This document shows positions 1-64,000 of a DNA stretch of 64,000 nt, one piece after another (the first letter of the stretch is position 1; each line of letters starts with the position of its first letter). Position numbers and translations under genes: made by a program. The stretch comes from Ranitomeya imitator. Its lineage: Eukaryota. The stretch covers positions 219,418,001-219,482,000 of the forward strand of contig NC_091288.1 in the NCBI RefSeq assembly GCF_032444005.1, written 5' to 3'. A model generated the notes under the pieces. The model was not told the DNA's origin. It saw only the letters and a program-made list of their open reading frames with translations, and searched no databases.

Positions 1-1163
1 AAGAAAAACAAGTGGCCATAATTACTTTAAGAAATGAAGGTCAGTCAGTCCAAAAAATTGGGAAAACTTTGAAAGTGTCCCCAAGTGCAATGGCAAAAAC
101 CATCAAGCGCTACAAAGAAACTGGCTCACATGAGGATCGCCCCAGGAAAGGAACACCAAGAGTCACCTCTGCTTCTGAGGATAAGTTTATCCGAGTCACC
201 AGCCTCAGAAATCGCTGTTTAACAGCAGCTCAGATTAGAGACCAGGTCAATGCCACACAGAGTTCTAGCAGCAGACACATCTCTACAACAACTGTTAAGA
301 GGAGACTTTGTGCAGCAGGCCTTCATGGTAAAATAGCTGCTAGGAAACCACTGCTAAGGACAGGAAACAAGCAGAAGAGACTTGTTTGGTCTAAAGAACA
401 CAAGGAATGGACATTAGACCAGTGGAAATCTGTGCTTTGGTCTGATGAGTCCAGATCTTTGGTTTCAACCACCGTGTCTTTGTGCGACGCAGTAAAGGTG
501 AACGGATGGACTCTACATGCCTGGTTCCCACCGTGAAGCATGGAGGAGGAGGTGTGATGGTGTGGGGGGCTTTGCTGGTGACACTGTCGGGGATTTATTC
601 AAAATTGAAGGCATACTGAACCAGCATGGCTACCACAGCATCTTGCAGCGGCATGCTATTCCATCCGGTTTGTGTTTAGTTGGACCATCATTTATTTCTC
701 AACAGGACAATGACCCCCAAACACCTCCAGGCTGTGTAAGGGCTATTTGACCAAGAAGGAGAGTGATGGGGTGCTACACCAGATGACCTGGCCTCCACAG
801 TCACCAGACCTGAACCCAATCGAGATGGTTTGGGGTGAGCTGGACCGGAGAGTGAAGGCAAAAGGGCCGACAAGTGCTAAGCATCTCTGAGAACTCCTTC
901 AAGATTGTTGGAAGACCATTCCCGGTGACTACCTCTTGAAGTTCATCAAGAGAATGCCAAGAGTGTGCAAAGCAGTCAAAGCAAGAAGGTGGCTACTTAG
1001 ACATATTTTCAGTTGTTTCACACTTTTTTGTTAAGTATATAATTCCACATGTGTTAATTCATAGTTTTGATGCCTTCAGTGTGAATGTACAATTTTTCAT
1101 AGTCACGAAAACACAGAAAAATCTTTAAATGAGAAGGTGTGTCCAAACTTTTGGTCTGTACTG
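1..1163 (+). mobile_element. Tc1/mariner (DD34E) transposon, 5'-truncated by the window edge, transposase disabled
   Basis: ORF 12-536 gives the HTH region plus VLWSDE. Later frames give QQDNDP and WPPQSPDLNPIEMVW. Frameshifts near 455, 565 and 720; TGA near 888. The element ends ...CCAAACTTTTGGTCTGTACTG followed by TA (1164-1165), a Tc1-type terminus. Confidence 0.93.
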
Positions 1164-2239
1164 TATATTATGATGAGGAACTCAAGCCTTCGGTCTGCCA
1201 ATGTCTCAAGTATTTTCTAGACAGCTGAGATTTGATTTTTTGCTTTTCTTCGAGTCCTCAATAAACAAGTCAGTGATGACTTCCAGACGTCGGGGAGGAG
1301 CTGGAGATCCAGGTATGTGGTCGCTGCCGGCTCACTAGTGTCTGGTCCTCCCCCTCGTAGGAAGCAGGACGGCGACAGCGCATCATTCTGCAGCAAACAA
1401 GGGGGCTATTCAATGCGGATAGTCTCTTTACCACCCAGGACAGAACCCCCCCGCCCAAAGATGCTGTCAGAAGTGGGTACGCCTTCGTCTTTTTACCAGG
1501 CTACTACAAAAGGCTCAAATTGTGGAGCAAACATTTGTCTGCACAAAGATAAGTTGGCTCCCATCCATAGGCAAGAGGATAAGTTCCTGATCAAGGGGGG
1601 GGCGCCTGGTAGCGCGCACACGCACACGCACTTACATTTCAAGTATACTCCAAAACTCTGGTGAAGTCAGGCTAGGGCCTATGTTCAGGGGAAATCTTCA
1701 CACGGCTGCTGTTCAGGCCAGCGATCACAGCTCCCCGGAGGAAACCAATCTATATTAAAAAGATAGTTGGCAGAAACGTGTTTTTTTTCTTTGGTCATCG
1801 GACTTCCCTTCCCCAAAAAAGAAAAATTATACAAGTGAGAAAAATGTATTGACCCCGGGGTGGTATCGATACAAGTCAGCTCGTCACACTGCATCAACGG
1901 AACAAAGAAGAAAGACACAGACAGAAAAAATCTGGAGAATCTTGTTGCCAGGTCAAAAACAAATCCCCAAAAAGCAAGGAGGACAATTGTGTTTTTGTTT
2001 TTTCCATAATTTCAAGGCACTTGGAATTTTTTTCAGGACATTATATGGTACCGTCCAAAACACCAACTCGTCCCGCAGAAAACAAGGCTCAAACGGTGAC
2101 GGGAAACAAAACAATCATGACCCTGGAAGAAGCTGAAAGGAACGAGAGTGCAAAGCACAAAGAAAGCCGCCATCGGCATCCTGTACAGAGCCGCTCATTG
2201 GGGTGGGGAGTCACATTGGGCCAGGGGGTCATCGGATTG

Positions 2240-3960
2240 TACTGGGGCAGAGGGGGGGGATCATATCGTACTGGGGCAGGGATCATATGAGGGGCTGGGG
2301 GGATCATATCATGCGGGGGCAGAGGGGGGGGATCGTATCGGGGGCAGAGGAGGGGGATCGTATCGGGGGCAGAGGAGGGGGATCGTATCGGGGGCAGAGG
2401 AGGGGGATCGTATCGGGGGCAGAGGAGGGGGATCGTATCGGGGGCAGAGGAGGGGGATCGTATCGGGGGCAGAGGAGGGGGATCGTATCGGGGGCAGAGG
2501 AGGGGGATCGTATCGGGGGCAGAGGAGGGGGATCGTATCGGGGGCAGAGGAGGGGGATCGTATCGGGGGCAGAGGAGGGGGATCGTATCGGGGGCAGAGG
2601 AGGGGGATCGTATCGGGGGCAGAGGAGGGGGATCGTATCGGGGGCAGAGGAGGGGGATCGTATCGGGGGCAGAGGAGGGGGATCGTATCGGGGGCAGAGG
2701 AGGGGGATCGTATCGGGGGCAGAGGAGGGGGATCGTATCGGGGGCAGAGGAGGGGGATCGTATCGGGGGCAGAGGAGGGGGATCGTATCGGGGGCAGAGG
2801 AGGGGGATCGTATCGGGGGCAGAGGAGGGGGATCGTATCGGGGGCAGAGGAGGGGGATCGTATCGGGGGCAGAGGAGGGGGATCGTATCGGGGGCAGAGG
2901 AGGGGGATCGTATCGGGGGCAGAGGAGGGGGATCGTATCGGGGGCAGAAGGGGGGGATCGTATCGGGGCAGAGGGGGGGGATCATATCGGGGGCAGAGGG
3001 GGGGATCATATCAGGGGCAGAGGGGGGATCATATCAGGGGCAGAGGGGGGGGATCATATCGGGGGCAGAGGGGGGGATCATATCGGGGGCAGAGGGGGGG
3101 ATCATATCGGGGGCAGAGGGGGGGATCATATCGGGGGCAGAGGGGGGGGATCATATCAGGGGCAGAGGGGGGGATCATATCAGGGGCAGAGGGGGGATCA
3201 TATCGGGGGCAGAGGGGGGGGATCATATCGGGGGCAGAGGGGGGGATCATATCGGGGGCAGAGGGGGGGATCATATCAGGGGCAGAGGGGGGATCATATC
3301 AGGGGCATCATATCGGGGGCAGAGTGGGGGATCGTATCGGGGCACAGGGGGGGGCACAGGTGGGGGATCATATCGGGGGCAGAGGAGGGGGATCATATCG
3401 GGGGCAGAGGTGGGGGATCATATCGGGGGCACAGGGGGGGGGGGGATCATATCGGGGGCACAGGGGGGGGATCATATCGGGGGCACAGGGGGGGATCGTA
3501 TCGGGGGATCATATCGGGGGTAGAGGTGGGGGATCATATCGGGGTAGAGGTGGGGGATCATATCGGGGGCACAGGGGGGATCATATCGGGGGCACAGGGG
3601 GGATCATATCCGGGGCAGAGGTGGGGGATCATATCGGGGGCAGAGTGGGGGATCGTATCGGGGGCAGAGGTGGGGGATCATATCGGGGGCAGAGGGGGGG
3701 ATCGTATCGGGGGATCATATCGGGGGCAGAGGGGGGGATCATATCGGGGGCAGAGGGGGGGGATCATATCGGGGGTAGAGGGGGGGGATCATATCGGGGG
3801 CACAGGGGGGATCATATCGGGGGCAGAGGTGGGGGATCATATCGGGGGCAGAGGGGGGGGGATCATATCGGGGGCAGAGGTGGGGGATCATATCGGGGGC
3901 AGAGGGGGGGGATCATATCGGGGGCAGAGGGGGGGGGGATCGTATCGGGGGCAGAGGGGG
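2240..3960. repeat. G-rich minisatellite, 25-bp unit GATCGTATCGGGGGCAGAGGAGGGG
   Basis: Period of 25 read directly (GATCG at 2356 and 2381). About 25 identical copies at about 2331-2947, then degenerate variants. Confidence 0.97.
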
Positions 3961-4074
3961 ATTATATCTGAGCTATCTGTTAAGTTAGGCCTCCAGTCCG
4001 TTGCTATGACGTCATGCCATGACGTCAGCACACAGCAGCCCAGGTGTACTGGGGACAATGGAGGGCGCACTCAC

Positions 4075-4250
4075 CATGGGTCCGGGTGCAGCAGTGTCAG
4101 CTCCAGGCTCCGCCGCCCTCCTTTGTCCCCTCGGTGATGCCCCCGGAGCCGGCGGGTGAGGGGCCCGGCCCGAGCGATCAGCTCCACATCTCTTATATCA
4201 TCTCTCTGCACAGCAAACACTTCCTTTTGTTGCTAGGAAACAGGAAGTGT
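4075..4250 (-). other. Probable first exon of a divergently transcribed gene (ZNF646 position by synteny); 5' end approximate
   Basis: The minus strand reads ...CCCATG|GTGAGTGC, a consensus donor with the intron starting at 4074, in a CpG-rich promoter. Identity is inferred only from the mammalian head-to-head ZNF646/ZNF668 arrangement; I recognised no coding sequence of it. Confidence 0.5.
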
Positions 4251-4679
4251 GCACCGCATAATGTCTCCCTTCTCGCATTTTTTACCTACTTCCAGGAGTT
4301 CCTAATCATTCCGGTGCCCGGATATAGTATGGCGGAGGAGAGGATTCCAGGTTTAAAAATGGTGGCGCGGCAGCCAATAGGAATGGAGCACCTCGAAAGT
4401 TGATTGGCTGCAGCTTGAGATAAGTTAGAACCGACCAATCAGTGAAGAGGCGAGAGCTTCCCTGTGCGCACGCTTGAAGTCTTCCCGATGGAAACACAAA
4501 ATGACAGGAGGAGTTCCGTGCAGCTGGTAACAGCTTTCTGTAGGGTGCAGTGCGCGGCTGCTGGGCTGTGGGGCCGGGTGGTCGCTCGGTGCCGGCTTCT
4601 TATATCTAGCGCTATTTGTTTTTTCAGTCTCACGTTATGTCTCATACACTGGAGGGAAGCTAATAGTGAAGCACTGAGA

Positions 4680-4805
4680 ACTTCCGGCGTCGGCTCCTCC
4701 TCAACCCCCAGGGTCCTAGGTCCGGCCATGTTCAGCTTTGTCTGCTGCTTGAGCTCTGAGGCTGAGTGTGGGGAGCGGAGGGTGTAACGGCCCCAGAAGC
4801 CCCAG
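4680..4805 (+). other. ZNF668: Probable non-coding exon 1 of ZNF668 (start approximate)
   Basis: CCCAG|GTGAGT donor at 4805/4806. A matching acceptor CTTTTCCAG| at 10081 lies 12 nt upstream of the ZNF668 ATG. Confidence 0.6.
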
Positions 4806-4934
4806 GTGAGTGCCGTGCGGACGGGATGTGTCCGTATGCGGAGCCCGGGCGGTGTGCGGTCCGTATATACACAGCCGGGCTGTTACTGAGTGCAGGACTG
4901 TGCAGAAGTCTGAGGCAGGGAGAGGTGATGCTGT

Positions 4935-7450
4935 GACCCCCCCCATCATCAGTGTCTGGTGACCCCCCCCCATCATCAGTATCTGGGGACCCCCCCCCCA
5001 TCATCAGTATCTGGTGACCCCCCCCCCCCCCCATCATCAGTGTCTGGGGACCCCCCCCCATCATCAGTATCTGGGGACCCCCCCCCATCATCAGTGTCTG
5101 GTGACCCCCCCTCCCCCATCATCAGTATCTGGGGACCCCCCCCCCATCATCAGTATCTGGGGACCCCCCCCCATCATCAGTATCTGGGGACCCCCCCCAT
5201 CATCAGTATCTGGGGACCCCCCCCCATCATCAGTATCTGGTGACCGCCCGTCACCTCCATCATCAGTATCTGGTGACCGCCCGTCACCTCCATCATCAGT
5301 ATCTGGTGATCGTCCGTCTCCTCCATCATCAGTATCTAGTGAGCGCCCGTCACCTCCATCATCAGTATCTGGTGACCGCCCGTCTTCTCCATCATCAGTA
5401 TCTGGTGACCGCCCGTCTCCTCCATCATTAGTATCTGGTGACCGCCCGTCTCCTCCATCATCAGTATCTGGTGACCGCCCGTCACCTCCATCATCAGTAT
5501 CTGGTGATCGCCCGTCACCTCCATCATCAGTATCTGGTGACCGCCCGTCTCCTCCATCATTAGTATCTGGTGACCGCCCGTCACCTCCATCATCAGTATC
5601 TGGTGACCGCCCGTCACCTCCATCATCAGTATCTGGTAACCGCCCGTCCCCTCCATCATCAGTATCTGGTGACCGCCCGTCTCCTCCATCATCAGTATCT
5701 AGTGAGCGCCCGTCACCTCCATCATCAGTATCTGGTAACCGCCCGTCACCTCCATCATCAGTATCTGGTGACCGCCCGTCCCCTCCATCATCAGTATCTG
5801 GTGACCGCCCGTCACCTCCATCATCAGTATCTGGTGACCGCCCGTCACCTCCATCATCAGTATCTGGTGACCGCCCGTCACCTCCATCATCAGTATCTGG
5901 TGATCGCCCGTCTCCTCCATCATCAGTATCTGGTGACCTCCCGTCACCTCCATCATCAGTATCTGGTGACTGCCCGTCACCTCCATCATCAGTATCTGGT
6001 GACTGCCCGTCACCCCCATCATCAGTATCTGGTGACCGCCCGTCACCTCCATCATCAGTATCTGGTGACCGCCCGTCACCTCCATCATCAGTATCTGGTG
6101 ATCGTCCGTCTCCTCCATCATCAGTATCTAGTGAGCGCCCGTCTCCTCCATCATCAGTATCTGGTGACCGCCCGTCTCCTCCATCATCAGTATCTGGTGA
6201 CCGCCCGTCACCTCCATCATCAGTACCTGGTGACCGCCCGTCCCCTCCATCATCAGTATCTGGTGACCTCCCGTCTCCTCCATCATCAGTATCTGGTGAC
6301 CTCCCGTCTCCTCCATCATCAGTATCTGGTGACCGCCCGTCTCCTCCATCATCAGTATCTGGTGACCGCCCGTCACCTCCATCATCAGTATCTGGTGACC
6401 TCCCGTCTCCTCCATCATCAGTATCTGGTGACCGCCCGTCTCCTCCATCATCAGTATCTGGTGACCGCCCGTCTCCTCCATCATCAGTATCAGGTGACCG
6501 CCCGTCTCCTCCATCATCAGTACCTGGTGACCGCCCGTCCCCTCCATCATCAGTATCTGGTGACCTCCCGTCTCCTCCATCATCAGTATCTGGTGACCGC
6601 CCGTCTCCCCCATCATCAGTATCTGGTGACCGCCCGTCTCCTCCATCATCAGTATCTGGTGACCGCCCGTCTCCTCCATCATCAGTATCTGGTGATCGCC
6701 CGTCTCCTCCATCATCAGTATCTGGTGACCGCCCGTCTCCTCCATCATCAGTATCTGGTGACCGCCCGTCACCTCCATCATCAGTATCTGGTGACCTCCC
6801 ATCTCCTCCATCATCAGTATCTGGTGACCGCCCGTCACCTCCATCATCAGTATCTGGTGACCTCCCGTCTCCTCCATCATCAGTATCTGGTGACCGCCCG
6901 TCACCTCCATCATCAGTAGCTGGTGACCGCCTGTCTCCTCCATCATCAGTATCTGGTGACTGCCCGTCACCTCCATCATCAGTAGCTGGTGACCGCCCGT
7001 CACCTCCATCGTCAGTATCTGGTGACCGCCCGTCACCTCCATCGTCAGTATCTGGTGACCGCCCGTCACCTCCATCGTCAGTATCTGGTGACCGCCCGTC
7101 ACCTCCATCGTCAGTATCTGGTGACCGCCCGTCACCTCCATCGTCAGTATCTGGTGACCGCCCGTCTCCTCCATCGTCAGTAGCTGGTGACCGCCCGTCT
7201 CCTCCATCATCAGTATCTGGTGACCGCCCGTCACCTCCATCGTCAGTATCTGGTGACCGCCCGTCACCTCCATCGTCAGTATCTGGTGACCGCCCGTCAC
7301 CTCCATCGTCAGTATCTGGTGACCGCCCGTCTCCTCCATCGTCAGTAGCTGGTGACCGCCCGTCTCCTCCATCATCAGTGTCTGGTGACCGCCCGTCTCC
7401 TCCATCGTCAGTGTCTGGTGACTGCCCGTCTCCTCCATCGTCAGTATCTT
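4935..7450. repeat. Minisatellite, 33-bp unit CCATCATCAGTATCTGGTGACCGCCCGTCTCCT (shorter poly-C variant at 4935-5235)
   Basis: Period of 33 (TCTGG at 5401 and 5434); translates as (PSSVSGDRPSP)n. Confidence 0.97.
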
Positions 7451-7739
7451 GTGATATTAGATTTTTCCTAGTCTCCTGCACCGTCCTGTGTGCACATGTG
7501 AACTTCCATTAGTCCGGCAGGTCCTATTAGTCGTTACCATCCTGATAGTCCGGCACGTTGTAGCACAGACACGATCCCGATTATTCCTGCCGCCTTCACG
7601 GTCATTTCTGTTTATTACAAAAACTTACAAACTTTTTTGCTCTTTTTCTTTTTGTTTCCTTTGTTGCAATGTAAATATCTGACCGATTAGAACGAGGTTC
7701 CTCCAAATTCTGCACCAGACGCTTCTTCTAGCGACTGCT

Positions 7740-7990
7740 GCGGCCTCCGGTACTCGCCCCTCCGGCTGTTGTGACCTGCTGCAGACCTGATGCATCCCAG
7801 TCCTTACTAATGGCCTCCGGGTCACTGATATTCTTGGGTTTGCTGCCGCCTTCTTCACATCCCACCAAAGATTTTCTATGGGATTCAAGTCCGGTGACTG
7901 CAGCTCCAGAATCTTCCAGGACGTCTCCTGAAACCAAACTGTGGTGGACTGTGAGGTTCTGGGGTCATTGTGCTCCTGAAAGGTCCAAGG
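7740..7990 (-). mobile_element. Tc1 transposase C-terminal fragment
   Basis: Minus-strand peptide WTFQEHNDP...[18 protein letters not shown] carries Tc1 DDE motifs. Confidence 0.8.
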
Positions 7991-8084
7991 AGGCCGGAAC
8001 TTCAGCTCCTCACAGAAGACAAGAGGGTTTCTACTAGGATTGTCTGATTGCAATCATCCTGCCCTCCACCTGCTGCACGGATTG

Positions 8085-9475
8085 CAGATCCCCCCCCCCC
8101 GCCACGCTTCACCGCAGGGATCACCGATCCCCCCAGCCACGCTTCACCGCAGGAATCACCGATCCCCCCCAGCCACGCTTCACCGCAGGGACCGCCGATC
8201 CCCCCAGCCACGCTTCACCGCAGGGATCACTGATCCCCCCCAGCCACGCTTCACCGCAGGGACCGCCGATCCCCCCAGCCACGCTTCACCGCAGGGATCA
8301 CTGATCCCCCCCCCCCCAGCCACACCTCACCGCAGGAATCGCCGATCCCCCCCAGCCACGCTTCACCGCAGGAATCACCGATCCCCCTGCCACTCTTCAC
8401 CGCAGGAATCGCCGATCCCCCCAGCCACGCTTCACCGCAGGGATCGCCGATCCCCCCGCCACACTTCACCGCAGGGACCGCCGATCCCCCCCGCCACGCT
8501 TCACCGCAGGGATCACCGATCCCCCCAGCCACGCTTCACCGCAGGAATCACCGATTCCCCCCAGCCACGCTTCACCGCAGGGACCGCCGATCCCCCCAGC
8601 CACGCTTCACCGCAGGGATCACTGATCCCCCCCCCCCAGCCACACCTCACCGCAGGAATCGCTGATCCCCCCCAGCCACGCTTCACCGCAGGAATCACCG
8701 ATCCCCCTGCCACTCTTCACCGCAGGAATCGCCGATCCCCCCAGCCACGCTTCACCGCAGGGATCGCCGATCCCCCCGCCACACTTCACCGCAGGGACCG
8801 CCGATCCCCCCCGCCACGCTTCACCGCAGGGATCACCGATCCCCCCAGCCACGCTTCACCGCAGGAATCACCGATCCCCCCCCCAGCCACGCTTCACCGC
8901 AGGGACCGGCGATCCCCCCCCGCCACGCTTCACCGCAGGGATCACCGATCCCCCCCCCAGCCACGCTTCACCGCAGGAATCGCCGATCCCCCCAGCCACG
9001 CTTCACCGCAGGGATCGCCGATCCCCCCGCCACACTTCACCGCAGGGACCGCCGATCCCCCCCGCCACGCTTCACCGCAGGGATCACCGATCCCCCCAGC
9101 CACGCTTCACCGCAGGAATCACCGATCCCCCCCCCAGCCACGCTTCACCGCAGGGACCGGCGATCCCCCCCGCCACGCTTCACCGCAGGGATCACCGATC
9201 CCCCCCCAGCCACACCTCACCGCAGGAATCGCCGATCCCCCCCAACCACGCTTCACCGCAGGAATCACCGATCCCCCTGCCACTCTTCACCGCAGGAATC
9301 GCCGATCCCCCCAGCCACGCTTCACCGCAGGAATCACCGATCCCCCTGCCACTCTTCACCGCAGGAATCGCCGATCCCCCCCAGCCACGCTTCACCGTAG
9401 GAATCACCGATCCCCCCCGCCACGCTTCACCGCAGGGATCGCCGATCCCCCCCGCCACGCTTCACCGCAGGGATC
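8085..9475. repeat. Minisatellite, about 33-36-bp unit GCCACGCTTCACCGCAGG(G/A)ATCACCGATCCCCCCA
   Basis: Period of 35 (GCCAC at 8101 and 8136); the C-tract length varies. Confidence 0.96.
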
Positions 9476-9544
9476 GCTTGTTCTCTTTGTTTGTAAAGGT
9501 TGTGAGCGCTATTTTTTTTTCTCTTACTTTTTGGACCATTGTCT

Positions 9545-9665
9545 TGACAGCCGAAGAATATTAGTGATCTGGTGGCCGCTGCCCATGAGAACTGGGCTCG
9601 GCTTTCTCAGGATCACTGCCAGGAGCTGGAGTCTGCAGCAGGTTATAACAGCCAGAGGGGAATCT
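9545..9665 (+). mobile_element. Short Tc1 C-terminal fragment, same family as 7740-7990
   Basis: 9631-9660 GTCTGCAGCAGGTTATAACAGCCAGAGGGG matches the reverse complement of 7757-7786 at 27/30; PKNISD-like codons at about 9550. Confidence 0.55.
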
Positions 9666-10093
9666 GGTCATAGGCGGCTCTACTAAGTACTAAAGAGGTG
9701 AAAGAGGTGAATAATTGTGATTAGAACTGGACGTAATCCTGATGATCCCGTGTAATCATGGCCACCTGCAGCCGTTCTGGGTATCTCCCCGATAGTCTGG
9801 CACATGGTGGCCCCGAAAGTCAATGTTCATTATATCGTCTTGTTTCTGGGATGCCGCCGTGATCCTCCATATTATGTGTCTGTGTGCAGAAAGACTACCT
9901 GTGGTTTGGAATATCCACCAACCAGCAGATCCAGGGGATGCCAGATTACCAGCGTTGATTGCATGGAGCTGTACTGATGGGATTGTTGTCTTTACATCTG
10001 TAGAGTCGTTGTTGTGCCTAGTCAGTAATGGGAGTAAATGGAGGTTGACTGAATTAATCCTGGTCCCCGCTTCTTTTCCAGGCCGCCCCCACC

Positions 10094-11764
10094 ATGTCTT
10101 CGGAGCAGCAGGAATCTGTCGGAGAGATCGAGGTGTTGATCGAGCAGGATCCTGAGGAGTCTCCCAGATTTGTGCAGAGTGGACGTCGCTTTCGCTGTTT
10201 GGCCTGCCGCAAAACCTTCCCAAACCAGCCCCGTGCCAAGCGCCACTGCCGGGTGCACCGCTCAGCTGATGACTCCCAGCCTCCGACACCCAAGACTCCA
10301 GGGCCAAAAAGCGAGCTGCGCCACCAGTGCGTCCACTGCAACAAATCCTACAAAACCGCCTCCCTGCTTAAGAGCCATGGGCGAAGCCACACAGGGGAGA
10401 AGCCGTTCGTATGTAAAGAGTGCGGGCGCTCCTTCATGCAGCCGATATGCCTGCGGGTACACATGGCCACACACAACGGCCAGCTCCCTTTCCAGTGCAG
10501 CCAGTGTGGAAAAGCTTACGCCACGCCGTCAAAGTTGCGCATCCATGAGCGGCTGCACACTGGGGAGCGCCCGTTCTCATGCCCCGATTGTGGGAAGGGG
10601 TTTGCGGACCCGTCTGTTTTTCGGAAGCACCGGCGGAGTCATGCCGGGCTGCGACCTTATCAGTGCAAACTGTGCCAGAAGTCCTATAGCGAGCTGAAGG
10701 ACCTAAAGAACCATGAGCGGAGCCACACGGGGGAGAAGCCTTTCCTGTGTTCGGATTGCGGTAAGGCGTTCTCCCGCGCGTCTTCCCTAACGTGTCATCA
10801 GCGCATTCATGCTGCCGAGAAACCTTACAAGTGCCCTATATGTAACAAAGACTTTACCCAACTGTCCTCCTACCAGAGCCACCAACGCACACACTCCGGG
10901 GAGAAGCCTTACCTGTGCCCTCAGTGCGGCCGCATGTTCTCCGACCCATCTAGTTTCCGGCGGCACCAACGGGCTCACCAGGGCGTGAAGCCGTACCGAT
11001 GCGACAAGTGTGGCAAACCATTCCGGCAGCCGGCTGATTTGGCCATGCACCAGAGAATCCACACGGGTGAGAGGCCCTTCAAATGCCCGGACTGTGACAA
11101 GAGCTTTGTGGCGTCTTGGGACCTGAAGCGGCACCGGCTTTCGCACAGTACGGAGCGGCCCTTCCAGTGCATGGAATGTGGTAAAGGTTTCGCCGAGCGT
11201 TCTGGGCTCAGCAAACACCAACGTTCCCACAGCGGAGAGAGACCCTACAAGTGCGAGGAGTGCAGCAAGACGTTCATCGTCTCGTCAAGTCTACGGAAGC
11301 ACGAACGGACCCACCTGAAGCCCGAAGCGGAGGCCAACAAGAAGAAGGAAGAGTCCATCACCTGCGATACGTGCGCAGTGACCTTCCTGAGCGTGATGGA
11401 CCTGAAGACCCATCAGAGAAACCATCCAGAGCTCAGGCCCTTCCGCTGTGACCAGTGTGACAAGGGCTTTGTGGACAAGGCCGGACTGAAGAAGCACCAA
11501 CGCATTCACAGCGACGTGCGCCCCCACGTGTGCCAACAGTGCGGCAAGGGCTTCCACATCCCCTCCGACCTTCGTAAGCACCAGAAGACACATGACAAGG
11601 AGGTGAAGGGCAAAGAGGAGGAGGAGGAAGAGGAGATCACCACTTTGACCCTCCATCCAGCCTATGTAGAACCTCCGCCGCTCTATGATCCTCTGGTCTC
11701 CTTCTTAGAGAAAGTGACTGAAGGAAACATGGAGGTGATAGAACAGTCGCCCACGTCGAGCTGA
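10094..11764 (+). CDS. ZNF668: Zinc finger protein 668 orthologue, 556 aa, 16 C2H2 fingers, no KRAB domain, CDS in one exon
   Basis: Kozak CCACCATG just after an acceptor at 10081. I counted 16 CxxC...HxxxH fingers. Finger sequences match what I recognise as ZNF668 ([92 protein letters not shown]). The neighbouring STX4/STX1B order agrees. Confidence 0.95.
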
Positions 11765-12214
11765 ACGTGCTCTGGTACAAAGAACTGTACAGGACTACAC
11801 AGACCCTACGTCTCCTGCGCGCAGGCGGCCATCTTGTCGGGGCAGAACATCAAACTCGCCCCCATTACACAAACAATCATGGGAAAACCAAGCAGCGTGA
11901 AATTAATAATTGCCGCCATTACCCAGTCTGAGGGACGACAGCCATTGTGTAATGGGTATCTGCCGCCCACGGGGTGTACAGGACGGGCCCCGGGTCCCAG
12001 ACTGACGGGGACAGCGGAGATTTGCACACACGTATATCCTGTAATAAGCCGAGATCATGTGACCGGAGTATGAAATTCAGTATTTTTTCCCTGCAAAAAT
12101 TAAAGCTTTTGCCTTCAATTATCCCGCTGAGGCGGCCATGTTTGTATAAAGACTGGTGCCTGTAAGCTGGGAACTCCTCCTGCGGGATGCAGTGGTTGTG
12201 TCTGCCCCTCACAC

Positions 12215-13215
12215 AGTCCTTCCTTGGGGCAGGGGGGCGTCCTTGGGGCAGGGGGGCGTCCTCGTAGCAGGTCAACGTCCTCAGGGCAGGAGGGCATCCT
12301 CGTAGCAGGGGCGACGTCCTCTGGGCACGGTGGCGTCCTTGGGGAAGGAGGGCGATGTCCTCTGGGCAGGGTGACATCCTTGTGGCAGAAGGGCGTCCTC
12401 TGGGCAGGGCGACGTCCTCTGGGCATGGTGGCGTCCTTGGATCAGGAGGGCGTCCTCGGAGCAGGGCGACGTCATTGGGGCAGGAGGGCGTCCTCGGGGC
12501 AGGGCGACATCCTCTGGGCACGGTGGCGTCCTTGGGGCAGGAGGGCGTCCTCTGGGCACGGTGGCGTCCTTGGGGCAGGAGGGCGTCCTCTGGACAGGGT
12601 GACATCCTTGTGGCAGAAGGGCGTCCTCTGGGCACGGTGGCGTCCTTGGGGAAGGAGGGCGATGTCCTCTGGGCACGGTGGCGTCCTTGGGGAAGGAGGG
12701 CGATGTCCTCTGGGCACGGTGGCGTCCTTGGGGAAGGAGGGCGATGTCCTCTGGGCAGGGTGACATCCTTGTGGCAGAAGGGCGTCCTCTGGGCATGGTG
12801 GCGTCCTTGGGGAAGGAGGGCGATGTCCTCTGGGCACGGTGGCGTCCTTGGGGAAGGAGGGCGATGTCCTCTGGGCACGGTGGCGTCCTTGGGGAAGGAG
12901 GGCGATGTCCTCTGGGCAGGGTGACATCCTTGTGGCAGAAAGGCGTCCTCTGGGCACGGTGGTGTCCTTGGGGAAGGAGGGCGATGTCCTCTGGGCAGGG
13001 TGACGTCCTTGTGGCAGAAGGGCGTCCTCTGTGCAGGGCGACGTCCTCTGGGCATGGTGGCGTCCTTGGATCAGGAGGGCGTCCTCAGAGCAGGGCGACG
13101 TCATTGGGGCAGGAGGGCGTCCTCGGGGCAGGGCGACGTCCTCGGGGCAGGAGGGTGTCCTCGGGGCAGGGCGACGTCCTCGGGGCAGGAGGGCGTCATC
13201 AAGGCAGGGCGTCGT
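12215..13215. repeat. G-rich minisatellite, about 41-bp unit (GGGGAAGGAGGGCGATGTCCTCTGGGCACGGTGGCGTCCTT) built from two ~20-bp subunits
   Basis: Period of 41 (GATGTC at 12661 and 12702); subunit core GGCG(A/-)CGTCCT recurs. Confidence 0.93.
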
Positions 13216-13714
13216 AACCACAGCGACGGCTCGCACCAATGTTCTGGCTTAGGCTCAACAATATGGCTGCCATTTCAGCTCCTGACCACCCAATGACAAG
13301 GCTGATTTATCATTCCATGGCCTGGAGAAGCTGGATGACGCCTCCTGGCGAATATTTTTGTTATCACATGGCTTTTCCACCCATGATATCCAGTGCACGC
13401 AGAGTGATTGTATTTAAAGGGGTTATTTCCACCTTCATAAATGATTATTTTCGGATATCACTTGTAGAAACGATCCCTTTTGCAGTTTACTGCTTGTTAA
13501 AATATGAAACCGTTCTCAAGATATTAACATTTTTCTTTTTTTGTATGCGTTTCATTGCCTAGGAGACCGACCACCGCTGCTGTCAAGTTATTAAGTACTG
13601 CACTGAAGCTGGTTGGGACTAGGAGGTAACAGCATGCTGCAGCGATCGCGGCCAGCTTCAAAACAGCGCTTACAAGCTCAATAAAGGACAGCAGTGTGCA
13701 CATTCTGCCATTTA

Positions 13715-13900
13715 CAACCCCTGGCAAAAATTATGGAATCACCCTGTAAATTTTCATACCCAAAACTAACACCTGCATCAAATTAGATCTGCTCGTTAGT
13801 CTGCATCTAGGAGTGATCGCACCTTGGAGATCTGCTGCACCCAGTGGACCGACATGAATCATGGCTCCAACACGAGAGATGTCAATTGAAAAACTGAGCA
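13715..13900 (+). mobile_element. Tc1-like element, 5' end fragment
   Basis: TA followed by CAACCCCTGGCAAAAATTATGGAATCACC (Tc1-type terminus), then a transposase-like start MAPTREMSIE at 13861. Confidence 0.6.
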
Positions 13901-14454
13901 GCAGTGGTCGGTCTCCTAGGCAACGAGCCGTAAGGAAAATAAATCTGTTCATATCTCAGGAACGGTTTCAAATTTTAATAAGTGGTAAATTGCAAAGTTG
14001 CTTGTGTTTCCAGACTCTTCCTGACAATACTCCTCTATGGAGATGTGGAATTACCCTTTAAGCATTCCGCGCACATACAAACGGATGTTGGCCGTTTAAA
14101 GGGGCCATTAATGACCTGCTAGTCTTCAAGATACCTCCTTATATTCGAGCAGCTGCATCAGACGTAAAGCCTGCCCACGGCCTGAAATGGCTGATAACAG
14201 AGAGCAATGGATTGGATTCACCATCCAGTAGTCATGTGCTGTTTAAATCTCTGAGTAATTGATCCGTCCGCCTGTAGATCCTTTTAACTCTCTATTGCTT
14301 GTTACCTGCTGTGGTGCATTATGGGAGAGGCCGAGCTGATTGCAGCTTTGGATGTGACTGGAGTGGAAGACCTGTGGCGATCAGTACCAGGAAAGCAGAC
14401 GTCACTCCACAATGTAGGCGGATTTCTCCTGTAATTGGTGATCAGCGGAGTGCC

Positions 14455-17400
14455 ACGTCTCACTGCCCGTCACTGTACTGCTGTCACCTCAGCCTCCTCT
14501 CTGCCTGTCACTGTACTGCTGTCACCTCAGCCTCCTCTCTGCCTGTCACTGTGCTGCTGTCACCTCAGCCTCCTCTCTGCCTGTCACTGTGCTGCTGTCA
14601 CCTCAGCCTCCTCTCTGCCTGTCACTGTGCTGCTGTCACCTCAGCCTCCTCTCTGCCTGTCACTGTGCTGCTGTCACCTCAGCCTCCTCTCTGCCTGTCA
14701 CTGTGCTGCTGTCACCTCAGCCTCCTCTCTGCCTGTCACTGTACTGCTGTCACCTCAGCCTCCTCTCTGCCTGTCACTGTACTGCTGTCACCTCAGCCTC
14801 TTCTCTGCCTGTCACTGTACTGCTGTCACCTCAGCCTCCTCTCTGCCTGTCACTGTGCTGCTGTCACCTCAGCCTCCTCTCTGCCTGTCACTGTACTGCT
14901 GTCACCTCAGCCTCCTCTCTGCCTGTCACTGTACTGCTGTCACCTCAGCCTCCTCTCTGCCTGTCACTGTGCTGCTGTCACCTCAGCCTCTTCTCTGCCC
15001 GTCACTGTGCTGCTGTCACCTCAGTCTCCTCTCTGCCTGTCACTGTGCTGCTGTCACCTCAGCCTCCTCTCTGCCTGTCACTGTGCTGCTGTCACCTCAG
15101 CCTCCTCTCTGCCTGTCACTGTACTGCTGTCACCTCAGCCTCCTCTCTGCCTGTCACTGTACTGCTGTCACCTCAGCCTCCTCTCTGCCTGTCACTGTGC
15201 TGCTGTCACCTCAGCCTCCTCTCTGCCTGTCACTGTGCTGCTGTCACCTCAGCCTCCTCTCTGCCTGTCACTGTGCTGCTGTCACCTCAGCCTCTTCTCT
15301 GCCTGTCACTGTGCTGCTGTCACCTCAGTCTCCTCTCTGCCCGTCACTGTGCTGCTGTCACCTCAGCCTCCTCTCTGCCTGTCACTGTACTGCTGTCACC
15401 TCAGCCTCCTCTCTGCCTGTCACTGTGCTGCTGTCACCTCAGTCTCCTCTCTGCCTGTCACTGTGCTGCTGTCACCTCAGCCTCCTCTCTGCCGGTCACT
15501 GTGCTGCTGTCACCTCAGTCTCCTCTCTGCCTGTCACCTCAGCCTCCTCTCTGCCTGTCACTGTGCTGCTGTCACCTCAGTCTCCTCTCTGCCTGTCACC
15601 TCAGCCTCCTCCCTGCCTGTCACTGTACTGCTGTCACCTCAGTCTCCTCTCCTCCTGTCACTGTGCTGCTGTCACCTCAGTCTCCTCTCTGCCTGTCACC
15701 TCAGCCTCCTCTCTGCCTGTCACTGTACTGCTGTCACCTCAGCCTCCTCTGCCCGTCACTGTACTGCTGTCACCTCAGCCTCCTCTCTGCCTGTCACTGT
15801 GCTGCTGTCACCTCAGCCTCCTCTCTGCCTGTCACTGTGCTGCTGTCACCTCAGCCTCCTCTCTGCCTGTCACTGTGCTGCTGTCACCTCAGCCTCCTCT
15901 CTGCCTGTCACTGTGCTGCTGTCACCTCAGCCTCCTCTCTGCCTGTCACTGTACTGCTGTCACCTCAGCCTCCTCTCTGCCTGTCACTGTGCTGCTGTCA
16001 CCTCAGCCTCCTCTCTGCCTGTCACTGTACTGCTGTCACCTCAGTCTCCTCTCTGCCTGTCACTGTACTGCTGTCACCTCAGTCTCCTCTCTGCCTGTCA
16101 CTGTGCTGCTGTCACCTCAGTCTCCTCTCTGCCCGTCACTGTGCTGCTGTCACCTCAGTCTCCTCTCTGCCTGTCACTGTGCTGCTGTCACCTCAGCCTC
16201 CTCTCTGCCTGTCACTGTGCTGCTGTCACCTCAGTCTCCTCTCTGCCTGTCACTGTGCTGCTGTCACCTCAGCCTCCTCTCTGCCTGTCACTGTGCTGCT
16301 GTCACCTCAGTCTCCTCTCTGCCCGTCACTGTGCTGCTGTCACCTCAGTCTCCTCTCTGCCTGTCACTGTGCTGCTGTCACCTCAGTCTCCTCTCTGCCT
16401 GTCACTGTGCTGCTGTCACCTCAGCCTCCTCTCTGCCTGTCACTGTACTGCTGTCACCTCAGCCTCCTCTCTGCCTATCACTGTGCTGCTGTCACCTGTC
16501 TCCTCTCTGCCTGTCACTGTGCTGCTGTCACCTCAGTCTCCTCTCTGCCTGTCACTGTACTGCTGTCACCTCAGTCTCCTCTCTGCCTGTCACTGTGCTG
16601 CTGTCACCTCAGTCTCCTCTCTGCCTGTCACTGTACTGCTGTCACCTCAGTCTCCTCTCTGCCTGTCACTGTGCTGCTGTCACCTCAGTCTCCTCTCTGC
16701 CTGTCACTGTACTGCTGTCACCTCAGTCTCCTCTCTGCCTGTCACTGTGCTGCTGTCACCTCAGTCTCCTCTCTGCCTGTCACTGTACTGCTGTCACTCC
16801 TCTCTGCCTGTCACTGTACTGCTGTCACCTCAGCCTCCTCTCTGCCTATCACTGTGCTGCTGTCACCTGTCTCCTCTCTGCCTGTCACTGTGCTGCTGTC
16901 ACCTCAGTCTCCTCTCTGCCTGTCACTGTACTGCTGTCACCTCAGTCTCCTCTCTGCCTGTCACTGTACTGCTGTCACCTCAGTCTCCTCTCTGCCTGTC
17001 ACTGTGCTGCTGTCACCTCAGTCTCCTCTGCCTGTCGCTGTGCTGCTGTCTCTTCAGTCTCCTCTCTGCCTGTCACTGTGCTGCTGTCCTCAGTCTCCTC
17101 TCTGCCTGTCACTGTACTGCTGTCACCTCAGTCTCCTCTCTGCCCGTCACTGTCCTGCTGTCACCCCAGCCTTCTCTCTGCCCGTCACTGTACTGCTGTC
17201 ACCTCAGTCTCCTCTCTGCCCGTCACTGTACTGCTGTCACTCCTCTCTGCCTGTCACTGTACTGCTGTCACCTCAGTCTCCTCTCTGCCCGTCACTGTGC
17301 TGCTGTCACCTCAGTCTCCTCTCTGCCTGTCACTGTGCTGCTGTCACCTCAGTCTCCTCTCTGCCTGTCACTGTATTGCTGTCACCTCAGCCTCCTCTCT

Positions 17401-17540
17401 GCCTGTCACTGTGCTGCTGTCACCTCAGCCTCCTCTCTGCCTGTCACTGTGCTGCTGTCACCTCAGTCTCCTGCCTGTCACTGCGCTGCTGTCACCTGTC
17501 TCCTCCCTGCCTGTCACTGTGCTGTCACCTCAGTCTCCTC
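14455..17540. repeat. Minisatellite, 38-bp unit CTGTCACCTCAGCCTCCTCTCTGCCTGTCACTGTGCTG (left block)
   Basis: Period of 38 (GTCACC at 14521 and 14559). Confidence 0.97.
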
Positions 17541-17567
17541 CCTTATATACTTAACTATATAAACATG

Positions 17568-18020
17568 TAAAACATGTAAACTTGAAAACACGAAATTTGA
17601 ACTGCATTACTGCACTAGAAATATGAAAAATGAGAGCTTTTAGCGCATAAAAATGGCCAATTTTATGCGTACCTGGTAGCCCCGTTACGGCATCTCTCTT
17701 ATACCAGGTTCTCTAGCCTTCTGATCGTGCACTCCCCGCCTCCTAGCTTCAGGTGTTTTAATTACAACAGGTCCAATACCCCTCCACAGAGAGAGAGAAT
17801 TTTAGTCTAGGAAGAGGTTTTCACATGTACCCATTCAGATGGAGACGTTTATTCTCAGCGAGGTAAGGCAAGCGTAGGACCTGGTATAAGAGAGATGCCG
17901 TAAAGTGGCTACCAGGTACACATAAAATTGGCCATTTTTATGCGCTAAAAGCTCTCATTTTTCATATTTCTAGTGCAGTAATGCAGTTCAAATTTCGTGT
18001 TTTCAAGTTTACATGTTTTA
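17568..18020. mobile_element. Non-autonomous inverted-repeat element (MITE), 453 bp with ~142-bp terminal inverted repeats
   Basis: 17568-17709 (TAAAACATGTAAACTTGAAAACACG...ATACCAGGT) is the reverse complement of 17879-18020 with about 3 mismatches, around a 169-bp unique core. It begins and ends in TA. Confidence 0.88.
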
Positions 18021-18049
18021 GCGCTGCAGTGTGCTGCCCTATTTACTTA

Positions 18050-19005
18050 ACTGTCACTGTGCTGCTGTCACCTCAGTCTCCTCTCTGCCTGTCACTGTGC
18101 TGCTGTCACCTCAGCCTCCTCTCTGCCTGTCACTGTGCTGCTGTCACCTCAGTCTCCTCTCTGCCCGTCACTGTGCTGCTGTCACCTCAGTCTCCTCTCT
18201 GCCTGTCACTGTGCTGCTGTCACCTCAGTCTCCTCTCTGCCTGTCACTGTGCTGCTGTCACCTCAGCCTCCTCTCTGCCTGTCACTGTGCTGCTTTCACC
18301 TCAGTCTCCTCTCTGCCCGTCACTGTACTGCTGTCACCTCAGTATCCTCTCTGCCTGTCACTGTACTGCTGTCACCTCAGTCTCCTCTCTGCCAGTCGCT
18401 GTACTGCTGTCACCTCAGTCTCCTCTCTGCCCGTCACTGTGCTGCTGTCACCTCAGCCTCCTCTCTGCCTGTCACTGTGCTGCTGTCACCTCAGTCTCCT
18501 CTCTGCCCGTCACTGTGCTGCTGTCACCTCAGTCTCCTCTCTGCCCGTCACTGTGCTGCTGTCACCTCAGTCTCCTCTCTGCCCGTCACTGTGCTGCTGT
18601 CACCTGTCTCCTCTCTGCCTGTCACTGTGCTGCTGTCACCTCAGCCTCCTCTCTGCCCGTCACTGTGCTGCTGTCACCTCAGCCTCCTCTCTGCCCGTCA
18701 CTGTGCTGCTGTCACCTCAGTCTCCTCTCTGCCCGTCACTGTACTGCTGTCACCTCAGCCTCCTCTCTGCCTGTCACTGTACTGCTGTCACCTCAGCCTC
18801 CTCTCTGCCTGTCACTGTGCTGCTGTCACCTCAGTCTCCTCTCTGCCTGTCACTGTGCTGCTGTCACCTCAGTCTCCTCTCTGCCCGTCACTGTGCTGCT
18901 GTCACCTCAGCCTCCTCTCTGCCTGTCACTGTACTGCTGTCACCTCAGCCTCCTCTCTGCCTGTCACTGTGCTGCTGTCACCTCAGTCTCCTCTCTGCCT
19001 GTCTC
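18050..19005. repeat. 38-bp minisatellite (right block, same unit and orientation as 14455-17540)
   Basis: The same unit resumes after the MITE. Confidence 0.96.
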
Positions 19006-19438
19006 CTCCTGGGCTCTCTGCAGCATGTACACGCCTGGCATCCTGCGCAGGATTTGAGACCTTCCCCTGAGGGCGGGTGGTCAGATCTGCAGCAGGTCAG
19101 GGGTTCTCTCCATGTTACGTGGCACCGGTCTGTGCTCAGATACGAGTCAGGACATAAGACGCAGGAGAACCACGCCCTGTGCCTCATGTAATCACGTGTA
19201 CAAGGCCCTGGTGGTCTAGGGTAATTCCACTCTTGGGTGGTCCCCGGGTTCCCACCTACAGCAAGCCTTGGTACTTATTATTCTCATCCAGTGAAAGACA
19301 TTCAGCAGTATCAGGTGAGTGAAGTTTCACTTTGTCGTCACAAGCACTTAGTGCCGGACGCCATCTTGGATGAACAGACTTACTGATTGTTCCGCCAGGT
19401 AATACCACAGCAGACACGCGGATATTACATATTAATAG

Positions 19439-19444
19439 TTTATT
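19439..19444 (-). promoter_or_regulatory. Candidate STX4 polyadenylation signal
   Basis: AATAAA on the minus strand (TTTATT at 19439-19444) overlaps ATTAAA (19443-19448), about 850 nt after the STX4 stop codon. Confidence 0.45.
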
Positions 19445-20292
19445 TAATACAAGATCGTTATAAAAAAAAAAGAGAAACACTGAATGGTGCGGTCAGTGTG
19501 AGCTCCACGGACATGAGAAACCTCCAGCATTATAGGAGCCGGGACAGTCCATGAGCACGCAGCACCCTCACCTCGCCGGCATGGCTGACATCGGGGGTCA
19601 TTACAAGATCAAAGTGCAAGCTCCTCCCTGGTGACTGGTCCGGACACAGCCAGAGCTGCATTCACAATTCTGCCGCAGTGTGAGATGTAGTGTTTAATCC
19701 AGTAATGGGACGTAGGACACTACAGTTCCCAGGGGGCCGTGCGTCCTGGCGTCTCGGGGTGTGGACGGTGCTGACGGATCCCAGGCAGCTACCAGCAAAA
19801 TGGTGTCTGGAGCTGCGGCAGTGACCGGACCGTGACTGACCGTTACGTGGATTTAACCTGTAAAAAACCGTATAAAAGTGAAGCCGCTCGTTACATAAAT
19901 TACGCCAAGAATTAAAAAGAACAAGAGACAGCGACTGAGCGACACCTCATCCCCCGCACAATGTCATGGCCGCCCTGGCACCAGCAGGGGGCAATGTGTG
20001 GACCTGAGAGCACTCGCCAGGGCCGGGCTATGTACAGTGATGGAGGCAGCGACGCTCGCACACGCAGACTGACATCTATAATGGTAAAGTATAAGGCACA
20101 CTCGGAAATCGCACACAATGTCGGTGGTCGGTTACCATGGGAAGTCAGTTACCCTCCCCGAGCCCCAGCAGAGACCACCGGGCCTGTACTCAGGAGCCAT
20201 GCGGAGCTGTCCCCCGCGGGGAGCAGGACGGCATCGCTGCGTGATACAGGTATAGATGGGGTGGGGGGAACAGGGGTCCTCGTCTGCTCCTC

Positions 20293-20373
20293 TCAGGTCG
20301 TCAGGGACACCGTGATGATGAGGACAACGACAATGATGAAAATGGCCAAGCAGATGGCGATGTAGACTTTCTT
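20293..20373 (-). CDS. STX4: STX4 exon 10 ([26 protein letters not shown], transmembrane anchor)
   Basis: Acceptor CTCTCTGCAG|AAG; TGA at 20293-20295. Confidence 0.93.
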   Translation of the reverse strand, partial: KKVYIAICLAIFIIVVVLIITVSLTT

Positions 20374-23300
20374 CTGCAGAGAGAAGAGATGGCTGTGTAA
20401 AACGCACAGGGCATACGGGCACAGGGCATACGGGCACAGGTCATCTCCGGGTCTCACCTTCCGCGCCTTCTGTCTGTTGTCCACCGCCTGGTCCAGCTGT
20501 TTCTTGGCTTTTTCCACATAATCCGTAGAATGTAAAATATTCTTCTCGATGCTGTTTATCGTCTCCCCCTGAGACGGGACAAGAATCAGGACAAGGTAAG
20601 AGGACACGGGCAGCAGAGCCAGGGAGGACTCAACCATTCACAAGCCTCATACCTGCGCCTCCACCTCCATGGCGAGGTACATGAACATCTCGTGAAGCTC
20701 CACAATGCTCTTCTCCAGCTTCAGGATCTCCTCGTGCCGAGCTTCGATTTCATTCAGGGCCTGTTTAGTGACCTGTGTGTCCTTCAGGATCTGCACAAAA
20801 AAAACCACCGGTCACAGTGTGTCCTACTACCAACATCCCAAATTACCTCCAGTGCGCAGGCATCGTACACTAACCCGGGCCCATCTGCCCCATCACAACA
20901 CGCAACATCCTGCACCAATCCCCAACACGTCCTCCAACACTTCCCAATGCTTTCTCAGATGGCCGCGACTTTCACCAATCCCCAATGCTTCCTCTAGCCC
21001 CACATGACTCCCCCAACACTCCCTCATCCTCCACCAATGCAAAATGCTCCCTCCTGCGGCCTCATCCTACACCAACGCCCAACCCTCCCACATCCGCCAT
21101 CAACCCCCCACGCTCCCTCATCCTCCTCCAATGCAAAATGCTCCTCTCCTGCGGCCGCAACCTACACCAACGCCCAACCCTCCACGCTCCCAACCCTCCC
21201 ACATCCGCCATCAACCCCCCACGCTCCCTCATCCGCTCCCAACCCTCCCACATCCGCCATCAACCCCCCACGCTCCCTCATCCTCCACCAATGCAAAATG
21301 CTCCTCTCCTGCGGCCGCAACCTACACCAACGCCCAACTCTCCCACATCCGCCATCAACCCCCCACGCTGCCAACACTCCCTCATCCTCCACCAAAACCC
21401 AACTCTCCCTCCACCAACGCCCAATGCTTCCTCATCTGCCAAGCTCCCTTATCCGCCACCAACACTCCCTCATCCTCCACCAACGCCCCAAACTCCCTCA
21501 TCCACCCCAAACACACCTCATCCTCCACCAACGCCGAATGCTCCCTAATTTGTCCCTAATGCTCAGCGCTCCCTCATCCGCCACCAATCCCCAACGCTTC
21601 CTCATGCTGCACCAATGCCCAACGCTCCCTCATCCGCCACCCATGCCCAACACTCCCTCATCCGCCACCCATGCCCAACACTCCCTCATCCGCCACCCAT
21701 GCCCAACGCTCCCTCATCCGCCACCAGCCACTCCCTCCCCCAGTACTCATCAACACTCCCTTCAGCTCCCATATCCTCCAATCACCATTACTCCCTATGG
21801 CTCCCACATCCTCCATGTAAGACTGACACCAACCACAGCCTCCCACAATCCTCCCAGTTCTGTTGATTGCTCACAATCGCACCGCCTCTTACATTGCTGG
21901 TGAACACGTCCGTCTGTCCACTCTCCAGCATCTCATCAAACTGCTCGTCCGTGACACTGTGGCCGGCTGTGAAGGAAAAACAGGAAGGTAAATGGCGCCC
22001 TCCACCCGTCACACTACAGGTGCATGAATGTTCAGCAACGACTACTACCCCCAGCGTACAGCAGGAGTGGGAACATACTGATCTGGAGCTGCCGCTTGAT
22101 CCTATTCACGTTGTTCTCTCTGTACTGCGTCTGCACCATGTTACACTGGTTTAGGATTTCGAAGAATTGCTGAGAGAGGACGGAGTGCTGCAAGACAAGA
22201 CGGTCTGATAAATGAACCTGAGCGCAGGGGTGAAGCCCCCACACAACCTCCATGAAGGGTCATTAGGACGATACCTGAGTCTTCTTCATCCGCAGGTGCA
22301 CCGACTTCCTCACCTCCTCCTCATCGTCCTTTATCTCAATGACTGTAATGACGGAGGAACCAAGGTGAGACGGCGACAGGGGAAGGACTCCCACCCACCA
22401 CAGGCACCAGGACCTAACAACCAGCCTAAATCCCCCACAAAACACCCGGACCCTCACAACCTAAGTCCTGACATGGACCACAAGCATGAAGTGATCACCC
22501 CCATACCAGGCCCCGATCACCAGCCCTAACCGTCTCACCACCGGGACTCGTGCTAGTCTGCGTCATCAGCTATAGCCCTCAAGAGCGGAGTCAGCTCCCC
22601 ACCAAAGCAGCAGCCCCAACTCCTCCACCATGGGCCCCCCCCCCCAAGCGCCAGGCCAAACTCTTCCAGCCCGGGCCCCCCAAAATGCCAGCCCAAACTC
22701 CTCCACCACGGGCCCCCGAAAGCAGCAGCCCCAACTCCTCCACCACGGGCCCCCGAAAGCACCAGCCCCAACTCCTCCACCATGGGCCCCCCGAAAGCAC
22801 CAGCCCCAACTCCTCCACCATGGGCCCCCCGAAAGCACCAGCCCCAACTCCTCCACCATGGGCCCCCCCAAGTGCCAGCCCCAACTCCTCCACCATGGCC
22901 CCCCCCCCCCCCCAAGTGCCATCCCAAACTCCTCCACCATGGGCCCCCCCAAGTGCCATCCCAAACTCCTCCACCATGGGCCCCCCCAAGTGCCAGCCCC
23001 AACTCCTCCACCATGGCCCCCCCCCCCCCCCCCCCCCAAGTGCCAGCCCAAACTCCTCCACCATGGCCCCCCCCCCCCCCAAGTGCCAGCCCAAACTCCT
23101 CCACCATGGGCCCCCCAAGTGCCATCCCAAACTCCTCCACCATGGGCCCCCCAAGTGCCAGCCCAAACTCCTCCACCATGGGCCCCCCCAAGCGCCAGGC
23201 CAAACTCTTCCAGCCCGGGCTCCCCAAAATGCCATCCTTAACTCATCCACCATGGGCAACCCCCCCCCCCCCCCCCAAGCGCCAGCCCTATGGCCCTCCA

Positions 23301-26300
23301 AGCACCAGCCCTAACACCTCTACCCCAGGCCCTAAGCAATAAATTCAGGAGGTCTGTAATCCTAATCCTCCACAGGTCCGCCAAGTACCGGCCATTACCC
23401 CCCCCACCAAAGCGCCAACCCCAAGCCCTTACCCAAAGGCTTTCCCTTACCCATAAACTCAGACCCCCTATCGTCACAGTGCACTTACGCTGCAGTTTAC
23501 TCCGAATTTCCTTTGCGATACGTTTTATCTCTTCCCTCAAAGATTGTAAATCTTTCTTCATATCTGAGAACAGAAAGAAGCACCGAGATTAATGACCGCC
23601 CCGAGCTGCCGACCCCCGCAGCTGCTGACCGCCCCGAGCTGAACCCACCCCCCGCAGCTGCTGACCGCCCCGAGCTGAACCCACCCCCCGCAGCTGCTGA
23701 CCGCCCCGAGCTGAACCCACCCCCCGCAGCTGCTGACCGCCCCGAGCTGAACCCACCCCCCGCAGCTGCTGACCGCCCCGAGCTGAACCCACCCCCCGCA
23801 GCTGCTGACCGCCCCGAGCTGAACCCACCCCCCGCAGCTGCTGACCGCCCCGAGCTGAACCCACCCCCCGCAGCTGCTGACCACCCCGAGCTGAACCCAC
23901 CCCTCGCAGCTGCTGACCGCCCGAGCTGAACCCACCCCCCGCAGCTGCTGACCTCCCCGAGCTGAACCCACCCCCCGCAGCTGCTGACCGCCCCGAGCTG
24001 AACCCACCCCCCGCAGCTGCTGACCGCCCCGAGCTGAACCCACCCCCCGCAGCTGCTGACCGCCCCGAGCTGCCGACCCCCCGCAGCTGCTGACCGCCCC
24101 GAGCTGAACCCACCCCCCGCAGCTGCTGACCGCCCAGAGCTGAACCCACCCCCCGCAGCTGCTGACCGCCCCGAGCTGCTGAACCCACCCCCCGCAGCTG
24201 CTGACCGCCCGAGCTGAACCCACCCCCTGCAGCTGCTGACCACCCCGAGCTGAACCCACCCCTCGCAGCTGCTGACCGCCCGAGCTGAACCCACCCCCCG
24301 CAGCTGCTGACCTCCCTGAGCTGAACCCACCCCCCGCAGCTGCTGACCGCCCCGAGCTGAACCCACCCCCCGCAGCTGCTGACCGCCCCGAGCTGAACCC
24401 ACCCCCCGCAGCTGCTGACCGCCCCGAGCTGCCGACCCCCCGCAGCTGCTGACCGCCCCGAGCTGAACCCACCCCCCGCAGCTGCTGACCGCCCAGAGCT
24501 GAACCCACCCCCCGCAGCTGCTGACCGCCCAGAGCTGAACCCACCCCCCGCAGCTGCTGACCGCCCCGAGCTGCTGAACCCACCCCCCGCAGCTGCTGAC
24601 CGCCCGAGCTGAACCCACCCCCTGCAGCTGCTGACCTCCCCGAGCTGAACCCACCCCCCGCAGCTGCTGACCGCCCCGAGCTGAACCCACCCCCGCAGCT
24701 GCTGACCGCCCCGAGCTGAACCCACCCCCCGCAGCTGCTGACCGCCCGAGCTGAACCCACCCCCCGCAGCTGCTGACCGCCCGAGCTGAACCCACCCCCC
24801 GCAGCTGCTGACCTCCCCGAGCTGAACCCACCCCCCGCAGCTGCTGACCGCCCCGAGCTGAACCCACCCCCCACAGCTGCTGACCGCCCCGAGCTGAACC
24901 CACCCCCCGCAGCTGCTGACCTCCCCGAGCTGCTGAACCCACCCCCGCAGCTGCTGACCTCCCCGAGCTGAACCCACCCCCCCGCAGCTGCTGACCGCCC
25001 CGAGCTGCTGAACCCACCCCCCCGCAGCTGCTAACCTCCCCGAGCTGCTGAACCCACCCCCCGCAGCTGCTGACCGCCCCGAGCTGAACCCACCCCCCGC
25101 AGCTGCTGACCGCCCCGAGCTGCTGAACCCACCCCCCGCAGCTGCTGACCGCCCCGAGCTGAACCCACCCCCCGCAGCTGCTGATCGCCCCAAGCTGCTG
25201 AACCCACCCCCCGCAGCTGCTGACCGCCCCAAGCTGCTGAACCCACCCCCCGCAGCTGCTGACCGCCCCGAGCTGCTGAACCCACCCCCCGCAGCTGCTA
25301 ACCTCCCCGAGCTGCTGAACCCACCCCCCGCAGCTGCTGACCGCCCCGAGCTGAACCCACCCCCCGCAGCTGCTGACCGCCCCGAGCTGCTGAACCCACC
25401 CCCCGCAGCTGCTGACCGCCCCGAGCTGCTGAACCCACCCCCCGCAGCTGCTGACCGCCCCAAGCTGCTGAACCCACCCCCCGCAGCTGCTGACCGCCCC
25501 GAGCTGAACCCACCCCCCGCAGCTGCTGACCGCCCCGAGCTGCTGAACCCACCCCCCGCAGCTGCTGACCGCCCCGAGCTGAACCCACCCCCCGCAGCTG
25601 CTGACCGCCCCGAGCTGCCCCCCCCCCCAGCAGCTGCTGACCGCCCCGAGCTGAACCCACCCCTCGCAGCCGCTGACCGCCCCGAGCTGCCGCCCCACTC
25701 CCCACCCCCCGGAGCTGCCGACCACCCCGAGCTGCCACCAGCCCCCCTCCCCGGAGCTGCCGGCCACCTTGAGGCGCTGACATCTCCGAGCCGCCGACCG
25801 ATGTAAGAAATAACTGTGGATAGGAGCCGTGCAGAGTCACCGCGTCACAGGTGCAGTACGATTGTACCGAAATATGGAGAGGGGCAGAGCATGTGATGAG
25901 CGCCAGCTGCTGTGCAGAACTCATGGCCACCGCAGGGGGTGCAGGAGAGGTGGTCGCAGCAGCCGCTGCCCATTACCTGCCGGCCACGCCACTTACTGTC
26001 ATCCGGGAGCGGCTGGCTCAGGATCTTCACCTGACTGGACTCCAGCTCGGCCACTTTGCTGCTCAGGATGCCCATCGATTCCCGAATATCACGAGTCTAA
26101 GGAAAGAGACAATGGTGGTGAGGAGCGGCGCCCCCCGCTGGCTACTATGCACAGGACACCAGTCAGTACCATCCTGAAGAACTGGTGGTCCGTCTCAGAT
26201 TCGTCGCTGCCGCCATTCGACATCGAGATGAAAACTTTCTGCTCATCGGGCTCCGAGTCGCTGTCACCCTGAAACAAGACGGGGGTAAGAACAACGTGAC

Positions 26301-28630
26301 CAGAGGAGGAAACCCACCGAACACCGGACAGGAGGGGTCCGCGGCCTGAGGAGACTTTCCCCGGACCCCTCATCACTGGCCTCTTCTTAAGACGTGTAGT
26401 CCTACAGGGGCAGAGTGCTGGGACGTGTAGTCCTACAGGGGCAGAGCACGCTGGGACGTGTAGTCCTACAGGGGCAGAGTGCTGGGACGTGTAGTCCTAC
26501 AGGGGCAGAGCGTGCTGGGACGTGTAGTCCTACAGGGGCAGAGCGTGCTGGGACGTGTAGTCCTACAGGGGCAGAGTGCTGGGACGTGTAGTCCTACAGG
26601 GGCAGAGCACGCTGGGACGTGTAGTCCTACAGGGGCAGAGTGCTGGGACGTGTAGTCCTACAGGGGCAGAGCGTGCTGGGACGTGTAGTCCTACAGGGGC
26701 AGAGCGCTGGGACGTGTAGTCCTACAGGGGCAGAGTGGGCTGGGACGTGTAGTCCTACAGGGGCAGAGTGGGCTGGGACGTGTAGTCCTACAGGGGCAGA
26801 GCGTGCTGGGACGTGTAGTCCTACAGGGGCAGAGCGCTGGGACGTGTAGTCCTACAGGGGCAGAGTGGGCTGGGACGTGTAGTCCTACAGGGGCAGAGCG
26901 CTGGGACGTGTAGTCCTACAGGGGCAGAGTGGGCTGGGACGTGTAGTCCTACAGGGGCAGAGTGGGCTGGGACGTGTAGTCCTACAGGGGCAGAGTGCTG
27001 GGACGTGTAGTCCTACAGGGGCAGAGTGCTGGGACGTGTAGTCCTACAGGGGCAGAGCGTGCTGGGACGTGTAGTCCTACAGGGGCAGAGCGTGCTGGGA
27101 CGTGTAGTCCTACAGGGGCAGAGTGCTGGGACGTGTAGTCCTACAGGGGCAGAGCACGCTGGGACGTGTAGTCCTACAGGGGCAGAGTGCTGGGACGTGT
27201 AGTCCTACAGGGGCAGAGCGTGCTGGGACGTGTAGTCCTACAGGGGCAGAGCGCTGGGACGTGTAGTCCTACAGGGGCAGAGTGGGCTGGGACGTGTAGT
27301 CCTACAGGGGCAGAGTGGGCTGGGACGTGTAGTCCTACAGGGGCAGAGTGGGCTGGGACGTGTAGTCCTACAGGGGCAGAGTGGGCTGGGACGTGTAGTC
27401 CTACAGGGGCAGAGTGCTGGGACGTGTAGTCCTACAGGGGCAGAGAGTGCTGGGACGTATAGTCCTACAGGGGCAGAGCGCTGGGACGTGTAGTCCTACA
27501 GGGGCAGAGCGCTGGGACGTGTAGTCCTACAGGGGCAGAGTGGGCTGGGACGTGTAGTCCTACAGGGGCAGAGTGCTGGGACGTGTAGTCCTACAGGGGC
27601 AGAGCGTGCTGGGACGTGTAGTCCTACAGGGGCAGAGCGCTGGGACGTGTAGTCCTACAGGGGCAGAGTGGGCTGGGACGTGTAGTCCTACAGGGGCAGA
27701 GTGCTGGGACGTGTAGTCCTACAGGGGCAGAGTGCTGGGACGTGTAGTCCTACAGGGGCAGAGTGCTGGGACGTGTAGTCCTACAGGGGCAGAGTGCTGG
27801 GACGTGTAGTCCTACAGGGGCAGAGTGCTGGGACGTGTAGTCCTACAGGGGCAGAGTGCTGGGACGTGTAGTCCTACAGGGGCAGAGCGTGCTGGGACGT
27901 GTAGTCCTACAGGGGCAGAGTGCTGGGACGTGTAGTCCTACAGGGGCAGAGTGCTGGGACGTGTAGTCCTACAGGGGCAGAGCGTGCTGGGACGTGTAGT
28001 CCTACAGGGGCAGAGTGCTGGGACGTGTAGTCCTACAGGGGCAGAGTGCTGGGACGTGTAGTCCTACAGGGGCAGAGAGTGCTGGGACGTGTAGTCCTAC
28101 AGGGGCAGAGCACGCTGGGACGTATAGTCCTACAGGGGCAGGGAGTGCTGGGACGTGTAGTCCTACAGGGGCAGAGCGGGCTGGGACGTGTAGTCCTACA
28201 GGGGCAGAGCACGCTGGGACGTATAGTCCTACAGGGGCAGGGAGTGCTGGGACGTGTAGTCCTACAGGGGCAGAGTGCTGGGACGTGTAGTCCTACAGGG
28301 GCAGAGAGTGCTGGGACGTGTAGTCCTACAGGGGCAGAGAGTGCTGGGACGTGTAGTCCTACAGGGGCAGAGCACGCTGGGACGTATAGTCCTACAGGGG
28401 CAGGGAGTGCTGGGACGTGTAGTCCTACAGGGGCAGAGCGGGCTGGGACGTGTAGTCCTACAGGGGCAGAGCACGCTGGGACGTGTAGTCCTACAGGGGC
28501 AGGGAGTGCTGGGACGTGTAGTCCTCCAGCCGCAGTGGTCAGTCCGGGCAGTGTGGAGGCCGCCCCCGCTGTCACCCGTCGCCCCCTGCTGGCCGCTCAC
28601 CGCGCTCAGCTCCTTGGTCCGGTCCCTCAT
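20293..28630 (-). CDS. STX4: Syntaxin-4, complete 10-exon CDS, 885 nt / 294 aa (spliced span)
   Basis: complement(join(28601-28630, 26170-26268, 25997-26096, 23489-23563, 22275-22342, 22079-22187, 21893-21966, 20653-20790, 20458-20568, 20293-20373)). All introns are GT-AG and the phases are compatible. Protein: [19 protein letters not shown]...Habc...[57 protein letters not shown] (SNARE)...[26 protein letters not shown] (TM anchor). ILKDTQVT and MRDRT are STX4-type as I recognise them. Confidence 0.95.
20458..20568 (-). CDS. STX4: STX4 exon 9 ([10 protein letters not shown]...RQKARK)
   Basis: 111 nt; TCTCAG| acceptor and |GTGAGA donor. Confidence 0.94.
20653..20790 (-). CDS. STX4: STX4 exon 8 (ILKDTQVT...EVEAQ, SNARE motif)
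   Basis: 138 nt; TTTTGTGCAG| acceptor and |GTATGA donor. Confidence 0.95.
20900..21830. repeat. Degenerate C-rich minisatellite filling STX4 intron 7
   Basis: Recurrent CCCTCATCC(T/G)CCACCAA / GCCCAAC motifs with irregular period. Confidence 0.75.
21893..21966 (-). CDS. STX4: STX4 exon 7 ([25 protein letters not shown])
   Basis: 74 nt; TTCACAG| acceptor and |GTAAGA donor. Confidence 0.93.
22079..22187 (-). CDS. STX4: STX4 exon 6 ([16 protein letters not shown]...KRQLQI)
   Basis: 109 nt; CTTGCAG| acceptor and |GTATGT donor. Confidence 0.94.
22275..22342 (-). CDS. STX4: STX4 exon 5 ([22 protein letters not shown])
   Basis: 68 nt; ATTACAG| acceptor and |GTATCG donor. Confidence 0.9.
22600..23290. 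repeat. C-rich minisatellite, ~33-36-bp unit CCCCAACTCCTCCACCATGGGCCCCCCCAAGTGCCAG, in STX4 intron 4
   Basis: Tandem copies with a variable poly-C tract. Confidence 0.92.
23489..23563 (-). CDS. STX4: STX4 exon 4 ([24 protein letters not shown])
   Basis: 75 nt; TTCTCAG| acceptor and |GTAAGT donor. Confidence 0.94.
23593..25740. repeat. Minisatellite, 36-bp unit GCTGAACCCACCCCCCGCAGCTGCTGACCGCCCCGA, in STX4 intron 3
   Basis: Period of 36 (GAAC at 23641 and 23677), with 35-39-bp variants. Confidence 0.97.
25997..26096 (-). CDS. STX4: STX4 exon 3 ([33 protein letters not shown])
   Basis: 100 nt; TTCCTTAG| acceptor and |GTAAGT donor. Confidence 0.92.
26170..26268 (-). CDS. STX4: STX4 exon 2 ([10 protein letters not shown]...DHQFFRM)
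   Basis: 99 nt; GTTTCAG| acceptor and a weaker |GTACTG donor. It keeps frame with exons 1 and 3. Confidence 0.85.
26391..28524. repeat. Minisatellite, 31-33-bp unit GGGACGTGTAGTCCTACAGGGGCAGAG(T/CG/CAC/TGG)GCT, in STX4 intron 1
   Basis: About 65 tandem copies; the invariant core GGGACGTGTAGTCCTACAGGGGCAG is visible throughout. Confidence 0.98.
28601..28630 (-). CDS. STX4: STX4 exon 1 coding part ([10 protein letters not shown])
   Basis: ATG at 28630-28628; |GTGAGC donor at 28600; syntaxin N-peptide. Confidence 0.92.
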
Positions 28631-29340
28631 TCTGCCTCCGGATAGTTTCACGGTCACTCCTCTCGATCACTTCTCAGAACTTAGTTTCTCCTACTTCCAC
28701 TGCTACTGCGCATGCTCTGCTCCGGCCACGCCCACTGCACCCTTCCTGCGACTGAAGAGCCATAGAGGCGAGCGGGGCGCCCTGTGCGGAGGATGCTGGG
28801 ATACTGGAGGACCGGAGCTGCGGGTGTGCCGGAGCGGTGTAATGACGGGAGTGCGGGCCGGGACGAGTAACGGTGTATAATCAGCTTATATCAGTCCTGT
28901 AAAATATAATGTTTTATTATAATACAAAAGAGTGATGACGTCACCTGACTGCTGAGGGCTGTGATTGGCTGCATTCGTCAGGTGACTGCTCCAAGCCACC
29001 TGGTCTGAGCGGCCAATCAGAGGCTGCAGTGGTCAGGTGACTTACTGTGTGGAGCCCCCCGGAGCGGCCATTACTGGGGGCGAGAGCGGCAGATGTTCTC
29101 CTGTCATAACCGTCCCTGAAATTGTGACAGGCGACGACGCATTTAAGGCCATTGCTTCACTAATAGCCCGAGTGTTGTGGAGACACGAGACGCCGAGGAG
29201 AAGACACCTCCAGGACGAGGCGCGGTGACGTCTCCGGTGTCCCCTCACAGGAGCCGACCAGCACACGGGGTCACAGGACATTGATGGCCCAGCGAGCAGC
29301 ACAGCGCCCTGTAGTGGCCGCACTCTGCTACTGCGCAATA
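28631..29340. promoter_or_regulatory. STX4 5'UTR/promoter CpG island
   Basis: CpG-rich. NRF1-like TGCGCATGC (28707-28715); CRE TGACGTCA (28936-28943); ATTGG at 28964 and CCAAT at 29013; GTCAGGTGAC x3. Confidence 0.7.
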
Positions 29341-29373
29341 GAACTACACAGCGCTGTGCTGATCCGGGACTAA

Positions 29374-29777
29374 AGGTCCCATCACACTGAGCAACTTACC
29401 AACGAGAACGACAGCGATCCGTGACGTTGCAGCGTCCTGGATAGCGATCTCGTTGTGTTTGACACGCAGCAGCGATCAGGATCCCGCTGTGACATCGCTG
29501 GTCGGAGCTAGAAGGCCAGAACTTTATTTCGTCGTCAGGTCGGCGTGATTCGTCATGTTTGACAGCAAAAGCAACGATGCCAGCAATGTTTTACATGGAG
29601 CAACAACCAGCGAGAACGATAAGCGAGTCGCCGTTACGTCACTGGATCGCTCCTGCATCGTTCTGGAGTTGTTGTGTTTGACGTCTCTACAGCGACCTAA
29701 ACAGCGACGCTGCAGCGATCTAGTGTAGGTCAGACATTGTCTATATCGCTGCAGCGTCGCTAAATGTGACGGTACCT
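29374..29777. mobile_element. MITE with short TIRs and TAA target-site duplication (PIF/Harbinger-like)
   Basis: TAA|AGGTCCCATCACACT ... AATGTGACGGTACCT|TAA (TAA at 29371-29373 and 29778-29780). A TWA duplication is characteristic of PIF/Harbinger elements. Confidence 0.72.
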
Positions 29778-29904
29778 TAAGGAAGGGTCATCAGGATCAC
29801 AGAACCGGAGAGGCCTCCTAGTAAACACTGTCCATTGTCCTGTGCTCACAGTCATGTCCAACCAGTACGTGACATCATCATCACCTGTCACTGACTCTGC
29901 CCTC

Positions 29905-31975
29905 TCCACCCTCATGTACCCCCATCCAGACTCCTGAGACCCCTCTGCTCCCATCCAGACTCTTCTGTCCTCTCCACCCCCATCCAGACTCCTGAGACCC
30001 CTCTGCTCCCATCCAGACTCTTCTGTCCTCTCCACCCCCATGTACCCCATCCAGACTCCTGAGACCCCTCTGCTCCCATCCAGACTCTTCTGTCCTCTCC
30101 ACCCCCATGTACCCCCCCATCCAGACTCCTGCTACCCCTCTGCTCCTATCTTGACTCCTGTCCTCTCCACCCTCATGTACCCCCCATCCAGACTCCTGAG
30201 ACCCCTCTGCTCCCATCCAGACTCTTCTATCCTCTCCACCCCCTATGTACCCCGCATCCAGACTCCTGCTACCCCTCTGCTCCTATCTTGACTCCTGTCC
30301 TCTCCACCCTCATGTACCCCCCATCCAGACTCCTGAGACCCCTCTGCTCCCATCCAGACTCCTCTGTCCTCTCCACCCCCATCCAGACTCCTGAGACCCC
30401 TCTGCTCCCATCCAGACTCTTCTGTCCTCTCCACCCCCATGTACCCTATCCAGACTCCTCTGTCCTCTGTACCCCCATCCAGATTTCTGAGACCCCTCTG
30501 CTCCTATCCTAGTATCCTGACTCTTCTGTCCTCTCCACCCCCATGTACCCCCCATCTAGACTCCTGAGACCCCTCTGCTCCCATCCAGACTCCTCTGTCC
30601 TCTCCACCCCCATGTACCCCCCATCCAGACTCCTGAGACCCCTCTGCTCCCATCCAGACTCTTCTGTCCTCTCCACCCCCATGTACCCCCCATCCAGACA
30701 CCTGAGACCCATCTGCTCCCATCCAGACTCCTCTGTCCTCTCCACCCCCATGTACCCCCCATCTAGACTCCTGAGACCCCTCTGCTCCCATCCAGACTCT
30801 TCTGTCCTCTCCACCCCCATGTACCCCCCATCCAGACACCTGAGACCCATCTGCTCCCATCCAGACTCCTCTGTCCTCTCCACCCCCATGTACCCCCCAT
30901 CCAGACTCCTGAGACCCCTCTGCTCCCATCCAGACTCCTCTGTCCTCTCCACCCCCATGTACCCCCCATCCGGTCTCCTGAGACCCCTCTGCTCCTATCC
31001 TGACTCTTCTGTCCTCTCCACCCCCATGTACCCCCCATCTAGACACCTGAGACCCATCTGCTCCTATCCTGGCTCTTCTGTCCTCTCCACCCCCATGTAC
31101 CCCCCATCCAGACTCCTGAGACCCCTCTGCTCCCATCCAGACTCTTCTATCCTCTCCACCCCCTATGTACCCCCCCATCCAGACTCCTGAGACCCCTCTG
31201 CTCCCATCCAGACTCTTCTGTCCTCTCCACCCCCATGTACCCCCCCATCCAGACTCCTGCTACCCCTCTGCTCCTATCTTGACTCCTCTGTCCTCTCCAC
31301 CCTCATGTACCCCCCATCCAGACTCCTGAGACCCCTCTGCTCCCATCCAGACTCTTCTGTCCTCTCCACCCCCTATGTACCTGCCATCCAGACTCCTGAG
31401 ACCCCTCTGCTCCCATCCAGACTCTTCTGTCCTCTCCACCCCCTATGTACCTGCCATCCAGACTCCTGAGACCCCTCTGCTCCCATCCAGACTCTTCTAT
31501 CCTCTCCACCCCCTATGTACCCACCCATCCAGACTCCTGAGACCCCTCTGCTCCCATCCAGACTCTTCTGTCCTCTCCACCCCCATGTACCCCCCATCCA
31601 GACTCCTGCTACCCCTCTGCTCCTATCTTGACTCCTCTGTCCTCTCAACCCTCATGTACCCCCCATCCAGACTCCTGAGACCCCTCTGCTCCCATCCAGA
31701 CTCCTCTGTCCTCTCCACCCCCATCCAGACTCCTGAGACCCCTCTGCTCCTATCCTGACTCTTCTGTCCTCTCCACCCCCATGTACCCCCCATCCAGATT
31801 TCTGAGACCCCTCTGCTCCTATCCTGACTCTTCTGTCCTCTCCACCCCCATGTACCCCCCATCCAGACTCCTGAGACCCCTCTGCTCCCATCCAGACTCT
31901 TCTGTCCTCTCCACCCCCATGTACCCCCCCCATCCAGACTCCTGAGACCCCTCTGCTCCTATCCTGGCTCTTTTG
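29905..31975. repeat. Minisatellite, ~69-bp unit (CATCCAGACTCCTGAGACCCCTCTGCTCCCATCCAGACTCTTCTGTCCTCTCCACCCCCATGTACCCCC)
   Basis: In-frame peptide repeat MYPPSRLLRPLCSHPDSSVLSTP is 23 aa = 69 bp; each unit has two CATCCAGACTC subrepeats. Confidence 0.96.
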
Positions 31976-32799
31976 TCCTCATCCTCACTTCTCTGTCCCC
32001 CTCCAGACTTTTCAAATCTTCTCCAGACCTATCTGTCCCTTTTCAGACCACTCTGTCCTCACATGATGTCTCTGAGCCCTACAAACAATACTGACCCATC
32101 AAAACCTTTCCATCCTACTCCAGACTCCTCTCTCCCCCCAGGCCCCTTTGCTCCCAGCTTCTCTGTCCCATCCCGGCCTCTCTGTTCCTTTGTCGCCCTC
32201 ATATTCAGCACAGAAACATGGCTTCATTCTAAATTGTAAATGAAACATGAGCTAGCACTCTATTTTGACCCCTTGTTTTATGGCCCCCCGCTGTGAACAG
32301 TTATTGAAGTGGGTTACCTGATGGAGAGCAGACATGGAGTCTGTACACAGAGGAAACAACAGGCATTGTGACGACACTTTTCTCTCCTGTATAAATAAGT
32401 TTTTCTTTCTACCAAGAACTACAAGCAGCCGAGATGGAGCCGGATACCAGGTAAGAGCATTGGATTTTTTCAGTGACGGGTGTGGAGACATATTTTCGGC
32501 ATCATGTCTTAGACTGTGCATTTATTTACATCAGTGGGCGGATAGTGCATCAGCCCAGAATTAATATCGCCCGGACGGATAACGTTATTTATGCCAAGTG
32601 TCATATGGATAGAAGGCTAAAATAGTGATGGCAAATATGGCATGAATATCTTCCACCATGTGAGGCTCGTTCACACTCACCTGTGGCAAGTAACAGGTGT
32701 GGGAAATATGAAAATCACACCTGAAACCAGATAAAAAGGGAAGAAGCTGACTCGATCTTTGCATTGTGTGTCTGTGAGTGTGCCGCACTAAGCATTGAG

Positions 32800-33345
32800 A
32801 ACAGAAAGAGGAGAAGAGAACTGTTTGAGGAGTTAAGAACGAAAAAAGTTGAAAAATATCAATAATCTCAAGGTTACAAGTCCATCTCCAGAGATCTTGA
32901 TGTTCTTTGTCCATGAGGTGCAACATAATCAAGAAGTTTACAGCCCATGGCACTGTAGCTAATCTTCCTGGACGTGGACAGCGGAGAAAAATTGCTGAAA
33001 GGTTGTAACGCAGGATAGTCCGGATGGTGGATAAGCAGCTCCGATAAAGGTCCAAAGAAATCCAAGCTGTCCTGCCGGCTCAGGTGGCATCAGTGTCAGC
33101 GCAAACTATCCATCAACATGGGAATGTAATGAAACGCTATGGCAGGAGACCCAGGAGGACCCCACTGCTGATACAGAGACAGAAAAAAAAACTAGACTGC
33201 AGTTTGCCCAAATGTATGTGAGTAAGCCAAAATTTTTCTGGGAAAGCGTGTTGTGGACAGATGAGACGGAGATAGAGGTTTTTGGTAAAACACATCATTC
33301 CACTGTTTACAGAAAACTGAATGAGACCTATAAAGAAAAGCCATT
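32800..33345 (+). mobile_element. Decayed Tc1 transposase, N-terminal half
   Basis: Frame pieces GYKSISRDL, IIKKFTAHGTVANLPGRG, GRRPRRTPLL and FWESVLWTDETEIEVFG (ORF 33212). Confidence 0.82.
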
Positions 33346-33489
33346 CAGAGGTGACACTTGCTGGTGTGTTTTGGACCATTGTTCTGCTGCATAACCCAAG
33401 TGCACTATAGCTTGAGGTCATAAACAGATGGCCGCACATTTTCCTTCAGGATTTTCTGGTCGACAGCAGAATTCATGGTTCAGTTTACC

Positions 33490-34395
33490 ACCGCAAGTCT
33501 TCCAAGTCCTGAAACAGCAAAACAGCCCCGGCCATCACACTACCACCACCATATTTTACTGTTGGTATGGTGTTTCTTTTCTGAAATGCTGCATTACTTC
33601 TACACCAGATGCAATGGGACATAAACCTTCCAAAAAGTTCAGCTCTTGTCTCGTCAGTCTACACAGTATTCTCCCAAACGTCTTGGGGAACATCAAGATG
33701 TTTTCTGGCAAAACTGAGGCAAGCCTTTATGTTGTTATTGCTCAGCAGTGGTTTTCGTCTTGGCACTCTGCCATGCAGCTATTTTTTGCCCAGTCTCTTT
33801 CTTATTATGGAGTCATGAACATTGACCTTAGCTGAGGCAAGTGAGGCCTGCAGTTCTTTGGATGTTGTTGTGGGGTCTTTTGTGACCTCTTGGATGAGTC
33901 TTCGCTGCGCTCTTTGTAATTTTGGTAGGCTTGCCACTCCTGGGAAGGTTCAACTCTGTTCCATGTTTTCGCCATTTGCTGATAATGGATGTCACTGTGG
34001 TTCACTGGAGTCCCAAAGCTTTAGAAATGGCTTTATAACCTTTTCCAGACTGATAGATCTGTTACTTTGTTTCTCATTTGTTACAGAATTTCTTTGGATC
34101 GCGACATGATGTCTAGCTTTTGAGGATCTTTTGGTCTACTTCACTTTGTCAGGCAGGTCCTATTTAAGTGATTTCATGATTGAGAATCAGTAATCAGGCC
34201 TGAGTGTGACTAGGGAATGTGATCTCAGCTTCCCAAAGATGTGATAAACCACAGTTAGTTTATGTTTTAAGGCTCAGGGGGCAACCACTTTTTCACAGGA
34301 GGTTTGGATTTCTTTTTCCCTTAATAATAAAGACCTTCATTTGTAAACTGCATTTTGTGACTACTTGTGTTATCTTTGTCTAATATTTACAATTG
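33490..34395 (-). mobile_element. Decayed Tc1 element (different family), transposase N-terminus plus left-end sequence
   Basis: The minus strand gives QSGKGYKAISKAL, SKWRKHGT..LPRSGKP and IQEVTKDPTTTSKELQASLAS, interrupted by stops and frameshifts. Confidence 0.8.
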
Positions 34396-34559
34396 TTCCC
34401 CAATAACCGGCCCAGCAGTGAGGACGGCCGCGTCCATCACTCGTCAATTGATTGTCCTGATAATTCGTGACCTCCACAGACACAGTGGGCATGAACTCTG
34501 GGGGGATTCAGTGAGGCCTCGGTGCTTCAGTACGTTCATGGATTTATTACTCCTTGGTG

Positions 34560-34880
34560 ATGCAGTGGATTATTTCCCTTCTCTGGTGATCAAGAGGATT
34601 TGTTTCCTTTCCCGGTGAACCAGTAGATTAGCTTCCTTTCTTAGTGATCGCGTGGATATATTTCCTCGTCCCTTGTGACCAAGTGTATTCACTTCTTTCT
34701 CCGAAGATTCAGTGGATTTATTTCCATGTGATCTAGTGGATTTGTTTTCTTTCTTGCTGGAGTAGTTTCCATCCCTAGTGAATCAGTAGATTTGTTTTCC
34801 ATCCTTGTGATCCAGTGAATTAGTTCCCTTCCTGGTGATTCAGCGGATGCTTTATTTTTCTCTGCTGTGGATCCAGCGCA
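34560..34880. repeat. Old, degenerate ~30-bp tandem repeat (GTGATCCAGTGGATTTATTTCC..)
   Basis: Recurring (A/G)GTGGATT..TTTCC..GTGA motifs; low identity between copies. Confidence 0.5.
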
Positions 34881-35014
34881 GATCTGTAGGGATTCTCTTT
34901 CCTTTCGATGGTGATCTTGCAGTTTACTGTGCTGACACTAGAGGTCGCACTGGTCTCTCTCTCTGTAACTTGCTGACAGCATGGAGATGACAGCTGAAGC
35001 TGCTGCTGATTTAA

Positions 35015-36572
35015 AGGGGCTGTCCACCCCTGAGTGTGCTGAGAGCTGTGATAGGAGAGGGCTGTGGACGCTGCTGATGAGGTTACTGCGCGGCCAATGG
35101 CTGCTCGTACAGTATAGGATCATAGGCCGGGCTTTGTGCACGTCGCCGTGCGTCATGGCTCTTACCAGTAATGACAGCTCTCGCCACATCTCATAGTACA
35201 GAGGTGTGAACAGAGCGCAGCACGTCTGCTGACAGGGGCCACTGACAACCACAGGGGCCACATACACCCACAGGGACCACAGACAACCACAGGGGCCACA
35301 TGCAACCACAGACACCCACAGGGGCCACATACACCCACAGGGGCCACACACAACCACAGGGGCCACACACAACCACAGGGGCCACACACAACCACAGGGG
35401 CCACACACAACCACAGGGGCCACATACACCCACAGGGGCCACATACACCCACAGGGGCCACACACAACCACAGGGGCCACATACACCCACAGAGGCCACA
35501 GACACCACAGGGGCCACATACACCCACAGGGGCCACATACACCCACAGGGGCCACAGACACCCACAGGGGCCACAGACACCCACAGGGGCCACAGACACC
35601 CACAGGGGCCACAGACACCCACAGGGGCCACAGACACCCACAGGGGTCACATACACCCACAGGGGCCACACGCAACCACAGGGGCCACACGCACCCACAG
35701 GGGCCACACGCAACCACAGGGGCCACACGCAACCACAGGGGCCACACGCAACCACAGGGGCCACACGCAACCACAGGGGCCACACGCAACCACAGGGGCC
35801 ACACGCAACCACAGGGGCCACACGCAACCACAGGGGCCACACGCAACCACAGGGGCCACACGCAACCACAGGGGCCACACGCAACCACAGGGGCCACATA
35901 CACCCACAGGGGTCACATACAACTACAGGGGCCACATACACCCACAGGGGCCACAGACAACCACAGGGGCCACAGACAACCACAGGGGCCACACACAACC
36001 ACAGGGGCCACATACACCCACAGGGGCCACAGACACCCACAGGGGCCACAGACACCCACAGGGGCCACACGCAACCACAGGGGCCACACGCAACCACAGG
36101 GGCCACACGCAACCACAGGGGCCACACGCAACCACAGGGGCCACACGCAACCACAGGGGCCACACGCAACCACAGGGGCCACACGCAACCACAGGGGCCA
36201 CACACACCCACAGGGGTCACACACACCCACAGGGGCCACATACACCCACAGGGGCCACATACACCCACAGGGGCCACAGACAACCACAGGGGCCACAGAC
36301 AACCACAGGGGCCACACACACCCACAGGGGCCACATGCAACCACAGGGGCCACATGCAACCACAGGGGTCACACAATTACAGGGGCCACATACACCCACA
36401 GGGGCCACACAGTTACAGGGGCTGTCAGACTAGAGATCCGTTCACATTATCGTTCTCTGGATTCTGTTCCTTTCTGTATCAGTTTCTGGGAAAGCTGAGT
36501 GATAACATGGCCGCTGATGGACGCCTCGTCAGTGTTCCAGCGAGGAGTCAGAGTTGTCGCATAATAACCCCT
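35015..36572. mobile_element. Possible T2/Kolobok-type MITE enclosing a minisatellite
   Basis: TTAA|AGGGGCTGT at 35011-35023 and ATAACCCCT|TTAA at 36564-36576. TTAA flanks both ends, but the inverted match is short (AGGGGyTrT). Confidence 0.4.
35232..36420. repeat. Minisatellite, 19-bp unit CACAGGGGCCACA(C/T/G)(G/A)CA(A/C)C
   Basis: Period of 19 (GGGCCACACG at 35701 and 35720). Confidence 0.97.
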
Positions 36573-36779
36573 TTAATAATATGAAGCTGGGCGCAGAGTG
36601 TCGCCCTCATTAATTCATTTCCCGTGAGTTATGGTGTTGGCGGGGGGCCGCGGTTGGCGGGGGGCCGCGGCACATTCAGCGCTGTCACGTCCAACGCTTC
36701 ATCAGCACATTCCCGTTAGATGCATCAGATCGATGGCGCTGACTCACGGGGACGAGTCCGCACAACCTCATGGGGCATA

Positions 36780-38880
36780 CAGTGGGGGAAATAAGTATGT
36801 GACCCCTCGCTGGTTTTGTACGGTTGCCCACTGACAAAGACATGAACAGTCTATAATATTAAGGGAAGGTTAATTTTAACATTGAGAGACAGAATATCAA
36901 AAATAAAATCCAGGCAATCACATTGTATAAATTATATAAATGTATTTGCATTTTGCAGTGAGAAATAAGTATTTGATCCCCTACCAACCATTAAGAGTTC
37001 TGGCTCCTACAGACCAGTCAGACTCGTTAGCTGCAGTAAATACAGCTTCTCACATAGTCACCTTTATACAAGACACCATTAATCAGTCACACTCTAACCT
37101 CTACAACATGGGCAACACCAAAGAGCTTTCTAAGGCTATGTGCATATGTTGGAGAAATGCTGCGGAAATGTCCGCGCAGCATTTCCACAACTCCCTGCCA
37201 CGGAATTCGCATAAATCATTATATTCTCACCTTCTGACGGCCCCCGATCTCCTCAGCGGCGCTCTCGGTACGTTCCGTTCCCAGGATGTTTTGCACGAAG
37301 GACCTTTGTGACATCACAGGACCGCGACGTCATGTCGGGTGATTTGCGCAATGCATCCCTGGGAACGGAAGCCACCACGTGCACCGCTGAGATCCGGGAG
37401 GACTCCGGGGGCCATTGGAAGGTAAGAATATCCAGATTTTATATTTTTATTCCTCTTTTTTACATGAATATAGATCCCAGGGCCTGAAGGTGAGTCTCCT
37501 CTGCTGCAGACCCCGGTACCATCCGCACATGAAGCGCTCACTTTACACATGGGGGGCATAGCCACATACGTACAGCGAGCGTTTCAATGCAATCCTATGG
37601 CGGCGGAATCACCGCGATTCCACAGAAATCATGAACATGATGCGGATTTTACCGCTATGCGATTCCGCAGCGGGAAAATCTGCAGCATGGGTACAGCAAC
37701 TGCGGAATCCCATAGGATTGCATGAGAATGCGTTTTGTAAGTGTTTTTTTAAGCGTTTCCTCGGCGGAAACGCATAAAAAATGCAACGTGGGCACACAGC
37801 CTTACAATGTCAGGGACAAGATCCTAGACCTGCACAAAGCTGGAATGGGCTACAGAACCATAAGTAAGACGCTGGGGGAGAAGGAGACAACTGTCGGTGC
37901 AATAGTAAGAAAATGGAAGAAATACAAAATGACTGTGAATCGACATCGATCTGGGGCACCGTGCAAAATCTCACCTCGTGGGGTATCCTTAATCACGAGG
38001 AGGGTGAGAGATCAGCCTAAAACTACACGGGGGGGACTTGTTAATGATCTCAAGGCAGCTGGGACCACAGTCTCCAAGAAAACCACTGGTAACACATTAC
38101 ACTGTAAAGGTTTAATATCCCGCAGTGCCCGCAAGGTCCACCTGCTGAAGAAGCCACATGTGCGGCCCGTCTGAAGTTTACCAGTGAACACCTGGATGAT
38201 TCTGTGAGTGACTGGGAGAAGGTGCTGTGGTCAGATGAGACAAACATTGAGGTCTTTGGCATTAACTCAACTCGCCGTGTTTGGAGGAAGAGAAATGCTG
38301 CATATGACCCAAAGAACACCATCCCCACTGTCAAGCATGGAGGGGGAAACATGTTTTGGGGGTGTTTCTCTGCTAAGGGCACAGGACTACTTCACCGCAT
38401 CAATGTGAGAATGGATGAAGCCATGCACCGAAAAATCCTGAGTGACAACCTCCTTCCCTCCGCCAGGACATTAAAAATGGGTCGTGGCAGGGTCTTCCAG
38501 CAAGACAATGACCCAAAACATACAGCCAAGACAACAAAGGAGCGGCTCATAAAGGAGCACATTAAGGTCACACCAGGTGTACTAATCAAAGTCTGCAGAC
38601 CTGAATCCCATAGAAAACTTATGGAGGGAGATGAAGCTCCGAGTTGTAAAGCGACAGAATCATAATCTTTATGATTTAGAGATGATCTGCAAAGAGGAGT
38701 GGATCAAGATTCCTCCTGACATGTGCGCAAACCTCATCATCAACTACAAGAGAGTCTGACTGCTGAGCCTGCCAACAAGGATTTTACCACCAAGTATTAA
38801 GTCTTGTTTACCAGAGGGATCAAATACTTATTTCTCACTGCAAAATGCAAATAAATGTATATAATTTATACAATGTGATT
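36780..38880 (+). mobile_element. Tc1-like IR/DR transposon, near full length, disabled; right TIR truncated
   Basis: TA|CAGTGGGGGAAATAAGTAT at 36778, with the inner direct repeat GAAATAAGTATTTGATCCC at about 36962. 38813-38880 is the inverted copy of about 36916-36982. ATG at 37108; ORF pieces YRTISKTLG...KWKKYK and [13 protein letters not shown]...FQQDNDPKH. Confidence 0.92.
37133..37802. mobile_element. MITE nested in the 5' end of the Tc1 transposase gene
   Basis: TA|AGGCTATGTGCATATGT ... ACGTGGGCACACAGCCT|TA. It interrupts MGNTKELS from [10 protein letters not shown]. Confidence 0.78.
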
Positions 38881-38889
38881 AGCATATGT

Positions 38890-40185
38890 GGGTACCATGG
38901 GGGTCTCCTCTGTGTGCTGGGTACTATGGGGTCTCCTCTGTGTGTTGGGTACTATGGGGGTCTCCTCTGTGTGCTGGGTACTATGGGGTCTCCTCTGTGT
39001 ACTGGGTACTATGGGGTCTCCTCTGTGTGCTGGGTACTATGAGGGTCTCCTCTGTGTGCTGGGTACTATGGGGGTCTCCTCTGTGTGCTGGGTACTATGA
39101 GGGTCTCCTCTGTGTGCTGGGTACTATGAGGGTCTCCTCTGTGTGTTGGGTACTATGGGGTCTCCTCTGTGTGCTGGGTACTATGGGGGTCTCCTCTGTG
39201 TGTTGGGTACTATGGGGGTCTCCTCTGTGTGTTGGGTACTATGGGGGTCTCCTCTGTGTGCTGGGTACTATGAGGGTCTCCTCTGTGTGTTGGGTACTAT
39301 GAGGGTCTCCTCTGTGTGTTGGGTACTATGGGGGTCTCCTCTGTGTGTTGGGTACTATGAGGGTCTCCTCTGTGTGTTGGGTACTATGGGGGTCTCCTCT
39401 GTGTGCTGGGTACTATGGGGGTCTCCTCTGTGTGTTGGGTACTATGAGGGTCTCCTCTGTGTGTTGGGTACTATGGGGGTCTCCTCTGTGTGCTGGGTAC
39501 TATGAGGGTCTCCTGTGTGTTGGGTACTATGAGGGTCTCCTCTGTGTGTTGGGTACTATGGGGTCTCCTCTGTGTGTTGGGTACTATGGGGGTCTCCTCT
39601 GTGTGTTGGGTACTATGGGGGTCTCCTCTGTGTGCTGGGCACTATGGGGTCTCCTCTGTGTGCTGGGTACTATGGGGGTCTCCTCTGTGTGCTGGGTACT
39701 ATGGGGGTCTCCTCTGTGTGCTAGGTACTATGGGGGTCTCCTCTGTGTGTTGGGTACTATGGGGGTCTCCTCTGTGTGCTGGGCACTATGGGGTCTCCTC
39801 TGTGTGCTGGGTACTATGGGGGTCTCCTCTGTGTGCTGGGTACTATGGGGGTCTCCTCTGTGTGCTGGGTACTATGAGGGTCTCCTGTGTGTTGGGTACT
39901 ATGAGGGTCTCCTCTGTGTGTTGGGTACTATGGGGTCTCCTCTGTGTGTTGGGTACTATGGGGGTCTCCTCTGTGTGTTGGGTACTATGGGGGTCTCCTC
40001 TGTGTGCTGGGCACTATGGGGTCTCCTCTGTGTGCTGGGTACTATGGGGGTCTCCTCTGTGTGCTGGGTACTATGGGGGTCTCCTCTGTGTGCTAGGTAC
40101 TATGGGGGTCTCCTCTGTGTGTTGGGTACTATGGGGGTCTCCTCTGTGTGCTGGGCACAATGGGGGTCTCCCGTGGGTGCTGGGT
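38890..40185. repeat. Minisatellite, 29-bp unit GGGTACTATG(G/A)GGGTCTCCTCTGTGTG(C/T)T
   Basis: Period of 29 read at 39061 and 39090. Confidence 0.97.
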
Positions 40186-40334
40186 ATGTGACAGAACTAT
40201 CTCCTGTCTATAGCCAGTGATCTCTGTTTCTGGTGATCTCTATGTAGTGATCTATTCTCTGAATGTGGTGATCTCTGTAGTGATCTCTGTATCTGGTGAT
40301 TTCTTTATGTGTTGATCTTTCTTTACAGGTGTTT

Positions 40335-40509
40335 ATTCTTAATTATTCTAATTTACTGAGATAATGACTTTTGGGTTTTCATTGGCTGTAAGCCATAATC
40401 ATCAACATTAACAGAAATAAACACGTGAAGTAGATCACTCTGTGTGTAATGACTCTATAGAATATACGAGATTCCCTTGTTGATATTTTAATCTAGTGAG
40501 AAGCTCCTG
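40335..40509 (+). mobile_element. Probable right-end fragment of another Tc1-like element
   Basis: An AT-rich TIR-like segment (GGCTGTAAGCCATAATCATCAACATTAACAGAAATAAAC...) ends GAAGCTCCTG followed by TA. Assigned by resemblance only. Confidence 0.4.
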
Positions 40510-40675
40510 TATCTTGTAATCCCTTATATATAGTGACTAGTTGGCCCGTGTGAAATTTCCACACATTGGTTGTCGGGGCGCAGCCAATTTCAGGAAAATG
40601 AAGCTGGTCAAATGTTAATGTATTTAATGAGATGGTGAACACAGAGAGGTATTTACATATGCAGATTTGTAATAC

Positions 40676-40676
<1 letters not shown>

Positions 40677-40726
<50 letters not shown>

Positions 40727-40742
40727 TGTGTATGTGTGTGTG
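40677..40742. repeat. (TG)n microsatellite
   Basis: About 33 TG dinucleotides with two TA interruptions. Confidence 0.97.
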
Positions 40743-41204
40743 TCCGGGATTGGCATCTGCACCGTCGCAGCTACAGCCACAAAATTTTGCACAGTCACAC
40801 GTCTGGACCCCGAGAGCGTCATAGGCTATGTTGTGAGGTGAAATTTTAACCCCGCGCTTTCCAATTCACCAAACAATTTTGCCCCTATCTACATAATGGG
40901 AAAAAATGAAAGGAAAAGTGTAGGAGGCAAATTGACAGCTGCCAGATGTGAACAAGGGGGACTTACAGAGTGAGAGCGATGGCGCCAAAGAGTATATACC
41001 GTACAGTTGCTAAGATGGGGCCCCGACATGGGATACTCACCACACACTGGGATATGAACACACACAAAATGCGCCACACACTACCACGTGCTTGAACACA
41101 TATACCACCCTCAGCACACATTTCACCACAAATACACCAACCTCGCCACATAAAAGTCGAAACAAAAAAGTCACCGCTCAAAACTCGCCACGCGCAAAAC
41201 TCAC

Positions 41205-42310
41205 AGGTATATACTATATACAGGGGAGATGACACACATATATACTATATACAGGAGGAGATGACACACAGGTATATACTATATACAGGAGGAGATGACA
41301 CACTGGTATATACTATATACAGGGGAGATGACACACACATATATACTATATACAGGAGGAGATGACACACACATATATACTATATACAGGAGGAGATGAC
41401 ACATGTATATACTATATACAGGGGAGATGACACACTGGTATATACTATATACAGGGGAGATGACACAGGTATATACTATATACAGGAGGAGATGACACAC
41501 ACATATATACTATATACAGGGGAGATGACACACTGGTATATACTACATACTACATACAGGGGAGATGACATACAGGTACATACTATATACAAGGGAGATG
41601 ACACACAGGTATATACTATATACAAGGGAGATGACACACAGGTATATACTATATACAGGAGGAGATGACACACAGGTATATACTACATACTACATACAGG
41701 GGAGATGACATACAGGTACATACTATATACAAGGGAGATGACACACACATATATACTATATACAGGGGAGATGACACACTGGTATATACTACATACTACA
41801 TACAGGGGAGATGACATACAGGTACATACTATATACAAGGGAGATGACACACAGGTATATACTATATACAAGGGAGATGACACACAGGTATATACTATAT
41901 ACAGGAGGAGATGACACACGTATATACTATATACAGGAGGAGATGACATACAGGTATATACTATATAAAAGAGGAGATGACACATAGGCATATAGAGGAG
42001 GAGATGACATACAGCAGGTATATACTATATACAGGGGAGATGACATACAGGTATATACTATATACAGGAGATGACATACAGGTATATACTATATATAGGA
42101 GGAGATGACATACAGGTATATAGTATATACAGAAGAGATGACATACATGTATATACTATATACAGGAGGAGATGACACATAGGTATATACAGGAGGAGAT
42201 AACATACAGCAGGTATATACTATTTACAGGGGAGATGACATACAGGTATATACTATATACAGGAGATGACATACAGGTGTATACTATATATAAGGGAGAT
42301 GACAAACATG
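41205..42310. repeat. Minisatellite, ~34-bp unit TATATACTATATACAGG(A/-)GGAGATGACACACAGG, inside the Helitron
   Basis: Tandem copies seen directly. Confidence 0.95.
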
Positions 42311-42583
42311 TAGATACTGAGGGGAAAATGAGAGGTGTGAGTGCAAAATGAGAGGAGTGAGGGAAAATAGTGGAGTGATCGGAAAATGACAGATGTGAGG
42401 TCGAAATGACAATTGTTAGGGGGGAATGAGAGGAGGGGGAAAATGAGAGGTGTGATGGGAAAATAAGAGAAGTGAGGTGCTATAACTAACCACAGATATT
42501 TACTATGCCCAGGCAACGCCGGGCTCTTCAGCTAGTAAAGTATATAAAGTTTGATAAATAGAGGCTAAAAAATGTCTTGAGGT

Positions 42584-43134
42584 TGTGGTGCCACCTGCAC
42601 GTTGTTTTTTTTCCTGCTGGTTTCTGAAAATGTTTAAACTGTATTTACTGATCAAATTGTGAATGTGTGGTTTGTTTGTGTCTTTTCTTGCTGAAGGGGG
42701 CAAGTTTACCTTTTAAATAGTGTATTATTTGTGTGTGTGTGTGTGGGGCGAAGTAATCACCGAAAAAGTAGTGCATGTTTACAAATGTGTTTGCATATGT
42801 GACTCACCTGCAGTGAAGTGTGCAATCCTCCAATTTTCCTGAAATCGTCTGGGCAAGGAGATCGGCAAGCTGGAAAGACCCCAAGGCAAATGTTAGGATT
42901 TGTTTCAGCTTTGTGGTATTGTGCTTTGGGGTAGTGTGGTGCCACCTGCAGGTCATTTTTCCTTTCTTCAGGCTTATGAAAATGAATGTTTAAACTGTAT
43001 TTTGTGATCACATCGTGGATGTGTGGTTTGTTTGGCTATTTTCTTGTTGAAGGGGGCAAGTTTACCTTTCAAATGGTGAATCATTTGTGTGTGTGGGCAG
43101 TATGAACGGAGATACAGAGTAATCACCGAAAAAG
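42584..43134. repeat. Diverged direct duplication of about 185-200 bp (42584-42768 and 42935-43134)
   Basis: Shared blocks TGTGGTGCCACCTGCA, ATGTTTAAACTGTATTT, GGGGCAAGTTTACCTTT and GTAATCACCGAAAAAG; offset about 351. Confidence 0.75.
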
Positions 43135-44235
43135 AGTGTTCAGAATTAACATAGAAGGCTCTTTGTTCCCATTAGCCTCATATGTGATCTAGTGATCACA
43201 TTTCTAGTAGTTTTCATAGTGATCTCTCATAAGGATGATCCCGCTGACTGTGCATTAACCCCTTACATACTTTCATATCGTCCTCTAGATATCCTGCTGT
43301 CCCCCCTCCTTCTATGATGTGCATTGCCTCTGTACACATTACTGACTGTACCTCATTATACCCGCTATGTTCTTTAGGTCCTTGACATGAAAGATCTTCT
43401 GATTCCCGCTATTGCTCTAGTAGATTTCTGCCTCCCTGCAGCGGCAGCAGGTGATAGTGACGTGGTCTCCGCCGGCCCTCCTGCTCATTGTCCCTCCCGC
43501 TATTTGATCCCATTACTTCACTGTTATCCTGCGGTTAACCATTTCCTTACTATAGGTCCCAGTTTGAAAACATCACTGCTATTAACCTCTTCCTTGCTGG
43601 AAGATATTAACTTCCTGTACAGTTATCGTTCCTTTGTGTTTCCGCACACCTGGCTCTGCTTTATCTGTGCGACCTTCTGAACTTGCCGGCCCTCTCTGCA
43701 TATATTGCTGTTATGATCCATAAGACCCCCTGAGCTGCTTCATTGCCTTCGCACCGCGCTGCTCTTCCAGACCTATGGCCTAGAGAATCCACCTCACCCG
43801 GTGAGCCCATCACAGATTTATAGTGATCTTGATATGCATTCATCTCGTAACCAGTGATGTCCATATCTAGTGATCTCATATCTTAAGATCTCTATATCCA
43901 GTGATCCATTGATCTCCATATTCAATGATCTACTATCTAGCCGTCTGTGTAACTACTGATCTCACATCCAACAAGCAATCTCCAGGTCTTGTGATCTCAC
44001 ATCTAGTGATCACCACATTAATCTGACATGTAGGGATCTCATTTCCACTGGTCTCTGAGCATGTAATCTACTGTGCAGTGTTCTCTATGTATTGATCCAT
44101 GTATCCAGTGATCTTACGTCTCGTGGCCTCTATACATTGTCATCTCTGTTCTTCTCATTTCTCGTGATCTCTATATCCAGTTAGAGCCATGTCTAGGAAT
44201 CTCTATACAAAGTGATTTCTGTATTTAGTGATCTT

Positions 44236-44506
44236 TAGTGATGAGCGAGTGTACTCGTTGCTCGGGGGTCCTCCGAGTATTTGTTAGTGTTTGGAGATTT
44301 AGTTGTCATCACCGCAGATGAATGATTTACAGCTATTAGCCAGCTTGATTACATGTGGGGATTCCCTAGCAACCAGGCAACCCCCACATGTACTTATGCT
44401 GGCTAACAGATGTAAATCATTCAGCTGAGGAGATGAAAACCAAATCTCCGAGCACTAAAAAATACTCGGAGGACCCCCGAGCAACGAGTACACTCACTCA
44501 TCACTA
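44236..44506. mobile_element. hAT-family MITE, 271 bp, almost fully palindromic
   Basis: TAGTGATGAGCGAGTGTACTCGTTGCTCGGGGGTCCTCCGAGTATT ... AATACTCGGAGGACCCCCGAGCAACGAGTACACTCACTCATCACTA. Flanks GTGATCTT (44228-44235) and GAGATCTT (44507-44514) are a 7/8 match to an 8-bp TSD. Confidence 0.88.
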
Positions 44507-44514
44507 GAGATCTT

Positions 44515-46990
44515 CATATCTAGTGATCTATATATCCTGTGATCTCCCGATCTAGTGGTCTCATATCTGTCACTATCTGGTGACGTGTGTCTGGTGATCT
44601 CTGTGTCCGATGATCTCTGTATCTGGTGATCTGTATCCAGTGATCTCTGTGTCCGATGATCTCTGTATCTGGTGATCTGTGTCCGGTGATCTCTGTATCT
44701 GGTGATCTGTATCCAGTGATCTCTGTGTCCGATGATCTCTGTATCTGGTGATCTGTGTCCGGTGATCTCTGTATCTGGTGATCTGTATCCAGTGATCTCT
44801 GTGTCCGATGATCTCTGTATCTGGTGATCTCTGTATCTGGTGATCTGTGTCCGGTGATCTCTGTATCTGGTGATCTGTATCCAGTGATCTCTGTGTCCGA
44901 TGATCTCTGTATCTGGTGATCTCTGTATCTGGTGATCTGTGTCCGGTGATCTCTGTATCTGGTGATCTGTATCCAGTGATCTCTGTGTCCGGTGATCTCT
45001 GTATCTGGTGATCTGTGTCCGATGATCTCTGTATCTGGTGATCTGTGTCCAGTGATCTCTGTATCTGGTGATCTCTGTATCTGGTGATCTCTGTATCTGG
45101 TGATCTGTATCCAGTGATCCCTGTGTCCGGTGATCTCTGTATCTGGTGATCTCTGTATCTGGTGATCTGTGTCCGCTGATCCCTGTATCTGGTGATCTGT
45201 ATCCAGTGATCTCTGTGTCCGATGATCTCTGTATCTGGTGATCTGTGTCTGGTGATCCCTGTGTCTGGTGATCTGTATCCAGTGATCTCTGTGTCCGATG
45301 ATCTCTGTATCTGGAGATCTGTGTCCGGTGATCCCTGTGTCTGGCGATCTCTGTATCCGGTGATCTGTGTTTGGTGATTCCTGTATTCGGTGATCTGGTG
45401 ATCTCTGTATCCATTGATCTCTGTGTCCGATGATCAGTGTATCCGGTGATCTCTGTGTCTGTTAAGCTATGTATCTTGTGATCCCTGTGTTTGGTGATTC
45501 CTGTATCTGGTGGTCTGTGTATCCGGTGATCTCTGTATTTGGTTATCTGTATCTGTTGATCTCTGTATCCGGTGAACCCTATGTCTGGTGATTCCTGTAT
45601 TCGGTGATCTGGTGATCTCTGTGTCCATTGATCTCTGTGTCCGGTGATATGTGTATCCGGTGATCTCTGTATCTGGTGATTCCTGTATCCGGTGATCTGT
45701 GTCCATTGATCTCTGTGTCTGGTGATCTCTGTATCCGGTGATCTCTGTGTCTGGTGATCTCTGTATCCGGTGATCCCTGTGTCTGGTGATTCCTATATCT
45801 GGTGATCTCTGTATCCGATGATCTCTGTGTCCGATAATCTGTGTATCCAGTGATCCCTGTGTCTGGTGATTCCTGTACCCAGTGATCTCTGTATCCTTTG
45901 ATCTCTGTGTTTGTTGATCTCTGTATCTGTTGATCCCTGTGTCTGGTGATTCCTGTATTCGGTGATCTGGTGATCTCTGTATCCGTTGATCTCTATGTCC
46001 GGTGATCTGTGTATCCGGTGATCTCTGTATCCAGTGATCTCTGTGTTTGGTGATTCCTGTATCCGATGATCTATGTGTCTGGTGATCTCTGTATCTGGTG
46101 ATCTGTGTCTGGTGATCTCTGTATCCAGTGATCTCTGTATCTGGTGATCTTTCTATCTGGTGATCTCTGTATCCGGTGATCCCTGTGTCTGGTGATTCCT
46201 GTATCCGCTGATTTGGTGATCTCTGTATCCGGTGATCCCTGTATCCGGTGATCTGGTGACATGTGTGTCTGGTGATCTGTGTATCCAGTGATCTCTGTAT
46301 GTGGTGGTCCCTGTTTCTCGTGATCTGGTGATCTCTGTATCCGGTGATCCCTGTGTCTAGTGATCTCTGTATCCGGTGATCTGGTGATCTCTGTGTCTGG
46401 TGTTTAATGTATCCGGTGATCTGTGTATCCGATGATCTCTGTGTCTGGTGATCTCTGTATCCGGTGATCTGGTGACATGTGTGTTCAGTGATCTGTGTAT
46501 CCAGTGACCCCTGTATCCGGTGGTCCCTGTGTCTGGTGATCTGGTGATCTCTGTATCCGTTGAACTCTGTGTCCCGTGATCTGTGTATCCAGTGATCTCT
46601 GTATCCAGTGATCTGGTGATCTCTGTATCCGTTGATCCTAGTATCTGGTGATCCCTGTATAAGGTGATCTGGTGATGTGTGTCTTGTGATCTGTGTATCC
46701 AGTGATCTCTGTATCTGGTGATCCCTGTGTCTAGTGATCTCTGTATCCGGTGATCTCTGTGTATCCAATGATCCCTGTGTCTGGTGATCTCTATCTGGTG
46801 ATTATTGTGTCTGGTGATCCCTGTGTCCTGTGATCCGGTGATCTCTGTATCCTGTGATCTGGTGATCTCTGTATCCTGAGGATCTCCCTGTGACCTGATT
46901 GTGTCCTGGCCTCCATGTCTTGTGCCCTCTGTCTCTGCAGACCACAGGCAATGGCTCCTGATCTCCTCTCGGTGACCTCTCTGTGCCTTG
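44515..46990. repeat. GATC-rich short-unit satellite (14-16-bp units GGTGATCTCTGTATCT / GGTGATCTGTGTCC); degenerate precursor from about 43850
   Basis: Well over 100 GTGATC cores, with mixed unit lengths. Confidence 0.92.
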
Positions 46991-47012
46991 GTGTGTGGAG
47001 GCCTGGTGGTGT

Positions 47013-47143
47013 NNNNNNNNNNNNNNNNNNNNNNNNNNNNNNNNNNNNNNNNNNNNNNNNNNNNNNNNNNNNNNNNNNNNNNNNNNNNNNNNNNNNNNNN
47101 NNNNNNNNNNNNNNNNNNNNNNNNNNNNNNNNNNNNNNNNNNN
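47013..47143. other. Assembly gap (131 N)
   Basis: Run of N characters. Confidence 1.
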
Positions 47144-47523
47144 TACATAGCTCCCAGATATCTATTCCTGGCCATATGCTTTGCAGATGCTGAGGCTGGT
47201 GAGACTACAACTCCCGTGATCCCCCGGGGCCCCTGCACTCGGCGCATGCGCTCTGGATCTCCGCTCTGTCTCTTTCTCCCGCATCTTCGTCTGCAGCAGC
47301 AGCATCAGCACCAGAGCAGCAGAGCCGCGTCCTCCGCCGCATCCTCCGCCGCCCGCTGCTGCCCGCGCTCCGAGCTGCCGCTGCCCGCCGCCCCCGTGCC
47401 CGCAGCGCCCCGTCCCCGGGCTCCCGTGTGCCCGCACCGTCCCCGGCACCAGCGCCCCCCCGGACTCTGCAGCAGTGAGGGGGGAGTAGTCACCATCGTC
47501 AGTGCCCGCAGGAAGGAAGAAGC
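47144..47523 (+). promoter_or_regulatory. STX1B proximal promoter / 5'UTR CpG island
   Basis: Very GC/CpG-rich; NRF1 palindrome GCGCATGCGC at 47242-47251; CAG-rich leader. It ends in AGCATG at the start codon. Confidence 0.7.
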
Positions 47524-47553
47524 ATGAAGGACCGGACCCAGGAGCTGAGGAGT
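47524..47553 (+). CDS. STX1B: Syntaxin-1B exon 1 coding part (MKDRTQELRS); the rest of the gene lies beyond the window
   Basis: ATGAAGGACCGGACCCAGGAGCTGAGGAGT|GTAAGC. This 30-nt coding exon mirrors STX4 exon 1. The ELRS ending (STX1A has ELRT) and the head-to-head position with STX4 indicate STX1B. Confidence 0.88.
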
Positions 47554-47754
47554 GTAAGCAGCGCCCCCCGTGTGTGGCCCCGAGACCCCCAGCCCGGCAT
47601 GTGGCCCCGGGGGTGGGGTGGGCAGCGCGGAGGAGGAGGAGGGCGGGGGAGGGAGGGGTGAGGAGGGTGCACTGCGGGTCTGTGTCTGACTGATTTATGA
47701 GGGGAGCCTCACCGTGCAGCATCCTGACAGCCCCCCGCCCGCTGGGTGTCACCG

Positions 47755-49900
47755 CCGTGTGTGTGTGCGAGACCCTCCGTGTGAGAGACCACTGTGTGTG
47801 TGCGAGACCCTCCGTGTGAGAGACCACTCTGTGTGTGCGAGACCCTCTGTGTGTGCGAGACCCTCCGTGTGAGAGACCACTGTGTGTGTGCGAGACCCTC
47901 CGTGTGTGTGCGAGACCCTCCGTGTGTGTGTGCAAGACCCTCCGTGTGAGAGACCACTCTGTGTGTGCGAGACCCTCTGTGTGTGCGAGACCCTCCGTGT
48001 GTGAGACCCTCCGTGTGAGAGACCCTCTGTGTGTGTGAGACCCTCCGTGTGTGAGACCCTCCGTGTGAGAGACCACTCTGTGTCTGCGAGACCCTCTGTG
48101 TGTGTGTGAGACCCTCCGTGTGAGAGACCACTCTGTGTGTGTGAGACCCTCTGTATGTGCGAGACCCTCCGTGTGTGAGACCCTCCGTGTGAGAGACCAC
48201 TCTGTGTCTGCGAGACCCTCTGTGTGTGTGAGACCCTCCGTGTGCGAGACCACTGTGTGTGCGAGACCCTCCGTGTGTGTGTGCGAGACCCTCCGTGTGA
48301 GAGACCACTGTGTGTGTGCGAGACCCTCCGTGTGAGAGACCACTCTGTGTGTGCGAGACCCTCTGTGTGCGAGACCCTCCGTGTGTGAGACCCTCCGTGT
48401 GAGAGACCACTCTGTGTGTGCGAGACCCTCTGTATGTGCGAGACCCTCCGTGTGTGAGACCCTCCGTGTGAGAGACCACTCTGTGTCTGCGAGACCCTCT
48501 GTGTGTGTGAGACCCTCCGTGTGCGAGACTACTGTGTGTGCGAGACCCTCCGTGTGTGTGTGCGAGACCCTCCGTGTGAGAGACCACTGTGTGCGACCCT
48601 CCGTGTGTGTGAGACCCTCCGTGTGTGTGCGAGACCATCCGTGTGAGAGACCACTGTGTCTGTGCGACCCTCCGTGTGTGCAAGATCCTCCGAGTGTGAG
48701 ACCACTGTGTGTGCAAGACCCTCCGTGTGTGTGTGTGCGAGACCCTCCGAGTGTGAGACCCTCCATGTGTGAGACCCTCCGTGTGAGAGACCACTCTGTG
48801 TGTGCGAGACCCTCTGTGTGTGCGTGACCCTCTGTGTGCGAGACCCTCCGTGTGTGAGACCCTCTGTGTGAGAGACCACTGAGTGTGTGCGAGACCTTCT
48901 GTGTGTGTGAGACCCTCCGTGTGCGAGACCACTGTGTGTGCGAGACCCTCCGTGTGTGTGTGCGAGACCCTCCATGTGAGAGACCACTGTGTGCGACCCT
49001 CCGTGTGTGTGAGACCCTCCGTGTGTGTGTGTGCGAGACCATCCGTGTGAGAGACCACTGTGTCTGTGCGACCCTCCATGTGTGCAAGATCCTCCGAGTG
49101 TGAGACCACTGTGTGTGCAAGACCCTCCGTGTGTGTGTGCGAAATCCTCCATGTGTGTGACCACCGTGTGTGTGTGCGAGTCCCTCCGTGTGAGAGACCA
49201 CTGTGTGTGCGACCCTCCGTGTGAGACCACTGTTTGTGCAACCCTCCGTGTGTGTGCGAGACCCTCCGTGTGTGTGCGATACCCTCCATGTGTGTGCGCA
49301 AAACCCTCCATGTGTGTGACCGCCGTGTGTGTGTGCGAGAGACCACTGTGTGTCCGACCCTCCGTGTGTGTGAGACCACTGTGTGTGCGAGACCCAATGT
49401 GTGTGCGAGACCCTCGTGTGTGTTTGTGTGAGAGTGAGACTGCTGCGCGAGACCCTCCGTGTGTGCGAGACCCTCCTTGTGTGTGTGTGTGAGACTGCTG
49501 CGTGCGCGACCCTCCGTGTGTGTGCAAGACCACTGTGTGTGTGTGCGAGACCCTTCATTTGTGCGACCCGCTGTGTCTGAGACTGCTGTGTGTGCAAGAC
49601 CGCTGTGTGTGACCACTGTGTGTGACTGCCGTGTGCGCGAGACTGCTGTGTGTGCGCAAGACCGCTGTGTGTGTGGCTCTCTGTGTGTGTGACCGGCTGT
49701 GTGTGTGACCCTCTGTGTGCGAGACCGCTGTGTGTGTGACCCTCCGTGTGTGCGAGACCGCTGTGTGACCCACTGTGTGTGCATGACACCGGTGTGTGTA
49801 CGTTACACTGCTATGTGTGTGTGAGACCACTGTGTGTGACCAATCTGTGTGTGCGAGATCGCTGTGTGTGAGATACCACTGTGTGTGACCGACCCGTGTG
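47755..49900. repeat. Minisatellite of mixed ~18-22-bp units GAGACCCTCCGTGTGT.. / GAGACCACTGTGTGT.., start of STX1B intron 1
   Basis: The GAGACC core recurs about every 20 bp; it decays toward 49900. Confidence 0.95.
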
Positions 49901-50099
49901 TGTGTGAAACCAATGTGTGTGTAACCAACTCATGTGTGCAAGATTGCTGTGTGAGTTACCAACCCATGTGTGTTACCCACCGTGTGTCTGCATGACCGAC
50001 CCATGTGTACGATGCCGCTGTGTGTGTCATCAACCCGTGTGTGTGAAACTGCTGTATGTCTCACCTTCCTCTGTGTGCGAGGCGCTGTGTGTGTGACCA

Positions 50100-50495
50100 G
50101 TGTGTAATTTAACTATTGTGTGTAATGTGACTAGTGTGTGTGACTGGTGTGTAATGTGACTAGTGTGTGTGACTGGTGTGTACAGTAATTTGACTATTGT
50201 GTGTGTGACTAGTGTGTAATGTGACTAGTGTGTGTGACTAGTGTGTGACTGGTGTGTAATGTGACTAGTGTGTGACTAGTGTGTGTAATGTGACTAGTGT
50301 GTGTGACTGGTGTCTAATGTGACAAGTGTGTGTGACTGGTGTGTAATGTGACTAGTGTGTGTGACCAGTGTGTGTGACTAGTGTGTGTGACTGGTGTCTA
50401 ATGTGACTAGTGTGTGTGACTAGTGTGTGTGACTGGTGTGTAATGTGACTAGTGTGTGTGACCAGTGTGTGTGACTAGTGTGTGTGACCAGTGTG
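50100..50495. repeat. TG-rich repeat GTGTGTAATGTGACTAGTGTGTGTGACTG
   Basis: Recurrent GTGACT(A/G)GTGT. Confidence 0.85.
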
Positions 50496-50924
50496 TGCTG
50501 GGACTAAAATATTATTGGTGTGTCCAGTGTGTATGTGATTAGTGTTTGTGTATGTGGTCAATGTGTGTATATGATTAGTGTGTGTGTGCATATTTGATCA
50601 CCATGTGTATTATTGTTGTGTGTATTTGATCAGTGTGTATGATTAGTGTGTCATCAGTTGGGATGAGTGAGTATATCTGGTCAATGGGCGTGTATGGAAT
50701 TAGTGTGTATGTGCTCAGCGTGTGTTACCATATTGTGGATTGTAATGTGTCATTCTGTGTTCACTACTTTGTGTGTAGTTTTGTCTTCATTCATTGACTC
50801 CCGTCATTCATCACTTTGGTTCATTCATATGTGTGCGTGTGTGCGCCAGGCGGACAGCTGCAGAGCACATGTTCCAGAGGGAGACTAATGACTTGTGTGT
50901 GATCAGAATGCAGACTGTGAGCGG

Positions 50925-53900
50925 ACATAGTGTGCTGTGTGTGGATGTAGTGTGCTCTGTGTGTATGTAGTGTGCTCTGTGTGTGTGAATGTAGTGTGCT
51001 CTGTGTGTATGCAGTGTGCCCTGTGTGTGTGTGTAGTGTGCCCTGTGTGTGTATGTAGTGTGCCCTGTGTGTGTATGTAGTGTGCCCAGTGTGTGTATGT
51101 AGTGTGCTCTGTGTGTGTATGTAGTGTGCCCAGTGTGTGTATGTAGTGTGCTCTGTGTGTGGATGTAGTGTGCTCTGTGTGTGTGGATGTAGTGTGCTCT
51201 GTGTGTGTGGATGTAGTGTGCTCTGTGTGTGGATGTAGTGTGCCCAGTGTGTGTATGCAGTGTGCCCAGTGTGTGTGTGTAGTGTGCCCTGTGTGTGTAT
51301 GTAGTGTGCCCTGTGTGTGTATGTAGTGTGCTCTGTGTGTGTATGTAGTGTGCCCAGTGTGTGTGTGTAGTGTGCCCAGTGTGTGTATGTAGTGTGCTCT
51401 GTGTGTGTGGATGTAGTGTGCTCTGTGTGTGTGAATGTAGTGTGCTCTGTGTGTGTGGATGTAGTGTGCCCTGTGTGTGTATGTAGTGTGCCCAGTGTGT
51501 GTATGTAGTGTGCTCTGTGTGTGTATGTAGTGTGCCCAGTGTGTGTATGTAGTGTGCTCTGTGTGTGGATGTAGTGTGCTCTGTGTGTGGATGTAGTGTG
51601 CTCTGTGTGTGTGGATGTAGTGTGCCCAGTGTGTGGATGTAGTGTGCCCAGTGTGTGTATGTAGTGTGCCAAGTGTGTGTATGTAGTGTGCCCAGTGTGT
51701 GTATGTAGTGTGCCCAGTGTGTGTATGTAGTATGCTCTGTGTGTGTGGATGTAGTGTGCTCTGTGTGTGTGGATGTAGTGTGCCCTGTGTGTGTATGTAG
51801 TGTGCCCTGTGTGTGTATGTAGTGTGCCCAGTGTGTGTATGTAGTGTGCTCTGTGTGTGGATGTAGTGTGCTCTGTGTGTGTGGATGTAGTGTGCTCTGT
51901 GTGTGTGAATGTAGTGTGCTCTGTGTGTGTACGTAGTGTGCTCTGTGTGTGTGTGTGTGTATGTAGTGTGCCCAGTGTGTGGATGTAGTGTGCTCTGTGT
52001 GTGGATGTAGTGTGCTCTGTGTGTGTGGATGTAGTGTGCTCTGTGGGTGTGTGTAGTGTGCCCTGTGTGTGGATGTAGTGTGCCCTGTGTGTGTATGTAG
52101 TGTGCCCAGTGTGTGTATGTAGTGTGCTCTGTGTGTGGATGTAGTGTGCTCTGTGTGTGTGGATGTAGTGTGCTCTGTGTGTGTGGATGTAGTGTGCTCT
52201 GTGTGTGTGGATGTAGTGTGCTCTGTGTGTGGGTACGTAGTGTGCTCTGTGTGTGTGTATGTAGTGTGGTCTGTGTGTATGCAGTGTGCCCTGTGTGTAT
52301 GTAGTGTGCCCTGTGTGTGTGGTGTGCCCTGTGTGTATGCAGTGTGCCCTGTGTGTGTGCAGCGTGCCCTGTGTGTATGTAGTGTGCCCTGTGTGTATGC
52401 AGTGTGCCCTGTGTGTGTGCAGTGTGCCCTGTGTGTGTGCAGTGTGCCTTGTGTGTATGTAGTGTGCCCTGTGTGTATGTAGTGTGCCCTGTGTGTGTGC
52501 AGTGTGCCCTGTGTGTATGTAGTGTGCCCTGTGTGTATGCAGTGTGCCCTGTGTGTGTATGCAGTGTGCCCTGTGTGTGTGCAGTGTGCCCTGTGTGTGT
52601 GCAGTGTGCCCTGTGTGTATGCAGTGTGCCCTGTGTGTATGCAGTGTGCCCTGTGTGTGTATGCAGTGTGCCCTGTGTGTATGCAGTGTGCCCTGTGTGT
52701 GTGCAGTGTGCCCTGTGTGTGCAGTGTGCCCTGTGTGTGTGTGCAGTGTGCCCTGTGTGTATGCAGTGTGCCCTGTGTGTGTGCAGTGTGCCCTGTGTGT
52801 GTGCAGTGTGCCCTGTGTGTGTGCAGTGTGCCCTGTGTGTGTAGTGTGCCCAGTGTGTATGCAGTGTGCCCTGTGTGTGTATGCAGTGTGCCTTGTGTGT
52901 ATGCAGTGTGCCCTGTGTGTATGCAGTGTGCCCTGTGTGTATGCAGTGTGCCCTGTGTGTGTATGCAGTGTGCCCTGTGTGTATGCAGTGTGCCCTGTGT
53001 GTGTGTGCAATGTGCCCTGTGTGTGTATGCAGTGTGCCCTGTGTGTATGCAGTGTGCCCTGTGTGTATGCAGTGTGCCCTGTGTGTGTATGCAATGTGCC
53101 CTGTGTGTGTATGCAGTGTGCCCTGTGTGTATGCAGTGTGCCCTGTGTGTATGCAGTGTGCCCTGTGTGTGTATGTAGTGTGCCCTGTGTGTATGCAGTG
53201 TGCCCTGTGTGTATGCAGTGTGCCCTGTGTGTGTGTGCAGTGTGCCCTGTGTGTGTGCATTGTGCCCTGTTTTTATGCAGTGTGCCCCGTGTGTGTGTAG
53301 TGTGCCCTGTGTGTGTATGCAGTGTGCCCTGTGTGTGTATGCAGTGTGCCCTGTGTGTGTGTGCAGTGTGCCCTGTGTGTGTATGTAGTGTGCCCTGTGT
53401 GTAGTGTGCCCTGTGTGTATGTAGTGTGCCCTGTGTGTGTGTAGTGTGCCCTGTGTGTATGTAGTGTGCCCTGTGTGTGTGTATTTTGCCCTGTGTGTAT
53501 GCAGTGTGCCCTGTGTGTGTGTAGTGTGCCCTGTGTGTGTAGTGTGCCCTGTGTGTATGCAGTGTGCCCTGTGTGTGCAGTGTGCCCTGTGTGTGTAGTG
53601 TTCCCTGTGTGTATGTATTGTGTCCTGTGTGTGTATGCAGTGTGCCCTGTGTGTGTGCAGTGTGCCCTGTGTGTGTATGCAGTGTGCCCTGTGTGTGTAT
53701 GTAGTGTGCCCTGTGTGTGTGTGTGCAGTGTGCCCTGTGTGTGTGCAGTGTGCCCTGTGTGTGTGCAGTGTGCTCTGTGTGCAGTGTGCCCTGTGTGTGC
53801 AGTGTGCCCTGTATGTGTGTGCAGTGTGCCCTGTGTGTGTGTGCAGTGTGCCCTGTGTGTGTGTGCAGTGTGTCCTGTGTGTGTGCAGTGTGCCCTGTGT

Positions 53901-55410
53901 GTGTATGCAGTGTGCCCTGTGTGTGTATGCAGTGTGCCCTGTGTGTGTATGTAGTGTGCCCTGTGTGTGTGTGCAGTGTGCCCTGTGTGTGTGCAGTGTG
54001 CCCTGTGTGTGTGCAGTGTGCCCTGTGTGTGTGCAGTGTGCCCTATGTGTGCAGTGTGCCCTGTGTGTGTGCAGTGTGCTCTGTGTGTGTATGTAGTGTG
54101 CCCTGTGTGTGTGTGCAGTGTGCCCTGTGTGTGTGCAGTGTGCCCTGTGTGTGTGCAGTGTGCCCTGTGTGTGTGCAGTGTGCCCTATGTGTGCAGTGTG
54201 CCCTGTGTGTGTGCAGTGTGCTCTGTGTGTGTGCGCAGTGTGCCCTGTGTGTGCGCAGTGTGCCCTGTCTGTGTGTAGTGTGCCCTGTGTGTGTAGTGTG
54301 CCCTGTGTGTATGTAGTGTGCCCTGTGTGTGTATGCAGTGTGCCTTGTGTGTGTATGTAGTGTGCCCTGTGTGTGTGTGCAGTGTGCCCTGTGTGTGTCC
54401 TGTGTGCTCTGTGTGTGTGTGCAGTGTGCAGTGTGCCCTGTGTGTGTGTAGTGTGCCCTGTGTGTGTAGTGTGCCCTGTGTGTATGTAGTGTGCCCTGTG
54501 TGTGTATGCAGTGTGCCTTGTGTGTGTATGTAGTGTGCCCTGTGTGTGTGTGCAGTGTGCCCTGTGTGTGTCCAGTGTGCTCTGTGTGTGTGTGCAGTGT
54601 GCCTTGTGTGTGTGTGCAGTGTGCCCTGTGTGTGTGCAGTGTGCTCTGTGTGTGTGTGCAGTGTGCTCTGTGTGTGCGCAGTGTGCCCTGTGTGTATGTA
54701 GTGTGCCCTGTGTGTGTATGTAGTGTGCCCTGTGTGTGTGTGCAGTGTGCCCTGTGTGTGTGTGTGCAGTGTGCCCTGTGTGTGTATGCAGTGTGCCCTG
54801 TGTGTGTGCAGTGTGCTCTGTGTGTGTGCGCAGTGTGCCCTGTGTGTGTGCAGTGTGCTCTGTGTGTGCGCAGTGTGCCCTGTGTGTGTGCAGTGTGCTC
54901 TGTGTGTGTGCAGTGTGCCCTGTGTGTGTGCAGTGTGCTCTGTGTGTGTAGTGTGCCCTGTGTGTATGTAGTGTGCCCTGTGTGTGTATGCAGTGTGCCT
55001 TGTGTGTGTATGTAGTGTGCCCTGTGTGTGTGTGCAGTGTGCCCTGTGTGTGTCCAGTGTGCTCTGTGTGTGTGTGCAGTGTGCCTTGTGTGTGTGTGCA
55101 GTGTGCCCTGTGTGTGTGCAGTGTGCTCTGTGTGTGTGTGCAGTGTGCTCTGTGTGTGCGCAGTGTGCCCTGTGTGTATGTAGTGTGCCCTGTGTGTGTA
55201 TGTAGTGTGCCCTGTGTGTGTGTGCAGTGTGCCCTGTGTGTGTGTGTGCAGTGTGCCCTGTGTGTGTATGCAGTGTGCCCTGTGTGTGTGCAGTGTGCTC
55301 TGTGTGTGCGCAGTGTGCCCTGTGTGTGTGCAGTGTGCTCTGTGTGTGCGCAGTGTGCCCTGTGTGTGTGCAGTGTGCTCTGTGTGTGTGCAGTGTGCCC
55401 TGTGTGTGGA
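50925..55410. repeat. 4.5-kb TG-rich minisatellite, ~20-24-bp unit G(C/T)AGTGTGC(C/T)CTGTGTGTGT
   Basis: About 200 tandem copies; the (TG) tract length varies. Confidence 0.97.
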
Positions 55411-56009
55411 TATGGACTTGGGGCCTGTGATGCAGAGAACACGCAGGCTTTGGTTGTATGACACGGTGTGTGTGAGCGTGGTTGGTTCAGCACACGACTT
55501 CACTTCTGAACGTTCACACACGTATTGCGGTTGTATTTTGACGTTTTACGGTCTGATTTGTGTCACGTGTCGTCGGTGATCCCGTGATCCGCTTCTGTGT
55601 GTGATGGATCCCTGTGTGGCTGGGGAGTGGATCCATTGTCTACACACAGGAGATCTAGTTGTACCATTCGGGTCTAGTTGTCCTGGCTTGTGGGAAGCCT
55701 GGTTTGGTTGGTGAGATCTTCTGAAGCCCCGTCCTCATACGCAGGGTGTGGTTCTGCAATGTGGACGGTGTGATGACGCTTTGTGGCCTTTGGTGACCTG
55801 ATATCTGGGGTTGGCTCATGTATTTGGTGGCAATTAGCAGATAATTATCCAGCGATGTAGAGCCGGTATTAGCACTCTCTCCATCTCGCCCTGTAAAGTA
55901 CCGGAGGGCGAGAGTGACTCAGACACGAGAAGCACTACATTAAGGTGGAATTATCCTTAAAGGGACGAGCTGCCGTCACAGGTCTACTAGGATGGGGTCA
56001 AATAGAGAG

Positions 56010-57750
56010 AGTCACTGACACCTGCACAGGCAGGAGAGAGTCACTGACACCTGCACAGACAGGAGAGAGTCACTGACACCTGCACAGACAGGAGAGAGTC
56101 ACTGACACCTGCACAGACAGGAGAGAGTCACTGACACCTGCACAGACAGGAGAGAGTCACTGACACCTGCACAGGCCGGAGAGAGTCACTGACACCTGCA
56201 CAGACAGGAGAGTCACTGACACCTGCCCAGACAGTAGAGAGTCACTGACACCTGCACAGGCAGGAGAGAGTCACTGACACCTGCACAGACAGGAGAGAGT
56301 CACTGACACCTGCACAGACAGGAGAGAGTCACTGACACCTGCACAGGCCGGAGAGAGTCACTGACACCTGCACAGACAGGAGAGAGTCACTGACACCTGC
56401 ACAGACAGGAGAGAGTCACTGACACCTGCACAGGCCGGAGAGAGTCACTGACACCTGCACAGACAGGAGAGTCACTGACACCTGCACAGACAGTAGAGAG
56501 TCACTGACACCTGCACAGGCAGGAGAGAGTCACTGACACCTGCACAGGCAGGAGAGAGTCACTGACACCTGCACAGACAGGAGAGAGTCACTGACACCTG
56601 CATAGGCCGGAGAGAGTCACTGACACCTGCACAGACAGGAGAGAGTCACTGACACCTGCACAGACAGGAGAGAGTCACTGACACCTGCACAGGCAGGAGA
56701 GAGTCACTGACACCTGCACAGACAGTAGAGAGTCACTGACACCTGCACAGACAGGAGAGAGTCACTGACACCTGCACAGACAGGAGAGAGTCACTGACAC
56801 CTGCACAGGCCGGAGAGAGTCACTGACACCTGCACAGACAGGAGAGTCACTGACACCTGCACAGACAGGAGAGAGTCACTGACACCTGCACAGGCAGGAG
56901 AGAGTCACTGACACCTGCACAGACAGGAGAGAGTCACTGACACCTGCACAGACAGGAGAGAGTCACTGACACCTGCACAGGCCGGAGAGAGTCACTGACA
57001 CCTGCACAGACAGGAGAGAGTCACTGACACCTGCACAGACAGGAGAGAGTCACTGACACCTGCACAGGCCGGAGAGAGTCACTGACACCTGCACAGACAG
57101 TAGAGAGTCACTGACACCTGCACAGACAGTAGAGAGTCACTGACACCTGCACAGACAGTAGAGAGTCACTGACACCTGCACAGGCCGGAGAGAGTCACTG
57201 ACACCTGCACAGGCTGGAGAGAGTCACTGACACCTGCACAGGCCGGAGAGAGTCACTGACACCTGCACAGGCAGTAGAGAGTCACTGACACCTGCACAGG
57301 CAGTAGAGAGTTACTGATACCTGCACAGGCAGTAGAGAGTCACTGACACCTGCACAGGCAGGAGAGAGTCATTGATACCTGCACAGGCGGTAGAGAGTCA
57401 CTGATACCTGCACAGGCCGGAGAGAGTCACTGACACCTGCACAGGCGGTAGAGAGTCACTGATACCTGCACAGGCGGTAGAGAGTCACTGACACCTGCAC
57501 AGGCAGGAGAGAGTCACTGATACCTGCACAGGCAGTAGAGAGTCACTGACACCTGCACAGGCAGTAGAGAGTCACTGACACCTGCACAGGCGGTAGAGAG
57601 TCACTGACACCTGCACAGGCGGTAGAGAGTCATTGATACCTGCACAGGCGGTAGAGAGTCACTGATACCTGCACAGGCGGTAGAGAGTCACTGATACCTG
57701 CACAGGCAGAAGAGAGTCACTGACACTTGCACAGGCAGTAGAGTCACTGA
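56010..57750. repeat. Minisatellite, 29-bp unit GAGAGTCACTGACACCTGCACAG(A/G)C(A/C)G(G/T)A
   Basis: Period of 29 (TCACTGACAC at 56041 and 56070); about 60 copies. Confidence 0.97.
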
Positions 57751-58039
57751 CTTCTATGCGGGAAGAAGATCTCTGTGTTTTCCCATCCTCAGTTTTCAGA
57801 ATGATTACAGGACATTTATCATCTGTCTGTGAGATGAGTTTTATCTGTGTCATCCTCCATCTGGTGAATTTTCCGTGCGGTCACCCTGGGACTCGTGATG
57901 TCATCCGTATTGCGGTGTAACATGGGATCTGACATAGATGAGGTTTCAATGCAGTTTTACCCCGGATACTGCAGGAGCCATGCTTATTACCGTAATCACT
58001 GTAAAGGATACCGCGTACGAGTGCACTGCCCAGATGACG

Positions 58040-59090
58040 TCTCGCGGGGTCACAGCGGTGTACTCTGGGGTCACAGAGTGCTGTACCGCCGGGTCACAGT
58101 GGTGTACACACAGGGTTACAGAGCGGTGTACTGCGGGGTCACAGAACAGTGAACTGCGGGATCACAGTGATGGGCCGCGGGGTCACAGGGCGGTATACTG
58201 TGGGGTCACAGTGGTGTACTCTGGGGTCACAGAGTGCTGTACCGTGGGGTCACAGTGGTGTACTCTGGAGTCACAGAGCGGTGCACCGCGGGGTCACAGT
58301 GGTGTACTCTGGAGTCACAGAGCGGTGCACCGCGGGGTCACAGTGGTGTACTCTGGGGTCACAGAGTGCTGTACCGTGGGGTCACAGTGGTGTACTCTGG
58401 AGTCACAGAGCGGTGCACCGCGGGGTCACAGCGGTGTACTGTGGGGTCACAGCGGTTTACTCTGGGGTCACAGAGTGCTGTACCGTGTGGTCACAGTGGT
58501 GTGGTCACAGTGGTGTGCACACGGAGTTATAGAGCGGTGTACCATGAGGTCACAGAGTGGGGTACTGCGGGGTCACAGAACAGTGAACTGCGTGGGCCGC
58601 GAGGTCACAGAGCGGTATACTGTGGGGTCACAGTGGTGTACTCTTGGGTCACAGAGTGCTGTACCGTGGGGATCACAGAATGGTGCACCGCGGGATCACA
58701 GTGGTGTACTCTGGGTTCACAGAGTGCTGTACCGCGGGGTCACGGTGTACCGTGGGGTCATACAACGGTGTACTGCGGGGTCACGGTGTGCCATGGGGTC
58801 ATACAGCGGTGTACTGCAGGGTCTCAGTGGGTTCACAGTGTACTGTGGGGTCATGGTGTACTGTGGGGTCATGGTGTACCGTGGGGTCATAGAGCAGTGT
58901 ACTGTGGGGTCACAGCGGTTTACATACGGGGTCACAGAGCGAGGTACTGCGGGGTCACAGAACAGTACAATGCGGGATCACAGTGATGGGCCGTGGGGTC
59001 ACAGAGTTGTGTACTGTGGGGTCACGGTTGTACCGAGGAGTCACAGAGGGGTGTACTGTGGGATCACGCAGCGGTGTACCGCAGGGTCAC
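58040..59090. repeat. Minisatellite, ~20-23-bp unit GGGGTCACAG(AGC/T)GGTGTACT(G/C)
   Basis: Recurrent GGGGTCACAG and GTGTAC cores; degenerate. Confidence 0.9.
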
Positions 59091-61257
59091 AGAATACAAG
59101 TATGTCGACCATATACACCCACTACACTTGCAGTGCAGCGTAATTCTACTATTTTTGTATTATGATCTTAATCTTGCGGTAAAAAAAATACAAATACCCA
59201 GGTGCAACGATTGCAGCAATGCCTAATTTGTATGTTTTTGTTTTACGTTAAGTGGTGAAAATAAATTTGGAAATTTGAAACACAAAAAAAAAAAAAAATT
59301 TTTGTGCAACTTTGTTCTTGAACCCTTGAACTTTTGATTTTTTCTGACGATGGGGCTTGTTTTTTGGGGGATGAGCTGTAGTTTGCATTGATACCATTTT
59401 GAGGCCCATACACTGCGACTTTTATGGCTTTTATTACATTTTTTGTGCAGTTTCAGCAACAACAAAAAACAGCAATTTTTGCGTTTCGAGTTTTCTTTTT
59501 CTCTGCAGAATTTATCGTAGAGATAAATGAATTTAATAGTTTCGTAGAATATTTAATTTAGGATTAAAATGTATGATTACCGTATATGTTTGTATATTTA
59601 TTTTTTATTTTTTTAAAAATAGGATGAATTCCCTATATTGCAGAATATCATGTTCTGGGTTTCGTTGGAGAACCAAGATGGCGGCGAGGGTGCCTTTATT
59701 AGGCCACCTGCTGCCATGGTAACCATAAGCTGCGCAGGGTTTGTGGTTGATGAGTCTTCTGTAGGCCTCAGGTTTCATGACGAGCATCGGCCAAGGTGCT
59801 GACAAGGCCTCAGACAATTTGCAAAGGCGGGAAAATAAACTGGAAAGTGAATTGAATTGTGACAGCAAAATGTCGCTCAGGAAAATGATTGGTTCGCATC
59901 TAGAGAAAGGTCTTCCTCTGAGTGGGGAGAGCGGCCGCCATTCGTACACCACTCCCCTACGACAGCTGACTGAGCTCTGAGGTGTTTAGCATCATTGTGA
60001 GGTAAAATGTGAAGAACATGGCTGACCTGGCGGCCATTTTGAATTGGTTCTCAGATCCTTTTTGCTTACAGCATTATTATCAGATTTTGTAGGGCCACCA
60101 GTTTGTGTGACTGTACGTGCAGAATTTATGGATTTGCCATCTCTTTTTGACCTGTCCCGGAATTAACGTCTTCACTGCTAAGATTAATGTCGGGCGTTTG
60201 TAAGGAGAGCAGTGGTCGAGGCATGTAGCTGGCAGGACGTTAAATAACAAGGGTCTCTCTGGGAAGCCGCGTCCAGGATGGGGGTCGGCGCGGTAAATCA
60301 CTGTCGTGTGCCTCTTCTACTATGGCGTCTCGGCACAAGTCTGGCCAAGCTCCCGGGACGCCACTACAGCACCAGGGGGACGGGGGCGGTAAATGAAGGT
60401 GTTTCGCTAATTAATTGAACGTCACGCACTAATGGAAGGCTGGTGAAATCTATTCTGCCCGCTTCATTCTTCTTCCCTGTGCCCGGAGTCACAGAGCGTA
60501 AAATTAATGTGACTTTTCTGAACAGCCGCAATGAAATTACATAAGCGGAGGCCGTTACCGGCGCTCATTGTGCGTTACGTGAGGGACACACGCCGCGCGC
60601 ACAGACTCGCCGATCGTAGTAGCAGTCTGTGACAGAAAAATGGCGCTAATATGTCAGACACGGCCATGTTTATCCGCGTATCAAGCCCCTGACTGTTCTG
60701 TCATATACAGAGGCGCTCTGACAACCTGCTCTTGTGACCGTGAATGGAAATAAATGGCCATTTTCCGGTGTCCTGAGGTATTTTGTCCTACGCTGCCCAT
60801 TGGCTTCCATGTTCAAATAATCTTTGTCTCGTATTCTGTTCGCTTTATTTGGCGAATGGCGCGTTATTTTTACTTTTCCATATACAGAATGGACCTTAGA
60901 TCCCTGGATTCATCAATTTCATTGTTCCATCTCTGTTTCCCAGGTTTTTTTTTTTTGCCAAATTCTTAAAATATGGCGCAATATGTTTGATAAATTCATT
61001 ACAAATTAAAAAAGGCTTTTTTTTTTTATTAGTCTTTCAATATTTTTGGACTTTTTAGAGAAAAACGTTTCATGATCCTGAGTTTTAGCATTAGTCTTAA
61101 TCTGAGCCGAAAATTAAAGAAAAACAAAATGGTGTAGGTTTAGCCACATTATGGGAAAGTTGCACGTGAAGAATTAGTCAAAAATGTTTGGATGATGTAA
61201 AATACGGTAATGCCCGCAGAACTCAGAAACAAAGTGAGGATGGGACACATTCAAGTA

Positions 61258-62462
61258 AGGCTATGTGCACACGTCCGGAATTTCCGCGGCAATTCCACAA
61301 CTGTGCCGCCGCTAAAACGCATGCGGAATTGGCATGCGTTTTCCCACTAAACACTAGCGTTTTCCAAGCGTAATTCGCTTGCAGAATGCTAGCGTTTTCC
61401 AAGCGATCTGTAGCGATTGACAGGTTGGTCACACAAGCACAGTGTTTGACAAGTGTGACCAACTTTTTACTATTGATGCTGCCTATGCAGCATCAATAGT
61501 AAAAAAAAATAGAATGTTAAAAATAATAAATCGTGATATTCTCACCTTCCGGCATCCCCTGCAGCCTTCCCGCACCTCGCGATGCTCCCGTTCCCAGTAA
61601 TGCCTCGCAGCAATGACCCTAGATGACGCAGCATCACGCGAGACCGCTACGTCATCACAGCTCATTGCCGCGAGGCATTACTGGGAACGGAAGCATCGCG
61701 AGGCAGCGGGTAGGCTGCCGGCGACGCCGGAAGGTGAGAATATCATGATTTATTATTTTATTTCTTTTTTTTTTTTTTTTTTACATGTATATGGTTCCCA
61801 GGGTCTGGAGGAGAGTCTCCTCTCCTCCACCCTGGGTACCAACCGCACATGATCCGCTTACTTCCCGCATGGTGGGCATAGCCACATGCGGGAACTAAGC
61901 GGATCAATGCATTCCTATGTGTGCGGAATCCCTGCGATTCCGCACAAAGAATGAACATGCTGCGATTTTTTTTTCCGGAATGCGATTCCGCCGCGGAAAA
62001 AAAATGCAAAATGTGCCCAAAAATTGCGGATTGCATTCAAATAATAGGATGTTTAATGTATGCGTTTTTTTTTTTTTTTTTGCGGTTTTATCACGAAAAA
62101 AAACGCAAAAAAAAGTGAAAAATTCTGGGGTCGTTACCGCGAGGCATTACTGGGAACGGAGGCTTCCGAGACCATCGCAAGGATCAGGAAGGCTGCAGGG
62201 GACGCCGGAAGGTGAGAATATCACGATTTATTATTTTTAACATTCTATCTTTTTACTATTGATGCTGCGTATGTTTGACAAGTGTGACCAACCTGTCAAT
62301 CTGTTTTCCAAGCAATGCTACAGATCGATTGGAAAACGCTGGCATTCTGCAAGCTAATTACGCTTGTAAAACGCTAGTGTTTAGCGGGAATACGCATGCC
62401 AATTCCGCATGCGTTTTACCCGCAGCACAATTGCGGCAATTCTGGACGTGTGCACATAGCCT
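61258..62462. mobile_element. 1.2-kb MITE with long inverted arms, same family as 37133-37802
   Basis: TA|AGGCTATGTGCACACGTCCGGAATT ... AATTCTGGACGTGTGCACATAGCCT|TA. The arms stay complementary for about 300 bp. The internal CCCAGGG..GAGTCTCCTCT..CGCACATGA..GGGCATAGCCACAT segment is shared with about 37470-37570. Confidence 0.85.
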
Positions 62463-64000
62463 TAATGTTTTTCTGATTAATCCTGAATTTTTAGCGTCCA
62501 TAATGATTCATTTTCATGAGCGAGTCAGTGGTCCGATGTGGGGGGCCTGAGTCCGGGTCACTGGTGGTCCTCGTATCTCCACCCGGACGGAGCAGCTGTC
62601 TTATTAAGGATCCTAGCGATCAGTACAGAAAAAGGGCCACTGATGGCATCTGATGAAGCACGGCCGTGTTGTGGTGCCCTGTCCCTGTGTATTGATTACT
62701 GATCAGCTGCGGTGGTCCTCTGGGACCTCTCACCCCGGCCCCTCTGTCCTCCCAGATATCAGAGCAGCCAAAATATTGATTGACAGATCATTAGGGCAGC
62801 ATTGAAGAAACGTGCCTGACCCCATGATTTTTGGGATTGATGGAGATTGTGCAGGACAGAGTGTGAATGAAGGAGGAGCGGTGACCACGGGGCCGTGTGC
62901 TGGAGAGCGTTCCTCCCGGTATCACCGCTCCCCTCGTGTCTCATACTGATGGGTTTCTGCCCTGCGCCATTTTTCTTCTGCTCCATGCTGATTTTCCTCC
63001 ATTGCTCTGGTTCTTCCTCCCATTGTTTTTTCCCTTCTTCCTCTGCCATACATCATCTGGTGTGTGATTGTCTCTCCTGCCGCTTGCATTTTCCGCCGTT
63101 GTGTCTCAGCCTGGTGCATTGCACACGTTAGAGAACGCTAACACTCCGACAGAATGCAGATATAAGAGCGCGGCAGCGGCCAGAGACAAAGGCGCAGAGA
63201 CGTGCTCGTCCTCCTCTCCGGCCTCCATTTGTTCCCGGGGGTCTTTACTCCCTGTTGTCATTCTAATCGGTCTTCGGGTGGATCTCGTATCGTGTACAGA
63301 CATCGAAGGGTTAATATAATGTACAGATCTAATGACCAGATCTTATCAGCCCAGAGTTATTATATTGAATGCACAGAGCTTGGCATAAATGAGTACACCC
63401 TCTTCGAATATCTCACTGAACCAACTTTACCTGTTCTTCTTCAGAAATGCAGCAGATCTGTGGTTTGGATCATGTTGGAAAAGTTCTCGTCTTCCGAGGG
63501 CTCGGACTGATGGCGACATTTTCTCTGTCACTATAGAGCAGCGGATCTGTGAATTCAAGGTCCCATCAATGACATGTAACCCCCCGACACCAGCAGTTCA
63601 TGTGCCCCCCCATAAGGACATGGCCACCACCACTCTAGGCACTGTGCATTCTTCATTGTCCTCCTCACCATACAGTAACACCGTATAGTTCTGAATCCAT
63701 CAGTTACATCAGTTCTCTTGGCCTCATCCTTCCTCAGTACAAAGTCCCAGAAGGGTCCATATTTTTCAGCCTGGATCCTGGCACATTGTAGGCCTTCACT
63801 TTTCTTGTGTAAAGGAATTATCATCTTTCTCAGGTGACATTGTGACATTTCTCTTCCATGTGGTGCCGTTGCTGATAGCATGAAATGGGAAGAGTTTTCC
63901 TTGTTAAGTAACGTGCCTGGTGAATATCTGTTTAAAGGGGGTTATCCATTTAACTACTAGTTATATTTTCAGGGATCACTGACTGGATATTATCAGGACT

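What the first reader, a model, noticed from the sequence alone, without database searches (positions are those of the whole stretch)
26391..28524. STX4 intron 1 is a ~65-copy tandem array of the THAP11/ZNF143 promoter motif
Seen: on the STX4 sense (minus) strand nearly every unit reads GGACTACACGTCCCAGC. The array begins about 75 bp inside intron 1, next to the promoter CpG island. Established: ACTAYRNNNCCCR / ACTACAnnTCCCAG is a highly conserved vertebrate promoter motif bound by THAP11 (Ronin)-HCF1 and ZNF143, normally in one or a few copies near a TSS. Here the match is perfect, extends into the CCCAGC half used by ZNF143, and is invariant while the spacer half of the unit varies. Inference: a single promoter-proximal site was amplified into a 2.1-kb homotypic cluster. 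It could act as a copy-number-tunable enhancer or a factor sink. Each copy carries a CpG in the NN positions, so methylation could switch the whole array.
Basis: partly seen in the sequence, partly recalled or inferred. Interest (0 to 1): 0.72.

Follow-up and report, generated by a model that had tools for sequence, protein, structure and literature searches.

The report
Conserved THAP11-motif minisatellite in frog STX4
Intron 1 of a poison frog's syntaxin-4 gene is almost entirely a 66-copy tandem repeat of a known promoter motif, and three other frog families carry the same repeat at the same spot with the motif letters unchanged over roughly 70 million years while the spacers changed, so the copies are probably used, although no protein binding has been shown.

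Summary
Window 26391-28529 (minus strand) holds 66 full units plus one truncated unit of 31 or 33 bp. It starts 71 nt into STX4 intron 1 and fills 92% of that intron. All 66 units match the M4 motif, and 62 match the THAP11 site ACTACANNTCCCA.

Invariance inside this array says little, because most of the spacer is just as invariant. The informative evidence comes from other species. Homologous arrays sit at the same place in Eleutherodactylus coqui (5 units), Dendropsophus ebraccatus (24) and Engystomops pustulosus (53). All 13 specified motif positions are identical in the four lineages, the two N positions vary, and 17 of 20 other columns differ (Fisher p = 1e-6). The ranoid Mantella has a loose, decaying cluster. 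Spea has none.

So the array is old (Hyloidea crown, 67-77 Ma), not a private amplification. In this frog the ZNF143-specific 3' half is degraded, so the units are THAP11-type sites only. The CpG in each unit is specific to this lineage, so a methylation switch is not a conserved feature.

Binding, chromatin state and any effect of copy number are untested. Two more arrays of the same motif were noted earlier in this genome by the scan but were not followed up.

The parts
26391..28529 (-). Minisatellite of 66 full units plus 1 truncated unit (31 or 33 bp). Every unit carries an M4/THAP11-type motif in the sense orientation of STX4.
28530..28600 (-). 5' flank of intron 1, starting at the donor (28600). 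At about 28567-28586 it holds the decayed remnant of a 'first copy' (G-run plus ACTACAAG) that four other neobatrachian frogs still carry about 20 nt after the donor. The last 19 nt resemble a unit tail with 3 mismatches.
26269..26390 (-). 3' flank of intron 1, up to the acceptor. The array exits in mid-motif.
28601..28721 (-). STX4 exon 1 (ATG at 28630, 10 codons). The 5' limit given is only as far as the RNA contig reaches.
26170..26268 (-). STX4 exon 2 (33 codons).
28785..28802 (-). Single-copy SBS1-type (Staf/ZNF143) site of the STX4 promoter. It has 2 mismatches to the STAF consensus and lies in a block conserved in all six frogs compared, Spea included.
20296..26096 (-). The remaining STX4 coding exons (3 to the last, stop near 20296), with unrelated minisatellites in later introns.

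Best explanation
The array is an old minisatellite at the 5' end of STX4 intron 1 that evolves by concerted evolution. Its unit began as a full SBS2 element, meaning a THAP11 site (ACTACANNTCCCA) overlapping a Staf/ZNF143 site.

Shown here:
- A multi-copy array with the same unit layout sits at the same position in four hyloid frog families. Copy numbers are 5, 24, 53 and 66.
- Units are homogenised within each species.
- Between species, the 13 specified positions of the THAP11 site never change, while the N positions, the ZNF143 3' half and the spacer change freely.

Inferred:
- At least some copies are working binding sites. A variant that destroys the motif is removed before it can sweep through the array.
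- The array most likely acts as a promoter-proximal docking platform, from about +0.2 to +2.3 kb, for THAP11 with HCF-1. ZNF143/Staf may bind weakly, or not at all, in this species. The platform would modulate STX4 transcription.
- The direction of the effect is unknown. It could be activation, or roadblock-type attenuation as described for ZNF143 bound just downstream of start sites.
- Copy number probably drifts by unequal exchange, because the locus lies in a subtelomeric, minisatellite-prone region. 55% of this window is tandem arrays.
For: Orthologous position and flanks:
- Exon 1, the donor, a degenerate first copy and then the array align across species (A1).
- Arrays start 71-106 nt after the donor.

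Motif counts:
- 66 M4 motifs in the window, 5 in E. coqui, 53 in Engystomops, 24 in Dendropsophus.

Cross-species conservation:
- In the consensus alignment, 13 of 13 specified THAP11-site positions are invariant, against 3 of 20 other columns. Fisher p = 9.8e-7.
- Within arrays these 13 positions show no polymorphism, except 4 of 66 ACTATA units in the window.
- All six cross-species pairs of these units rank in the top 14 of 621 array-unit pairs.
- No other STX4 minisatellite is alignable between species.

Age:
- The Hyloidea crown is dated at 67-77 Ma (PMC7823230).
- Mantella (Ranoidea) has a loose cluster of 7 ACTACA copies in the first 900 bp of intron 1, mostly with a broken CCC. Spea has none.

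Literature on the motif:
- The THAP11 DNA-binding domain binds ACTACANNTCCCA. ZNF143 needs the 3' half (PMC3627581).
- The ACTAYR module engages THAP11/HCF-1 (PMC5006282).
- Ronin assembles housekeeping promoters (PMC10329844).
- ZNF143 bound within 500 bp downstream of a start site can repress (10.1101/2024.05.13.594008).
Against: - There are no binding, accessibility, methylation or expression data for any of these frogs.
- In mammals the THAP11 site is reported to be always linked to a ZNF143 site. According to a review, THAP11/HCF-1 are guided to ZNF143-occupied loci (PMC7154149). THAP11-only units, as in this frog and in Dendropsophus, may therefore be poorly occupied.
- Copy number ranges from 5 to 66, which argues against a strict dosage requirement.
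- In Mantella the motif is decaying, so any constraint is not universal.
- Only four hyloid species could be read. The dendrobatid, Bufo, Hyla and Rana loci returned no DNA.
- Spacer alignment across species is uncertain. This somewhat inflates the count of variable columns.
Confidence: 0.55

Rival explanations
1. The array is a neutral by-product. One functional site is under selection, and the tandem copies are selectively irrelevant products of slippage and unequal exchange in a repeat-prone subtelomeric region. The motif survives in all units only because homogenisation ties them to the selected copy.
For: - The window holds about 20 unrelated minisatellites covering 55% of its length.
- The STX4 loci of the other frogs are also full of arrays and lie near chromosome ends.
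- Copy number varies 13-fold between lineages.
- Earlier follow-ups judged the CTCF and CRE motif arrays of this genome to be ordinary expansions.
Against: - The multi-copy state is kept in 4 of 4 readable hyloids over about 70 My, whereas no other minisatellite of the gene is shared.
- The non-array 'first copy' has lost its CCC half in all hyloids, so no obvious single selected copy exists outside the array.
Confidence: 0.3
2. Unit-level drive. Amphibians lack PRDM9, so meiotic breaks should go to promoter-like open chromatin. Units that bind the factor stay open, attract breaks and are copied preferentially. The motif is then kept by biased turnover rather than by any benefit to the frog.
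For: - PRDM9 was not found in amphibians, and species without it direct recombination to promoter-like features (PMC5519329).
- The array sits next to a CpG-rich promoter in distal chromosome regions.
- The same genome has other promoter-side arrays of transcription-factor motifs.
Against: - This is purely inferential. No recombination map or break data exist for these species.
- It still requires that the units are bound, so it overlaps with the main explanation.
Confidence: 0.1
3. Transposon-seeded array. The ancestral copy came from an arm of a dispersed element that carries the SBS2 motif, and the array is just that arm expanded.
For: - Mantella has two hairpin-like elements whose inverted arms are near-canonical SBS2 motifs, at L006 2635/2708 and 6285/6361.
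- MLT1J elements carry SBS2 in mammals.
- Earlier follow-ups traced the CTCF arrays of this genome to transposon arms.
Against: - There is no dispersed copy of the unit, and no inverted partner, in the window or in four hyloid loci.
- Word depth in the DNA runs is only about 14-20 times single copy.
- The first copy has a fixed position about 20 nt after the donor in all neobatrachians compared.
- An old transposon origin would not contradict later constraint on the motif.
Confidence: 0.1
4. RNA-level element. The repeated sequence works in the pre-mRNA, for example as a protein-binding or splicing-control repeat, and not as DNA.
For: The motif has the same orientation relative to the gene in all species. 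One contig shows intron-start and array sequence contiguous with exon 1.
Against: - The conserved letters coincide exactly with the specified positions of a DNA-binding motif, and the variable ones with its N positions.
- There is no Rfam match.
Confidence: 0.03

Closest known systems
SBS2 / M4 promoter element (THAP11-HCF-1 and ZNF143/Staf site)
   Same: Each unit is an exact M4 match, and 62 of 66 are exact THAP11-site matches. The location is next to a CpG-rich housekeeping promoter that also has its own conserved SBS1 site. Conservation falls on the specified positions only.
   Different: Known sites occur singly or a few at a time near start sites. Here there are 5-66 head-to-tail copies in an intron. 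In this frog the ZNF143 3' half is degraded, whereas in mammals a THAP11 site is reported to be always linked to a ZNF143 site.
Regulatory minisatellites / tandem-repeat enhancers (promoter VNTRs from general knowledge; the tandem-repeat enhancer repressed by MORC3, PMC13373173, abstract only)
   Same: A unit of tens of bp, variant-unit interspersion, block duplications, and multiplied transcription-factor motifs beside a gene.
   Different: Most described VNTRs are young and lineage-specific. This one is shared by frog families that split about 70 Ma, with the motif conserved and the spacer turned over. No functional data exist here.
Other motif-bearing minisatellites of this genome (CTCF and CRE arrays; earlier scan notes)
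   Same: The same genome, the same kind of promoter-side or first-intron arrays, and the same repeat-dense context.
   Different: Those arrays were judged young, or seeded by transposon arms. For the STX4 array, cross-family homology and motif-specific conservation were shown here.
Transposon-borne SBS2 motifs (MLT1J in mammals; hairpin-like elements seen in Mantella)
   Same: They carry the same composite motif.
   Different: They are dispersed single elements, not tandem arrays. No dispersed relative of the unit was found in the hyloid sequences examined.

Membership tests
M4 / THAP11-binding site | Sequence ACTAYRNNNCCCR, or more strictly ACTACANNTCCCA | tested here: met
   66 of 66 units match M4 and 62 of 66 match the strict form.
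M4 / THAP11-binding site | Promoter-proximal position, within roughly -2.5 kb to +0.5 kb of a start site (PMC5006282) | tested here: inconclusive
   The array starts about 200 nt downstream of the 5' end of the RNA contig but runs on to about +2.3 kb. Contigs cannot fix the true start site.
M4 / THAP11-binding site | Conservation of the motif between species | tested here: met
   The 13 specified positions are invariant in four hyloid families.
M4 / THAP11-binding site | Occupancy by THAP11/HCF-1 | not testable with these tools
   No frog ChIP or CUT&RUN data were available.
SBS2 (ZNF143/Staf site with ACTACA extension) | An 18-nt STAF core (YWCCCRNMATSCMYYRCR) directly after ACTACAN | tested here: not met
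   Window units have 4-8 mismatches out of 17 specified positions. In 39 of 66 units the 3' half scores at or only marginally better than random sequence. The window's real sites have 0-2 mismatches. The feature is met in Engystomops (1 mismatch) and E. coqui (1-3), judged from the consensus units.
Minisatellite / VNTR | Head-to-tail units of 10-100 bp with interspersed variant units and block duplications | tested here: met
Minisatellite / VNTR | Length polymorphism within the species | tested here: inconclusive
   One contig passes through only 2.4 units. It may be a collapsed assembly path or a short allele. STX4 coding spans of 5.9-17 kb in four dendrobatoid assemblies hint at length differences.
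Transposon-arm-derived array | Dispersed copies of the unit with flanks, or an inverted partner arm | tested here: not met
   None in the window or in hyloid loci L001-L004.
CpG island | CpG observed/expected above about 0.6 with high GC | tested here: not met
   The array has o/e 0.46-0.58 and GC 0.62. The adjacent promoter has o/e 0.8-0.9.

The most novel reading that the evidence does not exclude
Frogs may carry a class of deeply conserved minisatellites whose repeat unit is a THAP11/ZNF143 binding site. These would be kept for tens of millions of years as multi-site docking platforms next to housekeeping promoters. The STX4 array would be the first documented member, and the two other ACTACAnnTCCCA arrays noted in this genome would be further members. 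Copy number would be a naturally variable regulatory dial, and the arrays might be born and maintained because, without PRDM9, bound promoter sites are also recombination hotspots.
Probability: 0.3. Interest if true: 0.75.

Novelty: new variant of a known kind. Interest (0 to 1): 0.6.

Why it matters
Minisatellites are usually treated as short-lived neutral DNA, and transcription-factor motifs inside them are treated as coincidences. In this case the motif letters inside a repeat unit stayed fixed in four frog families over roughly 70 My while the rest of the unit turned over.

That is the signature expected of working binding sites. It also provides a natural copy-number series (5, 24, 53, 66) and a natural contrast between full SBS2 units and THAP11-only units.

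Three open questions become directly testable:
- whether THAP11 can be recruited without a competent ZNF143 half-site;
- whether homotypic site number tunes promoter output;
- whether promoter-type recombination in animals lacking PRDM9 creates and maintains such arrays.

Tried and rejected
- The ORF running from the last units through exon 2 (window:26092-26496:-) found no relatives.
- Bufo gargarizans isoform X2 is not on record. Ranitomeya variabilis, Dendrobates tinctorius, Phyllobates terribilis, Anomaloglossus and Rana temporaria returned gene spans but no DNA, because the files were too large. The closest relatives of the window species therefore could not be read.
- The Pristimantis locus does not reach exon 1.
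- The spliced STX4 protein was never joined. Exon-bearing ORFs were searched one at a time by reference, and full-length frog proteins were reached through a protein that a tool had returned.
- The large representative protein search was not used.
- The array itself was not given to read laying, because that tool turns away long repeats. Only 28400-29900 was laid.
The comparison was redone by running TRF on the stored files.
- The supplement of PMC3627581 is not held, and a paper search for STX4 with ZNF143 gave nothing relevant, so it is unknown whether mammalian STX4 is a listed target. PMC4648815 is not held.
- The Rfam scan of the window was empty.
- Rejected: assembly artefact. Junction and array words are present in two DNA runs, and arrays appear in five independent assemblies.
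- Rejected: genome-wide satellite. Word depth is only about 14-20 times the single-copy flank.
- Rejected: a conserved methylation switch. The CpG occurs only in this lineage.
- The N run at 47013-47143 was left untouched.
Full report
**1. What is in the window**

TRF finds one array at 26391-28529 (period 33, 66.5 copies, 92% matches). On the minus strand, which is the STX4 sense strand, it splits into 66 full units of 31 or 33 bp plus a last unit cut after 12 nt. The pattern ACTACANNTCCCAG occurs 62 times inside the array, against 0.01 expected by chance. The other four units read ACTATA, so all 66 units fit M4, ACTAYRNNNCCCR.

The gene model is sound. Exon-bearing ORFs on the minus strand match frog syntaxin-4 proteins from exon 1 (ATG 28630, donor 28600) down to the stop near 20296. 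Intron 1 is 2332 nt, and the array makes up 92% of it, starting 71 nt after the donor.

Each ORF was used by reference, and full-length frog proteins were reached through a protein that a tool had returned.

**2. Evidence from sequencing reads**

Only the flank 28400-29900 was laid on reads, because the tool turns away long repeats.

- A 1852-nt contig from a probable RNA run covers 28721-28600 and then leaves the stretch, as a spliced mRNA would. The array is therefore intronic.
- A DNA run of the same species and a DNA skim of a second, very close organism both carry the flank-to-unit junction. Their array words are only about 14-20 times the single-copy depth. The neighbouring dispersed repeat at 29369-29827 reaches 1e5-1e6. 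The unit is therefore not a genome-wide satellite.
- One 1999-nt contig of unknown library type runs from the CDS start through 2.4 units. It stops fitting exactly in the phase where the array exits into its 3' flank. This is either a collapsed graph path or a short allele, and I could not decide which.

**3. Why invariance inside this array proves little**

The ten unit types differ only in 2-7 nt directly 3' of CCCAGC and at one C/T in ACTACA. The other 11 spacer positions are as invariant as the motif. Nine of the ten types recur, and a 10-unit block is duplicated. This pattern means recent homogenisation, not constraint.

The context is also repeat-prone. About 20 unrelated minisatellites cover 55% of the 64 kb.

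**4. The ZNF143 half**

The published STAF consensus has 18 nt (PMC5006282). The window's real sites fit it well. The STX4 promoter site at 28785-28802 has 2 mismatches, a site at 14310-14327 has none, and a promoter at 47211 has 2.

The array units have 4-8 mismatches. In 39 of 66 units the 3' half has 5-7 mismatches in 11 positions, against 6.5 expected for random sequence. The ZNF143 DNA-binding domain does not bind the THAP11 site alone, whereas the THAP11 domain does (PMC3627581). By sequence, then, this frog's units are THAP11-type sites and not full SBS2 sites. ZNF143 tolerates degenerate flanks around its TGGGA core (10.1101/2024.05.13.594008), so weak binding cannot be excluded.

**5. 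Other frogs: the decisive evidence**

A word search with the exon 9-10 ORF returned frog syntaxin-4 fragments. A second search with one of them returned full-length proteins from many annotated frogs. Loci with DNA were obtained for:

- Eleutherodactylus coqui (L002)
- Pristimantis (L001, which does not reach exon 1)
- Engystomops pustulosus (L003)
- Dendropsophus ebraccatus (L004)
- Spea bombifrons (L005)
- Mantella aurantiaca (L006)

.

In E. coqui, Engystomops and Dendropsophus, a tandem array of a homologous unit starts 80-106 nt after the exon 1 donor:

| Species | Units | Unit length |
|---|---|---|
| E. coqui | 5 | 37 bp |
| Engystomops | 53 | about 43 bp |
| Dendropsophus | 24 | 40 bp |

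All units are in the sense orientation. Exon 1, the donor and a degenerate first copy about 20 nt into the intron align across species, which confirms orthology (A1).

The units are collinear: motif, then a related 3' stretch, then the same kind of junction back into the next motif. The arrays therefore most likely descend from one ancestral array and not from four independent duplications.

The consensus units give the key result. The 13 specified positions of ACTACA..TCCCAGC are identical in all four lineages. The two N positions read CG, TG, TC and TG. Only 3 of 20 other columns are invariant (Fisher p = 9.8e-7). Within each array these 13 positions are also free of polymorphism, apart from the four ACTATA units in the window.

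As a control, all six cross-species pairs of these units rank in the top 14 of 621 array-unit comparisons. No other minisatellite of the gene is alignable between species. blastn finds only exons, the promoter, 3' UTR pieces and this array.

Mantella (Ranoidea) has seven loosely spaced ACTACA copies in the first 900 bp of intron 1, most with a broken CCC. Spea (Pelobatoidea) has none.

Using published dates (Hyloidea crown 67-77 Ma; Neobatrachia versus Pelobatoidea 169-185 Ma; PMC7823230), the array is at least as old as the hyloid radiation. A multi-copy cluster may go back to early neobatrachians.

**6. What changed along the lineages**

Engystomops units are near-perfect full SBS2 sites, with 1 mismatch to the STAF core. 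E. coqui units have 1-3 mismatches. Dendropsophus (7) and the window (4-8) have lost the 3' half.

The rarer unit types at the promoter end of the window array are the ones most like the E. coqui unit. This suggests small deletions produced the now dominant 31-bp type.

The CpG in the N positions exists only in the window lineage. There are 95 CpG in this array, against 7 in 2.5 kb in Engystomops and 3 in 1.1 kb in Dendropsophus. A methylation switch therefore cannot be the conserved function.

**7. The promoter proper**

Upstream of exon 1 lie two CCAAT boxes, a CRE, the SBS1-type site and an NRF1-like box. The SBS1 block is conserved in all six frogs, Spea included (A2). STX4 thus has its own single-copy Staf-type promoter site, and the intronic array is a second, separate element.

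**8. Interpretation**

Shown: an ancient, homologous, homogenising array with motif-specific conservation.

Inferred: at least some units are functional binding sites, most likely for THAP11 with HCF-1. The array probably acts as a promoter-proximal multi-site platform. The sign of its effect is open, since Ronin assembles housekeeping promoters but factors bound just downstream of start sites can act as roadblocks.

Whether multiplicity itself matters is not shown. The main rival is that only the motif is selected and copy number is neutral drift in a subtelomeric, recombination-rich setting. The locus lies within 1-15 Mb of a chromosome end in five assemblies.

A further rival is unit-level drive through promoter-type recombination, since PRDM9 was not found in amphibians (PMC5519329). 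A transposon seed is possible in deep time, because Mantella has hairpin-like elements with SBS2 arms, but it is not supported in hyloids.

**9. Novelty**

I found no paper describing tandem arrays of this motif. The scan had noted two more such arrays in this genome, but they were not followed up. It had also noted several CTCF and CRE arrays that were judged ordinary expansions.

I file this as a new variant of a known kind, namely a regulatory-motif minisatellite. What sets it apart is deep conservation of the motif core.

Noticed in passing
window 1-64000: About 20 unrelated minisatellites (units of 16-69 bp, arrays of 0.3-4.5 kb) cover 35.2 kb, which is 55% of the window. The STX4 loci of the other frogs are similarly array-rich and lie near chromosome ends.
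   Followed up: partly
window 29369-29827: A dispersed repeat of very high copy number. Summed word depth is 1e5-2e6 in a DNA run whose single-copy depth is about 9, and it is also abundant in the three other runs.
   Followed up: no
window 47204-47260 (+): A normal single-copy version of the same motif: ACTACA followed by a STAF-like core (2 mismatches), then a perfect GCGCATGCGC (NRF1-type) box and CpG-rich sequence, directly after the N run at 47013-47143. This is probably the promoter of a plus-strand gene.
   Followed up: partly
window 14310-14327 (-): A perfect match to the 18-nt STAF consensus without an ACTACA extension, beside the 4.5-kb array at 14459-19003. Its target gene is unknown.
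   Followed up: no
window 19719-19731 (+): A solitary exact M4 match about 580 nt beyond the STX4 stop codon, on the opposite strand. From the length of the mRNA contig it probably lies inside the STX4 3' UTR. Two 40-nt blocks nearby (19593-19673) are conserved in E. coqui and Dendropsophus.
   Followed up: partly
window about 9760-11700 (+): Minus-strand ORFs here show the repeated antisense pattern of C2H2 zinc-finger linkers, so a zinc-finger gene lies on the plus strand. It is probably the counterpart of the single-exon gene of 553-557 aa found downstream of STX4 in four other frogs.
   Followed up: no
window 28447-28629, run X3: A 1999-nt contig at depth 98 carries the CDS start, the unspliced intron start and only 2.4 units. 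It stops fitting in the exit phase of the array. It is either a collapsed path or a 2-3-unit allele.
   Followed up: partly
L006 2635-2708 and 6285-6361 (Mantella): Two copies of a hairpin-like dispersed element whose inverted arms are near-canonical SBS2 motifs. One lies upstream of the STX4 promoter and one in intron 2.
   Followed up: partly
window 23593-25768 and L004 4834-7042: Intron 3 of STX4 holds a 2-kb minisatellite both in this frog and in Dendropsophus, with units of similar length (36 and 35 bp) but no alignable sequence. This is a useful neutral comparator for the intron 1 array.
   Followed up: partly
L003 5480-7530 (Engystomops): A second, unrelated 38-bp array of 54 units directly abuts the motif array, so intron 1 in Engystomops is almost entirely two minisatellites.
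   Followed up: no
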